Source of the DNA: an uncultured Spirochaetota bacterium
GTDB taxonomy: Bacteria > Spirochaetota > Brevinematia > Brevinematales > JAOACQ01
DNA length: 64,000 nucleotides
NCBI GenBank assembly: GCA_963835575.1
Contig: CAWIGG010000002.1
Coordinates: 1,600,001-1,664,000 of the forward strand
Reading direction: 5' to 3'
Shown: in pieces, positions 1 to 64,000 of the stretch
How positions within the stretch are numbered: position 1 is the stretch's first letter
Layout: each line of letters starts with the position of its first letter
The notes under the pieces: model-generated
Database searches by the model: none
What the model saw: only the letters and a program-made list of their open reading frames with translations
Told to the model about the DNA's origin: nothing
Translations under genes and position numbers: made by a program

Positions 1-951
1 TCCGAGGCAAAAAACAGGCAGTACGCGCTGATATTCATGGATGTGAGAATGCCTCCCGGCATTAACGGGATTGAGGCTATTGAAAAAATCTGGAAAATAA
101 ATCCATTCATTGAAATCGTCATCTGCACCGCTTTTTCCGATTATACCTGGGAGGAAATAGTCAGAAAGGTCGGAAGCGCCGAGCGCCTTTTATTTGTAAA
201 AAAGCCTTTTAATTCGCTGGAAATAAAACAGGTGGTCCTTTCGCTTATATTAAAACGCAATATGAATGAAAAAGCACGTAATATGATCAAAAACATGGAA
301 AATGAAATGGAGGAAAGGACCAATCAGCTGCAGTCCATGATATCTGAATTGAAAAAAAGTTCCGACGATAAACAGAATAAAAATGCCGCGTCGGCAGAAC
401 TTTCGGAAAGGGACAGTTTGACCAGGCTCTATAACCTTTTTGTACTTCAGCAGCGCCTGCAGGAAATATTTGAAGCTTCCCGCCGCCATTCATTTCCCAT
501 CAGCGTGATGATCATTGATATTGATAATTTCAAAGAATTGAACGACACATACGGACATGATACCGGCAATGAAGTCCTCTTAAAAATCGCGGAGATTCTG
601 AAAGGCTCTCCCTATATCCCGGGCCAATCCTATGATGAGAAGGAAAATATAGGAGAGATCCGGAAATACGACATCGCCGGAAGGTATGGAAGCGATGAAT
701 TCGGAGTTGTATTACCATACTGTACAGAAGAATCGGCAAGAAAGATCGCCGAACGTCTATTGCAGAGAATTCAAACTATCAAACTCTCATCCGCACCGGA
801 AGCCGTCATCAGGGGAAATTGCGGTATCGCGGTCCTTAATAAGGATAAAGCCTGCCAGAACAGCAGGCAGATACTAAGCCTTGCCGACAAAGCGCTCTAT
901 TACGCCAAATCACAGGGTAAAAACCGCCTGCATGTCATAAAATTCGAATAG
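1..951 (+). CDS. Response-regulator receiver + GGDEF-domain protein (5'-truncated by the window edge)
   Basis: Receiver motifs (DVRMP, ICTA, VKKPF), a coiled coil, then DSLT...DIDNFK..ND.YGH. The signature reads GSDEF. The frame is open from base 1. Confidence 0.9.
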   Translation, partial: SEAKNRQYALIFMDVRMPPGINGIEAIEKIWKINPFIEIVICTAFSDYTWEEIVRKVGSAERLLFVKKPFNSLEIKQVVLSLILKRNMNEKARNMIKNMENEMEERTNQLQSMISELKKSSDDKQNKNAASAELSERDSLTRLYNLFVLQQRLQEIFEASRRHSFPISVMIIDIDNFKELNDTYGHDTGNEVLLKIAEILKGSPYIPGQSYDEKENIGEIRKYDIAGRYGSDEFGVVLPYCTEESARKIAERLLQRIQTIKLSSAPEAVIRGNCGIAVLNKDKACQNSRQILSLADKALYYAKSQGKNRLHVIKFE

Positions 952-1615
952 CTCCGTACTGACGGGAATAGGCGCTTATTTTCTCTCTTATCTCATCATT
1001 CAGAACAACTTTTCCATCAATAGGACGGTTATAAAGATATTCGACTATATCCTGAAGAGTGACGACCGAATATGCTTCCATTCCAAACTCATCCTTCACT
1101 TCCTGAAGGGCTGTCTTACTGCCGGTGCCTTTTTCCATCCTGTCAACCGAAACAACCAGGGCTTTAAGCGCAACATCCGCGATAGATTTTAAAAGCCGTA
1201 TGCTTTCCCTGACGGAAGTTCCCGCTGTTACAACATCCTCAATGATAACAATGCGGGTCCCGTCTTTCGGCCTGCAGCCGATAAGAATGCCTCCTTCGCC
1301 ATGGTCTTTCGCTTCTTTACGGTTAAAACAAAAACATTTGCTCTCATTATATTTTTGAAAAAGCGCTATGGATGCCGAAACGCAAAGCGGTATGCCTTTA
1401 TAGGCAGGCCCGAATAATATATCAAATTCGGCCCCAATCTGCTTCATAATGGAATCGGCATAAAACTCTCCCAGTTTTGCTATCTGCTCCCCATTTTTAT
1501 AATTTCCTGTATTAATAAAAAAAGGGGTTTTTCTTCCGCTCTTTGTTACAAAATCCCCGAATGTCAGAACATTCGACCTGACCATAAATTCCATAAAATC
1601 TTCTTTATAACCCAT
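935..1615 (-). CDS. pyrE: Orotate phosphoribosyltransferase
   Basis: KSGR, FGPAYKGIP, RKEAKDHGEGG and the PRPP-binding IIEDVVTAGTS motif. Confidence 0.95.
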   Translation of the reverse strand: MGYKEDFMEFMVRSNVLTFGDFVTKSGRKTPFFINTGNYKNGEQIAKLGEFYADSIMKQIGAEFDILFGPAYKGIPLCVSASIALFQKYNESKCFCFNRKEAKDHGEGGILIGCRPKDGTRIVIIEDVVTAGTSVRESIRLLKSIADVALKALVVSVDRMEKGTGSKTALQEVKDEFGMEAYSVVTLQDIVEYLYNRPIDGKVVLNDEIREKISAYSRQYGAIRIL

Positions 1616-1640
1616 AACCGCCTGCCGTTTAATTTATTTT

Positions 1641-2033
1641 AAGGCAGTTCTAAAAACTCATATTGGTTCGCCACATTCGACAAGCTCAGTGCATGTAAAC
1701 TCACCACAAGTTTTAGAACTGCCGACTTTGTTTTAGATCATGCAGCCGCTGAGTTCGCGCGGCGAACTCCTCGCGGCAGCATTATTTACAAAAACAAGGA
1801 ATTTATTATAATAGGGACAGTTCCAAAAAGTTAAGTTTTTTGGAACTGTCCTTCAATAATTATAAATTTATTTTTTTTATTAATCAAGTGCATTTCCAAT
1901 CCCTCACCAGTTTGTCAGGGTAAACCTGAGGAGCAATCAAACTGGTGAGGGATGGAAATGTCAAAAAAATATTACAGTTAGAGAACAAGATGTTCTTGGT
2001 TCTTGACTATTTTGTCGATTTTTAGAACTGCTC
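1641..2033. repeat. Mosaic of palindromic (REP/BIME-like) elements
   Basis: Inverted pairs GGCAGTTCTAAAA/TTTTAGAACTGCC (1643-1723), GGACAGTTCCAAAAA/TTTTTGGAACTGTCC (about 1815-1851), and a long hairpin CATTTCCAATCCCTCACCAGTTTG/CAAACTGGTGAGGGATGGAAATG (1891-1960). Confidence 0.8.
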
Positions 2034-2111
2034 TTAATTTTGAAGCTTCTATTAGACTTTTTACATTTCCCTGTATAAAATTTGAAGACAGTAATAATGG
2101 AGTAATTTGCA

Positions 2112-2797
2112 ATGCCGCTATTTCAATTAATTGATGAACTGATTTTTCCTCCGGTCGAACTTGCCGAAGTGGAAGGAATACTGGCCGTAGGCGGAGACCT
2201 TTCTCCTGAAAGGCTGATTCTGGCCTATCAATCGGGGATCTTTCCCTGGTATATGGGAGAGAGCCCGATCCGCGTTTCGTTCTTTTTCCCGAAGAACTCA
2301 TAATCCCGAAAAGCATGAACAGGGTTTTTAATAAACATGTTTTCAATTTCACATTCGACCGGCGTTTTGAAGAAGTCATCACATCCTGCAGCCTGCCGCG
2401 GAAAAAAGAAAGCAGCACATGGCTCGTCCCTGATATGATTGACGCCTATATCCGGCTTCATAAGCTCGGGTATGCCCATTCGGTCGAAGCCTGGCAGGGG
2501 GATATGCTCTCGGGCGGCCTGTACGGCGTATCTCTGGGCCGCTGCTTTTTCGGCGAATCGATGTTCACCCGCGTCAGCAACGCCTCAAAAGCGGCGCTGA
2601 TATTCCTGACAAGAAAATTAAAAGAACTGAATTTTATAATCATTGATTCTCAGATTCATACACCCCATCTTGAAAGAATCGGCGCACGGGAAATTCCCCG
2701 GATGGAATACCTTGAATATTTAAAAAAGGGGCTTAAATATAAAACCCTGGCCGGCAGCTGGCAGAATTTAATGATCAATAGTATGAATTGTGAATAA
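2112..2797 (+). pseudogene. aat: Leucyl/phenylalanyl-tRNA--protein transferase, frameshifted
   Basis: N-terminal [20 protein letters not shown] is in one frame. PDPRFVLFP...AHSVEAW...GGLYGV...FFGESMF is in another. The usual LWWS is missing at the junction (2264-2271). Confidence 0.85.
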
Positions 2798-3071
2798 CCC
2801 CGCTCTGCATTATTGTATATACGCCAATTGTTCAGCCCAGGTCACCTATTAAATCGAGGGAAACGGCGGCATGCTGATTCTGTTTTCTTACTTATGGCGA
2901 TCGTAGTTGAATCCATCGGCATCAGTAAAAAAGATTGCGATATTTATTTTTTTTAAACAAAAAATGATAGTCAATATTCTTTAATTGCAATAGATCTAAA
3001 ATATGTTTTTGCAAAATTTAAAATTGGATTTTATGTCTCTTTCCGGTTATAATATTCCACAGGAGGAAATA

Positions 3072-3374
3072 ATGCGGCAGAGCAATATCTCCAATCCGTT
3101 AACGACTGTTTTTCTCTATATTCTTTTCGGCGCGCTGCTCATTTCTTTTTTCATCGGTATGTTTCCCTTTATTATAATTCTTATAATCATAGCCGCCTGC
3201 GGCATAGGTTTTTCCTTTCTATACCAGTATATCAGATCTAAAATTAACAATCCGGAGAATCCCCATTCAAAATATGACGAACATGGAAGCAGGAAGATAA
3301 AGGCCTCCGTTATCGAAATGAAAGACCTCGGAAACAAAGAGAACAGAGAGTCTCAGGAAGAAACAAAAAAATGA
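3072..3374 (+). CDS. Small hypothetical membrane protein
   Basis: AGGAGG precedes ATG 3072. Two hydrophobic segments and a charged tail. Its stop overlaps the next start. Confidence 0.7.
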   Translation: MRQSNISNPLTTVFLYILFGALLISFFIGMFPFIIILIIIAACGIGFSFLYQYIRSKINNPENPHSKYDEHGSRKIKASVIEMKDLGNKENRESQEETKK

Positions 3375-4276
3375 AAAAACAGAAAGAAATCCCGATCCAG
3401 CAGATCATTTCAAAAGTCAAGCACCTGGAAATCCGCGCACGTAAAATCGTGCAGGACACTCTGTCAAGCGAATATCACAGCGTCTTCAAGGGAAGAGGCA
3501 TTGAATTCAACGAAGTACGGAATTACTTTCCCGGAGATGATGTCAGGGATATCGACTGGAATGTGACGGCCAGGATGAATGAACCATATGTTAAAACTTA
3601 TATTGAGGAACGCCAGCTGACCGTCATCTTTGCCGTGGATGTGAGCGCTTCAGGTTATTTCGGCAGCGGCAAATCAAAAAGGGAAATTATGGCGGAAGCC
3701 GTCGCCCTGCTCGGGTTCGCGTCTTTTTTTAATAATGACAAGGCGGGCCTTATCCTCTTTTCAGAAGATATCGAGAAGGTCATTCCGCCCAGAAAAAATT
3801 ATTCGCATCTCTTAAGGATCATACGGGACACATGGTATTACGAGGCAGGGCATAAAGGCACTTCTCTTACCCGTTCTTTCGGAAGCATACACAGCCTTCT
3901 CAAAAAAAAGGCCATCATCTTTATTCTCAGCGATTTTATGGACACAGGTTATGAAAAACCTCTCCTCGGACTGTCAAAAAAGCACGAAACCATCCCAATT
4001 GTCGCGAGCGACCCTCTGGAAGAAAAATTGAGCCTGCCGCTCACTTTAAAACAGCGTTTTCCTCTGCCTGTACTTTTTGATATAGAGGATATGGAAACGG
4101 AAAAACAAAAAACCATTGACCTTGAATCATCGCAGGCGACTGAAATAGAAAAATACCGTAAATATTATAGAAATATTTTCAAGAAGCTTTCTTTAGACTA
4201 TACGGAAATCAACAGCGAAATGGATTATTTTAAAAGAATTGAACTGATGCTCCGGAGAAGAATGCAGAAAAGATAA
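3371..4276 (+). CDS. DUF58 (MoxR-associated, vWA-like) protein
   Basis: G.EF.EVR.Y.PGDDVRDIDWNVTAR, DVSAS and ILSDF motifs. Confidence 0.9.
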   Translation: MKKQKEIPIQQIISKVKHLEIRARKIVQDTLSSEYHSVFKGRGIEFNEVRNYFPGDDVRDIDWNVTARMNEPYVKTYIEERQLTVIFAVDVSASGYFGSGKSKREIMAEAVALLGFASFFNNDKAGLILFSEDIEKVIPPRKNYSHLLRIIRDTWYYEAGHKGTSLTRSFGSIHSLLKKKAIIFILSDFMDTGYEKPLLGLSKKHETIPIVASDPLEEKLSLPLTLKQRFPLPVLFDIEDMETEKQKTIDLESSQATEIEKYRKYYRNIFKKLSLDYTEINSEMDYFKRIELMLRRRMQKR

Positions 4277-4282
4277 ATTATT

Positions 4283-5623
4283 TTAACCCCGCCCGTTGTT
4301 CATTTCCTTCAATATATCACCCTTGCCGATTGGGAAATACCGGAAACCCAGCTCTTTCATCTGGGCCGGATTAAAAATGTTTCTTCCGTCTACTATAACG
4401 GGCAGTTTTAATGTATTATAGATGTCTGAAGGCTTTATTTTTTTAAATTCTTCCCATTCCGTCAATATAACCAGCGCTTCGCAATTCTCAGCGGCTTTCA
4501 GCGGTGATTCCGCGTACTTTATATTCCCTGATTCAGGATATATCTTTTTAAAATTTTCCGCCGCCTCCGGATCATACAGCCTGACATTGACCTTTTTTCC
4601 TATAAGATCATGAACGATCTTAAGTGAAGGCGCCTCTCTGATATCATCCGTTTCCGGTTTGAAAGCAAGGCCCCATACAGCTATTTCTTTGTTTTTTAAA
4701 ATCCAGAGCTCCTGCTCCAGAACTGTAATAATCTTTTTAAAACGGACGAAATTAAATGTATCAGCCGCTTTCATCAATGAACTATCGACAAAATGCTCGT
4801 CCATCACTTTTATAAAGGCTTTTACATCTTTCGGAAAACAGCTTCCGCCGTAACCTATTCCAGCGTTCAGAAAAGCCCTTCCGATGCGTCCGTCAAAGCC
4901 AATCCCTTCTGCCACTTTTTCAATGTCGCCTTCTGTTTTTTCGCAAAGGTCGGCCACCATATTGATAAATGAGATCTTTAGAGCCAGGAAAGAATTGGAT
5001 GCGTATTTAATAATTTCAGCGCTTGAGGGGTCAACAAGGATTTTTTTCGTTTCAAAACATTCGTAAAGTTTGAGCATAATGTCCTTTGCGCGCTGCGTCT
5101 CTACACCAATTACAATCCGGTCCGGATTCATAAAATCGGGAATGGCCGAACCTTCCTTTAAAAATTCGGAATTGACAACAAAGTCAAAATGTGATTTTCC
5201 CTTATTATAAAGCTTTGTTATTGTTTCAAGATGTTTATGCGTGCCGACCGGAACGGTGCTTTTCTCCACAATGATTTTATAAGAATGGGGCGGAGCGTTT
5301 TCGGCTATATTTCTGACCGCGGTCTCAACCTGCGACAGGTCGGCAGAACCGTCGGGCATAGGAGGCGTGCCGACACAGATAAAAATAATGTCGGAGTTAT
5401 GCACCATCTCTTTAATATCCAGGGTAAAAGATATTTTCTTACTAGTAATATTCTTTTTCAGAAGCTTGTCCAGGCCCGGTTCATAGATAGGGGATTTTCC
5501 TTTTTTATAGGCCTCAATTTTACCTTCATCCACGTCAAAGCAGATTACCTGGTTCCCCACGTCTGCGAAACAGCAGCCGCTCACAATACCCACATAGCCG
5601 GTGCCGATTATCCCGATATTCAT
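4283..5623 (-). CDS. ugd: UDP-glucose 6-dehydrogenase
   Basis: GTGYVG, KSTVPVGT, GYGGSCFPKD and LAFKPETDD.R motifs. Confidence 0.93.
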   Translation of the reverse strand: MNIGIIGTGYVGIVSGCCFADVGNQVICFDVDEGKIEAYKKGKSPIYEPGLDKLLKKNITSKKISFTLDIKEMVHNSDIIFICVGTPPMPDGSADLSQVETAVRNIAENAPPHSYKIIVEKSTVPVGTHKHLETITKLYNKGKSHFDFVVNSEFLKEGSAIPDFMNPDRIVIGVETQRAKDIMLKLYECFETKKILVDPSSAEIIKYASNSFLALKISFINMVADLCEKTEGDIEKVAEGIGFDGRIGRAFLNAGIGYGGSCFPKDVKAFIKVMDEHFVDSSLMKAADTFNFVRFKKIITVLEQELWILKNKEIAVWGLAFKPETDDIREAPSLKIVHDLIGKKVNVRLYDPEAAENFKKIYPESGNIKYAESPLKAAENCEALVILTEWEEFKKIKPSDIYNTLKLPVIVDGRNIFNPAQMKELGFRYFPIGKGDILKEMNNGRG

Positions 5624-5636
5624 TTTTTATCCCCGT

Positions 5637-6803
5637 TTATTTAATTTCTTTCAGAAGATCCTTAACTTTATCGGTCCTTTCCCAGCTGAATCCTTCCCTG
5701 CCGAAATGCCCGTAAGCGGCCGTTGCCTGAAAAATAGGTTTCCTCAGGTCCAGCGTTTTTATAATGCCGGCCGGCGAAAGGTCAAATACCTTTTTCACCG
5801 CTTCTTCTATGGCTTTTTCTTCCACTTTTGCGGAATTGAAAGTCTCTACCATTACTGAAACCGGGAACGGAACGCCGATCGCATAAGCCACCTGCAGCTC
5901 GCATCTTTCACAGAGTCCGGCGGCGACAATATTCTTTGCCACATAACGGGCCATATAAGCCGCGCTTCTGTCAACCTTGGACGGGTCTTTCCCGCTGAAA
6001 GCCCCGCCGCCATGCCGGCCCATGCCGCCGTATGTATCGACAATGATCTTTCTGCCTGTCAGCCCTGAATCGCCATGAGGGCCGCCGATGACAAAACGGC
6101 CGGTGGGATTAATATAATATTTTGTATTCTTATCAAGCAAACCGGTCGGTTCAAGAATAGGCATGACAATCTGTTTTATAATCTCGCTCTTGAGATCGTT
6201 ATAACTGATTGAATCATCGTGCTGATGGGAGACGACAACCGTGTCAATCCGTACCGGTTTATTCCCTTCATATTCAATTGTCACCTGGCTCTTTGAATCC
6301 GGGCGGAGCCATTTGATTTTTCCTTCTTTTCGAAGCTCAGAGGCAAATTTTAAAATCTTATGAGCGTACATGATCGGGGCCGGCATGAGTTCCGGCGTCT
6401 CCCTGCAGGCAAAACCGAACATCATTCCCTGGTCGCCTGCGCCCTGCTGGCCTTTAAACTCTTCCAGCCCGGCGCCTGATACGCCCTGGGATATATCCGG
6501 AGACTGTGAATGTATTGTATTAAGCACCGCCATTGAATGACAGTCAAGGCCGTACTCGGGATTGTCATAACCGATTTTTTTTGCCGTGTCCCGTACAACA
6601 GTCTGAAAATCCACCTGCGCTTTCGTCGTGATCTCACCGCCGACCAGAACCATTCCCGTTGTCGTAAAAGTTTCGCAGGCGACGCGCGAATTCGGGTCCT
6701 GCGCCAGGCAGGCGTCAAGCACGCCGTCCGACACCTGGTCAGCAAGTTTATCCGGGTGGCCTTCGCTGACTGATTCCGATGTGAAAAGATATCTTCCAGC
6801 CAT
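5637..6803 (-). CDS. metK: S-adenosylmethionine synthetase
   Basis: [33 protein letters not shown] and GGGAFSGKD motifs. Start placed at ATG 6803 after AGGAG. Confidence 0.97.
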
Positions 6804-6836
6804 TTCATTGCTCCTAAACAAAAAATAAGAATACTC

Positions 6837-6865
6837 ATTATAAAAAAGGCCTGGAATAAAATCAA
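6837..6865 (-). promoter_or_regulatory. Putative sigma70 promoter of metK
   Basis: Minus strand TTGATT-17 bp-TATAAT, about 30 bp upstream of the start. Confidence 0.5.
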
Positions 6866-6897
6866 TTATTTTTTGCTCTTTCATAATTTGATTGTTA

Positions 6898-8589
6898 CCT
6901 AAACTGAGCGATTCTTTTATTAATTCAAAAAATCGGCCTGTTAAACGGGTGGGGTTTTAGAAATTTTAAGGAGTGAGATATTACCCATCCAATTTAAAGT
7001 ACAAGACCCTTTAGAAAAGGTCCTTATTTGTTGAAATTTTAGTTTTGAGCGCAATACCCCCTTATCCGGTTTTTTAGCTTTAATAATTTATATTGGGACA
7101 ACGAACAGGCATTTGTCCCAAACTTTAAATAGCCCCAATTCGTCTATTACTTCATGCCCGAAATTTCAATACAATTTTTCTGCTTCTTCTTACGATCTTT
7201 CCGGCTATGTCAATAAAAAGCCGTCTTACAGTGTCCGGATAACTGCCAATTGGGAAGCTATCTGAAAGCGCGTCTTCCTGCATAGCAATCAATAAATTGC
7301 GGGATATCAGCATCAGAAAATAGTATGCGGCATTTGAGATAAACCTTTTGAAAGGGAGTGTTTCATCCGCAAACTCCTTCACGCTCCGATTTACCAATTC
7401 ATCCTTCGCCCTTAAGAGATAAAGTTCGATAATCTCTTTAGCCGCCAGGTATTTTTCCAGTCCTGCCTTTTTTAGTAATTCCTGATTATATAAATTTGTG
7501 TAAATTAAATTATCCGGTTTCGCAAAATCCAGAAGGTACTCATCTCCATTATTTGCCCTTTTACAGTAAATCGCCCGGCGGCCTTTGCTCCATTTCTCCC
7601 GTTTGTCTCTAAAATCACAATATTCCCAGACATCGCCTTTTCTCTCAAAATTGCTCCAGCCTTGCGGAAGCTTGCGGATCAAATCCAGTTTGATGTCGTT
7701 GTACATTGTACCGCCGCAGATATAGTAATGTCCGTTTTCTTCCATCCATTCATAGTATTTCTGATCATTGAACCCACTATCTGAAACAACAATAACCGGC
7801 ACGTCTTTATCGTATTCTTTACGGATCTTTCCGATGATTTTTTCAAGCGATTCGTTCAGGTCATTCCCGTGATTACAATGTGCGCTCCCTTCCCGAAACA
7901 GCGAATAAATCACATAAGGCCCCCAATAGAACAATAAAGGATGAAACCCTTTTACCATTTTATATGTCAGAGTTACGCCTTCCCGTTTTCGCGCGCTGTT
8001 ATTGTCTAATACCGTCGAATCAACACCAAGTACAATTACCTTTGGCCGGGTTATTTTGAGCCGCCAGATAAACAACTCCAGTAAAAAATGACCTAAAGCA
8101 TTCACCATTTTTTCCGTTACGGCGCCTAAGAACCGTTTCATTGTATGTGAGGATGCCATTTCATTCTTTGAGAACTCAATTGTCCCGGCATACCCCATAT
8201 TGTTTTTCAGATCGTCAAACCTCGTCATAGTATTTTGGCTTCCGTCAACGAAAAAGCAGAATATCTGCTTTAGTATATTCTCGATCTTTTGCCCTTTTGA
8301 ACTTTTCCGCAGGCCGTCAAATATTCCAGTAATCAGCGATAATACGTGTGTCCCTTTGAGGTATCTGCAAAAAAATGCCAATCCTCCCCTGCCGCTTAAT
8401 AGATCATCCGTTATTCCAATTTCAGAAATCTCATTTTTGCAATATTTATTTTTTTCAGCCATAATTAACCTGCTTTTGCACCCAATGGGTGTTTTTTCGG
8501 GGTAAGGATGGCGGCAACCATTTCCTTACCCCATTCTATTTTAGCATGGTTTTTTATAATTCGGCTAATAAAGAATCGCTCAGTTTAGG
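6898..8589 (-). mobile_element. IS1380-family insertion sequence
   Basis: Terminal IRs CCTAAACTGAGCGATTCTTT at both ends. 5-bp duplication TGTTA (6893-6897 and 8590-8594). Confidence 0.92.
7088..8462 (-). pseudogene. IS1380 transposase with a frameshift near the C-terminus
   Basis: DDE motifs (GVDST, GFHPL, SDSGF). The ORF stops at 7152. Removing one base of the CCC at 7157-7159 continues it as HEVIDELGLFKVWDKCLFVVPI to 7088. Confidence 0.75.
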
Positions 8590-8965
8590 TGTTAATACAA
8601 GCATTTATTTAAATAGATCACAATGGTATAGCCACGGAGCCACGGAGAACTGGGAAATATTTTTTTAATATCTAATTGTTTATCAATTCTTTATCTTTTT
8701 GAATAAAGGTAATTTTGAGAATAGAACGCGGAGGGAAATCCACGGAGATACGGAGGATAAAGAGGAAATCCAAATAATAGGAAATCCTCTGTGACCGGCG
8801 CCTGTCCCGGGCTTAGCGAGGGATGCCTCTGCGGCAGACATTACAAGAATTAAGATCCTTCTCCATCGTTTTGTGAAACACAATTCCCTCATTCCTTGAA
8901 TATATTCACTGTTTTCCTTAAACTTTTAGACTCATGAGTCTGATAAAATAAGGACCGATAAAAAG

Positions 8966-11815
8966 ATGAAAAAATTACTCTGTATTACTGTCTTTTTTCT
9001 CTGCGCGAACCTTCTCCATCCATTCGGTAAAAATAAAGTCGTTTATTATCCTTCAGAGTGGCAGATTCTGGAATCACAGCATTTCAGAATATATCTGCCT
9101 AAAGACAATCTTTTTCTCTCCAATGAAATACTCTCTACCGCGGAGGAAATATTCGCCCATCATTCAACAGCATTCGGCTATACTCCCAGGGTCAGAATAA
9201 AAATTATTCTCTATAACAACCAGATTGATTTTCAGCAGAATAACATTATGGACTGGACCAGCCCCGGCACCGGCGGCTTTACTGAATTTCTTAAGGGGCG
9301 CGTTGTTGTGCCCTACTCCTCTTTTTATCCTGATTTTTACCATGTGCTTTCCCATGAAATCAATCACGCCTTTCAGGGTTATAGGTGGGGCAAAGGAGAG
9401 ATGAACCGTTTTATATTACAGGACATCGATATACCGCTCTGGCTGATTGAAGGCGCCTCCGAATTCAACTCCATCGGCGTTGATAAGGAGTGTGAGATGA
9501 TCATCGCCGACGGCCTGATTAACGGCATTCTTCCTTCCCTTCAGGAATTGTCTGATCTATACCGGCTCGGACCCAATGATTATTTTTATGTCTATAAAGA
9601 AGGGCAGATATTCTACCAATTCATTCAGGACAAATACGGCAGGGGAGTCTATTCCCGTTTCAACGACTCAATTTCTGAGAATAAAACATTTGAGCAGGTC
9701 CTCACCAATTTTTTCTCGGAGCGTTTCGATCAGCTTAATGCGGAATTTTTTGATTATCTCCGTAAAAAATATCTCCCGAATATTTCAAATCTGGCAAGTA
9801 TTGAATTAACCGCGAGAAAAATAATGAAAGAAGACACAGGATTCAACATGAATCCTGTGTCGCTCGGCTCGAACAGGACCGCGTTTATCAGCGATAGGGA
9901 AATATACCCTTCTATCGTCATTTTTGACGGAGAAAAAGATTCTCTAACAAGAATAGTCAAAGGCGGGTTTGATGAGGATTTTCTGGAATTCCAGTACGGA
10001 AAGAGAAACAATCTTTCCGTCAGCACAAACGGCCTTTTGTGTTTTGTTTCGAGAAGCGGCGGAGAGGATTCTCTTTTTCTTTATTCCTTTAAAAAGAATA
10101 ATACGGAAAAAATAAGCCTTCCTTTCAGGATCATAAATTCTCCGGAAATCTCCCCGGACGGCGGCAGAATCGTTTTTTCCGCCGTTCAGAACCAGCAGGC
10201 GCACATATTTATTTATGACAGGCAGACAAAAACTACGAAAGCCGTAACAAGCGGCGAATTCTATGACAGTCAGCCCAGGTTTCTGGGGACAAACCGGATC
10301 GTTTTTGTTTCCAACCGGAAGAACGGCATTAAAAGCCAGAATATGGATATCTTTATCTATAACCTCGATAATAATAAATATGAGCTGGTGCTGGACACTT
10401 CTTTTTCCGATGAATACCCGGCCGTGTCAAAGGACATGGAAAGCATAGCCTTTATTAAAATGGACATCCATCCTTCCCTTATGATATATTCCCTGAAAGA
10501 AAAAAAGCTCTATGAGGAAATTGTGCCGACCGGGGGTGTTTTTTCTCCGTCTTATGATGAAAATGGAGATATCCTTCTTACAGCATATAATAAAAACCGT
10601 TATAATATTTTCAGATATACTCCTTCCTGCAAAAAAACAATAACTAATTTTTATCATTCCGGCATATTTTCGCAGGAAACCGCCGAAACTTTTTCTCCCT
10701 ATCCGGGCATTTCACTTCAGCCATATAAAACGGAGCTTTCCATTGACGCGCTTTTCGGCGGTTTTGTCCTTAATACCTCACTCGGGGCGGCGGCGCTCGG
10801 TATGCTGCAGTTCAGCGATCTTATGGGTGATGAACGTTATCAGCTGCTGATTGATACAACCATCATTCTGAACAGCAGTTTTCTTGACTATCTGAACGCT
10901 GACTTCACCTATCTCAATCTTAAAAACCGCCATAACTACGGCATAAGGATCTTTCAATACAGCAATTATTTTTATGAACTCAATACGCTTCAGGAATTTT
11001 ATAATATGGAAAGGGCTTACGATAAAACCTACGGCGGCTTTATCCTTTACAGCTATCCTTTTTCGACCTTTGACAGAATAGAAGCGCAATTAGGGTACAG
11101 AGGATTCAATTTTATAACCAATGTTGAGACAGACGGCACAAACATCTTCTATGATTATGATTATCAAAATAGAAACCTGGTGAGTTTATCCTTTGTTCAT
11201 GATTCCACTCTCTGGGATATTACAGGACCGATAGACGGAATCCGCTATGAACTGACGCTCTCCAAATCATTCCCGCTTTATCAAAATTCGCTTAATTATG
11301 AAAAGGCGGTCCTGGATTTCAGAAGCTACTTTATGATACTGCCCAACCTTATATCAGGCTATTCTTTCGCCTTCAGGGCTGTGGCCGGTAAAGTTTTCGA
11401 TACCGACAAAAATAAATATCCTTTTTATCTGGGCGGATTTAATTCCATCCGCGGTTATGACCTCTGGAGTTTCCAGGGCGATAATATGTTTCTTTTTAAT
11501 TTTGAACTCAGAATCCCTTTCATCTATGACTGGACCATCGGCTTCCCGTTTCCGCTCAGAATGCCCACTATCTGGGGAGTGATTTTCTGGGATTTCGGTT
11601 CAGTATGGAATTCAGAACAGTCCCTTGTGTTATTCGAAACGAGGGATGGCGCCACTTATTTCAAAGATCTCAAAAGCGGCCTTGGATTCGGTTTCCGCCT
11701 GGTCCTCCTGCCGGCCATTAAACTGATGGTTAATTTTGCGGTGCCTTATGACTGCTCGCCGGTCCCGCCGCTCAGCGCATGGCAATCTTTCTGGCTGATT
11801 GGAATCGATTTTTAA
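8966..11815 (+). CDS. Outer-membrane protein: signal peptide + zincin-like domain + PD40/TolB beta-propeller + BamA/Omp85-type barrel
   Basis: HEINH (HExxH), SPEISPDG repeats, LGG.NSIRGY barrel loop motif, C-terminal F. Confidence 0.8.
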   Translation: MKKLLCITVFFLCANLLHPFGKNKVVYYPSEWQILESQHFRIYLPKDNLFLSNEILSTAEEIFAHHSTAFGYTPRVRIKIILYNNQIDFQQNNIMDWTSPGTGGFTEFLKGRVVVPYSSFYPDFYHVLSHEINHAFQGYRWGKGEMNRFILQDIDIPLWLIEGASEFNSIGVDKECEMIIADGLINGILPSLQELSDLYRLGPNDYFYVYKEGQIFYQFIQDKYGRGVYSRFNDSISENKTFEQVLTNFFSERFDQLNAEFFDYLRKKYLPNISNLASIELTARKIMKEDTGFNMNPVSLGSNRTAFISDREIYPSIVIFDGEKDSLTRIVKGGFDEDFLEFQYGKRNNLSVSTNGLLCFVSRSGGEDSLFLYSFKKNNTEKISLPFRIINSPEISPDGGRIVFSAVQNQQAHIFIYDRQTKTTKAVTSGEFYDSQPRFLGTNRIVFVSNRKNGIKSQNMDIFIYNLDNNKYELVLDTSFSDEYPAVSKDMESIAFIKMDIHPSLMIYSLKEKKLYEEIVPTGGVFSPSYDENGDILLTAYNKNRYNIFRYTPSCKKTITNFYHSGIFSQETAETFSPYPGISLQPYKTELSIDALFGGFVLNTSLGAAALGMLQFSDLMGDERYQLLIDTTIILNSSFLDYLNADFTYLNLKNRHNYGIRIFQYSNYFYELNTLQEFYNMERAYDKTYGGFILYSYPFSTFDRIEAQLGYRGFNFITNVETDGTNIFYDYDYQNRNLVSLSFVHDSTLWDITGPIDGIRYELTLSKSFPLYQNSLNYEKAVLDFRSYFMILPNLISGYSFAFRAVAGKVFDTDKNKYPFYLGGFNSIRGYDLWSFQGDNMFLFNFELRIPFIYDWTIGFPFPLRMPTIWGVIFWDFGSVWNSEQSLVLFETRDGATYFKDLKSGLGFGFRLVLLPAIKLMVNFAVPYDCSPVPPLSAWQSFWLIGIDF

Positions 11816-11825
11816 GGAGAAATAA

Positions 11826-13178
11826 ATGTCCGAATTAAAAGTGAGTATCTCCGGGATCCGGGGAATTTGGGGCGAGAGCCTTAATCTGAAAACCCTTATT
11901 GAGTTTACAAAAGCTTTCGGCCTTTTTGTAAAAAAAACAGGCGGAAATAAAATCCTTTTAGGACGGGACGCGCGCCCTACGGGAAAAATGATTTCTCTGA
12001 CGGTATCGGGTATTTTAAACTCGATGGGGATCGATGTTCTGGACTGCGGGATAATCCCCACTCCATCGATACTTTACGGGGTCAGAAAATTAAAACTCGG
12101 CGGCGGCATCATCATTACCGCGTCCCATAATCCCATAGAATGGAACGCCCTGAAATTTGTCAGGCATGACGGGACTTTTACAAATGAGAAAGATATAAAA
12201 ATTATTCAATCAAATCTGGGAAAGGACTTAAAAGAAAATCTCTACAATAAGATCGGGAAATACGAGGAGACATCGCTGATTGAAGAGATGCATATTCAGG
12301 AAATCCTTAAAAATGTTTCGGCCCCTCTCATCCGGAAAAAGAAATTTAAAGTTGTCCTGGACCCGGTTAACAGCGCCGGAAGCCGGATCACAGCGGAACT
12401 TCTTAAAGAGCTGGGCTGTTCCGTCCATCTTGTCAACGGAGAGATAAACGGGACATTCGGCAGGGGAACGGAGCCGAACCCGGCCAATTTAACTCATTTA
12501 ACCGCCATCATCAGAAAAACAAAAGCCGATATCGGCTTTGCCCAGGACCCTGATGCCGACAGGCTTGTCGTTATCGATGAAAAAGGAGCCGTTTTGAGTG
12601 AGGAGATGACGTTAGCTCTGGCGGCAGAGCATATCCTTTCGGAAAACCCGGGGGATATTGTCGTGAATCTTTCCACTTCCATGCTCTGCGAATGGCTGGC
12701 GCGGAAATACGGCGTCCGCTGTTACCGGACAAAAGTGGGCGAAGCCAATGTAGTCGATGGAATAATAAAGAGGAAAGCCCGCATCGGCGGCGAGGGAAAC
12801 GGCGGCGTGATCTATCCGAAGATCAACTGCGCTAGGGACAGCCTTGTGGGCATAGCCCTTATTCTGGAATTAATGACAAAAAGAAAGAAAAGCATTTCTA
12901 AAATAGCAGGAGAATTTCCCTCTTATCCGATGAAAAAAGAGAAATTCACATTCAAAGGCAATATCAATACATTATATAAGGATATTAAGGCTTCATTCAA
13001 AAAAGCTGTCATCAACGAAGCCGACGGCCTCCGCCTGGAATGGGATGAGAAAGGGAATAAAATATGGCTGCACATCCGGCCATCAAATACGGAGCCGGTT
13101 GTCCGCGTCATCGGCGAATCAGTGGATGAGGCCCTGCTGGATGAAAGCCTGATGATAATAAAGAAACTCATTTCTTGA
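11826..13178 (+). CDS. glmM: Phosphoglucosamine mutase / phosphomannomutase family
   Basis: ITASHNP, QDPDADR, GGEGNGG and RPSNTEP motifs. Substrate specificity is not certain. Confidence 0.8.
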   Translation: MSELKVSISGIRGIWGESLNLKTLIEFTKAFGLFVKKTGGNKILLGRDARPTGKMISLTVSGILNSMGIDVLDCGIIPTPSILYGVRKLKLGGGIIITASHNPIEWNALKFVRHDGTFTNEKDIKIIQSNLGKDLKENLYNKIGKYEETSLIEEMHIQEILKNVSAPLIRKKKFKVVLDPVNSAGSRITAELLKELGCSVHLVNGEINGTFGRGTEPNPANLTHLTAIIRKTKADIGFAQDPDADRLVVIDEKGAVLSEEMTLALAAEHILSENPGDIVVNLSTSMLCEWLARKYGVRCYRTKVGEANVVDGIIKRKARIGGEGNGGVIYPKINCARDSLVGIALILELMTKRKKSISKIAGEFPSYPMKKEKFTFKGNINTLYKDIKASFKKAVINEADGLRLEWDEKGNKIWLHIRPSNTEPVVRVIGESVDEALLDESLMIIKKLIS

Positions 13179-13199
13179 ATAAAATCCGCCGACCTTCTT

Positions 13200-13735
13200 T
13201 TAAACACGAAGAACACCAAGAGCATCCTTCGCTAACGCTCAGGACAGGCTCCGAGTCACCAACGGGGTAATCCGCGAAGGCACGCGAATAGACGCGAATG
13301 GGGGAAGTTCGGTTAAATTTAAGAGGACAGGAGGTCAGGAAGAACCGGGGAATAGTTTTGGGTGTCATTTTTATTTTCTTTTCTTTATCATTATCAACAA
13401 GCCTTTTAATATAATTTTTCTGTAATTGAAAACACAGAGGGCACAGAGAAAAAAGAGAGCACGGAGAGTTTTTGTTTTGAATAATCCAGATTGTTTAATC
13501 CGTTACTCGATAGCATAGATAATTGATAAGGTAGGCTACGCCTGTTATACAAAAGAAATCAAATAAAAAAACCTTCAATTGTTTTATAAAAGCCGATGTA
13601 TCGACCCCAATTCATCGCGGATGACGCGGATTAGACGGATTGGCGGCGGATTTTATTTTTATTGACTTTTCTGGCTTTACGACTTTGCGAGAGATATTAA
13701 TTCACGCAAAGACGCAGAGGCAAGAGGGAAGAAAA
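13200..13735. repeat. Intergenic tract of ~9-bp-period degenerate repeats
   Basis: CACGAAGAACACCAAG, CACGCGAATAGACGCGAAT, CACAGAGGGCACAGAG, CGCGGATGACGCGGATTAGACGGAT, CGCAAAGACGCAGAG. Related units recur elsewhere in the window. Confidence 0.75.
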
Positions 13736-13768
13736 GGTGGGCTATGCCCGCTGGACAAAATATTTTAT

Positions 13769-15052
13769 GGGCGGTTTTAAAAACCGCCTAATTTATCAAC
13801 ACTTCCCTGATAATAGAAAATATTTTCAAAATATTTCTGCCAACAGGTTAAAAACTGTTTCTATTACCAAAATTCAGCCAAACACGGGCAATATTATCCA
13901 TATCTTCTGTATTTTAAGCCGCACAAGACGCAATTCGACCTTTTACCACAACATACCGTGCTAAATTATAAACCAGATTCATCAGCCCGATTTGGCTCTC
14001 TGCCCTTTCTTTTCCTATCGATCGTATTGTACTGCCGTTCATACTATTTTCAACAAAACCAAAAACATGCTCAACACGAACTCGGATGCGGCTCTTTCTT
14101 CTATTTTTTTCTTTCTGCTTCTCCGTCAATGGCTTATTTCTGTATCCTTTTTCGTGAATCCGGTTTTTCATCTCAAATTTTTCTAATATTCCTGCTACCG
14201 TTGGGCCAACATATGCGCTGTCCGCGTAAAACGGCTTCCCTTTGTCTTTCTCATTCAATAGAGGTTCAACTACCTGTGAATCGTGAACGCTCGCATCTGT
14301 CGTGACATAAGAACGAATAAGTTTTGACTTCACATCAACCTTTGTATGGTTTTTGTATCCGTAATGCCTCTCTTTATTCTTGGTCATCCAGCGCGCATCC
14401 GTGTCTTTATGGGAAAGCTTATGCGTATTATCTTTCCAATCTTCCGGAACCTCGCCTTCTTTTATTTTCTTGTTTTCTTCGCGGCTGTTCCTCTGCCGGG
14501 GAACATCCACAAAACTTGCGTCTACCATAACGCCCGCTTTCCCTATCACACCTTTATTCTCAAGATTCTCATCGAATATTTTAAAAAGTTTCTCTATTGC
14601 TTTCGCTTTCATCAGTTTTTCCTTGAATTCCCAGATTTTACTGTAGTCCGGAACTTTGTCCGAAAGTGTTATCCCAAGATATCGCTGAACGGATAACCTG
14701 TCATTGATCTGAAATTCCGCTTGCTCATCGGAAAGATTGTAATACCTCTGGAATATCAGTATCTTGAACATGAAAACATAGTCATAATGTGGCGCTCCGC
14801 CCGGCGCCTTCTGCTCTTTCGGCGCCAAAATCTCTGTTAACAGCGGCCGGAACATCTCAAAGTCTACAACCCTGTTAAGCTTATCCAGCGGTGTTTTTAC
14901 GCCGCTTAGCTTTTCCATCCGCTCCTGATATTCAAACAAGTTACGGTCTTTCCGCTTAATTTTTGTCATAGCCTTACCTCTGTTTTCTTTGACTATGATT
15001 ATATGTTTTTATATACTATTTGTATATGATACGTGGGTTTTTCAAACCGCCC
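13769..15052 (-). mobile_element. IS5-family insertion sequence
   Basis: 17-bp IRs GGGCGGTTT(T/G)AAAAACC and 4-bp duplication TTAT. Confidence 0.92.
13914..14969 (-). CDS. IS5-family transposase
   Basis: YNLSDEQAEFQINDRLS, VDAS, YADSAY and RVRVEHVFG motifs. Confidence 0.93.
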   Translation of the reverse strand: MTKIKRKDRNLFEYQERMEKLSGVKTPLDKLNRVVDFEMFRPLLTEILAPKEQKAPGGAPHYDYVFMFKILIFQRYYNLSDEQAEFQINDRLSVQRYLGITLSDKVPDYSKIWEFKEKLMKAKAIEKLFKIFDENLENKGVIGKAGVMVDASFVDVPRQRNSREENKKIKEGEVPEDWKDNTHKLSHKDTDARWMTKNKERHYGYKNHTKVDVKSKLIRSYVTTDASVHDSQVVEPLLNEKDKGKPFYADSAYVGPTVAGILEKFEMKNRIHEKGYRNKPLTEKQKEKNRRKSRIRVRVEHVFGFVENSMNGSTIRSIGKERAESQIGLMNLVYNLARYVVVKGRIASCAA

Positions 15053-15389
15053 TTATATAAGTGATCAATTTTATTTGATTGAAACTGTTGTACTGACCCC
15101 AATTTTACAGGATTACCAGGATTATTCGGGATTTATCATAATAACTATTAAGAATCTTCGATTTTATTTTATGATCCTGTGAATCCTGTGGTATCAAGTA
15201 AATTCTGTTGAATTGGGGACAGAATAAATATGATACTTCTAATTTTCAATTTCCGTTCAGGCGTTATTTAATCCCAGCTTTTTTCTAAAGATTGATGATA
15301 TAGTAATTCTCTACCTTTTAACCAAGCGACAAAGCCGTATCGCCGTTATTATCCTTCACGTTTACCGTAGTCAGGTCGGCAGAGGCTTT

Positions 15390-16190
15390 TTAAATTTCGA
15401 TCGTATTCCCTGTAAAATTATAAAACACTTTATCTTTGAAGGATTCTTTCATAATTGCGTATTTTTCTATGCCTGTACAGTGACAGACACCGATTTTATT
15501 GATATTATATTTTAGTAATTCGCTTATTAATCTTCCGGTCAGGTCATTATCCGCGTCTTTCAGATGAAAGCCTCCGAGAACAAGGTTTATTGGGATTTGA
15601 AAAATATCCATGGCGGATAGAACAATATTTGAAATCCCCCTGTGGGAACATCCGCTTATGATATTCATTTTATTATCGCTGATGGTCACAATAAACAATT
15701 CATCAGTAAAAGTATCCTCAAGAAAATCATCGCCGTCTTTAATGAACATATTTGTAAAATGTGTATCCCAGACGTTTTTTATATCAATATTTGGAATAAC
15801 AAAAAAACCGGGGTATATTTCGGTAACATCTTTTACAAACCTGATTCTATGACTGAATAGCGCCTTATCATTTTTTATACCGATGAATTCTTCTTTATTT
15901 TTATATTTTGGGGTAAAAAAGCCTTCTTTGATATAAATCGATGCTTTTTGATTTATCCGGCAGAACGGCTCAAGCCCTCCAGCGTGGTCGTAGTGCCCAT
16001 GGCTTATTATGACCCTATCAACCTGCGACATATCAATGCCGAGGTTCTCCGCGTTTTTTATAAAATTTCCATCCTGCCCGGTATCGAAAAGGATTTTTTT
16101 ACCGTCCATTTCTATCAGAAGCGACAATCCATGTTCCGCTGTCAAATTTTTACTGAAAACAGTATTTTCTATTAAGACGGTGATCTTCAA
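15390..16190 (-). CDS. MBL-fold metallo-hydrolase
   Basis: AEHGLS, LFDTG, SHGHYDH, GCSH.G, GGFHL and HCTG motifs. TTG start after GGAGG. Confidence 0.9.
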   Translation of the reverse strand: MKITVLIENTVFSKNLTAEHGLSLLIEMDGKKILFDTGQDGNFIKNAENLGIDMSQVDRVIISHGHYDHAGGLEPFCRINQKASIYIKEGFFTPKYKNKEEFIGIKNDKALFSHRIRFVKDVTEIYPGFFVIPNIDIKNVWDTHFTNMFIKDGDDFLEDTFTDELFIVTISDNKMNIISGCSHRGISNIVLSAMDIFQIPINLVLGGFHLKDADNDLTGRLISELLKYNINKIGVCHCTGIEKYAIMKESFKDKVFYNFTGNTIEI

Positions 16191-16210
16191 GAAACCTCCT
16201 CTGGAGCCGT

Positions 16211-16855
16211 TTATTTCCTGGCAATGACCATCATATGTTCCACTTCTTTTTTCTGCCAGGCGCTGTATTCCATAATATTTTTTATGGACACCTCGCTGTA
16301 ATTTCTCAATAAATGCCTGACCTCTTCTTCAGTGAAAAAATGGTGGATGATATCGCCGTCGGGAGCGTCGATGTGCAGGAAAGAATTATTTTCCACCTCG
16401 ATAATATCCGGCCCGGCGACATATTTGTAAAATTCGACAGGGGTGATGATTATAAACAAAATCCCTTTATCTTTAATAATGCGCTCGATTTCATAAAACA
16501 TTTTCTTTATCTCTTGATACTTTCCATGGCTCAAAACATTAATGCATACCGCGAAATCATATTTTTCATGAATACCGGTCAGGTCCCTTAAATCGAATTG
16601 AGAAACCTTCACGTTATAAGAAGGTTTAAGATTTTGTTTTAGAATTTCTAGGGCGTTTACAGATGAATCGACAGCATGCACAAAATATCCTTTTTCGGCA
16701 AAATAGATGGAATACCTCCCGGTTCCGCACCCTAAATCTATTATTTTTTTAATATCGTTTTGCTTCATTATATTTTCAAAACATTCAATCAGGTTTTCAT
16801 TAGGTGTGCTGATGATCAAGTCCCGGTTTTTAAATAAATCGTTCCAGTCTGCCAT
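16211..16855 (-). CDS. Class I SAM-dependent methyltransferase
   Basis: IDLGCGTGR motif. Start at ATG 16855 after AAGGAG. Confidence 0.88.
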   Translation of the reverse strand: MADWNDLFKNRDLIISTPNENLIECFENIMKQNDIKKIIDLGCGTGRYSIYFAEKGYFVHAVDSSVNALEILKQNLKPSYNVKVSQFDLRDLTGIHEKYDFAVCINVLSHGKYQEIKKMFYEIERIIKDKGILFIIITPVEFYKYVAGPDIIEVENNSFLHIDAPDGDIIHHFFTEEEVRHLLRNYSEVSIKNIMEYSAWQKKEVEHMMVIARK

Positions 16856-16915
16856 TTTATTCTCCTTAAATTTTGTCAAAAAATTAAACAACTGCAATTC
16901 AAATAACGGAATATA

Positions 16916-17350
16916 TTACAGCATATTTTTTGTAATCCAATTTTTCGCGTCTTCGGAAATTTCCATTTTATTTAAAATATCATCCGGAATTCTAATCGGC
17001 TTATTGTTGTCTTTCATAATAAAACAATGTTCAGTATAGCCGTAACAAAGTAAATCTTTTTCATTTCGATAAATCAGATAATCCACACGGATTTTAGCGC
17101 GGGTGATTTTTGTAAAAGCCGCGTGAATCTGGATTTCATCATCAAAGTAGGCCGGAGAAACATATTTTGTAAACACTTTTGTTACCGGCAGCAGGATGCC
17201 TTTTGTTTCCAGTTCCCTGTAATTGATCCCGCACTCACGGAATAAATTCATACGCGCCAGTTCCATCCAGATGGTATGATTGGAATGATGTATAAACCCC
17301 ATCTGGTCGCTTTCTTCGTAGCGGGCGCGGATTTTAGTGATATTTATCAT
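16916..17350 (-). CDS. Acyl-CoA thioesterase (YbgC/FadM family)
   Basis: RYEESDQMG.IHHSN...E.AR hot-dog-fold signature. Confidence 0.88.
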   Translation of the reverse strand: MINITKIRARYEESDQMGFIHHSNHTIWMELARMNLFRECGINYRELETKGILLPVTKVFTKYVSPAYFDDEIQIHAAFTKITRAKIRVDYLIYRNEKDLLCYGYTEHCFIMKDNNKPIRIPDDILNKMEISEDAKNWITKNML

Positions 17351-17474
17351 ATAATTCACCTCAAATTTATTATTAACGTCATGGTAAAAATGCCCGCCGT
17401 AAAACCGACTTGATGCGGGAGTTTTATTCCGGCGAGACGGCGTTTCATGGAAATCTGATCGCCGGCCGCCTTTA

Positions 17475-18050
17475 TTATTCCAATGTGACAGCGATCAGAA
17501 AAGGCGCCGACTCCTTTCCGTCAGAAACAAAATCAAATTCTGCGATTTCTATATCGGGGAAAGGATTGATCCAGGTATATTTATATAACTGAATGGAATT
17601 GCCAAGGGCCCTTGTCCTTTCATTATCACCCTTCCATGCGATTTCCGCGTCAGTAGGCAATTTATCCCCGGGGTAAAACCACCAGTCGACAACATAACGC
17701 TGATAGACAATTGGTATCATTTCTTTATTTCCATTAGAATAAAATACTCTATATTCTCCTATTTTTGTTCCTTCCCGGTCATGCCATGAAGCTCCATGAA
17801 GAAAATGGATTTTTTCTGCCTTCTGATTCACTTTTATTCCTTTGATTCCCGATGGATAATCGCAGCCGGTCCTTTCTTTTGAAATACTTCCCGACAGCTG
17901 AATCATTCCGTTTACGTCAAATGTGGTACCCGCGAATACACTGACGCCGTGCGGGATTGTTTTTAAATCATTCCCCGGCTTATGATGAATTTCATTATCC
18001 AGAGAATTGGTAAAATACCCGGATAAATTGATAAACTTCATACTTCTCAC
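17475..18050 (-). CDS. Hypothetical protein (beta-sandwich, carbohydrate-binding-like)
   Basis: 191-aa ORF with RBS. IHFLHG...IGEY.V.Y...W.NP.P pattern resembles glycosidase accessory domains. Confidence 0.6.
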   Translation of the reverse strand: MRSMKFINLSGYFTNSLDNEIHHKPGNDLKTIPHGVSVFAGTTFDVNGMIQLSGSISKERTGCDYPSGIKGIKVNQKAEKIHFLHGASWHDREGTKIGEYRVFYSNGNKEMIPIVYQRYVVDWWFYPGDKLPTDAEIAWKGDNERTRALGNSIQLYKYTWINPFPDIEIAEFDFVSDGKESAPFLIAVTLE

Positions 18051-18089
18051 CTCCTTATATGATTTTTATGGCTTTTACATTGGAGTTCA

Positions 18090-19139
18090 CTACTGTCTTT
18101 CCAGATTTACATTACAATGCGGACACTTCAATGAAGAACAGGGTATGCCGGGCTGGTGGTCGATTTTATAACCGCATTGCGGACAGGCGCAATAACCGCC
18201 CGGACCTTTACCGGATGATTCTTCGTTTTCTTTTTTGAACCTGCCTTTTTTCTGCCAGCCGAACCCTTTGCCGAAAAAAGGATTATAAAACCCTGTCGAC
18301 ACTTCATGGCTTTCTATCTGGATCACGACATAAACAAGGTTTCCGATTTCTTTAATAAGTGTTTCTCTTAACTTGTTGGAAATATTTACCGCACTCTCCA
18401 CGTTTAAATTGCCCGGCAGTTTTATCCCTAAATTGGCGGTTATAACCGCACCTTTTTTCTGCGTCTTTAAAGAGGCAATTTCTATCTTATTTTCTCCGGC
18501 TATCGATTTTATTTTCTGCTCTATTTTCCCGCCTGCGGAAACATCCAGCAATGAATCAACCGCTTCCTTCCCAAGCGAAAGAGATTCCTTGATTATATAA
18601 AGGCCGATCAGTAAAGCCAGCAAAGGATCGGCATATATCCAATATTTAGCCAGGAACAAACCGCATAAGACCGCCAGGGAAACAAAAACATCAACTCTGG
18701 AATGGACGCCGTCTGAAAGCAGGGCTATGGAATTTTCTTTTTTCCCGAAATGTATTTTCAACCGCGCCATAATTTCATTAATGACCGCCGAAAACACCAT
18801 AACCGTAAATGCAAGATAATCTATTTTTATTTTTTGAGGTTTAATAAATCCCTGATAGGCCTCATAAACGATCCCCAGACCCGTACCGAGCAATATCAAA
18901 GTGATAACGGCGCCGGCTAAAACTTCAAATTTATAATGACCGTAAGGATGTTTTTCATCGACCGGTTTTTTGGAGATTTTAATTCCGATAAATCCAATGG
19001 CTGAAGCGAAAATATCCATGAATGAATGCAGCCCTTCAGCCAAAACCGCGGCGGATTTAGTTATTATTCCCGCTGTGATTTTTCCGCCGGCTAAGATTAT
19101 GTTTATAAATATGGAAATTACAGCCACTTTTTCTTTCAT
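18090..19139 (-). CDS. Cation diffusion facilitator with a C-terminal Cys-rich extension
   Basis: HSFMD, HPYGH.K.E and H.R.D metal-site motifs. Tail GPGGYCACPQCG...PC...CPHC. Confidence 0.9.
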   Translation of the reverse strand: MKEKVAVISIFINIILAGGKITAGIITKSAAVLAEGLHSFMDIFASAIGFIGIKISKKPVDEKHPYGHYKFEVLAGAVITLILLGTGLGIVYEAYQGFIKPQKIKIDYLAFTVMVFSAVINEIMARLKIHFGKKENSIALLSDGVHSRVDVFVSLAVLCGLFLAKYWIYADPLLALLIGLYIIKESLSLGKEAVDSLLDVSAGGKIEQKIKSIAGENKIEIASLKTQKKGAVITANLGIKLPGNLNVESAVNISNKLRETLIKEIGNLVYVVIQIESHEVSTGFYNPFFGKGFGWQKKGRFKKENEESSGKGPGGYCACPQCGYKIDHQPGIPCSSLKCPHCNVNLERQ

Positions 19140-19184
19140 ATCAATTCCTTCGGGGAAAGTTTTCAAATAAATTATTTGAAGATT

Positions 19185-19493
19185 TCAACTCTTTTTTATT
19201 TTTTCTATTTCTTCCTCCACTTCAGCGGCGCCTTTGTCATAGAATTTTTCCTCATCCGGTTCAAGGTGCTTCAACAGCCTTAAGAATTCCCCGGCGTGCA
19301 CCCGTTCTTCATCCGCTATGTCCTTTAACACTCCCTGTACCAGCTTATCGTCGATTGATTCCGCAAGCTGCATGTAAAGCTGGACGGCTTCGTACTCCGC
19401 GGCGATCATAAATCTCACCGCGCGGACCAGTTCTTCATGGGTTAATTTGCGGTCCTTCGCAAGGCCCGAAAATGCTGTACTGAATTCAGGCAT
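19185..19493 (-). CDS. Small ferritin-like (rubrerythrin-half) protein
   Basis: EYEAVQLY...DIADEERVHAGEF di-iron helices. Confidence 0.85.
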   Translation of the reverse strand: MPEFSTAFSGLAKDRKLTHEELVRAVRFMIAAEYEAVQLYMQLAESIDDKLVQGVLKDIADEERVHAGEFLRLLKHLEPDEEKFYDKGAAEVEEEIEKIKKS

Positions 19494-19531
19494 GTTCTTC
19501 CTCCTGTAATTGATTATTTCTTAATATATTA

Positions 19532-19984
19532 TTAATCATAATGTATTCTAATCTCTTTGTCAGACATAACAGGGGCCAGTATTTCCTTCCATTCCGGAGC
19601 TTCCCAGCTTCTAAGTTTTTCATGTGTTTCCAGGTATTTTGCCGGGATGGGATGCGTTCCCATTACAATCTTGAGATTAAATCGTTTCTGTATAAAGGAG
19701 CGGAAATAATCCAGATACGGACAGGGAGGATAACCCACAAGCAGTCCGGTGGCCAGGTGAATGACTTCCGCGCCGTTTTTCTTCATTTCTTCCGGGGCGT
19801 ATTCGATATTCCCGCCCGGGCATCCGCCGCAATCGGCAAAACCAACCAGTTCCAGCTCTTCATCATCGCCGTAAACGCTGAAAGCCCCATGTCTTTCACG
19901 AAGCGCTCTCAGGCATTTACCGCCGGCGCATGACCTGTAGCGGCCGCAAGTAATGATGCCTAATTTAATAATTTTCTTCATCAT
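19532..19984 (-). CDS. CGGC-domain protein
   Basis: CAGGKC, CGGCPG, PPCP and GTH motifs. Confidence 0.88.
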   Translation of the reverse strand: MMKKIIKLGIITCGRYRSCAGGKCLRALRERHGAFSVYGDDEELELVGFADCGGCPGGNIEYAPEEMKKNGAEVIHLATGLLVGYPPCPYLDYFRSFIQKRFNLKIVMGTHPIPAKYLETHEKLRSWEAPEWKEILAPVMSDKEIRIHYD

Positions 19985-20025
19985 TTACTCCTATGTATAA
20001 TTTCAAGTATTTTGACTAAATATTT

Positions 20026-21033
20026 TCAAGCCTTATTATTTTTCAAATAATAAAACACTTTTACTACTAACTTCCTGGCAATCGCAACGATTGCTTTTTG
20101 CTTGCAGGTTCTGCTTCTTAAGTCATCGTAGTATTTCCGCATATAAGGGTCGAATCTTACCGCTGCCCACGCGGCCTGTACTATCACTCTTAATATAGCT
20201 TTATCTGTATTCCTTGTAATGTGCCCGCCACGGTTTTTCTCATCACTTTCATTGACTTTGGGCGCCAATCCGAGATATGACACCAGTTTTTTATGGCTGT
20301 CAAAACGCTCAATATTTTCTATCTTCGATACCAGATATGCGCCGCACGTTTTACCTATCCCGTCAATCTCTTTCGTAATGGTCTGGTATGCCTTATCAGT
20401 TGCGCAAAGCCCGAAAATCTGATCGTCCAGTTCTTTTATCATCTCATTATATTCTATAACCAATTGGTATTGTCTCTTAATCCCTTCTTTGAGCGCTGGA
20501 GAAAGAACAAGACCTTCCAACCAGGCTTCATCTCTTTTCTGTCCCATAAACAGCTTTTTTTCAGGAGCAAGTCCCCAATAATCCAGCATCGCTATAATCA
20601 GGTTCTTAGTCTCTACTTTCTGCCGAACCAGCTTTTCTCTTATCTTCAATAGCCCTTTTACTTCCGCCCATTTCTCGCTTTTGACCAGACAGTAAGACAA
20701 TTCTTCTTTTTCAAACCGTCGCAATATGATTGCGATTTTTTCCGCGTCTACACGGTCTGTCTTCTTGGTCTTATCCATCAAACTTTTAAGTTCAATGGTG
20801 TTTAGGATTAACACATCTTTTGCCAACCGTTCTGCTTTTTTGGCCAAGTCCCATGTCTAGGTCGTTGATTCCACGCCCATCACTGTGTCTTTGTCAATTT
20901 CATTCAAGAAATCCGAAACTCCTGCCGAATTTCTTTCATAGCGTTTGACTTCCTTTTGACCTGTCTCTAAAATAATGCAGACAGTCATTTGTTTTTTGTG
21001 GATGTCAACGCCGACCCACTTTTTTGCTTCCAT
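20026..21033 (-). pseudogene. IS110-family recombinase with an in-frame amber stop
   Basis: ATG 21033 gives MEAKKWVGVDIHK...GVESTT*TWDLAKK (TAG at 20857-20859, codon 59). The same frame continues with KTDRVDA, GIG and YLGLAP...ES. Confidence 0.9.
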
Positions 21034-21055
21034 AACTTACCTCTCGATTTTATTT

Positions 21056-21240
21056 GAGAGGCTTGAAAATACTCGGTTTTATCAGGTTTGAGTTACCGCA
21101 CTCCTATCCGGGGATTTATCCCCATTATGGCGGTTCGGGCAAGGACTCGATCATACTCCTAACGGGGTGTTACCCCATAAAAATGATTCGGTCTTTGTCC
21201 TATTCAAGCTCTCGCGCTCATTTTCGGCGCGGGAGCTTTA
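21056..21240 (-). ncRNA. Candidate bridge RNA of the IS110 at 20026-21033
   Basis: Non-coding leader with an outer stem GAGAGCTTGAA/TTCAAGCCTCTC enclosing two similar loop modules (N6-GGGG..CCCC-G(T/GA)TAG-GAGT). Confidence 0.65.
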
Positions 21241-21256
21241 TTTTCTTCAAGCCTGA

Positions 21257-21892
21257 TTAATCATACCATCTCCTTGAATCAAAATCAGAAAATTTCAACT
21301 CCGGATCATCGGGTAAATGAAAACCTGCAGGCGGTATGCCAAGCCCCTCCGCGAATCTGCCCCAATAATTCACCTTCCCCACCAGCACAGCCAAAATCAC
21401 TATTTCTTCCGGCAAAAAAAGCCGTTTCACGTCCGCAATCACATTTTTATCAACCTGAATAGGCGTTTTTGAAAGCATGGCCGCATAACGAATGGCTGCC
21501 CGTTCGCGTTCAGTAAAAGATGCCGCCGTTTCCAGATCCCGCTCGCCGCGCAAAACAGCCATTTCATCGGGTGTTATATTATATTTATCTCTCCGGTGCG
21601 CATTGATGTCAATTAAAAAGGAACTGGAAACTTCAAAAGAGATACGAAGCCGAATCAGCGCGGTTATACGTTTACCAAGCTTCTTGCCGCCATTCTCCGC
21701 CGATGTCTCCAAAAGTCCGGACGCTATACCAGCCATCGGGCGCCATGCCAATAGCCGGGCCGGCAACATAGTTCTGCCGGTGCTCTGTTCACTCAAACAA
21801 ATGAATGGCTGTAAATAAAAAGGAATACACTGCGGCGGATCAATATAAGGTTTTGAAACTGCCGCACCTGCCCTGGCCGCTTCAGGATGCAT
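21257..21892 (-). CDS. Carboxymuconolactone decarboxylase/AhpD-like protein
   Basis: FTERERAAIRYA...F..EEIV.L pattern. The AhpD CxxC position reads SSFL. AGGAGG precedes ATG 21892. Confidence 0.75.
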   Translation of the reverse strand: MHPEAARAGAAVSKPYIDPPQCIPFYLQPFICLSEQSTGRTMLPARLLAWRPMAGIASGLLETSAENGGKKLGKRITALIRLRISFEVSSSFLIDINAHRRDKYNITPDEMAVLRGERDLETAASFTERERAAIRYAAMLSKTPIQVDKNVIADVKRLFLPEEIVILAVLVGKVNYWGRFAEGLGIPPAGFHLPDDPELKFSDFDSRRWYD

Positions 21893-22135
21893 AATTTCCT
21901 CCTTTTGATTGTGAGAACACCTGGGGAAAAGCGACATAAAGAGCTAACAGAACCGGCAGGTTCTCACTTTCAATCCTCCCAGACTAGCCAACGCCATATG
22001 CCCATATCGTTATTGCAGAAGAATACAGGTATTATAAACTAATTTTATCCTGTTTGTCTCACAAAAGCGCGAGCGGATTTTAGTGATATTTATCATAATC
22101 AGCCTCTATTATGTTATTGATATCTTTATGTTTGT

Positions 22136-23089
22136 TTATTTATCATCCGGTTCCGGCGTCGTTAATGTATCGTAATATTTCACAAAATTGTCCTTTTCGG
22201 CGGAATCCCTGAAGGCGATAGCGGTACGGGGGTGTTCATTGAGCATGCCCGATATCATATAGGGAATGATATATCCCCACTCCACCTGCCTGCTGAGGGG
22301 CAGGTAATGGTCCTGGATCAGCCTCAATACGGGCCTTAAATCGAATTTCGGGTTTTTTAAAAAATGAAGGAGCAGTTCCAGGGGGCAGTTGCCGGGGCCT
22401 CTCCCGATCCCGTAAACGGAAGCGTCCAGAATATTCGAATTGTCTATGATGGCCTGAATGGTGTTCGCAAATGCGAGCTGGCGGTTATTGTGAGTGTGGA
22501 TGCCGATTGTTTTACCGGGCAGAGCCTCCCTGTATTTTTTTATCAGATATGTCACATCTTCGCTGTACATATTGCCGTATGAATCCACCACATAGACATA
22601 AGGGATTCCGGTTTTGCTTAAATCAAGAAGGGCTTCGTCGATATCTTTTTCAAGGTTTGTGGATACAGCCATAAGATTAATCGTTGTTTCATAACCTTTA
22701 CCCATGCAATGTTCCGCGAGAGCGATTCCTTTATCAATATCTTTAATATAACAGGCCACCCTGATCATATCAAATACGGATTTGTCTACCGGCAGGATAT
22801 CCTCTTCTAACACTCTCCCGATGTCCACCATATAAGCCAGTTTCATATTGGACTCTATCCCTTTGATGACTTTTTTTACATCTTCTTCATCACAAAAACG
22901 CCATTTCCCGAATTCATTCGGATCAAACTGTTTTTTTGACGCTTTATAACCCATTTCCATGTAATCAACCCCGGCTTCCGATAACGCCTTATAAGTGGCC
23001 CTGACAAACTCGTCGCTGAACTGCCATTTGTTGATGAGCCCGCCGTCCCTGATCGAACAGTCGAGCACTTTAATTTCCGGTCTGAACAT
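22136..23089 (-). CDS. DRE-TIM (HMGL-like) metallolyase, 4-hydroxy-2-oxovalerate aldolase-like
   Basis: DCSIRDGG, VDSYG, HTHNN and G.GRG.GN motifs. Confidence 0.85.
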   Translation of the reverse strand: MFRPEIKVLDCSIRDGGLINKWQFSDEFVRATYKALSEAGVDYMEMGYKASKKQFDPNEFGKWRFCDEEDVKKVIKGIESNMKLAYMVDIGRVLEEDILPVDKSVFDMIRVACYIKDIDKGIALAEHCMGKGYETTINLMAVSTNLEKDIDEALLDLSKTGIPYVYVVDSYGNMYSEDVTYLIKKYREALPGKTIGIHTHNNRQLAFANTIQAIIDNSNILDASVYGIGRGPGNCPLELLLHFLKNPKFDLRPVLRLIQDHYLPLSRQVEWGYIIPYMISGMLNEHPRTAIAFRDSAEKDNFVKYYDTLTTPEPDDK

Positions 23090-23185
23090 AGTTATATCTC
23101 CTTCATAATTTGATAAAAATGAGTGTAATAAAAACACCGCGGGGGATCCGGTGCCCGGATTTTCCCCGTGATCCTTATGCCCGTC

Positions 23186-23554
23186 TTAATGACAATGGCT
23201 GTGCTGGCAGGCGTTTTCCGCCGATAATTCACCGAGTTCATTCTTTTTGTATTTCATAATTATCTCATCGACGGACAGCGCGTTTTCGGCATAATAAACT
23301 TTCATTCCAAGGGCGTTCAGTTTTTCAACGGCGCGGATTCCCATGCCGCTGCAGACAACAGCTTCGACTTGATTTTCTATTAATCCGTCCGCCGGCTGGC
23401 ATTGGCCATGTTCATGTTCCTTATTGCCGTTGTCAATAAAGCTTAAAACGCCGGTTTGAGCTTCAAAAACGGCATAATAGGGAGCGCTGCCGAAATGGCC
23501 GTAAACAATGGATTTCAATCCATTCATGTTTTCTGTGGGGATTGCGACTTTCAT
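23186..23554 (-). CDS. NifB/NifX-family FeMo-cofactor-binding-like protein
   Basis: KVAIP...HFGSAPYY...GMG.RA and a His/Cys-rich tail. Confidence 0.88.
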   Translation of the reverse strand: MKVAIPTENMNGLKSIVYGHFGSAPYYAVFEAQTGVLSFIDNGNKEHEHGQCQPADGLIENQVEAVVCSGMGIRAVEKLNALGMKVYYAENALSVDEIIMKYKKNELGELSAENACQHSHCH

Positions 23555-23579
23555 AATATATTCCTCCAATAGAATACTT

Positions 23580-24203
23580 TTATTTTTTATAACTTTTTAA
23601 TACGACAAATCCGCCCGTGTCATGCCCTCTTTTAAAGGGCTGTATTTTGTTTTTAAATTCAAACAGCGTTTGCTTTGACTCCAGTCCTGTAAAACCGGCG
23701 GATTTTAACAGTCCCATGACCTCCCGGACCCGGTAAAATTTCGCCTGTTTATAAAACCGGCTTTTATCTTTATTCTCAAAATAAAACCGGCCTATCTTAC
23801 TTTCCAGCGGTACAAAACCAATCAGGATAAAACCGCCGGGTTTGATTACCCTGAAAGCTTCCTTTAAAGCACGCGCCGGGTCGTCCAGAAAGCAGATGGT
23901 CGTAATCAGCGCCGCGAAATCAAAGGCATTATCCGGCAGGGGTAAGTTCTCGGCGTAAGCCCGGATGACCTTCAGCCCTTTTTTTAGAGAGAGTTTCGCC
24001 ATTTCCTTTGAAGGTTCTATGCCCATTTTAATTCCAAGGGGCAGGGCGAACCTGCCGCTGCCGCTACCGATTTCAATCCCGTTTAAGCCATCGGGAATAA
24101 AACTTTTAATCAGCCCCAGTTCGGAAAGGAAAACGGCTTCATTCCTTTCAAACCATTTCTCATAATCGTCTGGGTATTGATTAAAAACTTCAACTCCCGG
24201 CAT
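23580..24203 (-). CDS. Class I SAM-dependent methyltransferase
   Basis: EIGSGSGRF, AENLP and EAFRVIKPGG motifs. Confidence 0.9.
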   Translation of the reverse strand: MPGVEVFNQYPDDYEKWFERNEAVFLSELGLIKSFIPDGLNGIEIGSGSGRFALPLGIKMGIEPSKEMAKLSLKKGLKVIRAYAENLPLPDNAFDFAALITTICFLDDPARALKEAFRVIKPGGFILIGFVPLESKIGRFYFENKDKSRFYKQAKFYRVREVMGLLKSAGFTGLESKQTLFEFKNKIQPFKRGHDTGGFVVLKSYKK

Positions 24204-24507
24204 TCGGGTCTCCCCACAAAGGATCGGCTCCGAATTTTTTCGTCCAGAACTCCTCCGGCGGAATATGCTTTTCTATTTCGTCCCTTGAAAACGATATGGG
24301 GAATTGATTGCAGTAATTTATCAATAATTTACCCGCGTATAATATGTCCCTTGTTTTTTCTTCGCATAGTCTTTTATCTTCCCCACACCTGTCCGGATGC
24401 CATTTTTTCAGCAAGTCTTTATATTTCTGGGTTACGGTGCTGATACTAGCCTGTTCCGGAATGTCCAGAATCTGCCTGGCCTTTGTTATTTCTTCATATA
24501 ATCCCAT
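24190..24507 (-). CDS. Small J-domain protein
   Basis: KKWHPD motif. Confidence 0.85.
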   Translation of the reverse strand: MGLYEEITKARQILDIPEQASISTVTQKYKDLLKKWHPDRCGEDKRLCEEKTRDILYAGKLLINYCNQFPISFSRDEIEKHIPPEEFWTKKFGADPLWGDPNAGS

Positions 24508-24515
24508 ACAGGTTC

Positions 24516-24866
24516 CTATTTAGACGGTTTTTCCGGCAGGCGGCAGCAGCCGTCATCCTTTAAATCCGTTCCTTTTGCAAGAACTCCGGAATATTCTTTA
24601 TGACGCCGGTAAAATGTGACGGCGTAAGAACAGGACGGATTGACCTTCAGCCCTTTTTCCCGCACGAAATCGGAAAATCCGGTCAATAAGGCTTCGGCGA
24701 TCCCCTGCCCGCGAAGGTCCGGGTGGACATAGGTCTGGAACAAATCAACGGTCGAAGAATCGATAAATTCATAAACCGCTTCGCAGTGATACCCGTCATG
24801 GTCGCAATAAAAGCTTTTTGTCGTTTCATCATGGATAATGGCGAACTTTTTTGTTTTTCCAATCAT
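24516..24866 (-). CDS. GNAT acetyltransferase (YjdJ-like)
   Basis: TYVHPDLRGQGIA...P.CSY. GGAGG precedes ATG 24866. Confidence 0.85.
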   Translation of the reverse strand: MIGKTKKFAIIHDETTKSFYCDHDGYHCEAVYEFIDSSTVDLFQTYVHPDLRGQGIAEALLTGFSDFVREKGLKVNPSCSYAVTFYRRHKEYSGVLAKGTDLKDDGCCRLPEKPSK

Positions 24867-24916
24867 AAGAATTATGCCTCCCTGGAAATTATTTTGTATG
24901 TATATCTGCGACCCTG

Positions 24917-25384
24917 TTATTCTGATTTTTCCATTTGCCGGTGGCCGCATCTTCCGCCCTGGCGTGAGCATCCCCTATCATCCGGGTGCCGGTGAATATT
25001 GGCGCTCCGGCATTGCGGGCATATTGCAGGATGTCCCGTGCCGAAAGGTAAAGACCATACATGTTTGCAATCATAACAGAGAAATTTTCTTTCCGACATA
25101 TTGACATGACCTCCTTCGATTTTTACGGCTTTGCCGTTAATGAGAGCGTCCGCGACTTTTTTCCTTGCCGATTCGATAATATTGCCGAAAGTCTGCCGGG
25201 AAACATTCATTTTTTGGGCGGCTTCTTCCTGATACAGGCCCTCCAGGTCGGCCAGGCGCAGGGCTTCCAGTTCATCCAAATTTAATGCAACTATATCAAG
25301 ATTGGATACCGGAATTCCGGCAGGTTTGAAGAACAGGGTATCGGGACTGAAATCGACTTTTCTGCATTTCATCGGTCTCGGCAT
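24917..25384 (-). CDS. DUF134 HTH protein with a C-terminal Cys cluster
   Basis: MPRP.KCR...FKPAG...DELEALRLADLEGLYQEEAA.KM.VSRQTF. Confidence 0.92.
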   Translation of the reverse strand: MPRPMKCRKVDFSPDTLFFKPAGIPVSNLDIVALNLDELEALRLADLEGLYQEEAAQKMNVSRQTFGNIIESARKKVADALINGKAVKIEGGHVNMSERKFLCYDCKHVWSLPFGTGHPAICPQCRSANIHRHPDDRGCSRQGGRCGHRQMEKSE

Positions 25385-25420
25385 ACTGCCTCCCTATTTA
25401 ATTTATGTTAATATAATATT

Positions 25421-25720
25421 TCAGATTAAAAAGTCGATCATATCCCTTTCACGAAGCATCCTTCTTTTCCAGGCTGATATTCCCGGAACGCTGTAAGGAA
25501 GCAGGCGGAGGGAATAATAGGACGGAATGACAGGTATTCCAATCATATTCCCGGCATTTATCAGCATAAACAGGTGATCCGAGTCTATTCGGGCTTTTAA
25601 AGCAAAACCGGCCATGCCGTACCCTGACAATCCGTAAAAGAAACCCTTTAAAAAATTTAACGCTTTATAAACTCTTTTCAGACTCAGCACTTTATACCTC
25701 CTGTGAAAGATCATGATCAT
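25421..25720 (-). CDS. Conserved-looking small hypothetical protein
   Basis: FFYG...LFMLI..G.MIGIPVIP.YYSLRLLPY...WKRRMLRERD. Co-oriented within the operon. Confidence 0.65.
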   Translation of the reverse strand: MIMIFHRRYKVLSLKRVYKALNFLKGFFYGLSGYGMAGFALKARIDSDHLFMLINAGNMIGIPVIPSYYSLRLLPYSVPGISAWKRRMLRERDMIDFLI

Positions 25721-25751
25721 TTATTTCACAGCTCTTTATCCTGTTCTTCAT

Positions 25752-27554
25752 TCAATACACCCGGTCATTCCAGGTCTTTTTATTCACCTCAAAAATCAGC
25801 GTCTTTTCAGCGATCTGCCTGATGTTCCTGCCCTCGCAGCCGCGGGGGACCATCCAGCAGACAGCCCTTTCGCCTTTAAAATATTTCATCGCGCAAGCCA
25901 GGGCTTTTTTAATCGAATAAGGCTTTGTTGAAACAATATTGATCATAATCATAAGCCAGTTGACGGAATAGTGGCTGATATTGGAGCCCTGTTTTAAAAG
26001 CTGGGTGACGGACGGGCCGGACGTCTTCTTTTTCGCGTGGCCGAAATCAGGCGCTTCCGCTTTTCCGACAGGGTTGAGCTTGGTTGCCCTGCAGAAATCG
26101 ACAGTCGCCCACCGTGCAATTGCTTTTGATGAAGCGATTTTTGAATAATTACAGCCGTAGATATCGATGATCAATTCAAAAGCTGACGAAAAACCCTCTT
26201 CCATCGGAAGCTTAAAATCCTTTAAAAAGATTTTTGAGCATTCTGTCATTTTAGGGAGCAATACCTCGCTAGAAGGCAGAAGCTTTCTGTTGTCCTTAGC
26301 CAGCCTTGCTTGATAGATCAGGCTTTTCCTGCGGATCTCCCTGATGTCGGAAAATGACCCGCGGGGGACATGCCAGCAAACGCTGTTCACGGCCCCGTAA
26401 TAAGACAGTGTATAGGAAACGGCGTCTTCCACCGGAAGAGAGGCGCATGTAAAACAATTGGCGCATCCTGTCGCGCCGTACTGCCTGTAATTGATTGCGC
26501 TGGTTTCTATATACTGGACAAGCGTATCGCCCTCGCCGAAGTCCCGGTTTGAGACCATCGGTTCGCCATAAGCGATCATATTGATGGCCTCGCAGGTTTC
26601 CCTACTCCATCTGGCTATTTTTGAAACCGAAGGGATTTTTTTGCTATTCAGTGCGATGTCCATAACGACTTCCTCGCCGTATTTGTCCTGTTCGAGCCGG
26701 CCCTGGAATTCCGGGTAAACAACTGTGGAAATATCCGGCGAATACCACCTGCTTTTGATCCCTGAGATTTTATACGCCTTCCTGGCGTTTTGAGCGGCTT
26801 TCGTGAAGACCTTGCGGCCTTTTGATCCGGCCGTCAGGCTGAAAGGCCCGCCGATGTAGCTGACGTTTGACAACTGGATGACCCTGACGTCGTCAAATGT
26901 GCGTTCAATCTGCCGCCAGCTTCCGGGGCATTCCGAAGGCTGAAGGATGAGAGAACCGGTTTGATGAATAGCTATTCCTCCGTCCACCAGGGCATCGTAA
27001 ACGCACTGGTAAAAATCGGTGCTGAAGAGGCTTTTTGCCGGTCCTATCGGGTCCGCCGAGTCGATGATCACCAGGTCGCATTTGCCCTTCATGGAGCGGA
27101 TGTCTTCCGCACCGTCGCCGATGATCAGGCGCAGGCGTTTATCATCCCAGATGCCTTCCGAAACAGACGGCATGAATTCCCTGCATTTATCGATCACCAT
27201 CCTGTCGATCTCGACCATGGTGACGGTTTTTACAGATTTATGTTTGAGGACTTCCCTGGCCGCGCCACCGTCGCCGCCGCCGATGATCAGAACATTTCTG
27301 GCCGGCTTTAAGAGCAAAAACATGGGCCAGTGTACGATCCATTCGTGGTAAATGCCTTCGTCTTCCTCCGTCAGCTGAACAATATTGTCGAGTATCAAAA
27401 CGCGGCCCAGCCGTTCAGTTTCCAGGATCATTATTTTCTGATGGCCGGTGTCCGTTTCCGGGACAAGGACTTTGGAAACTTTAAAGCCGTAATTAATATC
27501 CGTATAAAGGTCTTCATAAAACCAAAATTCGTTTCTCTTTTTTATCAATCCCAA
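25752..27554 (-). CDS. speE: Spermidine synthase (aminopropyltransferase) fused to two tandem S-adenosylmethionine decarboxylase (SpeD)-like domains
   Basis: N-terminal half has LIIGGGDGG, VEID and IIDSADP. C-terminal half has two repeats ending in CW.VPRG with SpeD-like motifs (LVQYIETS...FTC; GPSVTQLL...ISH). Confidence 0.88.
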   Translation of the reverse strand: MGLIKKRNEFWFYEDLYTDINYGFKVSKVLVPETDTGHQKIMILETERLGRVLILDNIVQLTEEDEGIYHEWIVHWPMFLLLKPARNVLIIGGGDGGAAREVLKHKSVKTVTMVEIDRMVIDKCREFMPSVSEGIWDDKRLRLIIGDGAEDIRSMKGKCDLVIIDSADPIGPAKSLFSTDFYQCVYDALVDGGIAIHQTGSLILQPSECPGSWRQIERTFDDVRVIQLSNVSYIGGPFSLTAGSKGRKVFTKAAQNARKAYKISGIKSRWYSPDISTVVYPEFQGRLEQDKYGEEVVMDIALNSKKIPSVSKIARWSRETCEAINMIAYGEPMVSNRDFGEGDTLVQYIETSAINYRQYGATGCANCFTCASLPVEDAVSYTLSYYGAVNSVCWHVPRGSFSDIREIRRKSLIYQARLAKDNRKLLPSSEVLLPKMTECSKIFLKDFKLPMEEGFSSAFELIIDIYGCNYSKIASSKAIARWATVDFCRATKLNPVGKAEAPDFGHAKKKTSGPSVTQLLKQGSNISHYSVNWLMIMINIVSTKPYSIKKALACAMKYFKGERAVCWMVPRGCEGRNIRQIAEKTLIFEVNKKTWNDRVY

Positions 27555-27621
27555 TTTTTCCCTCCTTTTCTGAAACCGGCAGAAGATGTATTTGTAAGCA
27601 TTTCAATAATACTTCAAACAT

Positions 27622-28380
27622 TTATTTAATAGTCTGATCAAGAGCTTTTTCAATCTTTTCGGATAATTCCCCCAGCAATCCTCGCGTTATTTCGCTTGAT
27701 AAGTCAAGTCCCTGTGAAGGTATGGACGCTATTTCCTTTGTCATTGGAAGACGCATCAATATATTCTCCTGCAGAATGGACTCTTCCGGTTCCGGAAAGA
27801 ATGAAAAGCTCTTGCCGCATTCAGGGCAGACAATGGCGCTCATATTTTCAATAACACCCAGTATCGGGATACTCAGCATCTCCGCCATCTGGACGGATTT
27901 ATTCACGATCATGGAAACCATATCCTGAGGGGTGGTCACTACCAGAAGTCCGTTCAGCGGGATTTTCTGCATGACGGTCAGCGCCACATCAGCCGTACCG
28001 GGAGGCATATCCACTACAAGATAATCAAGTTCTCCCCATTCCACATCCGTCCAGAACTGTTCGATGGCTTTTGTCAGAAGCGGCCCCCGCCAGACAACCG
28101 GTTTGTTTTCATCTTCCAGCAGCAGATTCATCGAAACAACCGATATCCCCTGCTGTGTTTGAAAAGGCAGGAGTTTGCCGCCGTCGGTGAGAATTCTGCC
28201 CAGTTTTAATTGAAATAACCGTGGAATACTCGGGCCGGTTATGTCCGCGTCCAGTACGCCGACTTTATAACCTTTCAGGGCCAGCGCGTTTGCCGCCAGA
28301 AAAGTAACGGTGGATTTACCGACCCCGCCTTTCCCGCTCATGACCCCGAAAATGCTTTTTATCTGACTGGTATTTTCCAT
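27622..28380 (-). CDS. Mrp/NBP35 (ApbC) Fe-S carrier ATPase
   Basis: SGKGGVGKST, DADITGPS, WRGP, DMPPGT and ENMS...CPEC motifs. Confidence 0.93.
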   Translation of the reverse strand: MENTSQIKSIFGVMSGKGGVGKSTVTFLAANALALKGYKVGVLDADITGPSIPRLFQLKLGRILTDGGKLLPFQTQQGISVVSMNLLLEDENKPVVWRGPLLTKAIEQFWTDVEWGELDYLVVDMPPGTADVALTVMQKIPLNGLLVVTTPQDMVSMIVNKSVQMAEMLSIPILGVIENMSAIVCPECGKSFSFFPEPEESILQENILMRLPMTKEIASIPSQGLDLSSEITRGLLGELSEKIEKALDQTIK

Positions 28381-28393
28381 GAATTTATTTCTC

Positions 28394-28441
28394 CTATAAA
28401 TAGCATATGCTAATTATAGTTAAAAATTTGGTTATTGTCAA
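28394..28441 (-). promoter_or_regulatory. Consensus sigma70 promoter with an overlapping palindromic operator
   Basis: TTGACA (28441-28436), 17 bp, TATAAT (28418-28413). Palindrome CTATAAATAGCATATGCTAATTATAG (28394-28419) with one mismatched pair. Confidence 0.8.
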
Positions 28442-28565
28442 ATGCCAGAAATAAAATATTAAAGTAATTTTGATAAGGTTAGGAAAAATAATTAATGGCA
28501 GTTTTTGCCCGGCAAGGGACCCTGTCATCACCATTCCGTCCAACCGGTGCTGCGTTTAACTGTTG

Positions 28566-28822
28566 CGGTCATGCAAAGGTATGAACAGATTTACGCTGAG
28601 AGGAAAAGAAAAATGCAATATACAATGGGTGTTATATAATATAGTGCATAATATAAGTAAAATTCATGTATTAGGAGGATTATGATGCCGTAAAGCATCC
28701 GCAGCGGAATTGACGGCTGAATGAGGCTGATTCAATCAAAATTATGACGGTTTAACCGGAAATACTTCCCCGGTTGAACAACAGGGAAATCAGCATTTGA
28801 AAATGAATTTTTCTAAAAGCCC
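28566..28822 (+). pseudogene. Relic 3' end of an IS1182-family element
   Basis: 28566-28685 translates RSCKGMNRFTLRGKEKCNIQWVLYNIVHNISKI, matching the C-terminus of the 28914 transposase. An IR-like TTTTTCTAAAAGCCC ends at 28822. Confidence 0.85.
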
Positions 28823-28825
28823 GTT

Positions 28826-30547
28826 GAGTCTGTCGAAAAAGTGATATTTAATGTAAATTATTATCGATATAGCTTAAAATAATGAATGAAATAAATCAAT
28901 AGCGGAAGGTTATATGGCAAGATACAAGACAGTTAATTATGAGCAGATGGAAATGATACCGCTCAATTTTTCAGATCAGCTGATCGAAGGAACATATGAA
29001 CACACACTCAATTTCCTAATCGAGGAAAAGGCTGACCTTTCCTGTTTTGATATAAATTATAAAAATGATAAAACAGGCTCGAAAGCGATTTCTCCGGCAA
29101 TTCTTCTGAAAATAATCCTTTTTGCCTATTCGAAAGGTATTACTACATCACGCAGGATTGAGGAAGCTTGCCGGGTGAATGTCATCTTCAAAGCCCTGTC
29201 CGGGAATACCGTTCCAGACCATTCCACTATAGCCGCTTTTGTTACCGGTATGAAAGACCGGATTAAAATAGTATTTCAGTTTGTGCTGATGGTCTGTTCT
29301 TCTGCGGGATTGATCGGCGGGGACATGTTCGCCGTTGACGGCTGTAAATTGCCTTCAAACGCTTCTAAAGAATGGAGCGGTACATTCAAAGACCTGAAAA
29401 AGAAACAGGAAAAGTTTGAAAAGCTGGCGGCATTTCTACTGGAAAAACACGCGCAAGCTGACTGCTCCGGCGAAAATGAAAAGTCTAAAGCGCTTCAAAA
29501 AAGATCGGAAAAAATACGGAAGAAAGCGGAGAAAATCGATGCCTTTCTCAAATCCCAGAATCCCAAATACGGCAAGCGGGGACGTGAAAACCAATCGAAT
29601 ATTACCGATAACGAAAGCGCGAAAATCAAGAGTTCCCACGGTGTGATACAAGGTTATAATGGACTTGCGGTAGTGGATTCAAAGCATCAGGTGATTACCG
29701 CGGCGGAAGCTTTTGGTTTAGGCCAGGAAGGGGAAGTATTGAAGCCGATGGTTGAAATAACGGAGGAAAATTTAAGCGTGATAAAAGGAGAAACAAATCC
29801 GCTGGAAGGAAAAACAATACTGGGGGACACGAATTATTTCAGCGAAGAAAATCTAAAATATCTGGCGGAAGAAAAGAAGATGGAAGCTGTGATACCGGAC
29901 AATCAATTTCGAGGGAGGGATGAACGGTTTACCGATCGGGGAAGGTTCAAGCCGAAACCGATGAAATACCGGGAACACGATTTTGAAAAAAATGAAGCTG
30001 ATAATACTTATATATGCCCGAATGGAAAAATATTAAGCTATAAGGGATACCAGAGGCAATTGAGTAATTTCGGCCATAAATATCAGGCCAGGCAGGCGGA
30101 TTGTTCAAAATGCGGGAAAAGGGGACAATGCTTAAAACATCCCGATAAGACAAGGCAAAGAACATTATATCTGGTGGACAAAAGAGGGGATAAAAACTAT
30201 TCAAAAGAAATGGTAAATAAAATTGATCTGCCGGAAATCAGGGATTTGTACAGCCGGAGGATGGGAATAATTGAGCCGGTATTCGGTAACATCCGTTCTT
30301 GTAAAGGTATGGACCGTTTTACGCTCAGGGGTAAGAGTAAGGTTAATATCCAGTGGCTTTTGTTCTGTATAGTGCATAATATTGGTAAAATCCAGATATT
30401 TGGTAAGATTTAAGGGGGTGTTCATAGCCATAATACCGGCTTGAAATTGGAAAAATGGAAAATCCGGATAGAGAAATGAAAAATGATACTCTATCCGGCT
30501 TTCAGAAGACAGTTTTTATTCTCGTTTTTGGCTTTTTCGACAGGGTC
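28826..30547 (+). mobile_element. IS1182-family insertion sequence
   Basis: IRs GAGTCTGTCGAAAAAG / CTTTTTCGACAGGGTC (14/16). GTT on both sides (28823-28825, 30548-30550). Confidence 0.9.
28914..30413 (+). CDS. IS1182-family transposase
   Basis: SRRIE..C, PDHSTIA, VDGCK, QGYN, GDTNY and IEPVFGNI motifs. Confidence 0.93.
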   Translation: MARYKTVNYEQMEMIPLNFSDQLIEGTYEHTLNFLIEEKADLSCFDINYKNDKTGSKAISPAILLKIILFAYSKGITTSRRIEEACRVNVIFKALSGNTVPDHSTIAAFVTGMKDRIKIVFQFVLMVCSSAGLIGGDMFAVDGCKLPSNASKEWSGTFKDLKKKQEKFEKLAAFLLEKHAQADCSGENEKSKALQKRSEKIRKKAEKIDAFLKSQNPKYGKRGRENQSNITDNESAKIKSSHGVIQGYNGLAVVDSKHQVITAAEAFGLGQEGEVLKPMVEITEENLSVIKGETNPLEGKTILGDTNYFSEENLKYLAEEKKMEAVIPDNQFRGRDERFTDRGRFKPKPMKYREHDFEKNEADNTYICPNGKILSYKGYQRQLSNFGHKYQARQADCSKCGKRGQCLKHPDKTRQRTLYLVDKRGDKNYSKEMVNKIDLPEIRDLYSRRMGIIEPVFGNIRSCKGMDRFTLRGKSKVNIQWLLFCIVHNIGKIQIFGKI

Positions 30548-30576
30548 GTTGTGTGAAGTAACCGTTGCAAACGGTT

Positions 30577-31188
30577 TCATTTATTTGCTTGTAATATAAT
30601 TGTATTCTTTTCTATCATTATCTTAATTTCTTTGAAACTATGTTTAGATAATGCTTCTCTATATTCTTTATCATTTTTAAGTCTAACAAAATCCCACCAT
30701 TTTGTTCCTTTTTTTGGATATCCATTTACTATTAAAAATATCCCATTCAGTTTCAAAACTCGTTTAATTTCATTAATAGATTTATCAAAATCATTCCAAA
30801 AATTTATAGTATCAAAAGCAGTAATAATATCAAAAAAATCATTCTCATAAAGTAGTTTGCTTACATCTCCTTGGATAATATTAACATTACCATCACGAAT
30901 ACCTTTTTTATTAATTTTTTTTGACAGACTAACCATATCCATAGAATGATCAATTCCAAATATTTTTGCATTTTTTAATAAAGAAGAAAAGATGCTTATT
31001 GTTTTTCCTCCACCACATCCAACATCAAGTATTGATATCTGATTTTTTATGTCAATCTTATCAATAAGATGCTTTTTAATGATCTTTTTGTATTGATTGT
31101 TATGAATCAAGTTCATTATTATTCCAGCAAATCGTCCTTTAATTCCTATAGGCTTTGATCCAATTGTCTGCATTTCATTAGTACTCAT
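30577..31188 (-). CDS. Class I SAM-dependent methyltransferase (AT-rich, cassette-like)
   Basis: ILDVGCGGG and EIKRVLK..G motifs. Visibly more AT-rich than flanking host genes. Confidence 0.9.
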   Translation of the reverse strand: MSTNEMQTIGSKPIGIKGRFAGIIMNLIHNNQYKKIIKKHLIDKIDIKNQISILDVGCGGGKTISIFSSLLKNAKIFGIDHSMDMVSLSKKINKKGIRDGNVNIIQGDVSKLLYENDFFDIITAFDTINFWNDFDKSINEIKRVLKLNGIFLIVNGYPKKGTKWWDFVRLKNDKEYREALSKHSFKEIKIMIEKNTIILQANK

Positions 31189-31294
31189 TATTTCTCCTTT
31201 GCAAAGTTATTTCGTACAAAAAGTGAGATTATTAAATATCCATCATAAAAATTATACTTCACTAACCCCCGCCTATGCAATATTTATAATAAAT

Positions 31295-31730
31295 TTTGAA
31301 TCCTGCTAATCCCGTTAAATCCTGAGAATCCTGTTCTATTGGGGTCTAACAACCCGCTTTAATAAAACAAGAAAGAATTTCTAAATCATAATCCCTTGTC
31401 CGCCAGGCATAGCCACTCCTTAACCCCGGTTCCCCGCCAACCTTCTCCGCATCAGCCAGATATCGGGTGAAATCAAAAGGCGGCATAGTGTAAAACTAAA
31501 TCCTATAAATCCGCCCTCATCCGTGAAAATCAGTGTGCAGAATCGGATATTATCTAAAAGAGTTGTTTATAAAATCTTTTTTTATAGCTATAAAGAATTG
31601 AAGTGAAAGCGATCTCCGTGTTCTCTGTGAACTCCGTGGCCGACCCCCGAAACCCTTCCCGACTTCCCGACTTCCTGTTAATCTTTACCGTTTCCTATTC
31701 GCGTCCATTCGCGTGGCTTAGCGGAAGATT
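31295..31730. repeat. Intergenic tract of ~9-bp-period repeats
   Basis: AATCCTGCTAATCCCGTTAAATCCTGAGAATCCTG, CTCCGTGTTCTCTGTGAACTCCGTGG, CTTCCCGACTTCCCGACTTCCTG, ATTCGCGTCCATTCGCGTGG. Confidence 0.75.
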
Positions 31731-33050
31731 TCACCACTTCCTCTTGAACCTGAAATAACTGTTAATAACTCCCGCCGAGACCTGCTCGGGAAAGAGATCC
31801 AGGACTTCTATGCCCAGCTTTCTCAAACCGGCTATGGTCTTGTTTCTTCTCAGGATCATATCGGCGCCGGCCGCCTTTAAATAGATATCCTTGCTTCCGC
31901 TGATATTCTGGTCCGCGATCTCGAAAATAGTTTTGTCCCTTAACAGCACTAATAAAACCATGTGATTTTTTTTGATGATGGATAAATGTTTGTAATAAAT
32001 TTTACTGTTGGAATCGTCGATTATATCCGTAAAAACGATAATCAGCGATCTCTTATTCAATTTTGACTGCAGAAAGCTGAAAGCGTTCTGGTAATCCGAT
32101 TCATAAAAATCATACTGAATGTCGGAAAGAAGCGCGTTCATTTTTTTTACTATTTTCATGTCTTTTGTAGGCGGCATATACCTTATGATTTCCTTTCCGA
32201 AAACCGTCAGGCTGATCCTGTCGCTGTTTTTTGCCGCCGCGTAGGCTAAAACAAGCGCAGAGTGGATGGCATAATCCAGCAAAGACATCCCGTCCACCTC
32301 GGACGCCATCAGCCTGCCGCTGTCTAAAAGTATAGAGAGATGCAGATTATTATCGATCCTGTAAATCCGGGTCACGGGCCTTTTTATTCTCGCCGTAGCC
32401 TTCCAATCTATCTTGCCGAAATCATCTCCTTTTATATAGTCTCTCAGCATCTCAAAATTTGTTCCGTCGCCGTAAATGCGGTTTTTCTGATTGCCTTCCG
32501 ACATCCTGATCTCTTTTTGTATCAGCTTAAAGCTCGAGGAATGCGTGCTTAATGAAGGAATAACCTGGAAGGTTATATGAACAGGGTGCTTCCTGTAAAA
32601 TATCAAAAGCCTGAAAAGAGAAAAGCCTTTGATGAAAATATTTTTTATGGTGTACTCGCCCCTTCTGCCGGCGTAAAGCTTGAATTTATGCTCAAAGAGG
32701 TCCCCGGGAAATATCCGTATCAATTCCTTTCCGTAATCCCTTTTGAATGAACTGTCCAGGTCCAGCAGGAAATAAAACCGGAGAGGAAATTTATTTTTGT
32801 TCTCTATTTGAAGCGTACAGATATTATAAGAGTGAACACTCATGATATGCGGCATCACCAGATTGAGGCGCAGGTCCTTTTTATAACCCGGGCTGAAAGC
32901 GAGATCGATGAATAGAAAGATGACAATCAATCCGTCCATCATAAAACTGACCGGCAGGAGGATTTTGATCCAGAAAGAAGCGGCTAAGAGGACAAGCGGA
33001 ACTATAAATAGATAGAGAACCGCCTTTCCGGGAATAATTCCGTTTCTCAT
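31731..33050 (-). CDS. DUF58 protein with an N-terminal membrane anchor
   Basis: FEMLRDY..GDD...IDWKATAR, DSGRLM and KRSLIIVFTD motifs. Confidence 0.9.
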   Translation of the reverse strand: MRNGIIPGKAVLYLFIVPLVLLAASFWIKILLPVSFMMDGLIVIFLFIDLAFSPGYKKDLRLNLVMPHIMSVHSYNICTLQIENKNKFPLRFYFLLDLDSSFKRDYGKELIRIFPGDLFEHKFKLYAGRRGEYTIKNIFIKGFSLFRLLIFYRKHPVHITFQVIPSLSTHSSSFKLIQKEIRMSEGNQKNRIYGDGTNFEMLRDYIKGDDFGKIDWKATARIKRPVTRIYRIDNNLHLSILLDSGRLMASEVDGMSLLDYAIHSALVLAYAAAKNSDRISLTVFGKEIIRYMPPTKDMKIVKKMNALLSDIQYDFYESDYQNAFSFLQSKLNKRSLIIVFTDIIDDSNSKIYYKHLSIIKKNHMVLLVLLRDKTIFEIADQNISGSKDIYLKAAGADMILRRNKTIAGLRKLGIEVLDLFPEQVSAGVINSYFRFKRKW

Positions 33051-34024
33051 CTGGGCACCACTACCTTGCCGAGGACCGATTGTACAAAATCATCCGTGGT
33101 CCTCCCCTCGATTTCAGCGTCGGTCTCCAGAATGATCCTGTGCCTCAGGACCGGATAAGCGCACATTCTGACATCGTCTGGCACAATAAAATCCCTGCCG
33201 TTCACAACGGCAAGGGCTCTGGAGGACTTTAAGAGCGCGATTGTTGCCCTCGGCGACGCTCCAATACTGATCCCCGACGTTTTCCTGGTCGCGTCGATGA
33301 TCTGCATGATATATTCCAGGATCTTCTCATCCACATTGACGACATTAAGCGAGCTTTTATAGGCCTTGAACTCATCCTGACTGCAGACTTTCTGCAGATC
33401 GGCCTTGTCCAGCTCTTCCGATTCAAATCCGTCCCGGAACATGATCAGCATATCCTTTTCATCATTATAAGCCGGGTACCTGACCAGCACCTTAAACATA
33501 AAGCGGTCTATCTGCGCCTCGGGAAGCGGATATGTCCCTTCATACTCTATGGGGTTCTGCGTGGCGATGGTAATGAACGGCTCTTCCAGTTTATAGACAA
33601 CGCCGTCGATAGTCACCTGTTTTTCCTGCATCACTTCCAGAAGCGCGGACTGCGTTTTGGCGGGAGCGCGGTTGATTTCGTCCGCCAGGAGGAAATTGGT
33701 AAAAACCGGGCCTTTCCGGATATAAAACTGGTTCTTGATATTATCATATATTGTCGTTCCGATAATATCCGCCGGCATAAGATCGGGCGTAAACTGGATC
33801 CTTTTAAAATTGACGCCGATAATGCGCGACAGCGCGTTGGCAATGAGTGTTTTGCCGAGGCCAGGATATCCCTCGATCAGGACATGACCTCCGTTTAAAA
33901 GGGCCAGAACGATAAACTGGATCACTTCATCCTGGCCTTTGATGACCTTTTTAAGCTCCGCTGTGATTTTCTGAAACAGGTTCCTGAAATCCTCAGGACT
34001 TTTTTTCTGCAGCTTTCTTTCCAT
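33047..34024 (-). CDS. moxR: MoxR-family AAA+ ATPase
   Basis: G.PGLGKT, RIQFTPDLMPADI, DEINRAPAKTQSALLE and NPIE.EGTYPLPEAQ.DRF motifs. Confidence 0.95.
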   Translation of the reverse strand: MERKLQKKSPEDFRNLFQKITAELKKVIKGQDEVIQFIVLALLNGGHVLIEGYPGLGKTLIANALSRIIGVNFKRIQFTPDLMPADIIGTTIYDNIKNQFYIRKGPVFTNFLLADEINRAPAKTQSALLEVMQEKQVTIDGVVYKLEEPFITIATQNPIEYEGTYPLPEAQIDRFMFKVLVRYPAYNDEKDMLIMFRDGFESEELDKADLQKVCSQDEFKAYKSSLNVVNVDEKILEYIMQIIDATRKTSGISIGASPRATIALLKSSRALAVVNGRDFIVPDDVRMCAYPVLRHRIILETDAEIEGRTTDDFVQSVLGKVVVPR

Positions 34025-35222
34025 AATCTTCACCCTTCTCTATTATTTTTATAAACTTGTATCTTTCCATTTCAATCAGCGCCAGATTGTAGACCTGGTT
34101 CCGCTGGAATATATCGATTTCACCGCTGCCTTTATAACGGTTCCTGAGTTCACTGATCAATTCTTCCAGGTTCCTTCCCGGGAAAAGCCTCGCGAGCTTT
34201 TCAAAAAAGTATTCATCGAAAATGTCCGCCAGGGCCCTGTTGCTGCCGCTGTTCAATAAAAAATTGCCCACGGCCTGGATATGATTTCTGACGGACCTTT
34301 TCTTATATTGATTAAAATCCAGGATGTTGCCGAACCTTTTGTAATGAGCCAGGAAAAAAACAATTCCCAGGATAAGGAGCTGAAGAACAATATAGGGAAA
34401 ACTGCCCATTGTGAGAAAACTTTCTTTTTTATGCAGGTTCATTAATCTCTTCTGTTCCTTCATGGCTTTTGTCTCATCAAATACAATGAGACTATGGTAA
34501 TAATCCTTGAAAAGATTATTGAGCAGTACCGCGTTATCTTCTTTCAAGATGTTCTTGTCAGAAAACATAAAACCATCGCTGATAAACAGGATCTCCGCTT
34601 CATGATAAACGGCTTTTCTGATGATGCTGTTCCCGTTTACCCGCAGGATTGTTGAATATTCCATTTCTTTATCAGTATATTCAAAATTACTGCTGTCGAT
34701 GACACTTTTTCCATCTATTTTAAGCCTATGAACGTCTTTTAAGAGCGGATCGGACGAATTAACAGAGATATTCAATAAATCCCGGGGGCCGCTTATAGTA
34801 TTCATTGTTTTTAAATTTGAATTTCCTTCGCCTTTCCCGGTTTCATCCTGCGATTCATCACTTGAATTATTTTCATTTTCATTCGACGTGCCGGCCTGTT
34901 TCTCTTTAAGAAAAACAATCAATCTCTTATTTTTTTTAAACCATTTTTTAAATTTTATAAAATTTTCTTCATTCCAGACATCCTCAATAACTATACAGCC
35001 GGCCGGATCCATCAGATAATCATACTGCTGAATGGAAATCATATATCCCATTTTCTGAAGCATTTCAAACATAAGATTCCATTGATTGTATTGCAGATAT
35101 TTATCAAACGGCACTTTTTCATTCGAAGGCGTTGTTTTAAAAAGCGGTGATAAAATATAAATCAAGAATATGATCGCGCTGAGAATGACGGATATAAAAA
35201 GGATCAATACCGCTTTTCTCAT
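33993..35222 (-). CDS. DUF4350-like membrane protein of the MoxR cluster
   Basis: DNAVLL.NL, IVFDE, a transmembrane helix then KRFG. Located upstream of moxR. Confidence 0.7.
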   Translation of the reverse strand: MRKAVLILFISVILSAIIFLIYILSPLFKTTPSNEKVPFDKYLQYNQWNLMFEMLQKMGYMISIQQYDYLMDPAGCIVIEDVWNEENFIKFKKWFKKNKRLIVFLKEKQAGTSNENENNSSDESQDETGKGEGNSNLKTMNTISGPRDLLNISVNSSDPLLKDVHRLKIDGKSVIDSSNFEYTDKEMEYSTILRVNGNSIIRKAVYHEAEILFISDGFMFSDKNILKEDNAVLLNNLFKDYYHSLIVFDETKAMKEQKRLMNLHKKESFLTMGSFPYIVLQLLILGIVFFLAHYKRFGNILDFNQYKKRSVRNHIQAVGNFLLNSGSNRALADIFDEYFFEKLARLFPGRNLEELISELRNRYKGSGEIDIFQRNQVYNLALIEMERYKFIKIIEKGEDYGKKAAEKKS

Positions 35223-35854
35223 AATTTATAATCCCTGATCAAATTAAATTCTTTGTAGCAATAGGCAAAATCTTTCTCTGCGGCCGGATAATTATCAAAC
35301 AGCACTTTTTCAGCTATCTCATAAATATTTCTGAACGCCTGCTGTAATTCCGGCGCTTTAATCTTGAAAAACAGCATCAGGTTCGTCATATTTTTATTAT
35401 AATTCACACCCAGGCGCACAAGCTCCAGGGCGGAACACCGGTGCAGATAAACCACAGCTTCCGGATATTTCCTGTCTTTGATATAGCTGTCAATGATTTC
35501 CTGATCAAAAGAAATCAGCTCCAGTTTTTCCCCGGTTTCAATGGTTTTTATTGTCCCGTAGACATTGAATGAAATATTGCTGAAGATAAAGTAGATGATT
35601 GTGACAACAATGATCGTTATAATGAGGATAATGACGGCTGTCGTGATATTTTTTATGTTCTTCCAGTCAATGATTATCTTTTGGGCCGAATCAGGCCGCT
35701 GATTCATCTCTTTATTTATTTTCTCAAGCGTATTGATCATTTCCTGGGCAGTGTTTTTTACTTTTTTCTGGTCCGGCGTCTTTTGAAACAAATTACAGCC
35801 GGTTAAGATAATCAAAGCGGTTAACAACAAAAGAACAGGCTTTAAAAATTTCAT
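35219..35854 (-). CDS. Lipoprotein-like membrane protein (DUF4129-like C-terminus)
   Basis: LTGC lipobox-like sequence, a TM helix, Y.EAV.YL and MTN patterns, plus cluster context. Confidence 0.6.
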   Translation of the reverse strand: MKFLKPVLLLLTALIILTGCNLFQKTPDQKKVKNTAQEMINTLEKINKEMNQRPDSAQKIIIDWKNIKNITTAVIILIITIIVVTIIYFIFSNISFNVYGTIKTIETGEKLELISFDQEIIDSYIKDRKYPEAVVYLHRCSALELVRLGVNYNKNMTNLMLFFKIKAPELQQAFRNIYEIAEKVLFDNYPAAEKDFAYCYKEFNLIRDYKL

Positions 35855-35968
35855 TATCTATAAGTCCTTGAATTTAAATTAATGAGTTAATTGCTTCAGC
35901 CATTAGTTATATCTTGTAAACTATTAAAAATTAAAACAATCTGTTTTTATTAAAAAAATAAAACCATT

Positions 35969-35993
35969 CCCCCCGTATTAAAAATACGGGGGG
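35969..35993 (-). terminator. Intra-operon hairpin (terminator or stabiliser)
   Basis: CCCCCCGTATT-AAA-AATACGGGGGG, followed at a short distance by T-rich sequence on the minus strand. Confidence 0.55.
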
Positions 35994-36032
35994 CATATAA
36001 CATTATAAATTAACTGCTGAAGAGCCCCGGCT

Positions 36033-36980
36033 TTATTTATTCTCAGGAGCTTTTATTTCCTGGACATAATCCTTTACCAGACTTTCCACTCCGAAGCTTT
36101 CATACCTGATTTTCTGGTTGTAAAAGATCGATACGATAAACGCGGCGGCAACGGCCCCTAAAAATAATTCGAGCAGTATGTAGAATAACGCATAAACGCC
36201 GACACTGATCATCATAATCATGGCCGAACCGCTGAAAATAAAGTTGAATAATTGAAAGACCGCTCCGAAAATGATCGCGATAAAAATCAATAGAAGGAAA
36301 AGGAGTAAATAAGCCCCGACCAAACCAAAGAAATTATAACTTCCCAGCTTAAAAGCGCGCATCACGGCCTGTCCGCCGGGTAGATTTTCCTTGATAATAA
36401 CCGGGCAAACCATCGCGTAAACAACGGCGACATACAGCATAAAGATTATTAACGCGATGTATCCGATGATAATACCCGCGATCTTTAATATGAGCATTAA
36501 GATGGCAAGAACTATTCCGGCGCCGATGGCGATGGCAAGTCCGATCCCGATCATAGGGAGCAGGCTGAACATGAGCGAGCCCAGCTTCTTCCCCACGACT
36601 TTGAATGATTCCCTTAATGTCCATTTTTCTCCGACAAAGGATTGGAGAAAGAGATGGCTCATCAGGCCGCTGTAAAACATGGCCGGAATCAGTAAAAGAA
36701 TTATCAGAACAAAAGTCCAGCCCATAATCGGTCCGGCCAGCGACATAACCTGACTGCTGGACATGCTTGAAATATCGCTTACAATGTTTGAAAACTGCCC
36801 CGTGATTTTTGTGTAAAAACCGCCGAAATACAACAGAGCGCCGATTGCCCCGAACAGCACTAATAAAAAGAGGAAAAACAACAGATTGATCTTTAAAACA
36901 TCCTTGAACTTGCTGAAGCTCATACGGAAAGTTTTGTCAAACAGGCTGCCTACACCCATGGGTTTCAACTCCACACTCAT
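36033..36980 (-). CDS. Polytopic membrane protein of the MoxR/SpoIIM cluster
   Basis: LKPM.VG..FD.TF N-terminus, about six TM segments, Y....R.E C-terminal motif. Confidence 0.75.
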   Translation of the reverse strand: MSVELKPMGVGSLFDKTFRMSFSKFKDVLKINLLFFLFLLVLFGAIGALLYFGGFYTKITGQFSNIVSDISSMSSSQVMSLAGPIMGWTFVLIILLLIPAMFYSGLMSHLFLQSFVGEKWTLRESFKVVGKKLGSLMFSLLPMIGIGLAIAIGAGIVLAILMLILKIAGIIIGYIALIIFMLYVAVVYAMVCPVIIKENLPGGQAVMRAFKLGSYNFFGLVGAYLLLFLLLIFIAIIFGAVFQLFNFIFSGSAMIMMISVGVYALFYILLELFLGAVAAAFIVSIFYNQKIRYESFGVESLVKDYVQEIKAPENK

Positions 36981-36990
36981 TTTATCCTCC

Positions 36991-38004
36991 TTACGATATT
37001 TGGTCTTTATTAGATTTTACAATAATATATTTGAAAGAAAAGAAAATGATCAAACAAAACGACAGCGCCGCGATACCCAGTTTAAACCAATAGCTTAATT
37101 TCGAGGGCGAAATAAATCCTTCAACAAACGCGGCGCAGAATATAAATAACGCGCCTGTTAGCAATACCGGGATGATTTCCCGCGCTTTTTTATTAAGCGC
37201 CGTTGTTCTCTTCTCTTCATTATTGTAGATTAAAGACAAACCTATAGCGAGACCGGCCCCGGCCGTCAGGCATAAACCCAGGAGCTCAAAAGCCGAATGG
37301 GCGGTAATAAACCCGATCAGGTTTTTCCCATAACCGGCCGACACTACCAATCCGAAAACAGCCCCGATGGAAACGGCATTACTGAAGACAATATAGAGGG
37401 TCCCGGCGCCGAATGTTATGCCGAGAACAAAACTTAAAAAACCAATGGTAATATTATTCCGGATATAGTAACCGGACATGACAATATTGTCAAAGAAGTT
37501 CCTCTGCGCCGCTATATCGCCGCTGTAAGATTTTTTCATCATATCGATCAGGTCCTCCGGCAGAACATAACCGGCCCAGTCAGGGTGATTATATATGATC
37601 AAGAAAGTCGTTATTAATACGCTGAAAAACAGGATTAATATAACCGCGATCGGTTTAATATTTTTTATAAAGGCCCTGGAAAAATCATTTGTGAAGAAAT
37701 TCAGCAAATCCCTGATTTCTTTTTTCGGCGGCATATAGATTATATTGTGCGCATACTGGACAAGCCTTGAGATATAGTCAATAGTGTCCGGCGACAATTC
37801 AAGCGTCCTGGCCAGCTCAGAATCTGTGCAGACCTTTCTGTATAAATTCGGCAGTTCTCTTATTTCTTCTTTTGTCAGGGAATGGACCATTCCATTATGC
37901 GCCTTTTTAATGATCTTTTCCAGGGCTATCCAGTATTCTTTCCTTTCCTCAATAAAGCGCTCAGACCTGGTCATTTTTTTTAAAATTGCCGCCGCCTGTT
38001 CCAT
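36991..38004 (-). CDS. SpoIIM-family membrane protein
   Basis: LYR....D...AR, NNI, H.AFEL and AAFVEGFISP motifs. Confidence 0.88.
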   Translation of the reverse strand: MEQAAAILKKMTRSERFIEERKEYWIALEKIIKKAHNGMVHSLTKEEIRELPNLYRKVCTDSELARTLELSPDTIDYISRLVQYAHNIIYMPPKKEIRDLLNFFTNDFSRAFIKNIKPIAVILILFFSVLITTFLIIYNHPDWAGYVLPEDLIDMMKKSYSGDIAAQRNFFDNIVMSGYYIRNNITIGFLSFVLGITFGAGTLYIVFSNAVSIGAVFGLVVSAGYGKNLIGFITAHSAFELLGLCLTAGAGLAIGLSLIYNNEEKRTTALNKKAREIIPVLLTGALFIFCAAFVEGFISPSKLSYWFKLGIAALSFCLIIFFSFKYIIVKSNKDQIS

Positions 38005-38005
38005 A

Positions 38006-38797
38006 TTACTGATCCTTATGACTTTCGTATATTTTCTGCAGGTAGAGAAGGCTGTCCGTATAATCTTCATCATCCCGCAGCGTGTTTTTTATTTTTAATG
38101 CCAGCTGATCAGAGAGTTCATGCTGTTTGTCAAGGCTGAATTTACTCAAATTATTTAAAAAATTCCTGATGATATACAGATCTTCCTCGCCGAGCTTCTT
38201 ATGAAGAAACTTCTGCACAGGTTTTTGAATTGTATTGACAACGAAAAAATCCGGGAATTGAAAGCTTTTTTTATCTTCATTGATGACAATGGTCTCCGCG
38301 GCAAGGTCCCCGATCCTTCTGAACTCCCTGTTAAAAATAATGCAGAAAAACGCGCCCAGATAAAGTGTTGTCTGCTGATCAAAAATCCGGATGAAATTCC
38401 TGAGAATGATGGATGTGATATCCAGGGGCTTGCCGTTATAGTTTATCACCCGGAGCCCGAAAACGGCCTTCCCGGGCGTTTTACCGTTCATGAGTGTCTC
38501 AAAAAAAATAAAATATCCCCATTGCAGAACAAAATCCAATATCATAAAAAAGAAAACGCTGACGCGTCCGATCGCATTGTTCCTGAAAAGATCTCTGATA
38601 GATCCGGCATTGGTAAATATATTGATGATATTCAGGATTCTCAGAAGCAAATAGATAATAAATATAATGGAGTACATAATAAAAATATCTATAAGCACGG
38701 CCAGAAGCCTGGAAAAAGGACTGGCAATTTTATATGGGATCTCGATTTGCTCCGGCGATTCGATATAAATAATATCGCTTCTGACATTTGTTGTGAT
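38006..38797 (-). CDS. RDD-family protein (start codon ambiguous)
   Basis: IESPEQIEIPYKIA..FSR..A..ID, GKTPGK, LRN..R.FD and RRIGDLAAET motifs. The frame is open upstream of GTG 38698 with no canonical start. Confidence 0.8.
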   Translation of the reverse strand: MTTNVRSDIIYIESPEQIEIPYKIASPFSRLLAVLIDIFIMYSIIFIIYLLLRILNIINIFTNAGSIRDLFRNNAIGRVSVFFFMILDFVLQWGYFIFFETLMNGKTPGKAVFGLRVINYNGKPLDITSIILRNFIRIFDQQTTLYLGAFFCIIFNREFRRIGDLAAETIVINEDKKSFQFPDFFVVNTIQKPVQKFLHKKLGEEDLYIIRNFLNNLSKFSLDKQHELSDQLALKIKNTLRDDEDYTDSLLYLQKIYESHKDQ

Positions 38798-39166
38798 AAA
38801 AAGCTCCTTGATTGAAAAACACCATTCTTACTTTAAAATTAATATTCTTTACAACAGCAGCACTTATAGAAAACTTTGGATTTAAATTATCTGACAATTG
38901 ACCGATATTTTCATTACTGATTTAGTTTTATTTTATATAATTATATAATAATAGTCAAAAAATGATAATTGCTCATTAATCCCAAGCCCGGGCGATTTAT
39001 TTTATATTTATCTACAGCAAATATATTTGCTAAATAAATCACTCTGTTCAGGATTTATATTCATCGAATTAAAATATTAAAGGCTCTTTATTGACATTTT
39101 CATTTCTTCAGATTAATTTATACTATTGCTTTTTAAAGTCTAAAAATGAAAAGCAAGGAGTTTTTT

Positions 39167-39490
39167 ATGTCAACGGTAATTCATGTTGATGACGCTAACT
39201 TTGATAATGAAGTGGTCAAGTCTCCTCTGCCTGTTTTAGTCGATTTCTGGGCTGAATGGTGCGCTCCCTGCCGGATGATCGCTCCCATTATTGATGACCT
39301 GGCCGGCGAATATGAAGGAAAATTGATTATAGCAAAGCTTGATGTTGATAAAGGACCGGATGTCTCAACCAAATACGCCGTTACAAGTATTCCGACCCTC
39401 ATCCTCTTTAAGAATGGTACTCCGATGGAAAAAGTAGTCGGCGCCGTCTCAAAAAATAAACTAAAAGGTTTAATCGACAGTGCCCTCTAA
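39167..39490 (+). CDS. trxA: Thioredoxin
   Basis: DFWAEWCAPC and SIPTL motifs. AAGGAG precedes ATG 39167. Confidence 0.95.
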   Translation: MSTVIHVDDANFDNEVVKSPLPVLVDFWAEWCAPCRMIAPIIDDLAGEYEGKLIIAKLDVDKGPDVSTKYAVTSIPTLILFKNGTPMEKVVGAVSKNKLKGLIDSAL

Positions 39491-39959
39491 AAATAATCCC
39501 CCGCTGTATTTAATAAGAAACGCAAGGCTTCCGGACGCCCCTCAGATCTCATCCCTTATCAATACATTCTCCAGGGAAGGCATCATGCTTTCCAAAACTA
39601 CGGAAAATATTATTGAGGATATACGCAATTTTTTTGTGGCTGATTTAAAAGGCCAAATAATAGGCTGCTGTGCAGTATCTTTTTTCACCGAAGAACTTGC
39701 CGAAATCCGATCTGTGGCTATTGATGAAACCTTTAAGGGAAAGGGTATCGGAAGCGATCTGATCAAAAAAGCCGAAGATGTTTTAAAAGAAGAAGGTATA
39801 AAATACGCCTTTGTTTTGACATTGACAGAACTCTTTTTCACAAAGCTCGGATATTTAAAAGTGGATAAATCGAAATACCCCCAAAAAATATGGAGGGACT
39901 GCCTGAGCTGCCCAAAAATCATGCAGTGCGATGAAATTGCCATGGAAAAAAAACTTTAA
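39480..39959 (+). CDS. GNAT N-acetyltransferase (short N-acetylglutamate synthase-like)
   Basis: LAEIRS.A...GKGIG and P.KIW.DC..CPK...CDE.AM motifs. Confidence 0.85.
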   Translation: MPSKNNPPLYLIRNARLPDAPQISSLINTFSREGIMLSKTTENIIEDIRNFFVADLKGQIIGCCAVSFFTEELAEIRSVAIDETFKGKGIGSDLIKKAEDVLKEEGIKYAFVLTLTELFFTKLGYLKVDKSKYPQKIWRDCLSCPKIMQCDEIAMEKKL

Positions 39960-40037
39960 AAGCATTTCCAAAAATTTATTTAAAGATTGGACGTTTTTAT
40001 TTAATTAATTTATATTTGTATTAATAAGGATTATAAT

Positions 40038-41060
40038 ATGGATCCGTATCAGGGATTTTTTGATAGTTTAAATGAAACATTTTCCGCGCCTCAGCACATA
40101 ATATATTTTCTGATCATGCTTTTACTCATGGGGCTTTTCTTTGTGATCATTTATTATATTTACAGGGCTTATCAAAATTCGCTTCAAAAGAAAAAGCTTC
40201 TTGATCAAACCGAGCCTATGTTCAAAATCCCGCCCAAGCATATTACCGGTTTTAATCCCGCGCAGAGGAGAATTCTCAATTCACTCATTGCCGATTTCAA
40301 AACAAGGGAGTTGATCGCGGCGGCAATACCTTCTTCAGTTCTGGAAAGGTATTCCGAATATTTTTATCATCATCTGGGGGAGCTCCAAGTTTCCAATCAG
40401 GTGGCGCAGACTATGGCGAAAAAGATATTTCCAATCACTGAAAAATCAAAAATCGAGATTGAAATCCTTGAAAATAACAAGCTCTATGTTCTGGAAAGGC
40501 CGGCTTTAGCCGCCAACAATAGAGCGGTTGTCATCGATAACCTGGAAGGACTTCCATTCCCTGTACAAAAAGGCATACCGGTGAATGTCTGTTATACTGC
40601 CAATAACGCGTTTATCTGCGGCGAATCAAGTATTGTAAACTTATTACCGGATAAACGTATTGTTCTTTCCTATCCGAAAAATCTTAAAATCTCCGACGAA
40701 CGCCATTACAGCCGTATTCCTGTGGAGAATTTAACCGGGACCCTTGTTCCGGATCATGTTCAAAACGCTTCTGTCATCCATATCTCAATCAAAGACATCA
40801 GTTTTGAAGGCGTCAGGGTCCAGACTCCTTCAATACTGAAAAAAAAGGCGTCTTATTCGCTGTCTTTTATTGATATGACTCTGGATAAGACTTATGATTT
40901 TGATAAAATCGAATGTGTTATTTCAAAAAGCTTCATGATCGGGAATGGGATTTCCGAATACGGTCTGTCTTTTGTTTATCTGGACCAGAACAAACGCGCA
41001 AGATTAAACGAATATTTCCAGGCCCTTGCCGCGAGATTCCAGAAAGAACTCAAATCCTGA
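40038..41060 (+). CDS. Membrane-anchored PilZ-domain (YcgR-like) protein
   Basis: N-terminal TM helix, RHYSR (RxxxR) and DISFEG (DxSxxG). Confidence 0.8.
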   Translation: MDPYQGFFDSLNETFSAPQHIIYFLIMLLLMGLFFVIIYYIYRAYQNSLQKKKLLDQTEPMFKIPPKHITGFNPAQRRILNSLIADFKTRELIAAAIPSSVLERYSEYFYHHLGELQVSNQVAQTMAKKIFPITEKSKIEIEILENNKLYVLERPALAANNRAVVIDNLEGLPFPVQKGIPVNVCYTANNAFICGESSIVNLLPDKRIVLSYPKNLKISDERHYSRIPVENLTGTLVPDHVQNASVIHISIKDISFEGVRVQTPSILKKKASYSLSFIDMTLDKTYDFDKIECVISKSFMIGNGISEYGLSFVYLDQNKRARLNEYFQALAARFQKELKS

Positions 41061-41070
41061 TCAGCCTCAT

Positions 41071-42453
41071 TTATTTTTGAAAATATTTCTTTAAATATTC
41101 AGGCAATTCACTGACTGCGCCCCTGTCCTGTTTCATCGTATCGCGGTCCCGGATTGTCACAGTATCAAGCAATTCAGGATGCTCGCTTTTTCCAATGGTG
41201 TCAAAGTCCACTGTAATGCAGAGAGGCGTCCCGACTTCATCATGCCGGCGATAGCTTTTACCGATGTTGCCGCTGTCCTCATAAAAAATACGTCCGATCC
41301 CGAGCTTCATCAAATTATCTTTTATGGCCCTGGCTTTTTCAACAATGGCCGGGTTATTACGCGCCAGAGGAATGACCGCCACTTTGATCGGCGACAGATG
41401 CGGTTTTAATTTCAGCACAACCCTCTGCGTCCCGTTTTCCAGATCTTCCTCGGTATAGGCTTCGGTCAAAACGGCCAGAACTCCCCTGTCCACACCTGCC
41501 GACGGCTCAATGACAAATGGAACAACCGGTTTCTGTGTATCCGGGTCGGGTATTGTCAGTTTGGCGATTGAATCTTCATTTGGTTCAACCCTTGCCTTAA
41601 GACCGAGTTCAGACTGGCTTTTAGAATGCGAGCCCAGATCAAAATCCGTCCGGTTTGCCACTCCTTCCAGTTCTTCAATGCCATGGGGAAAGCGGTAAAG
41701 AATATCCACCGTCGCCTTCGAATAATGCGCCAATTCCTCAGGCTTTTGATAGTACAGCTGCAGGTTATCGCTGGTCAACCCCTGATCCTGCCACCATTTG
41801 ACCCGCGCGTCCACCCAGTTTTTATGGTATTCATCATCCGTTCCGGGCTTCACAAAGTATTCCAGCTCCATCTGCTCAAACTCACGGACCCTGAAAACAA
41901 AATTCCTCGGCGTTATCTCATTGCGGAACGCTTTTCCTATCTGGGCGATTCCGAACGGCAGCCTCCGCGATGTGGAGTCCACGACATTTTTAAAATTGCA
42001 GAATATGCCCTGGGCTGTTTCCGGCCTCAGGTAGGCATAATTCTCATCGTCCGCCACTGGGCCAACCGTCGTTTTGAACATTAAATTAAAAGGCCGCGGC
42101 TCAGTCAGGTCTTTAGAACCGCATTTTTCACAGCGCCCGTTCTTGACCTGGTCCGCCCTCCACCGGCTTTTGCAGTTCCGGCAATCAACCATGGGATCGA
42201 CAAAAGTCGCTTCATGACCGGAGTGCTTGAGTACAAAGCGATGGGTCAGAATAGCGGCGTCCAGTCCTTCCACATCATCCCTGTCATAAACCATCGCGCG
42301 CCACCATGACGCTTTTAAATTATTTTTCAGCTCAACGCCCAGAGGGCCGTAATCATAAATGCCCTGCAAACCGCCGTATATATCTGAGCCGGGAAATATA
42401 AAACCGCGCCTTTTACAGAGCGCTACTAATGAATCCATTGTTTTTGCCGGCAA
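41071..42453 (-). CDS. glyQS: Glycine--tRNA ligase, alpha2 type
   Basis: [35 protein letters not shown] and VIEPSAG motifs. TTG start after AGGAGG. Confidence 0.95.
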
Positions 42454-42959
42454 GGGAATCCTCCTAACATTTCCAAAAACTGAAGGTTTTTGGAAATGAC
42501 TCAATTATAAATTTTTTTGGATAATTGTAATTCTGCTGCCGCTGAGAGTCCGCAAAATAAAATAAGTTTTAATTCTTGTTAAACTTTCGAACCAGGCGAA
42601 CTCAGCGGCTGCATGATTCGATACAATGGCTCTTATTTTACAGCATATCATCTGTTTTTGCAAAAAGAATTGGTATTATATTATTGGAAATTAAATTACA
42701 GGAAGGCACGAAGCGATGCACTGAGCGAAAGCCGAAGTGACGAGAAGGTTAAAATTTGAAATTAAATGTTTTCATACAACTCTAATATTAATTTATATTA
42801 TAATATTTTTTACAATTTAAAATTCACTTTTGAAATCAAATATATTTTGACATATATTGATTTATTTTTTAATTATGAAGATTTATTTACTCAAAACTTC
42901 GTGTCTTCCCGTCTTGTAAGCTATATTTTGGAGAAAAAGTTTACAAAAAATAATTCTTC

Positions 42960-43140
42960 AGTAGAATACCTCCTTGTGGAAGTTGTTGCTCACTACCCGC
43001 CTGCCTTCTGGTTTGAAACCAAGGCACACAGGAAGATTGCCAACTCCACAAGGACCGTTTTGGTCTCTTAAAACAATTGCCAGGATATTCCCTTGAATAA
43101 TCCTGTCGCTCATTACAAGGGTGCCGAAATGGAACGGTCT
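42960..43140 (+). ncRNA. Bridge RNA with target-binding and donor-binding loops
   Basis: Stem CCTTGTGGA..TCCACAAGG encloses guides CTACCCGCCT and CACAGGAAGA. Stem GACCGTT..AACGGTC encloses guides TAAAACAAT and TTACAAG. Confidence 0.85.
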
Positions 43141-43157
43141 GATATTTTAATCTGCTG

Positions 43158-44832
43158 TTGCCTGTCGGTTTTTATAACATGCTTCATGGACATACGGCAG
43201 GGTTCCCGTTAAAATAAAACGGGAGAAAAAGATGGCAAGATTTGAAAAGAACAGCCTGGAGCAGGGTGAGTTCCTCGCGATCAATATAGGCGAGCAGTTT
43301 GATGAGAATTCCAGAGAATTTATACTAAAAGAATTCATCAAAAACCGTATTAAACTGGAGGATTTCGCGGCTTACTATAAGAACGACCATAGAGGCAGAG
43401 AGATTAAAAATCCTCGGGATGTGATCTGTGCGGTACTCTACGGTTACATTACGGGAAATCGTATCAGCCGAAAGATAGAAGATTTGCTGAAAAAACACAT
43501 TGGGTTTATGTATGTTTCAAACCGGCTGAAAATTGACCATTCGGTAATTTGCGAGTTCAAGGTACTTTTTCAGGAAAAGATCGAGGAGTTGTTCAGCCAG
43601 CTTTTATATATACTCAACGAAATGGGGTCTATAGATTGGGACATGGTAGTGGGTGACGGCACAAAGATCAAGGCCTACGCGAGTAAGAATAAGAATGTGG
43701 GAAAGAAACATACCCGGAAGCTGATGGACACTTACCAGAAGATGGCGGAAAAGATTGTGAAACAAGACCTGGAACTGGAAGAATCTTACCGGGAAGGCAA
43801 GCTGGAGCAGCCTTATTACGAAGCGGAGAAGAAGCGGGTATCAAGGCGGAAAAAGATTTACGATAGTGTTTTGAACCAAATCGATGAATACAAAAAACAG
43901 GTAGAGAGAGGGGAAAAGACAGACGAAGAATTCACCAACCTGACTGATCCCGAAAGCAAGCTGATGTCTGGAAATCCGCATAGTGTGTTTATACAGGGAT
44001 ATAATTCGGCGATGATGGTCAGTAATAATGATGTGATTATAGATTTTGAAGCAATCACAACACCGGAAAAACAGCATACGGAAGAAATGGTAAAGAGGGT
44101 GGAACAGAAAAAAGCGGAATTAAAAGTTGATAAGGCTAGCAAATACCTTTTTGATTCGGGTTTTCAGGACATGGAAGAGACAATCCGGATGGTGGAGGAA
44201 GGAAAAGACCTTTATGTGGATACGAAAGAGCGGGATTTCAGTGATAAATCACAGAAGCGAAGAGACTTTAAACTGGAAAAGATTGATGACGAATATATCC
44301 TGGGATGCCGGGGCGGCCGTAAGGAAAATGGGTATTTAGATCGAAATAACCAAAGATATACATTTTTGTATTCACGGAAGGGCTGTGAAAGATGTCCATT
44401 TTTCAGTGAGTGTTATAAAAACATCAAACCGAAAACACAGCAAAAGACAGTAATTTTCAGTGAGTTTGAATTGAATAATCGGTCTAAGATTGATGCTTAT
44501 TTAACAAAACTTTACAGCGAAGAAGGGCAAAAGATATACAACCGCAGGATAGGTAAAGAACACGTATTTTCAAACATCAAAACACAGAAGGGTTATGTTC
44601 AGACAGTTTACAGAGGTCAACGGAAAGTGAATTTGGAGCTATGCTGGGTATCCCTTGCGCATAATTTTATGAAATATGCCCAATATTTGAGAAAATAGAG
44701 AGGATTTTGTATAGTCTGAGTATCGATTATTCGAAATTTATTATTAAAATCAGCTAAGCTGACAAAATTTTTATTTGCCCGCTTATTGTAAGGGGCTGGT
44801 TTGACTCCGAAAATGAAATAACCGACAGGCAA
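43158..44832 (+). mobile_element. IS1182-family insertion sequence nested in the IS110 left end
   Basis: IRs TTGCCTGTCGGTT / AACCGACAGGCAA and 4-bp duplication GCTG (43154-43157, 44833-44836). Confidence 0.88.
43232..44698 (+). CDS. IS1182-family transposase
   Basis: SRKIE, DHSVI..F, DGTKIKA.AS, TDPES, QGYN, FDSGF and EHVFSNIK motifs. Confidence 0.9.
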   Translation: MARFEKNSLEQGEFLAINIGEQFDENSREFILKEFIKNRIKLEDFAAYYKNDHRGREIKNPRDVICAVLYGYITGNRISRKIEDLLKKHIGFMYVSNRLKIDHSVICEFKVLFQEKIEELFSQLLYILNEMGSIDWDMVVGDGTKIKAYASKNKNVGKKHTRKLMDTYQKMAEKIVKQDLELEESYREGKLEQPYYEAEKKRVSRRKKIYDSVLNQIDEYKKQVERGEKTDEEFTNLTDPESKLMSGNPHSVFIQGYNSAMMVSNNDVIIDFEAITTPEKQHTEEMVKRVEQKKAELKVDKASKYLFDSGFQDMEETIRMVEEGKDLYVDTKERDFSDKSQKRRDFKLEKIDDEYILGCRGGRKENGYLDRNNQRYTFLYSRKGCERCPFFSECYKNIKPKTQQKTVIFSEFELNNRSKIDAYLTKLYSEEGQKIYNRRIGKEHVFSNIKTQKGYVQTVYRGQRKVNLELCWVSLAHNFMKYAQYLRK

Positions 44833-44845
44833 GCTGGAGGAAAAA

Positions 44846-46120
44846 ATGCTAATCCGGGATGCTATCGGGATTGATCCCGATTCACAACAGTATGTGTGTA
44901 TGTATGTCAAAGCGGAAGACTGGAAAACGGAACGGAAAGCCTTTCCGGTTACCACAAGCGGCCTTGATAATCTGATCGAATGGACTCGGTCGAAAAATGA
45001 CCCGATTATCGCCATCGAGGGAAGCAACGGGCAGAGTAAGCCCTTAGAGAAAGTGCTTCGTAAGGAATCGATGACCTATTACTCGTTTAAAGCAAGGGAT
45101 GTTGAACAAAAGAGGAAAAGCCAGCTCCCGGCGGGAAAGAACAACGAAAAGGATGCTCATGCCGCCGCTCTTTTGGCTTTAGAGCGTGAAATGAACGGTT
45201 CTCTGGAAAAATGGAGAAGGGTCTATCCTGTTGACAGCGAATTACAGACGATAACCCGGAAATATGAAAGTGTAAGCGGCAGGATCACAGAGGAAATATC
45301 CGGGCTGTGGAAGCTTTTATGCGAGGCTTCCCCGGATGTTTACCTGTTCTTAAGCGGCAAGAATATGGAGACGGATAACAGACATAATGTTTTGAATAGC
45401 GCAGGAGTACTGAATTTGCTGTGTAATTGTCCCGATTTAAGCCAATGGAGGAGATTAAGTGCGGAGAAAATGAAAGAGCTGATGGGTGGAGGCTCTTATA
45501 GAGGCCGGGATAAGACCATCGCCGGCTTACAGGTAATAGCCCAAAGAATCTTGGGTGTAGCGGGCCCCATTTCCATGATGATCCGGCAATCTGCTGAAAA
45601 TATTATTCTTTTGAAAGGCCATAAGGAAGAAATGAAGAAGATTTTGGATAATCTGGCTGAATCCAGGGAAGCTGTCCGGGTTTTAGCCTATGACGAATCC
45701 AATGGCAATGGGTTGAAAGGAATCGGCGTGATCACTGCCTCTACGATGATAGCCGAGATTATTCATATCAATCGTTTTGTTAAAGAGGACAGCCTGGCGT
45801 TATATGCGGGATTCGGTATGGTGGAAGATGAAACCGGAAAGAAAAATAGGGGTGAAAGAAAGAAGATGAAACATACTCACGATTATAACCGCCGTTTGAA
45901 AAACGCCTTTATGAACGCGGCCAAGAACTTTGTTCACTGGAATCCGGACCACCATATTTCCGGCATGCACAGGAATTTGATAAAAAATGGAATGAGCAGG
46001 CTCGAAGCGAATAAAAGGGTTGCCAGAGCATTAGTCCGTAAGATATTTCGGATATTAAAGGACTATGAGTCTGAAAATATAAGGAAAATGGAAGAAAACG
46101 GGGTGGCAAAAGTGGGTTAG
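44846..46120 (+). CDS. IS110-family recombinase (variant catalytic residues)
   Basis: IGID, IAIEG, KNNEKDA, KGIG.ITA...IAEI..I.RF...LALYAG, N.RLKNAF and RVARALVR motifs. Confidence 0.9.
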   Translation: MLIRDAIGIDPDSQQYVCMYVKAEDWKTERKAFPVTTSGLDNLIEWTRSKNDPIIAIEGSNGQSKPLEKVLRKESMTYYSFKARDVEQKRKSQLPAGKNNEKDAHAAALLALEREMNGSLEKWRRVYPVDSELQTITRKYESVSGRITEEISGLWKLLCEASPDVYLFLSGKNMETDNRHNVLNSAGVLNLLCNCPDLSQWRRLSAEKMKELMGGGSYRGRDKTIAGLQVIAQRILGVAGPISMMIRQSAENIILLKGHKEEMKKILDNLAESREAVRVLAYDESNGNGLKGIGVITASTMIAEIIHINRFVKEDSLALYAGFGMVEDETGKKNRGERKKMKHTHDYNRRLKNAFMNAAKNFVHWNPDHHISGMHRNLIKNGMSRLEANKRVARALVRKIFRILKDYESENIRKMEENGVAKVG

Positions 46121-46256
46121 AAACCCTGCGGAAATATTCCGCGAGCAACACCTCCATTTTCTTCCGCCTTTATTATATCGAACTACTGAGGTTTTTTAAA
46201 TATTTTGATTGTTTTTTTCTTGACTTAACTAAAACAATCTTCCTGTAAAATCATTA

Positions 46257-47048
46257 TTATGCAACGCAGGACATGACTGTTTTAGCGCGGTCTGACAATT
46301 TAGTCAGCCTGTTTATTTCTGATTCCATCATGATATCGCCGATCTGTTTTTTAGAAAGGATATACAATTCCTCAAACCTGAGGGCTTCGTTCAACGCGCT
46401 TTCATTTGTCAGCATGACATCACGGGGCAATACAACCTTCCTTGTTTCAATGCAGTCAATATTTTTTGATACAGCCGGATTCTTTAAGAAGTAGTCTATA
46501 CTGACAGCGCTGATGCTGCCTCCGACTGTAAATGAAAATCCTTCCATTTTGGACCTTTTGCCGACATATCCGATCAGGTCCATTAAAAATTGGGAATCGG
46601 GGGTAATGGCACTGTCCATAAAGGAGGCGCTTAAATCCGTTCTGCCCAGCGTGATATTGTCGAGCATCCCCTTACCCATCAGTAAAATCTCTTCCAGCTG
46701 GCCAATGGAATTTTTTGTTTCAATATTAATTGATAATTTTATTTTGTGGTCTTTATAAATACTTTTATAGGCATCCAGGAATTTTTTAAGCCCGAATTTA
46801 CTTTCCACCATCGGAGAGATGAGTCCGTCAACGCCGATTTCAAGCGAATCCTTGATATCCCTGAGGGCTTCAACTCCGCCGATTTTGAGATAAAGCTTTG
46901 TTCCCGCTTGAGTTGTCAGCCTTCTTAAGCGTACAAGATCATTAAAAGAGGAACCTTCGGCTTCAAATTCGGCTTTGACAGCATCCAGATGGAACGTTTC
47001 TTTAAGCAGAAGGATTTGTTCATAAATCTCTTTTTCTATTCCAAACAT
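46257..47048 (-). CDS. HpcH/HpaI aldolase / citrate lyase-like protein
   Basis: KAEFEAEG, KIGG.EA, PMVES, NIET and GRTDLS motifs. Confidence 0.8.
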   Translation of the reverse strand: MFGIEKEIYEQILLLKETFHLDAVKAEFEAEGSSFNDLVRLRRLTTQAGTKLYLKIGGVEALRDIKDSLEIGVDGLISPMVESKFGLKKFLDAYKSIYKDHKIKLSINIETKNSIGQLEEILLMGKGMLDNITLGRTDLSASFMDSAITPDSQFLMDLIGYVGKRSKMEGFSFTVGGSISAVSIDYFLKNPAVSKNIDCIETRKVVLPRDVMLTNESALNEALRFEELYILSKKQIGDIMMESEINRLTKLSDRAKTVMSCVA

Positions 47049-47186
47049 AAAGCTCTCTCCTCATTTTATTTGCTCTTTTACTATTATGTATTTCGATATT
47101 TTTTCTATTTTTATTAGCGGATTGAGTATTTTATTTAGCAGATTGTTTTTTATTTGAAATCATTGCTATCCAAATTACAAATTTAT

Positions 47187-48952
47187 GGCCCTGCTGAAAA
47201 AATTCAAACACAAGCATAGGGGATATTCCGGCAAATTTTCAACCGCACAAGGAAAAAGATTAAGAAATCAAAGGCCATGTCGGCGGCAGCCTTCGATTTA
47301 TCAGCCAAATAGCCCCGATATCTCTTGAAATTAATCCCGATTCCCCTTAAAAGCATGCGGGTTTTGACTTTTACCAGACCACGGAACAAAATCCTGCCGC
47401 TCAAATACTTTGGTTTCAATAAACTCATCAATCCTTCTACGGCAGGGCGTAGTCCCATCAGAAATTTTCCTGCATCCATACATATCAATTCCAAAAATTC
47501 ATCCATCCATTCCCTTTTGGCGTCTATTACCAGCCGACTTTGCTTCTTGCCGACACAGGCCAGACAATTTTCTTTCTTATCGCAGGCGGCACATTTTTTT
47601 ACATCAAAATTCAATACCACGGAACCATCTTCATTTTCAATAATGCTATTCGGGATTTCTCCCGCCGGACACATCCCATATTTGCCGGTTTTTGGGTCTG
47701 TATACTCAGAAAGTTTCGCTTTGTTTTTTATCCCTTCCAGATCGACGCCGCGTATCGCGCTCATTACCAGTTGAACGTCTTCGCCGCTCTCATTCCGAAG
47801 GTCTTCAGAATTATAACCGCCATCGCTTATCGCTGTTTCAATATTCGTTTCCTTTTTTAAATTAGATAGTTGCCTGCGGAATAAATCCCCATCGTCAGCA
47901 TTATTCGATGCGGTTTCTATGCTGGTAATCACCTGCATCGGATTTTGAGGGTCACAGGTTTCAACCGCGTTCACCTTATACCCGACATACTGTTTTCCCC
48001 GCTTCTCCCGGTAGGTCGCGTCTTCGTCCACCGGCGACTGCATCGATGAGGCTTTGATTTCCCGCGGCAGCTTCAGCGTCACCTTGCCTTCTTTTTCTAT
48101 CCGGCATTGTTCCCGCAAAAGTCTCATTGCCTGCCGGAAACTCTTTTGTTTCCTGACTTTATTGTGAAACACGTTCTCTGTAATCAGCCCGAATATTTCC
48201 TCGCCAATTTCCACCGTTTTCGATTCGTAATTCTCCTTTTTCAGTCGATAACTGAATCCGTCCTCATTTTGTTTTAGAAAATCCTTACATCTTTCACTTA
48301 AGGAAAATCCAGCATTGGAAACATCTTCCGCCATATTGGACAACACTTTATGAAACAGCATAACCCGATTCAGCCGCTTGATATTGGCCCCAATCATTAC
48401 AGAATCTGTCCTCTGCAGTCCGGTTTTGATCCCGACCTCTCCAATTAAAAGATCCCGAAACTCATCAAATATAACGTCAAAAAGCCCGTCCTGATTCTCC
48501 GCCACAGCGGCACGAAAATAGTATAACGTCCTGATCGACATCTGCTGCGCGTTGATGTCTTCCAATCCCAGCGCGTATCGAAACGATAAATCATATCGAT
48601 ACCGCTCAAACAACTGTTCATCGGTCAGAGAGAATAGCTCTTTCATGATTTCCAGCCCGGCTAATATGTTGACCGGGAAATTACTCCTACCAAGTTTTGG
48701 GTCATATAGTGGAGCAAACTTCCGCTCATTTATTTTTGAGAAAACTTTCTGGTAAAAAAGCCCGGCCCAGCTTTCATTTAAACTTTCTCTCATTTCCTGG
48801 TTCATTTCATATCTTACCGGATATAAATCCTGTTCTATATGTCTCTGATTCAGCTTGAACATTTTGACCTCTCTCTGATTCATGTGCATATATTATAACG
48901 AGTTATGCAACTTTTGTACATGAATCGGTAGGATTGTTTTTGCAGTAGGGCC
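47187..48952 (-). mobile_element. DDE insertion sequence (IS5/IS1182-related; family uncertain)
   Basis: IRs GGCCCT(G/A)CTG(A/C)AAAAA (14/16) and 6-bp duplication ATTTAT. Confidence 0.9.
47204..48862 (-). CDS. DDE transposase
   Basis: LTDEQL..F..ALG, RTDS, DATYREK, SDGGY, C..C....C and R.AVEG motifs. Confidence 0.88.
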   Translation of the reverse strand: MFKLNQRHIEQDLYPVRYEMNQEMRESLNESWAGLFYQKVFSKINERKFAPLYDPKLGRSNFPVNILAGLEIMKELFSLTDEQLFERYRYDLSFRYALGLEDINAQQMSIRTLYYFRAAVAENQDGLFDVIFDEFRDLLIGEVGIKTGLQRTDSVMIGANIKRLNRVMLFHKVLSNMAEDVSNAGFSLSERCKDFLKQNEDGFSYRLKKENYESKTVEIGEEIFGLITENVFHNKVRKQKSFRQAMRLLREQCRIEKEGKVTLKLPREIKASSMQSPVDEDATYREKRGKQYVGYKVNAVETCDPQNPMQVITSIETASNNADDGDLFRRQLSNLKKETNIETAISDGGYNSEDLRNESGEDVQLVMSAIRGVDLEGIKNKAKLSEYTDPKTGKYGMCPAGEIPNSIIENEDGSVVLNFDVKKCAACDKKENCLACVGKKQSRLVIDAKREWMDEFLELICMDAGKFLMGLRPAVEGLMSLLKPKYLSGRILFRGLVKVKTRMLLRGIGINFKRYRGYLADKSKAAADMAFDFLIFFLVRLKICRNIPYACV

Positions 48953-48976
48953 ATTTATAAAACTAAAATAAAAAAA

Positions 48977-49011
48977 GGACAGTTACAAAAACATGTTTTG
49001 CAACTGCCCTT
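48977..49011. repeat. Palindrome of the same family as 1643-1723 and 1815-1851
   Basis: GGACAGTTACAAAAAC-AT-GTTTTGCAACTGCCC. Confidence 0.65.
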
Positions 49012-49089
49012 CATTGAAAACAGATCCTTAATTTAATACGGCCTGTTTAAACTAAAAACAACACAGTCTGATATTTCTTTTGGGTCCGG

Positions 49090-49518
49090 TTAAAAAATGA
49101 CCGCCAGCAGAATTGTGTACCTGAGGAAAACATATACTCCGGCAATAATGCCGCCTATTCCGAGCGGGATTTGAAACCGCGTCAGAATTTTTTCAAGTTT
49201 TTCAAGCTGAGCCTGAGGGACTCCTTTTATCTGCTTCAGGAAATTCATTGAGAGAATAAGCCCCAGGCAGATTTGAATCAATAGTACTATTATCATAAAA
49301 AGACTGCTTAATATCCCATAACCGAAAACACGGTAGCCGCTCAAAAGACCGGAAAGAAAATCCCATAAACCCCAGAATAATAGAGCCAAACCGAACCATG
49401 GCTGATACGGCGCTACTTTTTTCATCACCTCTGTTGCGTTTGGAACTTTTGAAATGACCAGATTTGGAATTGCCAATGCCCCGCCGATGACAAGAAGTAA
49501 AAATTCAATTACCCACAT
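49090..49518 (-). CDS. Hypothetical 4-TM membrane protein
   Basis: Hydrophobic ORF with AGGAGG before ATG 49518. Confidence 0.75.
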   Translation of the reverse strand: MWVIEFLLLVIGGALAIPNLVISKVPNATEVMKKVAPYQPWFGLALLFWGLWDFLSGLLSGYRVFGYGILSSLFMIIVLLIQICLGLILSMNFLKQIKGVPQAQLEKLEKILTRFQIPLGIGGIIAGVYVFLRYTILLAVIF

Positions 49519-49574
49519 AAATCCTCCTTTTTTATTCAAAACAAATTCTTTTTAATATTATACAATATTTTCCT

Positions 49575-51093
49575 GTAACTATCCAGCCGCATATTTAATA
49601 GCGGAGCCGTTCAACGCGTCAATAAGGGCTTGATAAACACTGACGCCCATCTTTTTTACTGTAGATATATAACCCCTGATTCTGCAAAAGGCAGCCGCTC
49701 CATTCCAGCTTCTGAATGTACCTGATATTTTCTGCTGGACTTTTATCATTCTGATATCCCGTTCCGCCAAATTGTTGCTGAATGGAACATCTTTTTCCCG
49801 CATAAATAAAAGGACAGATTCTTTATATTTTCTTAATCGGTCTAATAGGCATAAAACCTTGCCCCGCTTTTTTCTGCCGCGTTTAACAAGTCCTTCCGGC
49901 TTTTCAGGCGTTGGATTTACAGCAAATCCTTTCGCGATGATCCGGTCATATTCCGTATCATATTCTATAATCCTTTCCGCCGGTATTGGAAAACTTGCCT
50001 CTTTATCATTCTTAATCCTTATAAGAAGATTACCCATCTCCTTAGCCCATTCCTGACCCATTTCCTCATGTATCCAGATTAGCTCTCTCAAATGGTGTAC
50101 ATTACACAATCCATGACGGCATAAGAATTCCAGATAACTTTTCCATCCATCGTGGATAATAATACCGGTAAATCTTGTGAGAATGTCCATCGCACGCATC
50201 GCCTCTGTGCCGCGTTTGTCATGAGAAAAATAATAGGTAAAACGTTCATTCGAGGCAACATGGAGCCATTTTAATAACCCTTTTATCCGAATACCGGTTT
50301 CATCACAGTGAAGAACCACTTCTTTTAGTATCAGTTCTATGACTTTCTGTTCATACTCTTCTAATTTATTGTAGGTCTCCCGGATAAATCCTTCAATCGT
50401 TGCCTTGCTGAGCGGCACTCCCAATAAACATTCGGCGTATTCCGAAAGCCTTTCATAGGGTATCAACCCATATGTTTTCATATAGACCAGATGCGCTTTA
50501 ATGTTTTTTCCATACTGTGCCTTATTGGTTATGCCTTCCGGAAACTCCGCCGTTACTCTCGCACCGCAATGCGGACAATCTTTTACTTCCGAGCGATGTT
50601 CGGTAACTTCCACTTTTATCGGAGGTATATCGAACACCTGCCTTCTTTCCGTCCGCTTAACTGATTCGGAACTTAAATCAATTCCACAACAGGAACATTT
50701 TTCAACCTGATGTTCTATGATCTTATCAGGGCTTTCTACTTTCTTCAGAGTATTTCCCTTATGTCCAAACTGGCCGCCTTGTTTTTTACCGCTCTTTTTC
50801 CGTAAATTCTTTACTGTATTTTGGAATGGATTATCGGAAGACGGCGGTTTATTGCTGTTATGGCTGTCCTTATTAAGCTGTTCTTCCAATTTCTTAATCT
50901 TTTCCGCTTGTCTTTGAATGATTAAACCCTGCTCCTTTATCTGGTTTTGTAAATCAGCAATGATGCCTTCAAATCGTTTTAAGCAGGCCGCACAGTCTTT
51001 TTCTCTTCTATCTTCATTCATGCTATAGAATAGCATGGTTCATGCTCAATGCAAATATTTCATGTGACTATTTTTTAGTGGCTGGATAGTTAC
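49575..51093 (-). mobile_element. IS66-family element, single-ORF (ISBst12-like) type
   Basis: Perfect 14-bp IRs GTAACTATCCAGCC and 8-bp duplication ATTTTCCT. No tnpA/tnpB accessory ORFs. Confidence 0.93.
49579..51036 (-). CDS. IS66 transposase
   Basis: NS.KPPSSD, a zinc finger, HCDETG, HDG, C.VHHLREL and NNLAERDIR motifs. Confidence 0.93.
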   Translation of the reverse strand: MLFYSMNEDRREKDCAACLKRFEGIIADLQNQIKEQGLIIQRQAEKIKKLEEQLNKDSHNSNKPPSSDNPFQNTVKNLRKKSGKKQGGQFGHKGNTLKKVESPDKIIEHQVEKCSCCGIDLSSESVKRTERRQVFDIPPIKVEVTEHRSEVKDCPHCGARVTAEFPEGITNKAQYGKNIKAHLVYMKTYGLIPYERLSEYAECLLGVPLSKATIEGFIRETYNKLEEYEQKVIELILKEVVLHCDETGIRIKGLLKWLHVASNERFTYYFSHDKRGTEAMRAMDILTRFTGIIIHDGWKSYLEFLCRHGLCNVHHLRELIWIHEEMGQEWAKEMGNLLIRIKNDKEASFPIPAERIIEYDTEYDRIIAKGFAVNPTPEKPEGLVKRGRKKRGKVLCLLDRLRKYKESVLLFMREKDVPFSNNLAERDIRMIKVQQKISGTFRSWNGAAAFCRIRGYISTVKKMGVSVYQALIDALNGSAIKYAAG

Positions 51094-51101
51094 ATTTTCC
51101 T

Positions 51102-52781
51102 TTATGAGGCTGTTTTATTTAATAATTTAACCAGCATAACCTGATTACCCTTATTATTATACCGGATTTCATCGAAAACGCTGACTGCCATCGATATACC
51201 CCTGCCATGGGGAAGCATCTTCTCCTTCACTTCATTCTGAATCTGAGCAAACTGTTTTTTATAATCAAAGCCATTGCCTTCGTCAGTTATTTTATACACA
51301 GCCTTTAGAGGAGTGATGGAATATTCCAGCGTGACTTTTTTATCTTTGCAACCAGGGGCCTGCTGCCTCTTTAATATGAATTCCATATAGTTTTCCTTAT
51401 TCATGGCGTCGGTTTTTTCTTCAAAAGTTATCCCCAGGTTCCCATGCTCTATCGCGTTGATTATAATTTCACGAAGGCAGACGCGGAGATAACTGACATC
51501 CCTGAAATGCATATACCGGTTCAGGTTTCTGACCAGCCGCGCGCTGATTTCATCGGCCGTGATGAGATAATTACCGATTATATACTTCTGCATTTCAGAG
51601 TGGAAGCAATCCAGCAGAATATCTTCTACAACAGGCGTCGCTTTTCCGACAATTTCATTCTCGTCTTCAATATGGATTCGCTCCAGCCTGACCCTGAATT
51701 CTTTCGGTTCATCGCTGGTAAACGGTTTTAACAGCACCTTATAGTCAAATGATTTCCCCTGATTTAAAAGATTGTCCAGATTGGCATTGATAATTTTCCG
51801 CGTCAAGCCCTTATCATCAGGGTCCTCATAAAGAAGGTCCTTGAATGAAAGAGTCTTTAACTTTTCCATTGTCATATTCAGCATTTTAAGAACAGCATTA
51901 TTCGCGTTAATAAAATAAAGCCGGCTGTCAAGAGAAAAAATAAAATCATTGGTCCCTTCAACAATCAGACGGTATTTTTTTTCTGACATTGAAATTATTC
52001 TGCTTGATTTTTCGGCTTCTTTCATGCCGGCCACAAAAAGCCTGGTCAGCCCTGCCATCGAAAATAGTGTCAGCAGCGTAATACCGAGGCTGAAACGGGA
52101 AAATTGTATTTGCGGGATCGGATCCAGATTTATTCTTGTGTAAACAAATACAATGTCATCGGCTGCCGCATACACCGCTATCAATATACCCAGCAAGGCA
52201 AAGATAAGGCTTCCGAACTTCTTATGCCAGAATAGATCGATTGTTATGCAGATCAAGGAATAGAATACCAATCCACCCAGAAGTATATCCCTCAGCTGAT
52301 AGAGAGCTCCCTGCATTCCCCTGCCGAAATCGCTTTCAATTTTCAATGCCGTCGATACCGGCTCTGTTAGTGAAATATAACTGGCCGGATAAGCGAACGC
52401 TAATACAGTAATTGACGCGGCTGTAAATAAGCCGATATAAGCTAAGATTCTATTGAATTTTCTCCATTTTTTATTAAGCTCGAGCAGGTAGGATATGAAA
52501 TAAGGCAAGGCAAATAAATAAAACACTCCGGCAAGCTGTTCAATCCTGTCAAACTGCCTGGCAAAAACGGCATTATGCTGCCAACTCCCTACTGCTAAAA
52601 TCATTGTCTCGCCGCCGACAAAGAAAAAACCGAAAAGACCTATCAAAGCCATCGCCAGATAGAGTTTATTGTGATACTGGAGATAGATATAGATAAATAA
52701 TAAAAACCCGCCGATGAGTACGCCGGCACAAACAGGAGGGACTAAAAAAGTCACTAACTGCAGTTTTTGAGCAAATTCCAT
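51102..52781 (-). CDS. 7-TM sensor + PAS + RsbW-like HATPase domain protein
   Basis: About seven TM helices, a PAS-like segment (EKKYRLIVE..ND.IF.LD), E.IINAIEHGN, DEGNGFD and GRGI. No HisKA segment recognised. Confidence 0.8.
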   Translation of the reverse strand: MEFAQKLQLVTFLVPPVCAGVLIGGFLLFIYIYLQYHNKLYLAMALIGLFGFFFVGGETMILAVGSWQHNAVFARQFDRIEQLAGVFYLFALPYFISYLLELNKKWRKFNRILAYIGLFTAASITVLAFAYPASYISLTEPVSTALKIESDFGRGMQGALYQLRDILLGGLVFYSLICITIDLFWHKKFGSLIFALLGILIAVYAAADDIVFVYTRINLDPIPQIQFSRFSLGITLLTLFSMAGLTRLFVAGMKEAEKSSRIISMSEKKYRLIVEGTNDFIFSLDSRLYFINANNAVLKMLNMTMEKLKTLSFKDLLYEDPDDKGLTRKIINANLDNLLNQGKSFDYKVLLKPFTSDEPKEFRVRLERIHIEDENEIVGKATPVVEDILLDCFHSEMQKYIIGNYLITADEISARLVRNLNRYMHFRDVSYLRVCLREIIINAIEHGNLGITFEEKTDAMNKENYMEFILKRQQAPGCKDKKVTLEYSITPLKAVYKITDEGNGFDYKKQFAQIQNEVKEKMLPHGRGISMAVSVFDEIRYNNKGNQVMLVKLLNKTAS

Positions 52782-53052
52782 TCTTCTCTCACCTTATTTA
52801 ATTCAAATTGAGCGATTCTTTCTGCAAAAGCTTATCAATAGCCCCTCATTATAAATAAAAAAACATACCGCTCAATTAAGATTTAATTTTAAACCTATGC
52901 CGGCTTATTTTATATATAAACAAACATATTTTCAAGTAATGGCAGATATCTTTTTGAATAAAATAATTGATGTTTTTATAGAAGAGCGGCATAATTTCTA
53001 TTCATTCAATGCCAGACTCTTTTTTCTTGTAATTAAAAAAAACGGGGTGTTT

Positions 53053-54015
53053 ATGAAATTACCGGTTTATACTGAACTTTCCAACTATGCGACCCGCATC
53101 GGCGGCAAAAAAATCTCCGCGGATATTTCCCTGGTCCTGATTATCAGCAGTTTATCCGACCCTGTCAATTCTATTAATTCAATATATCAATTTGTCTCCC
53201 ATTCAAAACACAAATGCGAATTTATCATGATCAATACCGATAAGGAAGGCTATAAATATGATAAACTTCTCGCCACATTTCCTTTGATGCGGGTTATCCT
53301 GCCCCAGGAGAAAATCAAGTTAAAAGAAGCGATATATATCGCGATTGCGGAAAGCCTCTCAAATAATATCTTATTTATGAATGAATACTTTATTATAAAA
53401 TCCCTTGATCTGGACCTGCTTAAAATGTATCTTTCCGAATCCAGCTTCGGCTCTTTTATTCCTCTGATTACTAATGAAAAAGAAGAAATTATTCCCGGTA
53501 TAATAAAGGGAAATACTCATGACGGCTTTATCAACACTATTTCGACCGACATTGTCGGGACAGCAATATCTTCCATTTACTCAAAGTATTTCTGTTTCCT
53601 GCTCAATAAAGAAGCATGTGTTTCGAGGGATATAACGTTAAATGATTATGAAGACATCCGGTATACATTATTGGAGTTTGGTTATAAGCTCTGGAAAGAA
53701 GGTTATATTATTACCCAGATCAGGAATTTTAAAGTCATCTACAGCGGTACGGTCATCAATGATATCGCTCCGGATTTTAATAATAATGATTTTCTTTTAT
53801 TCAATTTCTCAAATATAACGGATAAAAATTTAATAAAAGGCCGCCGTCTGAAAGCGCTTCTTTTGATTTTCAACGCGATTTTCCTTTTTAAATGGAAAAA
53901 TATTCCCTTTCTGTTTAATCTTATCAAAAACTCCAAAAAAATAATCCAGGAGAATTTATCAAAACCCATTGAGGATTCCGCAATTTTTTCGATAATTAAT
54001 AAGGATATCAAGTAG
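53053..54015 (+). CDS. Hypothetical protein, degenerate GT2-like
   Basis: Long AT-rich ORF with weak GT-A patterns (ILFMNE, EFGYKLWKEGY). Adjacent to an spsF-like gene. Confidence 0.55.
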   Translation: MKLPVYTELSNYATRIGGKKISADISLVLIISSLSDPVNSINSIYQFVSHSKHKCEFIMINTDKEGYKYDKLLATFPLMRVILPQEKIKLKEAIYIAIAESLSNNILFMNEYFIIKSLDLDLLKMYLSESSFGSFIPLITNEKEEIIPGIIKGNTHDGFINTISTDIVGTAISSIYSKYFCFLLNKEACVSRDITLNDYEDIRYTLLEFGYKLWKEGYIITQIRNFKVIYSGTVINDIAPDFNNNDFLLFNFSNITDKNLIKGRRLKALLLIFNAIFLFKWKNIPFLFNLIKNSKKIIQENLSKPIEDSAIFSIINKDIK

Positions 54016-54103
54016 CCTGAAATTAAGGGCCGGACTTTAAATACATTGTTTATTATTTCACTTATTCCGATTCTTGACAAAAGACTGCTCCAAGGAGATG
54101 TTT

Positions 54104-54829
54104 ATGAAAAAAGAAGTTGATGTCATTATCCAGGCAAGGATGGATTCCACAAGGCTTCCGCGCAAAGTCATTCTGCCGATAGGGAAAAAACCGCTTCTCG
54201 GCCATATCATTGACCGTTTATCGGTCTCAAAATATATCAGGAATATTATCATTGCCACAACCGAGGATTCCCTGGCGCCGATATCTTCCGCTCTTTCTCA
54301 TTATCATTCTATTAAGTATTTCACCGGCAGCAAAACCAATGTTCTGGAAAGATATTATCTGGCCGCGAAACTTTACGACAGTAAAGTGATTGTAAGGGCA
54401 ACCGGAGATAATCCTCTTGTCTGCCCGGAATTTCTCGATAAAGCGCTGGAGTATCATACAGAAGCGGACGCGGACCTCACCCATTTTCTGGGAATACCTC
54501 TGGGAACGGGAGTTGAAGTCATCAGCCGCGAAGCGTTGAACGCCGTTTATAAAAGCGCCAAACACCCTTATGACCTGGAGCATGTCACGCCGTTTATTTA
54601 CAAAAACAGGGATTCTTTTAAAGTCCTGGAGCCCTTATCCAGCGGACTGTATTACGCCCCTGAAATACGCGTGACAGTCGACACAGCCGATGATATGGAC
54701 CATGTCAGGCGTATATACGATCATTACAAAAATAAGGGATTCATTTCAATGGAAGATATCATCACTTTTCATAAAAAGCCTGAAAAGGTAAAAGGATTCT
54801 TTCATTCCGGCATTCCGGTAGTAGCATAA
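54104..54829 (+). CDS. SpsF-like cytidylyltransferase-family protein
   Basis: IIQARM.STRLP.KV, GS..NVL.RY, RATGDNP, EHVTP and R.TVDT..D motifs. Confidence 0.88.
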   Translation: MKKEVDVIIQARMDSTRLPRKVILPIGKKPLLGHIIDRLSVSKYIRNIIIATTEDSLAPISSALSHYHSIKYFTGSKTNVLERYYLAAKLYDSKVIVRATGDNPLVCPEFLDKALEYHTEADADLTHFLGIPLGTGVEVISREALNAVYKSAKHPYDLEHVTPFIYKNRDSFKVLEPLSSGLYYAPEIRVTVDTADDMDHVRRIYDHYKNKGFISMEDIITFHKKPEKVKGFFHSGIPVVA

Positions 54830-54854
54830 ATTTATTTACGTGTATAACGACTTA

Positions 54855-55030
54855 TCCGCTAATTCACGCGAATGGACGCGAAGAGGAACCAGGAATGTCA
54901 AACCACAAATAGCACGAATATTCATAAATAAACTTGAATAAATATAGACAAAATAAACGACCTCTAAGGATATGAAATTATTAGTGAAACATGTTTTCCT
55001 TAGCGTGCATTAGCGTGGCTTAGCGGAAGA
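54855..55030. repeat. Inverted pair of ~9-bp-period repeat units
   Basis: TCCGCTAATTCACGCGAATGGACGCGAA ... TTAGCGTGCATTAGCGTGGCTTAGCGGA. The right unit closely matches 31695-31728. Confidence 0.75.
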
Positions 55031-55233
55031 CCGGACAAATTGACTATTCATTATCAGCAAACTCACCGCATATTTTACAGAATAATACTGATTTTTCTGT
55101 GAATATCCGTGAAATTCTGCAGCTCGTCTTATATAAACAAAAAACATCTATATTTCCTCATTCCTGTCAGAATATTTACAAAATCTCCTTTTGATTTTAT
55201 CATTATAGGGTTAAAAGTTAATAAGGAGCCAGA

Positions 55234-56370
55234 ATGTACCTCTATAAATCCCACCGTCCCACATGGGTGGAAATCGACATGGACGCCCTGAAAAACAATT
55301 TTCTCGAAATAAAAAAACGCTGTCTTGAATCCACGCTCCTGATGGGAGTGGTCAAGGCGGATGCTTACGGGCATGGAGCCGTCGCAATATCCCAGGAACT
55401 TTTAAAGCTGGGCGTGGAATATCTGGCTGTTTCAAATATTGATGAGGCAATGGAATTGAGGAGTTCCGGAATTTCGCTGCCCGTTCTTTTGCTGGGCCCT
55501 GTTGAGTCGGTCGAATTCGGCAAATTGATAGAATTCAATATCTACCCGACCGTTATCAGTGTCGAATATGCGAAGGAATTATCGGAAGCGTACCGCTACC
55601 GCGGTATTTATCCGAAAGTTCACATAAAAGTGGACACGGGGATGGGCCGGCTGGGCATACCGATTGAAAAAGCCCTTATCGGTATTGAACAGATCTCAAA
55701 AATGGAAGGGATTATTGTCGACGGCGTCTATACGCATTTTCCTTCCGCCGATGACGACCTTGGATTTTCCACCCATCAAATTAAAATATTCGCATCGCTG
55801 GTGAAAGAACTTAAAAAAATCGATATTAAAGTCCGCCATTTCCATATCGCGAACAGCGCGGCCGTGTTCAATCTGCCGGCCTCGGTCCAGCAGCCCTTTA
55901 CAATGGCAAGATCGGGCCTTGCGCTTTACGGTTATTCGACAAAGCCCCAGGAAAGCTTAACTAACACCATGTCTTTAAAAACTAAAATCATGGCCATTAA
56001 CTGCCTGAAAAAGGGCGATACGGTCAGCTATCTCAGGACATATGAAATTAAAAAAAGCAAAGAATATATCGCTGTTCTGCCTGTCGGCTACGCGGACGGC
56101 ATTCCGACCCAGTATTCAAATAAAGGCGACGTCCTGATTAAAAATAAATTATATTCAGTCGCCGGAAGGGTCTGCATGGACTATATGATGGTTTCGCTGG
56201 GCGAGTTCGCTCAGGACATCAATATCGGCGATGAAGTGACGATCTTCGGAAAAGGGAATATCAGCGTTGAAAAATTCGGTTCTATCTGCCGGAGGATACC
56301 TTATGAAGTGACTTGCGATATTTCCAAAAGGGTGCCCCGGATTTATTTAAGAAAAGAAGATAAGAGATAG
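55234..56370 (+). CDS. alr: Alanine racemase
   Basis: VVKADAYGHG, KVDTGMGRLG, GYADG and GRVCMD motifs. Confidence 0.96.
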   Translation: MYLYKSHRPTWVEIDMDALKNNFLEIKKRCLESTLLMGVVKADAYGHGAVAISQELLKLGVEYLAVSNIDEAMELRSSGISLPVLLLGPVESVEFGKLIEFNIYPTVISVEYAKELSEAYRYRGIYPKVHIKVDTGMGRLGIPIEKALIGIEQISKMEGIIVDGVYTHFPSADDDLGFSTHQIKIFASLVKELKKIDIKVRHFHIANSAAVFNLPASVQQPFTMARSGLALYGYSTKPQESLTNTMSLKTKIMAINCLKKGDTVSYLRTYEIKKSKEYIAVLPVGYADGIPTQYSNKGDVLIKNKLYSVAGRVCMDYMMVSLGEFAQDINIGDEVTIFGKGNISVEKFGSICRRIPYEVTCDISKRVPRIYLRKEDKR

Positions 56371-56376
56371 CTCAAT

Positions 56377-57207
56377 ATGGTTTTTGATTTTCATGTTCAT
56401 TTCTTTCCGGATAATGTGGCTGAAAAAGCATTAAGCTCCCTCAGTGAAATAGGCGGAGTTAAACCTTACGGCAGCGGAACATTTGATTCCCTTGTTTCTT
56501 ATATGAAAGAGGACCATATTGATTATGTTTTAAACCAGCCGGTGGCTACAAAGCCCGATCAGGTTATTTCGATCAACAGGCAGATGATCAATATCAATAA
56601 AAAATCATCCGGTGTTCTTTCATTCGGCTCCATGCACCCTGATTTCGGCAGAATAAGCGATCCGGCTGAAGAGCTTTCTTTTATTTCTCAAAACGGGTTG
56701 AAAGGAATAAAACTTCATTCGGAATACCAGGATTTTTATCCGGATGATGATAAACTCACTCCGATTTATGAAGCCTGCGCGAAGTATAATATCATCGTAC
56801 TTTTTCACAGCGGCAGGGACCTCGGCTTCACAAGCGTCCATGCGACGCCGGACAGGCTCAGGCAGGTCGCCCGGGTTCCGGGCATTAAGCTGGTTCTGGC
56901 GCATATGGGGGCCTATCAGCTCTGGAATGACGTGGAGAAATATCTTGTCGGCATAAATAATATTTACTTTGATACCGCTTTTACCGTCGAAATGGACAAC
57001 AGCCGGATGAAGGAATTGATCAAAGGCCAAGGCTTTGATAAAGTTCTTTACGCGAGCGATTTTCCCTGGGAAAGACAGAGCCTGGTCTATGATAAAATAA
57101 AATCCCTGAATTTGCCTTCTGAGGCGGAAGAGCTTATTTTTTATAAGAACGCATTCAATCTATTAAATTTTGAAATGAGCGATTTTTTTATCAAAGCTAA
57201 TAAATAG
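56377..57207 (+). CDS. Amidohydrolase family 2 protein
   Basis: DFHVH, KGIKLH, FHSG, AHMG, FDTA and ASDFPW motifs. Confidence 0.88.
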   Translation: MVFDFHVHFFPDNVAEKALSSLSEIGGVKPYGSGTFDSLVSYMKEDHIDYVLNQPVATKPDQVISINRQMININKKSSGVLSFGSMHPDFGRISDPAEELSFISQNGLKGIKLHSEYQDFYPDDDKLTPIYEACAKYNIIVLFHSGRDLGFTSVHATPDRLRQVARVPGIKLVLAHMGAYQLWNDVEKYLVGINNIYFDTAFTVEMDNSRMKELIKGQGFDKVLYASDFPWERQSLVYDKIKSLNLPSEAEELIFYKNAFNLLNFEMSDFFIKANK

Positions 57208-57339
57208 GCATTTTTTCCACCGCGCCGGTTCCCGAGTAGCGAAGCGTATCAAGGGACGCGGGGGGGAAATGCACTAATATATACTGTAGAAAATAAAATA
57301 AATCGCTCCATTCAGGAAAATATAAATTAGGAGATAAAA

Positions 57340-58353
57340 ATGGCAGTCAATTACAAAGATTTAGGTTTTGTGAACACCAGGGTGATGTTCCAGGTCGCTT
57401 TAAAGGAAGGCTTTGCTGTTCCCGCTTATAATTTTAACAATATGGAACAGATCCAGGCCATTGTCATGGCCTGCCTTGAAAGCCAGTCGCCTGTTATTCT
57501 TCAGGTGTCCAAAGGCGCCCGTGAATACGCGGATCAGACGCTCCTCCGCTATATGGGCCAGGGTGTTGTTGAAATGATGCGCAGGGAAGCCAAGGCTAAA
57601 GGCATTGGCGAAATCCCCATAGCGCTCCATCTGGACCATGGAGACACATATGAACTCTGCGTGTCCTGTATCGAAACCGGCTTTTCTTCAGTCATGATAG
57701 ACGGTTCGCACCATACATACGAAGAGAATGCCGTATTGACAAAAAAAGTCGTCGAATACGCCCACAAATTCGATGTCACTGTCGAAGGCGAGCTGGGCAT
57801 TCTGGCCGGCGTGGAAGACGAAGTCAAGGCCGAACAGCATACATACACCAGGCCTGAAGAAGTGCAGGATTTTGTCGGCAAGACCGGCGTTGATTCGCTG
57901 GCGATCGCCATCGGAACTTCGCATGGCGCTTATAAATTCAAACCCGGCCAGAAGGCGGAAATCCGGCTTGATATTCTGCATGAAATTGAAAAGAGGCTTC
58001 CTGGTTTCCCGATTGTCCTCCATGGCTCATCTTCAGTCCCGCCCGAAGCCGTCGCTCTCATCAATAAATACGGCGGCAAGCTGCAGGACTCCATCGGCAT
58101 TCCCGAGACCCAGCTTCGCGAAGCGGCAAAATCCGCTGTCTGCAAAATCAATATAGACTCCGACGGAAGGCTCGTTATGACGGCCAAGATCAGGGAAACC
58201 TTCGCGAATAAGCCGGAAGAGTTCGATCCCAGAAAGTATCTCGGACCGGCAAGGGACGCTCTGAAGAAAATGTACATGGATAAGAACGTCAATGTGCTGG
58301 GAAGCGCCGGGAAAGCGCCGCTGATCATGGAAGCTTTAAAGAAAGCAAAGTAA
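57340..58353 (+). CDS. fba: Fructose-1,6-bisphosphate aldolase class II
   Basis: LHLDHG, SSVMIDGS, VEGELG, GTSHGAYKF, VLHGSS and KINIDSD motifs. Confidence 0.95.
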   Translation: MAVNYKDLGFVNTRVMFQVALKEGFAVPAYNFNNMEQIQAIVMACLESQSPVILQVSKGAREYADQTLLRYMGQGVVEMMRREAKAKGIGEIPIALHLDHGDTYELCVSCIETGFSSVMIDGSHHTYEENAVLTKKVVEYAHKFDVTVEGELGILAGVEDEVKAEQHTYTRPEEVQDFVGKTGVDSLAIAIGTSHGAYKFKPGQKAEIRLDILHEIEKRLPGFPIVLHGSSSVPPEAVALINKYGGKLQDSIGIPETQLREAAKSAVCKINIDSDGRLVMTAKIRETFANKPEEFDPRKYLGPARDALKKMYMDKNVNVLGSAGKAPLIMEALKKAK

Positions 58354-58378
58354 ACGAAACTATATCTATAATAAAGGA

Positions 58379-58410
58379 AGGCGGCGATCAATTTCACCGC
58401 CTTTTCTTTT
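58379..58410 (+). terminator. Rho-independent terminator after fba
   Basis: AGGCGG...CCGCCT stem followed by TTTCTTTTT. Confidence 0.65.
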
Positions 58411-58650
58411 TACCACGAAGATCACGAAGGGCACAAAGAGGCACCAACAACGGGGATTGAAGGTTGTCTTTTGTTTCATTAAAAATCTACAACCAACTTC
58501 TCTTTTTATAATATCCGATTCAACACACAGATGAACGCTGATGAGGCGGATTTGCGCGGATTTAGTTTTTATTTGAGTTGCTTTAAAATTGTTCGTCTGT
58601 AAGCAGGAATATCATGATTTATAAATATTTGCCAAGGTATCGTGAGGGAA

Positions 58651-60046
58651 GAGTTATAATAGAAAGTTGTGTATAGGAATAAATATTATAAAAAAGATGG
58701 CGTACCCTCTATAATTTATTTACGACAATAAACAAAAGGAGGAATACGCCATATGCCGAAGCACAACGAAGATTTTAAGCTCTTACAGGCTTTTAATCAA
58801 GATGAAACAGTAGAATTTTTATGTCTTGAAGAATTGGCAAGGATCGGGGCCAGGGAAATAATCAAGAAGGCTCTGGAAGATGAAATTAATGGGTTTCTTC
58901 AGGAGAGAGAGCATTTAACTATCGAAGACGGGAGAAAGGCAATAGTAAGAAATGGGTATCATAAAGCCCGTCAGATTCTCATTGGTGGAGGGGCTATTGA
59001 TGTATGTATTCCGAGAACAAGGAACCGACTCGGAGGCGACAATTTTCAAAGCCTAATAGTACCGCCGTATATGAGAAAAAGCCTGAGAATTGAGGAAGCC
59101 ATTCCATTGTTGTATCTCTATGGAGTCTCAGAGATGGATATGGAGAATGCCTTGAGAGGATTGCTTGGTGAAGAAGCGAAAGGATTATCAGCCTCAAGTA
59201 TAAGCAGAATGAAACAAGGATGGGGTAAAGAATATGATGAGTGGCGGACATCCGATTTAAGCGATAAAAAGTATTGCTATATATGGGTTGACGGCATTTA
59301 CTTCAATGTACAGGGCAGCGAAGACCGTTTATGCACTCTTGTAATGATCGGAGCCAATGAGAATGGTGAAAAGGAGATTATTCTTGTTGAAGAAGGTTAC
59401 AGAGAGAATTCCGAGACTTGGTTAGGGATATTAAGAAACCTAAAAGAAAAAGGTTTGAAAGGTCCTATTCTTTTTATCGGAGACGGAAGCCTTGGATTCT
59501 GGAAAGCAGCCAAAGAAGTATATCCTGAATCCAGATGGCAGAGATGCTGGGTTCATAAGATAAAGAACATTCTAAACAAGCTGCCCAAAGTATTACAGTC
59601 AAAGGCAAAAGAGATGCTTCATGAGATATGCAATGCTCCTGATAAGGATAATGCTATCAAAGCTTTTGAATTATTCCAGGCGGTTTTTAATCCTAAATAT
59701 CCAGCAGCTGTCGAATGTTTAGAAAAGGATTGGGAGCTTATGATCGAATTTTATAACTGTCCGGCGGAACATTGGGTACATATCCGTACGACAAACGTAA
59801 TAGAATCTACCTTCTCTACAGTTCGATTAAGAACTAAAAAGATGAGAGGCTGCGGAACCAGGGAAACGATTCTAATAATGGTCTATAAATTACTGGATAA
59901 GGCATCCAGGCGATGGAGAAAATTAAGAGGTTATGAAAAGATTAGCCTTGTATTGGAAGGCGCTGTTTTTGAGAACGGAGAGCTTGTAAAAAAGGCAGCA
60001 TAAAAAAATGAGAGGGTATGTCATACACAACATTTGACAAAAACTC
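58651..60046 (+). mobile_element. IS256-family element, copy 1
   Basis: Imperfect IRs GAGTTATAATAGAAAGTTGTGTAT / ATACACAACATTTGACAAAAACTC and 9-bp duplication GTGAGGGAA. Confidence 0.93.
58753..60003 (+). CDS. IS256 transposase
   Basis: RNGY, WVDG, IGDG, QRCWVHK and RTTNVIES motifs. Confidence 0.95.
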   Translation: MPKHNEDFKLLQAFNQDETVEFLCLEELARIGAREIIKKALEDEINGFLQEREHLTIEDGRKAIVRNGYHKARQILIGGGAIDVCIPRTRNRLGGDNFQSLIVPPYMRKSLRIEEAIPLLYLYGVSEMDMENALRGLLGEEAKGLSASSISRMKQGWGKEYDEWRTSDLSDKKYCYIWVDGIYFNVQGSEDRLCTLVMIGANENGEKEIILVEEGYRENSETWLGILRNLKEKGLKGPILFIGDGSLGFWKAAKEVYPESRWQRCWVHKIKNILNKLPKVLQSKAKEMLHEICNAPDKDNAIKAFELFQAVFNPKYPAAVECLEKDWELMIEFYNCPAEHWVHIRTTNVIESTFSTVRLRTKKMRGCGTRETILIMVYKLLDKASRRWRKLRGYEKISLVLEGAVFENGELVKKAA

Positions 60047-60135
60047 GTGAGGGAATTATAATTATTGTAGTTCGCATATTATAAGTTGTACGCAATTTTG
60101 CTGGCAACTTATTTATTAGAAATTTGAGGTGCTAT

Positions 60136-61074
60136 TTGAGAAGTTTAATTTTAACTATATTTCTATTAATTAGTTTAATAAATTTAATATTTGCTTCAGA
60201 ATCAATTGAGTTAAAAACTGAAACTGGAATTATTTATGGAACATTAGAGTTGCCTTCAAATGAAGAAGTAAAACCATTGGCAATAATTGTTGCGGGTTCC
60301 GGACCAACAGATAGAAATGGAAATAATTCTTTGGGAATATCAGCTAATTCTTATAAGTTGTTAGCTGAAGAATTAAAAAAAAATAATGTAGCATCTTTAA
60401 GATATGATAAACGTGGTATAGCTGAAAGCCAAAAAGCTGGTTTAAATGAGAAAAAATTAAGTTTTAATGTTTATGTTAACGATTTAATTTTATGGATTAA
60501 AAAAATAAAAGAAGATAAACGGTTTAATAAGATTTATGTTATAGGCCATAGCGAAGGTTCATTAATTGGAATTATAGCTTTACAAAACGAATACTGTGAC
60601 GGTTTAGTATCAATATCAGGGGTTGGAAGAAAAGCTTCAGATATTTTAATTGAACAAATAATAAACAATAAAAATAATCCTAGAGAGATAATTGAAGAAT
60701 CAATGAAAATAATAAATGAATTGACAAATGGAATAACAGTCAATAATATTTCAAAAGATTTATTACCATTATTTAGACCAAGTGTTCAGCCATATTTGAT
60801 ATCTTGGTTTAAATATAATCCTTCAGAGGAAATAAAAAAATTAGATATTCCAATATTAATTCTTCAAGGCACTGAAGACATACAAGTTTCAGTCAAAGAA
60901 GCTGAAATCCTAACAAATTCAAATAAAAAAGCAGAATTAAAAATAATAAAAGGTATGACTCATACATTAAAAGATATTCGCGATCCATCAGAACAAATAA
61001 AGACTTATTATGATCCAAATATACCAATTTCATTAGAATTGGTAAAAAGCATATTGGATTTTATTAAAAGATAG
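60136..61074 (+). CDS. Secreted alpha/beta hydrolase (AT-rich, cassette-like)
   Basis: Signal peptide, GSGPTDRNGN, YDKRG, GHSEG and QG.EDIQV motifs. TTG start after GAGGTG. Confidence 0.88.
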   Translation: MRSLILTIFLLISLINLIFASESIELKTETGIIYGTLELPSNEEVKPLAIIVAGSGPTDRNGNNSLGISANSYKLLAEELKKNNVASLRYDKRGIAESQKAGLNEKKLSFNVYVNDLILWIKKIKEDKRFNKIYVIGHSEGSLIGIIALQNEYCDGLVSISGVGRKASDILIEQIINNKNNPREIIEESMKIINELTNGITVNNISKDLLPLFRPSVQPYLISWFKYNPSEEIKKLDIPILILQGTEDIQVSVKEAEILTNSNKKAELKIIKGMTHTLKDIRDPSEQIKTYYDPNIPISLELVKSILDFIKR

Positions 61075-61094
61075 CCAGCACAACTGTATACAAC

Positions 61095-61419
61095 GAGCCT
61101 GTCGAAAAACTCAAAACGACAAAAAGCGACGGTCTTTGTAACACCGGATAAAGACTTTTTCTGATTTTATACTGTCTTTAATCTTTGATATCAGACAAGC
61201 CGGACTTAAGCCATTTTTTCTCCCTTCATATTATCCCGAAAGCCTGAATTTTACTGATATTATATACGATACAGAATAACAGCCATTGAATATTAACCTT
61301 CTCTTTTCCCCTGAACGTGTGCTCGAACGTCCCTTCCATCAGCTGATCTGAAAAGCTGAGCGGTATCATTTCCATCTGTTCATAATTGACTGTCTTGTAT
61401 CTTGCCATTTCACAGTCTC
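61095..61419 (-). mobile_element. Internally deleted IS1182 derivative (MITE-like, 325 bp)
   Basis: Ends GAGACTGTGAAA / GTTTTTCGACAGGCTC with AAC duplicated (61092-61094, 61420-61422). The 60-aa ORF fuses the N- and C-termini of the 28914-type transposase. Confidence 0.88.
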
Positions 61420-61586
61420 AACACGGTGTGGGCGTTTCATCTCTTCCCCCCCACCCCGTGCAATGGCAAGTGTCGAGTATGAGAACAAGGCTGCGATAAG
61501 AAAAAATAAATCCTATAAATCCGTCCTAATCCGTCTGATCCGCGTGAAATTGGGTCTATTTACAATCCATAATAAAATAAGAAGAG

Positions 61587-62980
61587 GAGTTTTTGTCAAA
61601 TGTTGTGTATGACATACCCTCTCATTTTTTTATGCTGCCTTTTTTACAAGCTCTCCGTTCTCAAAAACAGCGCCTTCCAATACAAGGCAAATCTTTTCAT
61701 AACCTCTTAATTTTCTCCATCGCCTGGATGCCTTATCCAGTAATTTATAGACCATTATTAGAATCGTTTCCCTGGTTCCGCAGCCTCTCATCTTTTTAGT
61801 TCTTAATCGAACTGTAGAGAAGGTAGATTCTATTACGTTTGTCGTACGGATATGTACCCAATGTTCCGCCGGACAGTTATAAAATTCGATCATAAGCTCC
61901 CAATCTTTTTCTAAACATTCGACAGCTGCTGGATATTTAGGATTAAAAACCGCCTGGAATAATTCAAAAGCTTTGATAGCATTATCCTTATCAGGAGCAT
62001 TGCATATCTCATGAAGCATCTCTTTTGCCTTTGACTGTAATACTTTGGGCAGCTTGTTTAGAATGTTCTTTATCTTATGAACCCAGCATCTCTGCCATCT
62101 GGATTCAGGATATACTTCTTTGGCTGCTTTCCAGAATCCAAGGCTTCCGTCTCCGATAAAAAGAATAGGACCTTTCAAACCTTTTTCTTTTAGGTTTCTT
62201 AATATCCCTAACCAAGTCTCGGAATTCTCTCTGTAACCTTCTTCAACAAGAATAATCTCCTTTTCACCATTCTCATTGGCTCCGATCATTACAAGAGTGC
62301 ATAAACGGTCTTCGCTGCCCTGTACATTGAAGTAAATGCCGTCAACCCATATATAGCAATACTTTTTATCGCTTAAATCGGATGTCCGCCACTCATCATA
62401 TTCTTTACCCCATCCTTGTTTCATTCTGCTTATACTTGAGGCTGATAATCCTTTCGCTTCTTCACCAAGCAATCCTCTCAAGGCATTCTCCATATCCATC
62501 TCTGAGACTCCATAGAGATACAACAATGGAATGGCTTCCTCAATTCTCAGGCTTTTTCTCATATACGGCGGTACTATTAGGCTTTGAAAATTGTCGCCTC
62601 CGAGTCGGTTCCTTGTTCTCGGAATACATACATCAATAGCCCCTCCACCAATGAGAATCTGACGGGCTTTATGATACCCATTTCTTACTATTGCCTTTCT
62701 CCCGTCTTCGATAGTTAAATGCTCTCTCCTGAAGAAACCCATTAATTTCATCTTCCAGAGCCTTCTTGATTATTTCCCTGGCCCCGATCCTTGCCAATTC
62801 TTCAAGACATAAAAATTCTACTGTTTCATCTTGATTAAAAGCCTGTAAGAGCTTAAAATCTTCGTTGTGCTTCGGCATATGGCGTATTCCTCCTTTTGTT
62901 TATTGTCGTAAATAAATTATAGAGGGTACGCCATCTTTTTTATAATATTTATTCCTATACACAACTTTCTATTATAACTC
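61587..62980 (-). mobile_element. IS256-family element, copy 2
   Basis: Near-identical inverted copy of 58651-60046 with its own 9-bp duplication TAAGAAGAG. Confidence 0.93.
61630..62878 (-). pseudogene. IS256 transposase, frameshifted
   Basis: One GA unit missing from the GAGAGAGAG run (about 62722-62728) relative to copy 1. Confidence 0.88.
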
Positions 62981-63050
62981 TAAGAAGAGATCTCACTTAC
63001 GTTTCCTTGTATAACAGGGGAAGTCCTCCGTGATCTCGGCGTCTCTGTGG

Positions 63051-63929
63051 CTATCTTTTCGGAAATGGGAATTTTTCCAGCTCTTCCGCTATCTGGACGG
63101 CAATGCCCGGCTCGATAAAATTCATTGTCCCGACGGAAACAAATCCCGCCCCGGCCATCATAAATTCGGCCGCGTCGGCGGTACTGCAGATCCCTCCGCT
63201 CGCTATCACCGGGATTTTTACAGCCGAGGCCGCCCGGTAAACATTATAGAGCGCCATCGGTTTTACAGCAGGCCCTGATAAACCCGCCACAATATTCTTG
63301 AAAATAAACTTCCCTGTTTTCATATCAATTGCCGTTCCCAGGTAAGTATTGGAAACGGTAACGGCATGGCCGCCGTTATCCTCCGCGATTTTCGAGTTGG
63401 CCGGTATATTCTGCATCGGGCTGATTTTTACAGAGAACGGCTTATGACTATCCGCGAGAGATTTTGAAACGCCTTTTACAATCCGATCCACGGCTTTCGG
63501 ATTGGAATCAAAAGTCGCTCCGCCCTCCCTGACGTTCGGGCAGCTGAGGTTCAGCTCGAACATGGCGATCCCTTCTATCCGCGAAAAGGCCTCCGCCATG
63601 ACCGCGAAATCCGCTTCCTCTTCGCCGGCAATACTGAAAATGACATTTGTTTTAAATCCTTTCAGCGTATCTTCTTTTTTCAGATCGTTGAATACTTTCT
63701 CAAAGCCTTCGTTTTCAAGGCCGATGGAATTAAGAAGCCCGCCCGGGGTTTCATAAAGCCGCGGAGGCGGATTCCCCTTCCTGGGCTGCCGCGTGACAGT
63801 CTTGAGCGTAATACCGCCGAGCTTTGAACAGTCCAGAAAATCCGTAAACTCATCACCCATTCCGAATGTGCCGGAAGCGGTAAGAACAGGATTCCTGAAT
63901 GATAAATTTCCTATCATTAATTTATTCAT
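63051..63929 (-). CDS. pyrD: Dihydroorotate dehydrogenase, family 1 catalytic subunit
   Basis: NPVLTASGTFG, GNPPPR, LNLSCPN, GLSGPAVKP and ASGGI motifs. Confidence 0.93.
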   Translation of the reverse strand: MNKLMIGNLSFRNPVLTASGTFGMGDEFTDFLDCSKLGGITLKTVTRQPRKGNPPPRLYETPGGLLNSIGLENEGFEKVFNDLKKEDTLKGFKTNVIFSIAGEEEADFAVMAEAFSRIEGIAMFELNLSCPNVREGGATFDSNPKAVDRIVKGVSKSLADSHKPFSVKISPMQNIPANSKIAEDNGGHAVTVSNTYLGTAIDMKTGKFIFKNIVAGLSGPAVKPMALYNVYRAASAVKIPVIASGGICSTADAAEFMMAGAGFVSVGTMNFIEPGIAVQIAEELEKFPFPKR

Positions 63930-63932
63930 GGA

Positions 63933-64000
63933 TCAATCACACTCTCCTTCCAGAATACGGGCTATCTTCTCCCGTTTCTTTTTTTCCTCATCGGAAAAAG
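63933..64000 (-). CDS. 3' end of an unidentified gene cut by the window edge
   Basis: Reads ...FSDEEKKKREKIARILEGECD* immediately upstream of pyrD. Confidence 0.5.
   Translation of the reverse strand, partial: FSDEEKKKREKIARILEGECD

Follow-up and report, generated by a model that had tools for sequence, protein, structure and literature searches.

A probable bridge RNA-guided IS110-type element with a divergent recombinase, interrupted by an IS1182-family insertion, in a Spirochaetota genome

The window, a 64,000-nucleotide stretch of DNA from an uncultured Spirochaetota bacterium, contains an IS110-type element with a CT core at 42915-46240 (plus strand, 3326-bp span). The element starts with TGTAA at 42915 and has no terminal inverted repeats. 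From left to right it consists of a non-coding left end which encodes the putative bridge RNA (42915..43157; 243 nt up to the point where another IS has inserted), a nested IS1182-family element (43158..44832, 1675 bp), a gene for a 424-aa IS110-type recombinase (44846..46120) with the ribosome binding site GGAGG at 44836-40, and a 120-nt right end (46121..46240) which contains a -35 box, the left donor and the core CT, all on the plus strand. With the nested IS removed, the basal element is 1647 bp and its left end 252 nt. Every string and coordinate of the original prediction for this locus is present in the sequence, and its guides, core and ends stand; the nested IS1182-family element, which interrupts the system in this copy, had gone unnoticed.

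The genome carries six copies of the element, which are near-identical (4 variable sites in 1647 bp) and share an identical bridge RNA; the left end 42915-43157 is found at 100% identity in six genomic places. These copies confirm the boundaries independently, with cTTCC[CT]G[CT]CT as the left flank and TCCTGT as the right. In the window, the left target in the host DNA is CTTCCCGT (42905..42912, plus strand), which appears as cTTCC[CT]G[CT] directly left of the core in the six copies, and is followed by the core CT at 42913..42914. The element itself also ends in CT (46239-40), and both occurrences are kept in 6/6 copies. The right target TCCTGT(A), also host DNA, lies at 46241..46247 on the same strand, and TCCTGT follows the element in 6/6 copies. 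All six are in the same orientation relative to the target motif, CTTCCCGY-CT-TCCTGT, and this single motif at six copies bears out the target that had been proposed by joining the outer flanks around a CT core. The target sequence can also be written CTTCCCGCCTTCCTGT.

Short arrays of tandem octamers, (CTTCNNGY)n, are scattered genome-wide, and the motif forms their outer end; 16 further perfect motif sites in the genome are unoccupied. A BLAST search of 42600-42905 against the genome for a larger repeat family around the target returned only the region itself and two short matches. Six near-identical copies at different sites indicate recent activity, as judged from the sequence, and a metagenome variant with other flanks differs by 21 letters over approximately 1635 bases compared. 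Neither the circle junction nor the empty site was seen in contigs from 4 of 14 public runs, all of which are DNA metagenomes. The gene right of the element has 70-73% identity in 4/4 other genomes of the same genus, where the neighbourhood differs, and the octamer motif was absent from the 420 nt inspected in five loci; an empty orthologous allele can therefore not be read from them.

The nested element is bounded by 16-nt inverted repeats (43158-73 and 44817-32, 94% complementary) and by a 4-bp duplication, GCTG (43154-57 and 44833-36). It encodes a 488-aa transposase (43232..44698, plus strand) with the Pfam domains DUF772, DDE_Tnp_1_6 and DDE_Tnp_1 above their cut-offs; against the NCBIfam model IS1182, which has a cut-off of 270 bits, it scores 213. 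The genome holds 24 full-length copies of this IS, 16 of which have a perfect 4-bp duplication, and its marked site preference (T-rich, then GCTG or GATG, then A-rich) fits the spot at 43158. Contigs in the runs X1, X2 and X4 skip exactly 1679 bases here, and the uninterrupted 1647-bp form is found in 4 genomic copies and in contigs from 3 metagenome runs. In the window copy and one other, the nested IS separates the bridge RNA from the recombinase gene. The bridge RNA, both ends and the recombinase frame of the window copy are intact, and its recombinase gene is uncoupled from both putative left-end promoters. Its recombinase is probably supplied by read-through from the nested element, or by the 4 uninterrupted copies.

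The 3326-bp composite might itself be mobile, if a single acquisition of the nested IS was followed by bridge recombination that took it along as cargo to a second site. In the window copy and the copy at G000 C5:162689-166014, the nested IS has one and the same insertion point, orientation and GCTG duplication; the two inserts are identical, their host flanks differ, and cargo-bearing IS110 elements are reported in bioRxiv 10.64898/2026.08.14.744561. However, the two composites belong to different IS110 SNP haplotypes (45384 A/G, 45460 T/C), each of which also has uninterrupted members, and the copy number and site preference of the nested IS speak against cargo as well. Independent double insertion, or gene conversion between copies, requires fewer steps. 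The cargo reading is disfavoured by the haplotypes and we consider it rather unlikely. The locus also adds an example of one IS that has hit another IS repeatedly at one spot.

Two candidate promoters can be read in the element. Joining the ends brings TTGACT in the right end (46220-25, plus strand) together with TAAGCT at the element start (42917..42922, plus strand) as -35 and -10 of a putative circle-junction promoter, TTGACT-17-TAAGCT, with a 17-nt spacer. In 17/17 right ends the -35 box (TTGAC in 16, TTGAT in 1) keeps the same distance to the terminus, and the element starts of relatives have TGTAAGAT, TGTAGGAT or TGTAAGTT at the same place as the -10. The promoter that was expected to arise on circularisation is thus present as sequence, and the conservation of its -35 is consistent with such a function. 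IS621 also rebuilds a promoter across its joined ends, as described in PMC11208160. The second candidate is an internal promoter-like site, TTTACA-16-TAGAAT (42940..42967, plus strand), which scored 10/12 in a consensus scan and ends 3 nt upstream of the target-loop stem; 31 of 54 distinct relatives have a TTGAC-type box with a score of at least 8/12 in the corresponding position. An extended -10 reading of TGTAAGCT was rejected because the TG abuts the hexamer.

The left end folds as two stem-loops with large internal loops (z-score -4.86; an equally good fold in 0/100 shuffles). The first, the target-binding loop (TBL; 42971..43053, plus strand), has a conserved basal stem, CCTTGTGG/CCACAAGG, with compensatory changes across 59 sequences. 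The second, the donor-binding loop (DBL; 43055..43137, plus strand), has the basal stem CCGUUUU/GGAACGG and an inner hairpin, which are both conserved and kept with compensatory changes. A scan of 42000-47000 with the Rfam covariance models gave no match up to an E-value of 1.

The TBL contains the left target guide (LTG) CTACCCGCCT at 42993..43002, whose last two bases read the core. It agrees with the left flanks of the six copies at 8/10 to 9/10 positions and carries A where T stands in all 6 occupied targets; a genome search found no site matching it perfectly. The string CACAGGAAGA is found at 43027-36, and the right target guide (RTG) at 43028..43039 consists of ACAGGA, the core guide AG and the extension ATTG, with 12/12 positions complementary to the right junction 46235-46246. 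This guide was originally described as long, and the 12-nt complementary run is there; only 6 nt of it read the target, the rest being core and a 4-nt extension. Since AUUG is complementary to the left donor and not to the target, we regard it as a handshake-type extension, a concept taken from PMC11208158. RTGs of greater length have already been described in other IS110 orthologues (PMC11208160).

The DBL contains the left donor guide (LDG) TAAAACAAT at 43069..43077, which has 9/9 identity to the left donor TAAAACAAT, the last 9 nt before the core in the right end (46230-38). The right donor guide (RDG; 43113..43121) consists of TTACA, the core guide AG and GG, and its TTACAAG (43113-19) corresponds at 7/7 positions to the reverse complement of CT plus TGTAA. 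All of these guides are on the plus strand. The donor is formed by the joined element ends, TAAAACAAT-CT-TGTAA. This joined-end junction can also be written TAAAACAATCTTGTAA. The LDG is followed by TG, which is invariant in relatives, and not by CT, so the core is not contiguously read on the left-donor side; the three other guides, LTG (CT), RTG (AG) and RDG (AG), do read it contiguously. The first G of the GG that follows the core guide of the RDG is complementary to the C before the core in the LTG and in CTTCCCGC-type targets. Among 53 distinct bridge RNAs, 23 have a first handshake base that complements LTG(-1), a value reached by 21/10000 shuffles.

How often such matches arise by chance was estimated by shuffling the single nucleotides of the 243-nt left end 20000 times. 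The 12/12 complement to the right junction was found in 1 shuffle, as were both donor guides together, the LDG 9-mer in 55 and the RDG 7-mer in 472. A match of at least 8/10 to left target plus core was found in 1473 of the 20000, so the LTG match is weak taken alone.

Relatives add evidence of another kind. Across 59 distinct relatives, hypervariable target loops sit in a conserved RNA scaffold. The consensus structure holds in sets of 12 and 59 distinct sequences, with compensatory changes at 13/32 and 11/32 pairs, respectively, and by strict anchors the scaffold is found in 67/100 sources. The LTG matches its own flanks at a mean of 5.84/8 positions (45 pairs), compared to 4.14 for foreign flanks, and the RTG at 5.5/7 (14 pairs), compared to 3.45. 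The observed LTG or RTG match was reached by 0/5000 permutations, a test that overstates independence because the relatives are kin and many have similar targets. In single relatives the target-loop match to the element's own flanks is complete (12/12 in L033; 10/10 in L015 and L069). Across the clade the guides on the donor side hardly vary (TAAAACANN and [TC]TACAAG), and relatives with the RDG CTACAAG have the element start TGTAG.

The stem-loops could also function solely as a leader acting in cis, or as a binding site for the recombinase, with the protein alone picking the target and the matches reflecting conserved ends and a repeated target. The near-invariance of the donor guides fits this, as these guides taken alone show conservation and not covariation, and so does a left target match of only 8/10, given how many shuffles reach it. 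However, the hypervariable target-loop segments track the flanks of each element to a degree found in none of the permutations, the RTG with core guide and extension matches at 12/12, and the protein is predicted to have the fold of the RNA-guided IS621 and ISCro4, which makes a protein-only choice of target extremely improbable. Collectively, our results show that the element is very probably an IS110-group IS that chooses its insertion site by the bridge RNA from its left end. An IS621-type reading with a CT core, target loop, donor loop and junction promoter, as first proposed, is supported by six insertions in one motif, the conserved scaffold, the guide-flank covariation and the conserved -35.

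The recombinase has a RuvC-like domain (PF01548, residues 7-161, 49.8 bits; Pfam gathering cut-off 29) and a Tnp domain (PF02371, residues 290-368, 49.3 bits; cut-off 21.3). The NCBIfam equivalog NF033542, 'IS110 family RNA-guided transposase', scores 102.2 bits, below its cut-off of 140, and a PDB search with the single recombinase sequence gave no match. A profile of the clade, compared with the PDB, found IS621 (E 6.7e-12) and ISCro4 (E 2.8e-7). An AF2 model of the protein (pLDDT 87.6) had chains of the IS621 and ISCro4 synaptic complexes as its ten best Foldseek matches (E 2.1e-10 to 2.0e-9), with predicted TM scores up to 0.51 on the basis of target length. The DEDD tetrad (D11, E60, D102 and D105 in IS621) is incomplete, with D10, E58 and D103 present and Asn100 at the third position. 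N100 is found in 120/120 homologues and in 31/31 full-length clade representatives, whereas all 20 more distant representatives have Asp. Thr330-Gly331 aligns to S241-G242 of IS621; of 120 homologues, 116 have Thr at position 330, and G331 is invariant. The four exceptions have Ser, so a hydroxyl is always kept, and 5 of the more distant representatives, 20 in all, likewise have Thr at the equivalent position. The recombinase thus departs from IS621 at two of five catalytic positions. To call this recombinase divergent was correct and understated the case, considering the empty single-sequence search, the NF033542 score below cut-off and the two changed catalytic positions.

In IS621, alanine at D102 or S241 abolishes activity (PMC11208158). 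The prevalence of N100 and T330 in the clade might accordingly mean that its catalysis is unlike that of IS621, through another residue or hydrolysis, or that the genomic copies are no longer active. Against this speak the signs of recent activity at six sites, the hydroxyl that is always kept at 330 and the invariant G331. In addition, D102 of IS621 hydrogen-bonds the Gly after Ser and does not bind metal, as PMC11208158 describes, and by analogy an Asn in its place could make the same bond. We therefore find an inactive or mechanistically different enzyme improbable. A literature search for a Thr nucleophile or the Asn variant in IS110 enzymes found nothing relevant, while supplementary tables of surveys may list such variants; the word 'threonine' does not occur in the available text of PMC11208158 and of bioRxiv 10.1101/2024.06.21.599552. 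On balance, we lean towards the view that the element belongs to a separate branch of bridge recombinases, active in nature and found mostly in Spirochaetota and sediment metagenomes. In this branch Thr330 would be the nucleophile (forming a 5'-phosphothreonine), the RuvC tetrad would be rewired (Asn for the third Asp, and a clade-specific Asp12 two residues past the first Asp), and the bridge RNA would have a longer RTG, a 4-nt handshake extension, an LDG that does not read the core, and a promoter of its own in addition to the one at the junction.

If it works like IS621, the element would excise as a circle, in which the joined right and left ends form the donor site and the promoter TTGACT-17-TAAGCT, and bridge RNA and recombinase would be produced. 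Within a recombinase tetramer, loop 1 would then carry the target DNA and loop 2 the circle junction, and the strands would be cut beside CT via a covalent protein-DNA link and exchanged, with the AUUG after the RTG pairing with the incoming donor strand as a handshake. The residue that forms the covalent link is probably Thr330, in the position of Ser241 of IS621. The internal promoter-like site just upstream of the RNA may allow low expression from integrated copies.

Bridge recombinases are under development as programmable tools for DNA insertion, deletion and inversion, and to our knowledge the characterised orthologues are few (IS621, IS622 and ISCro4) and all mutually close. The present element occurs naturally and has been active recently, and its target, donor, core and all four guides are readable straight from the genome; it is also another example of an IS110 element living in a short intergenic repeat. 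If Thr is the nucleophile, the known chemistry of this enzyme class would be widened, and the clade would provide a ready test of what the D102/S241 loop contact requires.

For an IS110 element, the possession of a bridge RNA is in itself to be expected, as covariance models predict bridge RNAs in 85.7% of catalogued IS110s (PMC11208160). As described in PMC11208160 and PMC11208158, IS621 of E. coli (PDB 8wt6-8wt9) also has a CT core, no terminal inverted repeats and an RNA in the left end upstream of the recombinase gene. Its LTG/RTG and LDG/RDG likewise lie on the 5' and 3' sides of the internal loops of two stem-loops, with handshake bases after the core guide on the 3' sides, its joined circle has the -35 in the right end and the -10 in the left, and its target is a repeated intergenic motif. 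The left donor ends A-T before the core, comparable to dA6/dT7 of IS621 (PMC11208158), and the modelled protein has the same order of RuvC-like domain, coiled coil and Tnp domain. The proteins share approximately 15% identity in the predicted fold alignment; the present one has 424 aa compared to 326 aa in IS621, with about 65 extra residues between the domains, and has Asn100 for D102, Thr330 for S241 and the extra Asp12 (GIDPD). The RTG extends 6 nt beyond the core, compared to 2 in wild-type IS621, and the handshake-type extension is 4 nt (AUUG) instead of 2. Whereas all four guides read the core in IS621 according to PMC11208160, the LDG has no core guide here, and the RNA begins 57 nt into the left end with its own promoter-like site. 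The second-best solved relative by both profile and fold is ISCro4 (PDB 9t56), whose entry title names the same parts of the complex (DBL, TBL, tDNA and dDNA); it has approximately 14% identity to our recombinase and the canonical Ser at the aligned position. The IS1111 group and its seekRNA elements, also of the IS110 family, have the same recombinase domains and an RNA guide, but in that group the RNA lies in a long right end and the inverted repeats are subterminal (PMC11208160), whereas here it lies in the longer left end (252 nt without the insert, compared to 120 nt for the right end).

The IS110-type insertion sequence, as read from the sequence, occupies the plus strand from 42915 (TGTAAGC...) to 46240 (...TAAAACAATCT), and the host DNA around it (span 42905-46247) is CTTCCCGT-CT on the left and TCCTGTA on the right. 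Two long plus-strand frames lie inside the element. One (44846-46120, 424 aa) encodes the IS110-type recombinase, with matches to PF01548 (49.8 bits) and PF02371 (49.3 bits) that both exceed the Pfam cut-offs. The other (43232-44698) encodes a 488-aa DDE transposase of IS1182 type (DUF772 and DDE_Tnp_1_6) and belongs to a nested element of 1675 bp (43158-44832), which has its own 16-nt inverted repeats (TTGCCTGTCGGTTTTT / AATAACCGACAGGCAA) and is flanked by a GCTG duplication (43154-57 and 44833-36). Excision of this nested element in silico joins ...TATTTTAATCTGCTG to GAGGAAAAAATG, so that the non-coding left end runs straight into the ribosome-binding site and start codon of the recombinase. 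An uninterrupted form of 1647 bp is found in four of the six genomic copies, and the same 1679 bases are absent from metagenome contigs of three runs. Some 1 kb beyond the right end of the IS110 element, the minus strand carries another, distinct IS1182-type transposase frame (47204-48889, 561 aa, DUF772 and DDE_Tnp_1_6).

The nested element is present in the genome as 24 full-length copies, all approximately 100% identical, and one fragment. A perfect 4-bp duplication flanks 16 of the 24, seven of these with GCTG, and the usual insertion context is a T-rich stretch followed by GCTG or GATG and then an A-rich stretch. Unmatched flanks that also occur at other places are seen at several copies and suggest either that the element inserted into another repeat or that its copies recombined. 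Two IS110 copies are composite, the one in the window and C5:162689-166014; their inserts are identical and share both insertion base and orientation, as would be seen if the composite itself had transposed as a unit. However, the composites fall in different IS110 haplotypes (45384 A vs G, 45460 T vs C), and each haplotype also has uninterrupted members. Transposition of the composite is therefore rather unlikely, and we consider it probable that the two copies arose either by two separate insertions into a preferred site or by gene conversion between copies. The G/C state at these two positions is also that of the metagenome variants. The IS1182-family element is very active, and the same left-end base is struck in two IS110 copies of different haplotypes.

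All six genomic occurrences of the 243-nt left end are 100% identical. Variation among the six copies is confined to 4 of 1647 positions, so the enzyme was active in the recent past. When 42904-46250 was compared with contigs of the metagenome run X2, an uninterrupted variant with 21 differing letters over about 1635 bases was found behind a (CTTCCCGT)n array, and its at least two different right flanks imply further insertion sites of the element in another population. A 5'-truncated relic in the source genome (C2:1329628-1330118) corresponds to the final 490 nt of the element at 86% identity and ends in TTGACTTAAC TAAAACAATCT as the element does. It retains no bridge RNA anchors, and its right flank (CTGTGG...) is different. 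No circle junction was seen in the metagenome contigs, and no orthologous empty site was readable at the corresponding loci of same-genus genomes.

A PDB search with the single recombinase sequence gave no match, while a profile of the clade matched IS621 (E 6.7e-12), ISCro4 and TasR. In a fold comparison of the AF2 model (pLDDT 87.6, pTM 0.75), chains of IS621 and ISCro4 (14-16% identity) take the first ten ranks, followed at lower ranks by Nop5-type proteins and RuvC. The NCBIfam IS110 model scores 102 bits, under its cut-off of 140. A word-indexed search returned 215 homologues at E ≤ 0.001, the nearest at 80, 59 and 58% identity and the others at 48% or less. Representative clusters that match at E ≤ 0.001 number 265 among 1.84 billion, and 49 of them reach E ≤ 1e-30. 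Of 19 reference-genome loci, 13 bear Spirochaet- names.

In the HMMER alignment, D11, E60 and D105 of IS621 correspond to D10, E58 and D103, whereas the third DEDD position is Asn100 in place of D102 and the nucleophile position is Thr330-Gly331 in place of S241-G242. Among 120 homologues, N100 and G331 are invariant, T330 is found in 116 (Ser in the other four) and D12 (GIDPD) in 118. A survey of 51 full-length representatives separates the 31 nearest (Asn 31/31, Thr 29/31, Asp12 27/31) from 20 more distant ones, which have Asp at the third position (20/20), lack Asp12 (0/20) and carry Ser in 15 and Thr in five. A further feature of the clade is an interdomain insertion of about 65 residues. 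KTDxxDA is carried by three other IS110-family proteins of the source genome, with SG at the nucleophile position in two and SD in the third. Another IS110-family lineage is represented at locus L115 (about 20028-20849, minus strand; Transposase_20 match 20128-20373) by a 273-aa frame that has the canonical KTDxxDA, appears N-terminally truncated and shows ESD, not SG, at the nucleophile position. In IS621, D102 does not bind metal; it shapes the Ser loop and forms a hydrogen bond with G242, and alanine at D102 or S241 abolishes activity (PMC11208158). Asn could keep a hydrogen bond of the D102 type, and Thr retains the hydroxyl at the nucleophile position; the putative roles of Thr330, Asn100 and Asp12 are read from the alignment.

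The left end folds at -98.3 kcal/mol, compared with -73.7 ± 5.1 kcal/mol for shuffles (z = -4.86), into a predicted target-binding stem-loop 1 (42971-43053, +) and a donor-binding stem-loop 2 (43055-43137, +). The donor guides of the original prediction held in full: TAAAACAAT in loop 2 matches the right end of the element 9/9, and TTACA-AG matches the complement of CT-TGTAA 7/7. Among 20000 shuffles of the left end, the donor 9-mer occurred in 55 and the 7-mer in 472. The proposed guide for left target and core, CTACCCGCCT on the 5' side of loop 1, does match 8/10 (9/10 for the C6 copy), but 8/10 or better was also reached in 1473 of the shuffles. On the 3' side, ACAGGA-AG-ATTG is complementary 12/12 to the right junction as it stands in the integrated element (CAAT-CT-TCCTGT), and this complement appeared in one shuffle. 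The right target guide had been called long; the complementarity stands, but only six bases read the right target, two read the core and the remaining four complement the donor end. A T-run, TATTTTA (43139-43149), comes straight after the donor-loop basal stem, with CTATTTT or CATTTT in many relatives, and could be the RNA 3' end or an attenuator ahead of the recombinase gene.

Of 189 matching metagenome loci, 80 were used. By strict sequence anchors, the RNA scaffold is present in 67 of 100 sources, and several of the 33 failures stem from a cut-off contig or a diverged loop. The consensus structure of 59 distinct sequences has 32 pairs, 11 with compensatory changes (13 of 32 in a 12-sequence seed). 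Donor guides are almost invariant (TAAAACANN, [TC]TACAAG), with CTACAAG paired with TGTAG element starts, whereas the target loop is hypervariable and its guides track their own flanks wherever the flank is readable. The left target guide (LTG) best matches its own 8-nt left flank with a mean of 5.84 vs 4.14 for foreign flanks (45 pairs), and the right target guide matches 5.5 of 7 vs 3.45 (14 pairs). None of 5000 permutations equalled either value, although the elements are related and often share target types, which overstates independence. Clear single cases are the relatives L033 (12/12), L015 and L069 (both 10/10). Most relatives (left ends, L014-L111) have about 90 nt more between element start and RNA, a G-rich stretch (e.g., GAGGGGG..GGGGGAGACTAA) often with ATGGCGGCGGTAA ahead, which is absent from the window element and from the 80% and 59% relatives (L033, L018).

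The six genomic copies share one orientation and the flanks cTTCC[CT]G[CT]-CT (left) and TCCTGT (right). The joined motif CTTCCCGYCTTCCTGT is unoccupied at 16 further genomic sites, and 61 sites lie within two substitutions of CTTCCCGCCTTCCTGT. The target motif forms the outer end of short arrays in which the octamer CTTCNNGY is repeated in tandem; the genome has 116 such arrays with at least two units, compared with 18 in a reversed-sequence control. Array sites in the window are 42698-42750 (plus strand ACAGGAAG...), 42897-42914 and 46241-46246. Of 71 intergenic cases, 53 have an upstream crude ORF that runs in the direction of the GGAAG strand of the array. All eight array pairs within 700 nt read ACAGGAAG...spacer...CTTCCTGT, with none in the opposite geometry; their spacers are 77-456 nt, and A+T is 68-74% over seven of the eight spans vs 58% for the genome.

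The junction promoter of the original prediction is recovered when the ends are joined: TTGACT (46220-25), a 17-nt spacer and TAAGCT (42917-22). TTGAC lies at a fixed distance from the end in 17 of 17 readable right ends (TTGAT in one), with an A-run ahead, and left ends of relatives begin TGTAAGAT, TGTAGGAT or TGTAAGTT, consistent with the junction promoter described for IS621 (PMC11208160). A second promoter-like site, TTTACA-16-TAGAAT (42940-42967), ends three bases before the loop-1 stem, and 31 of 54 distinct relatives score at least 8/12 for a TTGAC-type box at the equivalent position, with poor -10 parts. Both promoters are putative. By analogy with the weak RNA expression that a 2026 paper describes for integrated IS621 loci (PMC13626964), the internal site could serve weak expression from integrated copies here.

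The guide layout departs from that of IS621. The bases beyond the core guide in loop 1 number four, compared with two in what is termed the handshake guide of IS621 (PMC11208158). In loop 2, G43120, which follows TTACA-AG, complements the C just ahead of the core in the LTG and in CTTCCCGC-type targets. Of 53 distinct RNAs, 23 show such complementarity between this first handshake base and the LTG base that precedes the core (reached by 21 of 10000 shuffles). Furthermore, TG rather than CT comes after the left donor guide, and the core is thus read contiguously by three guides, in contrast to the four that read it in IS621 (PMC11208160).
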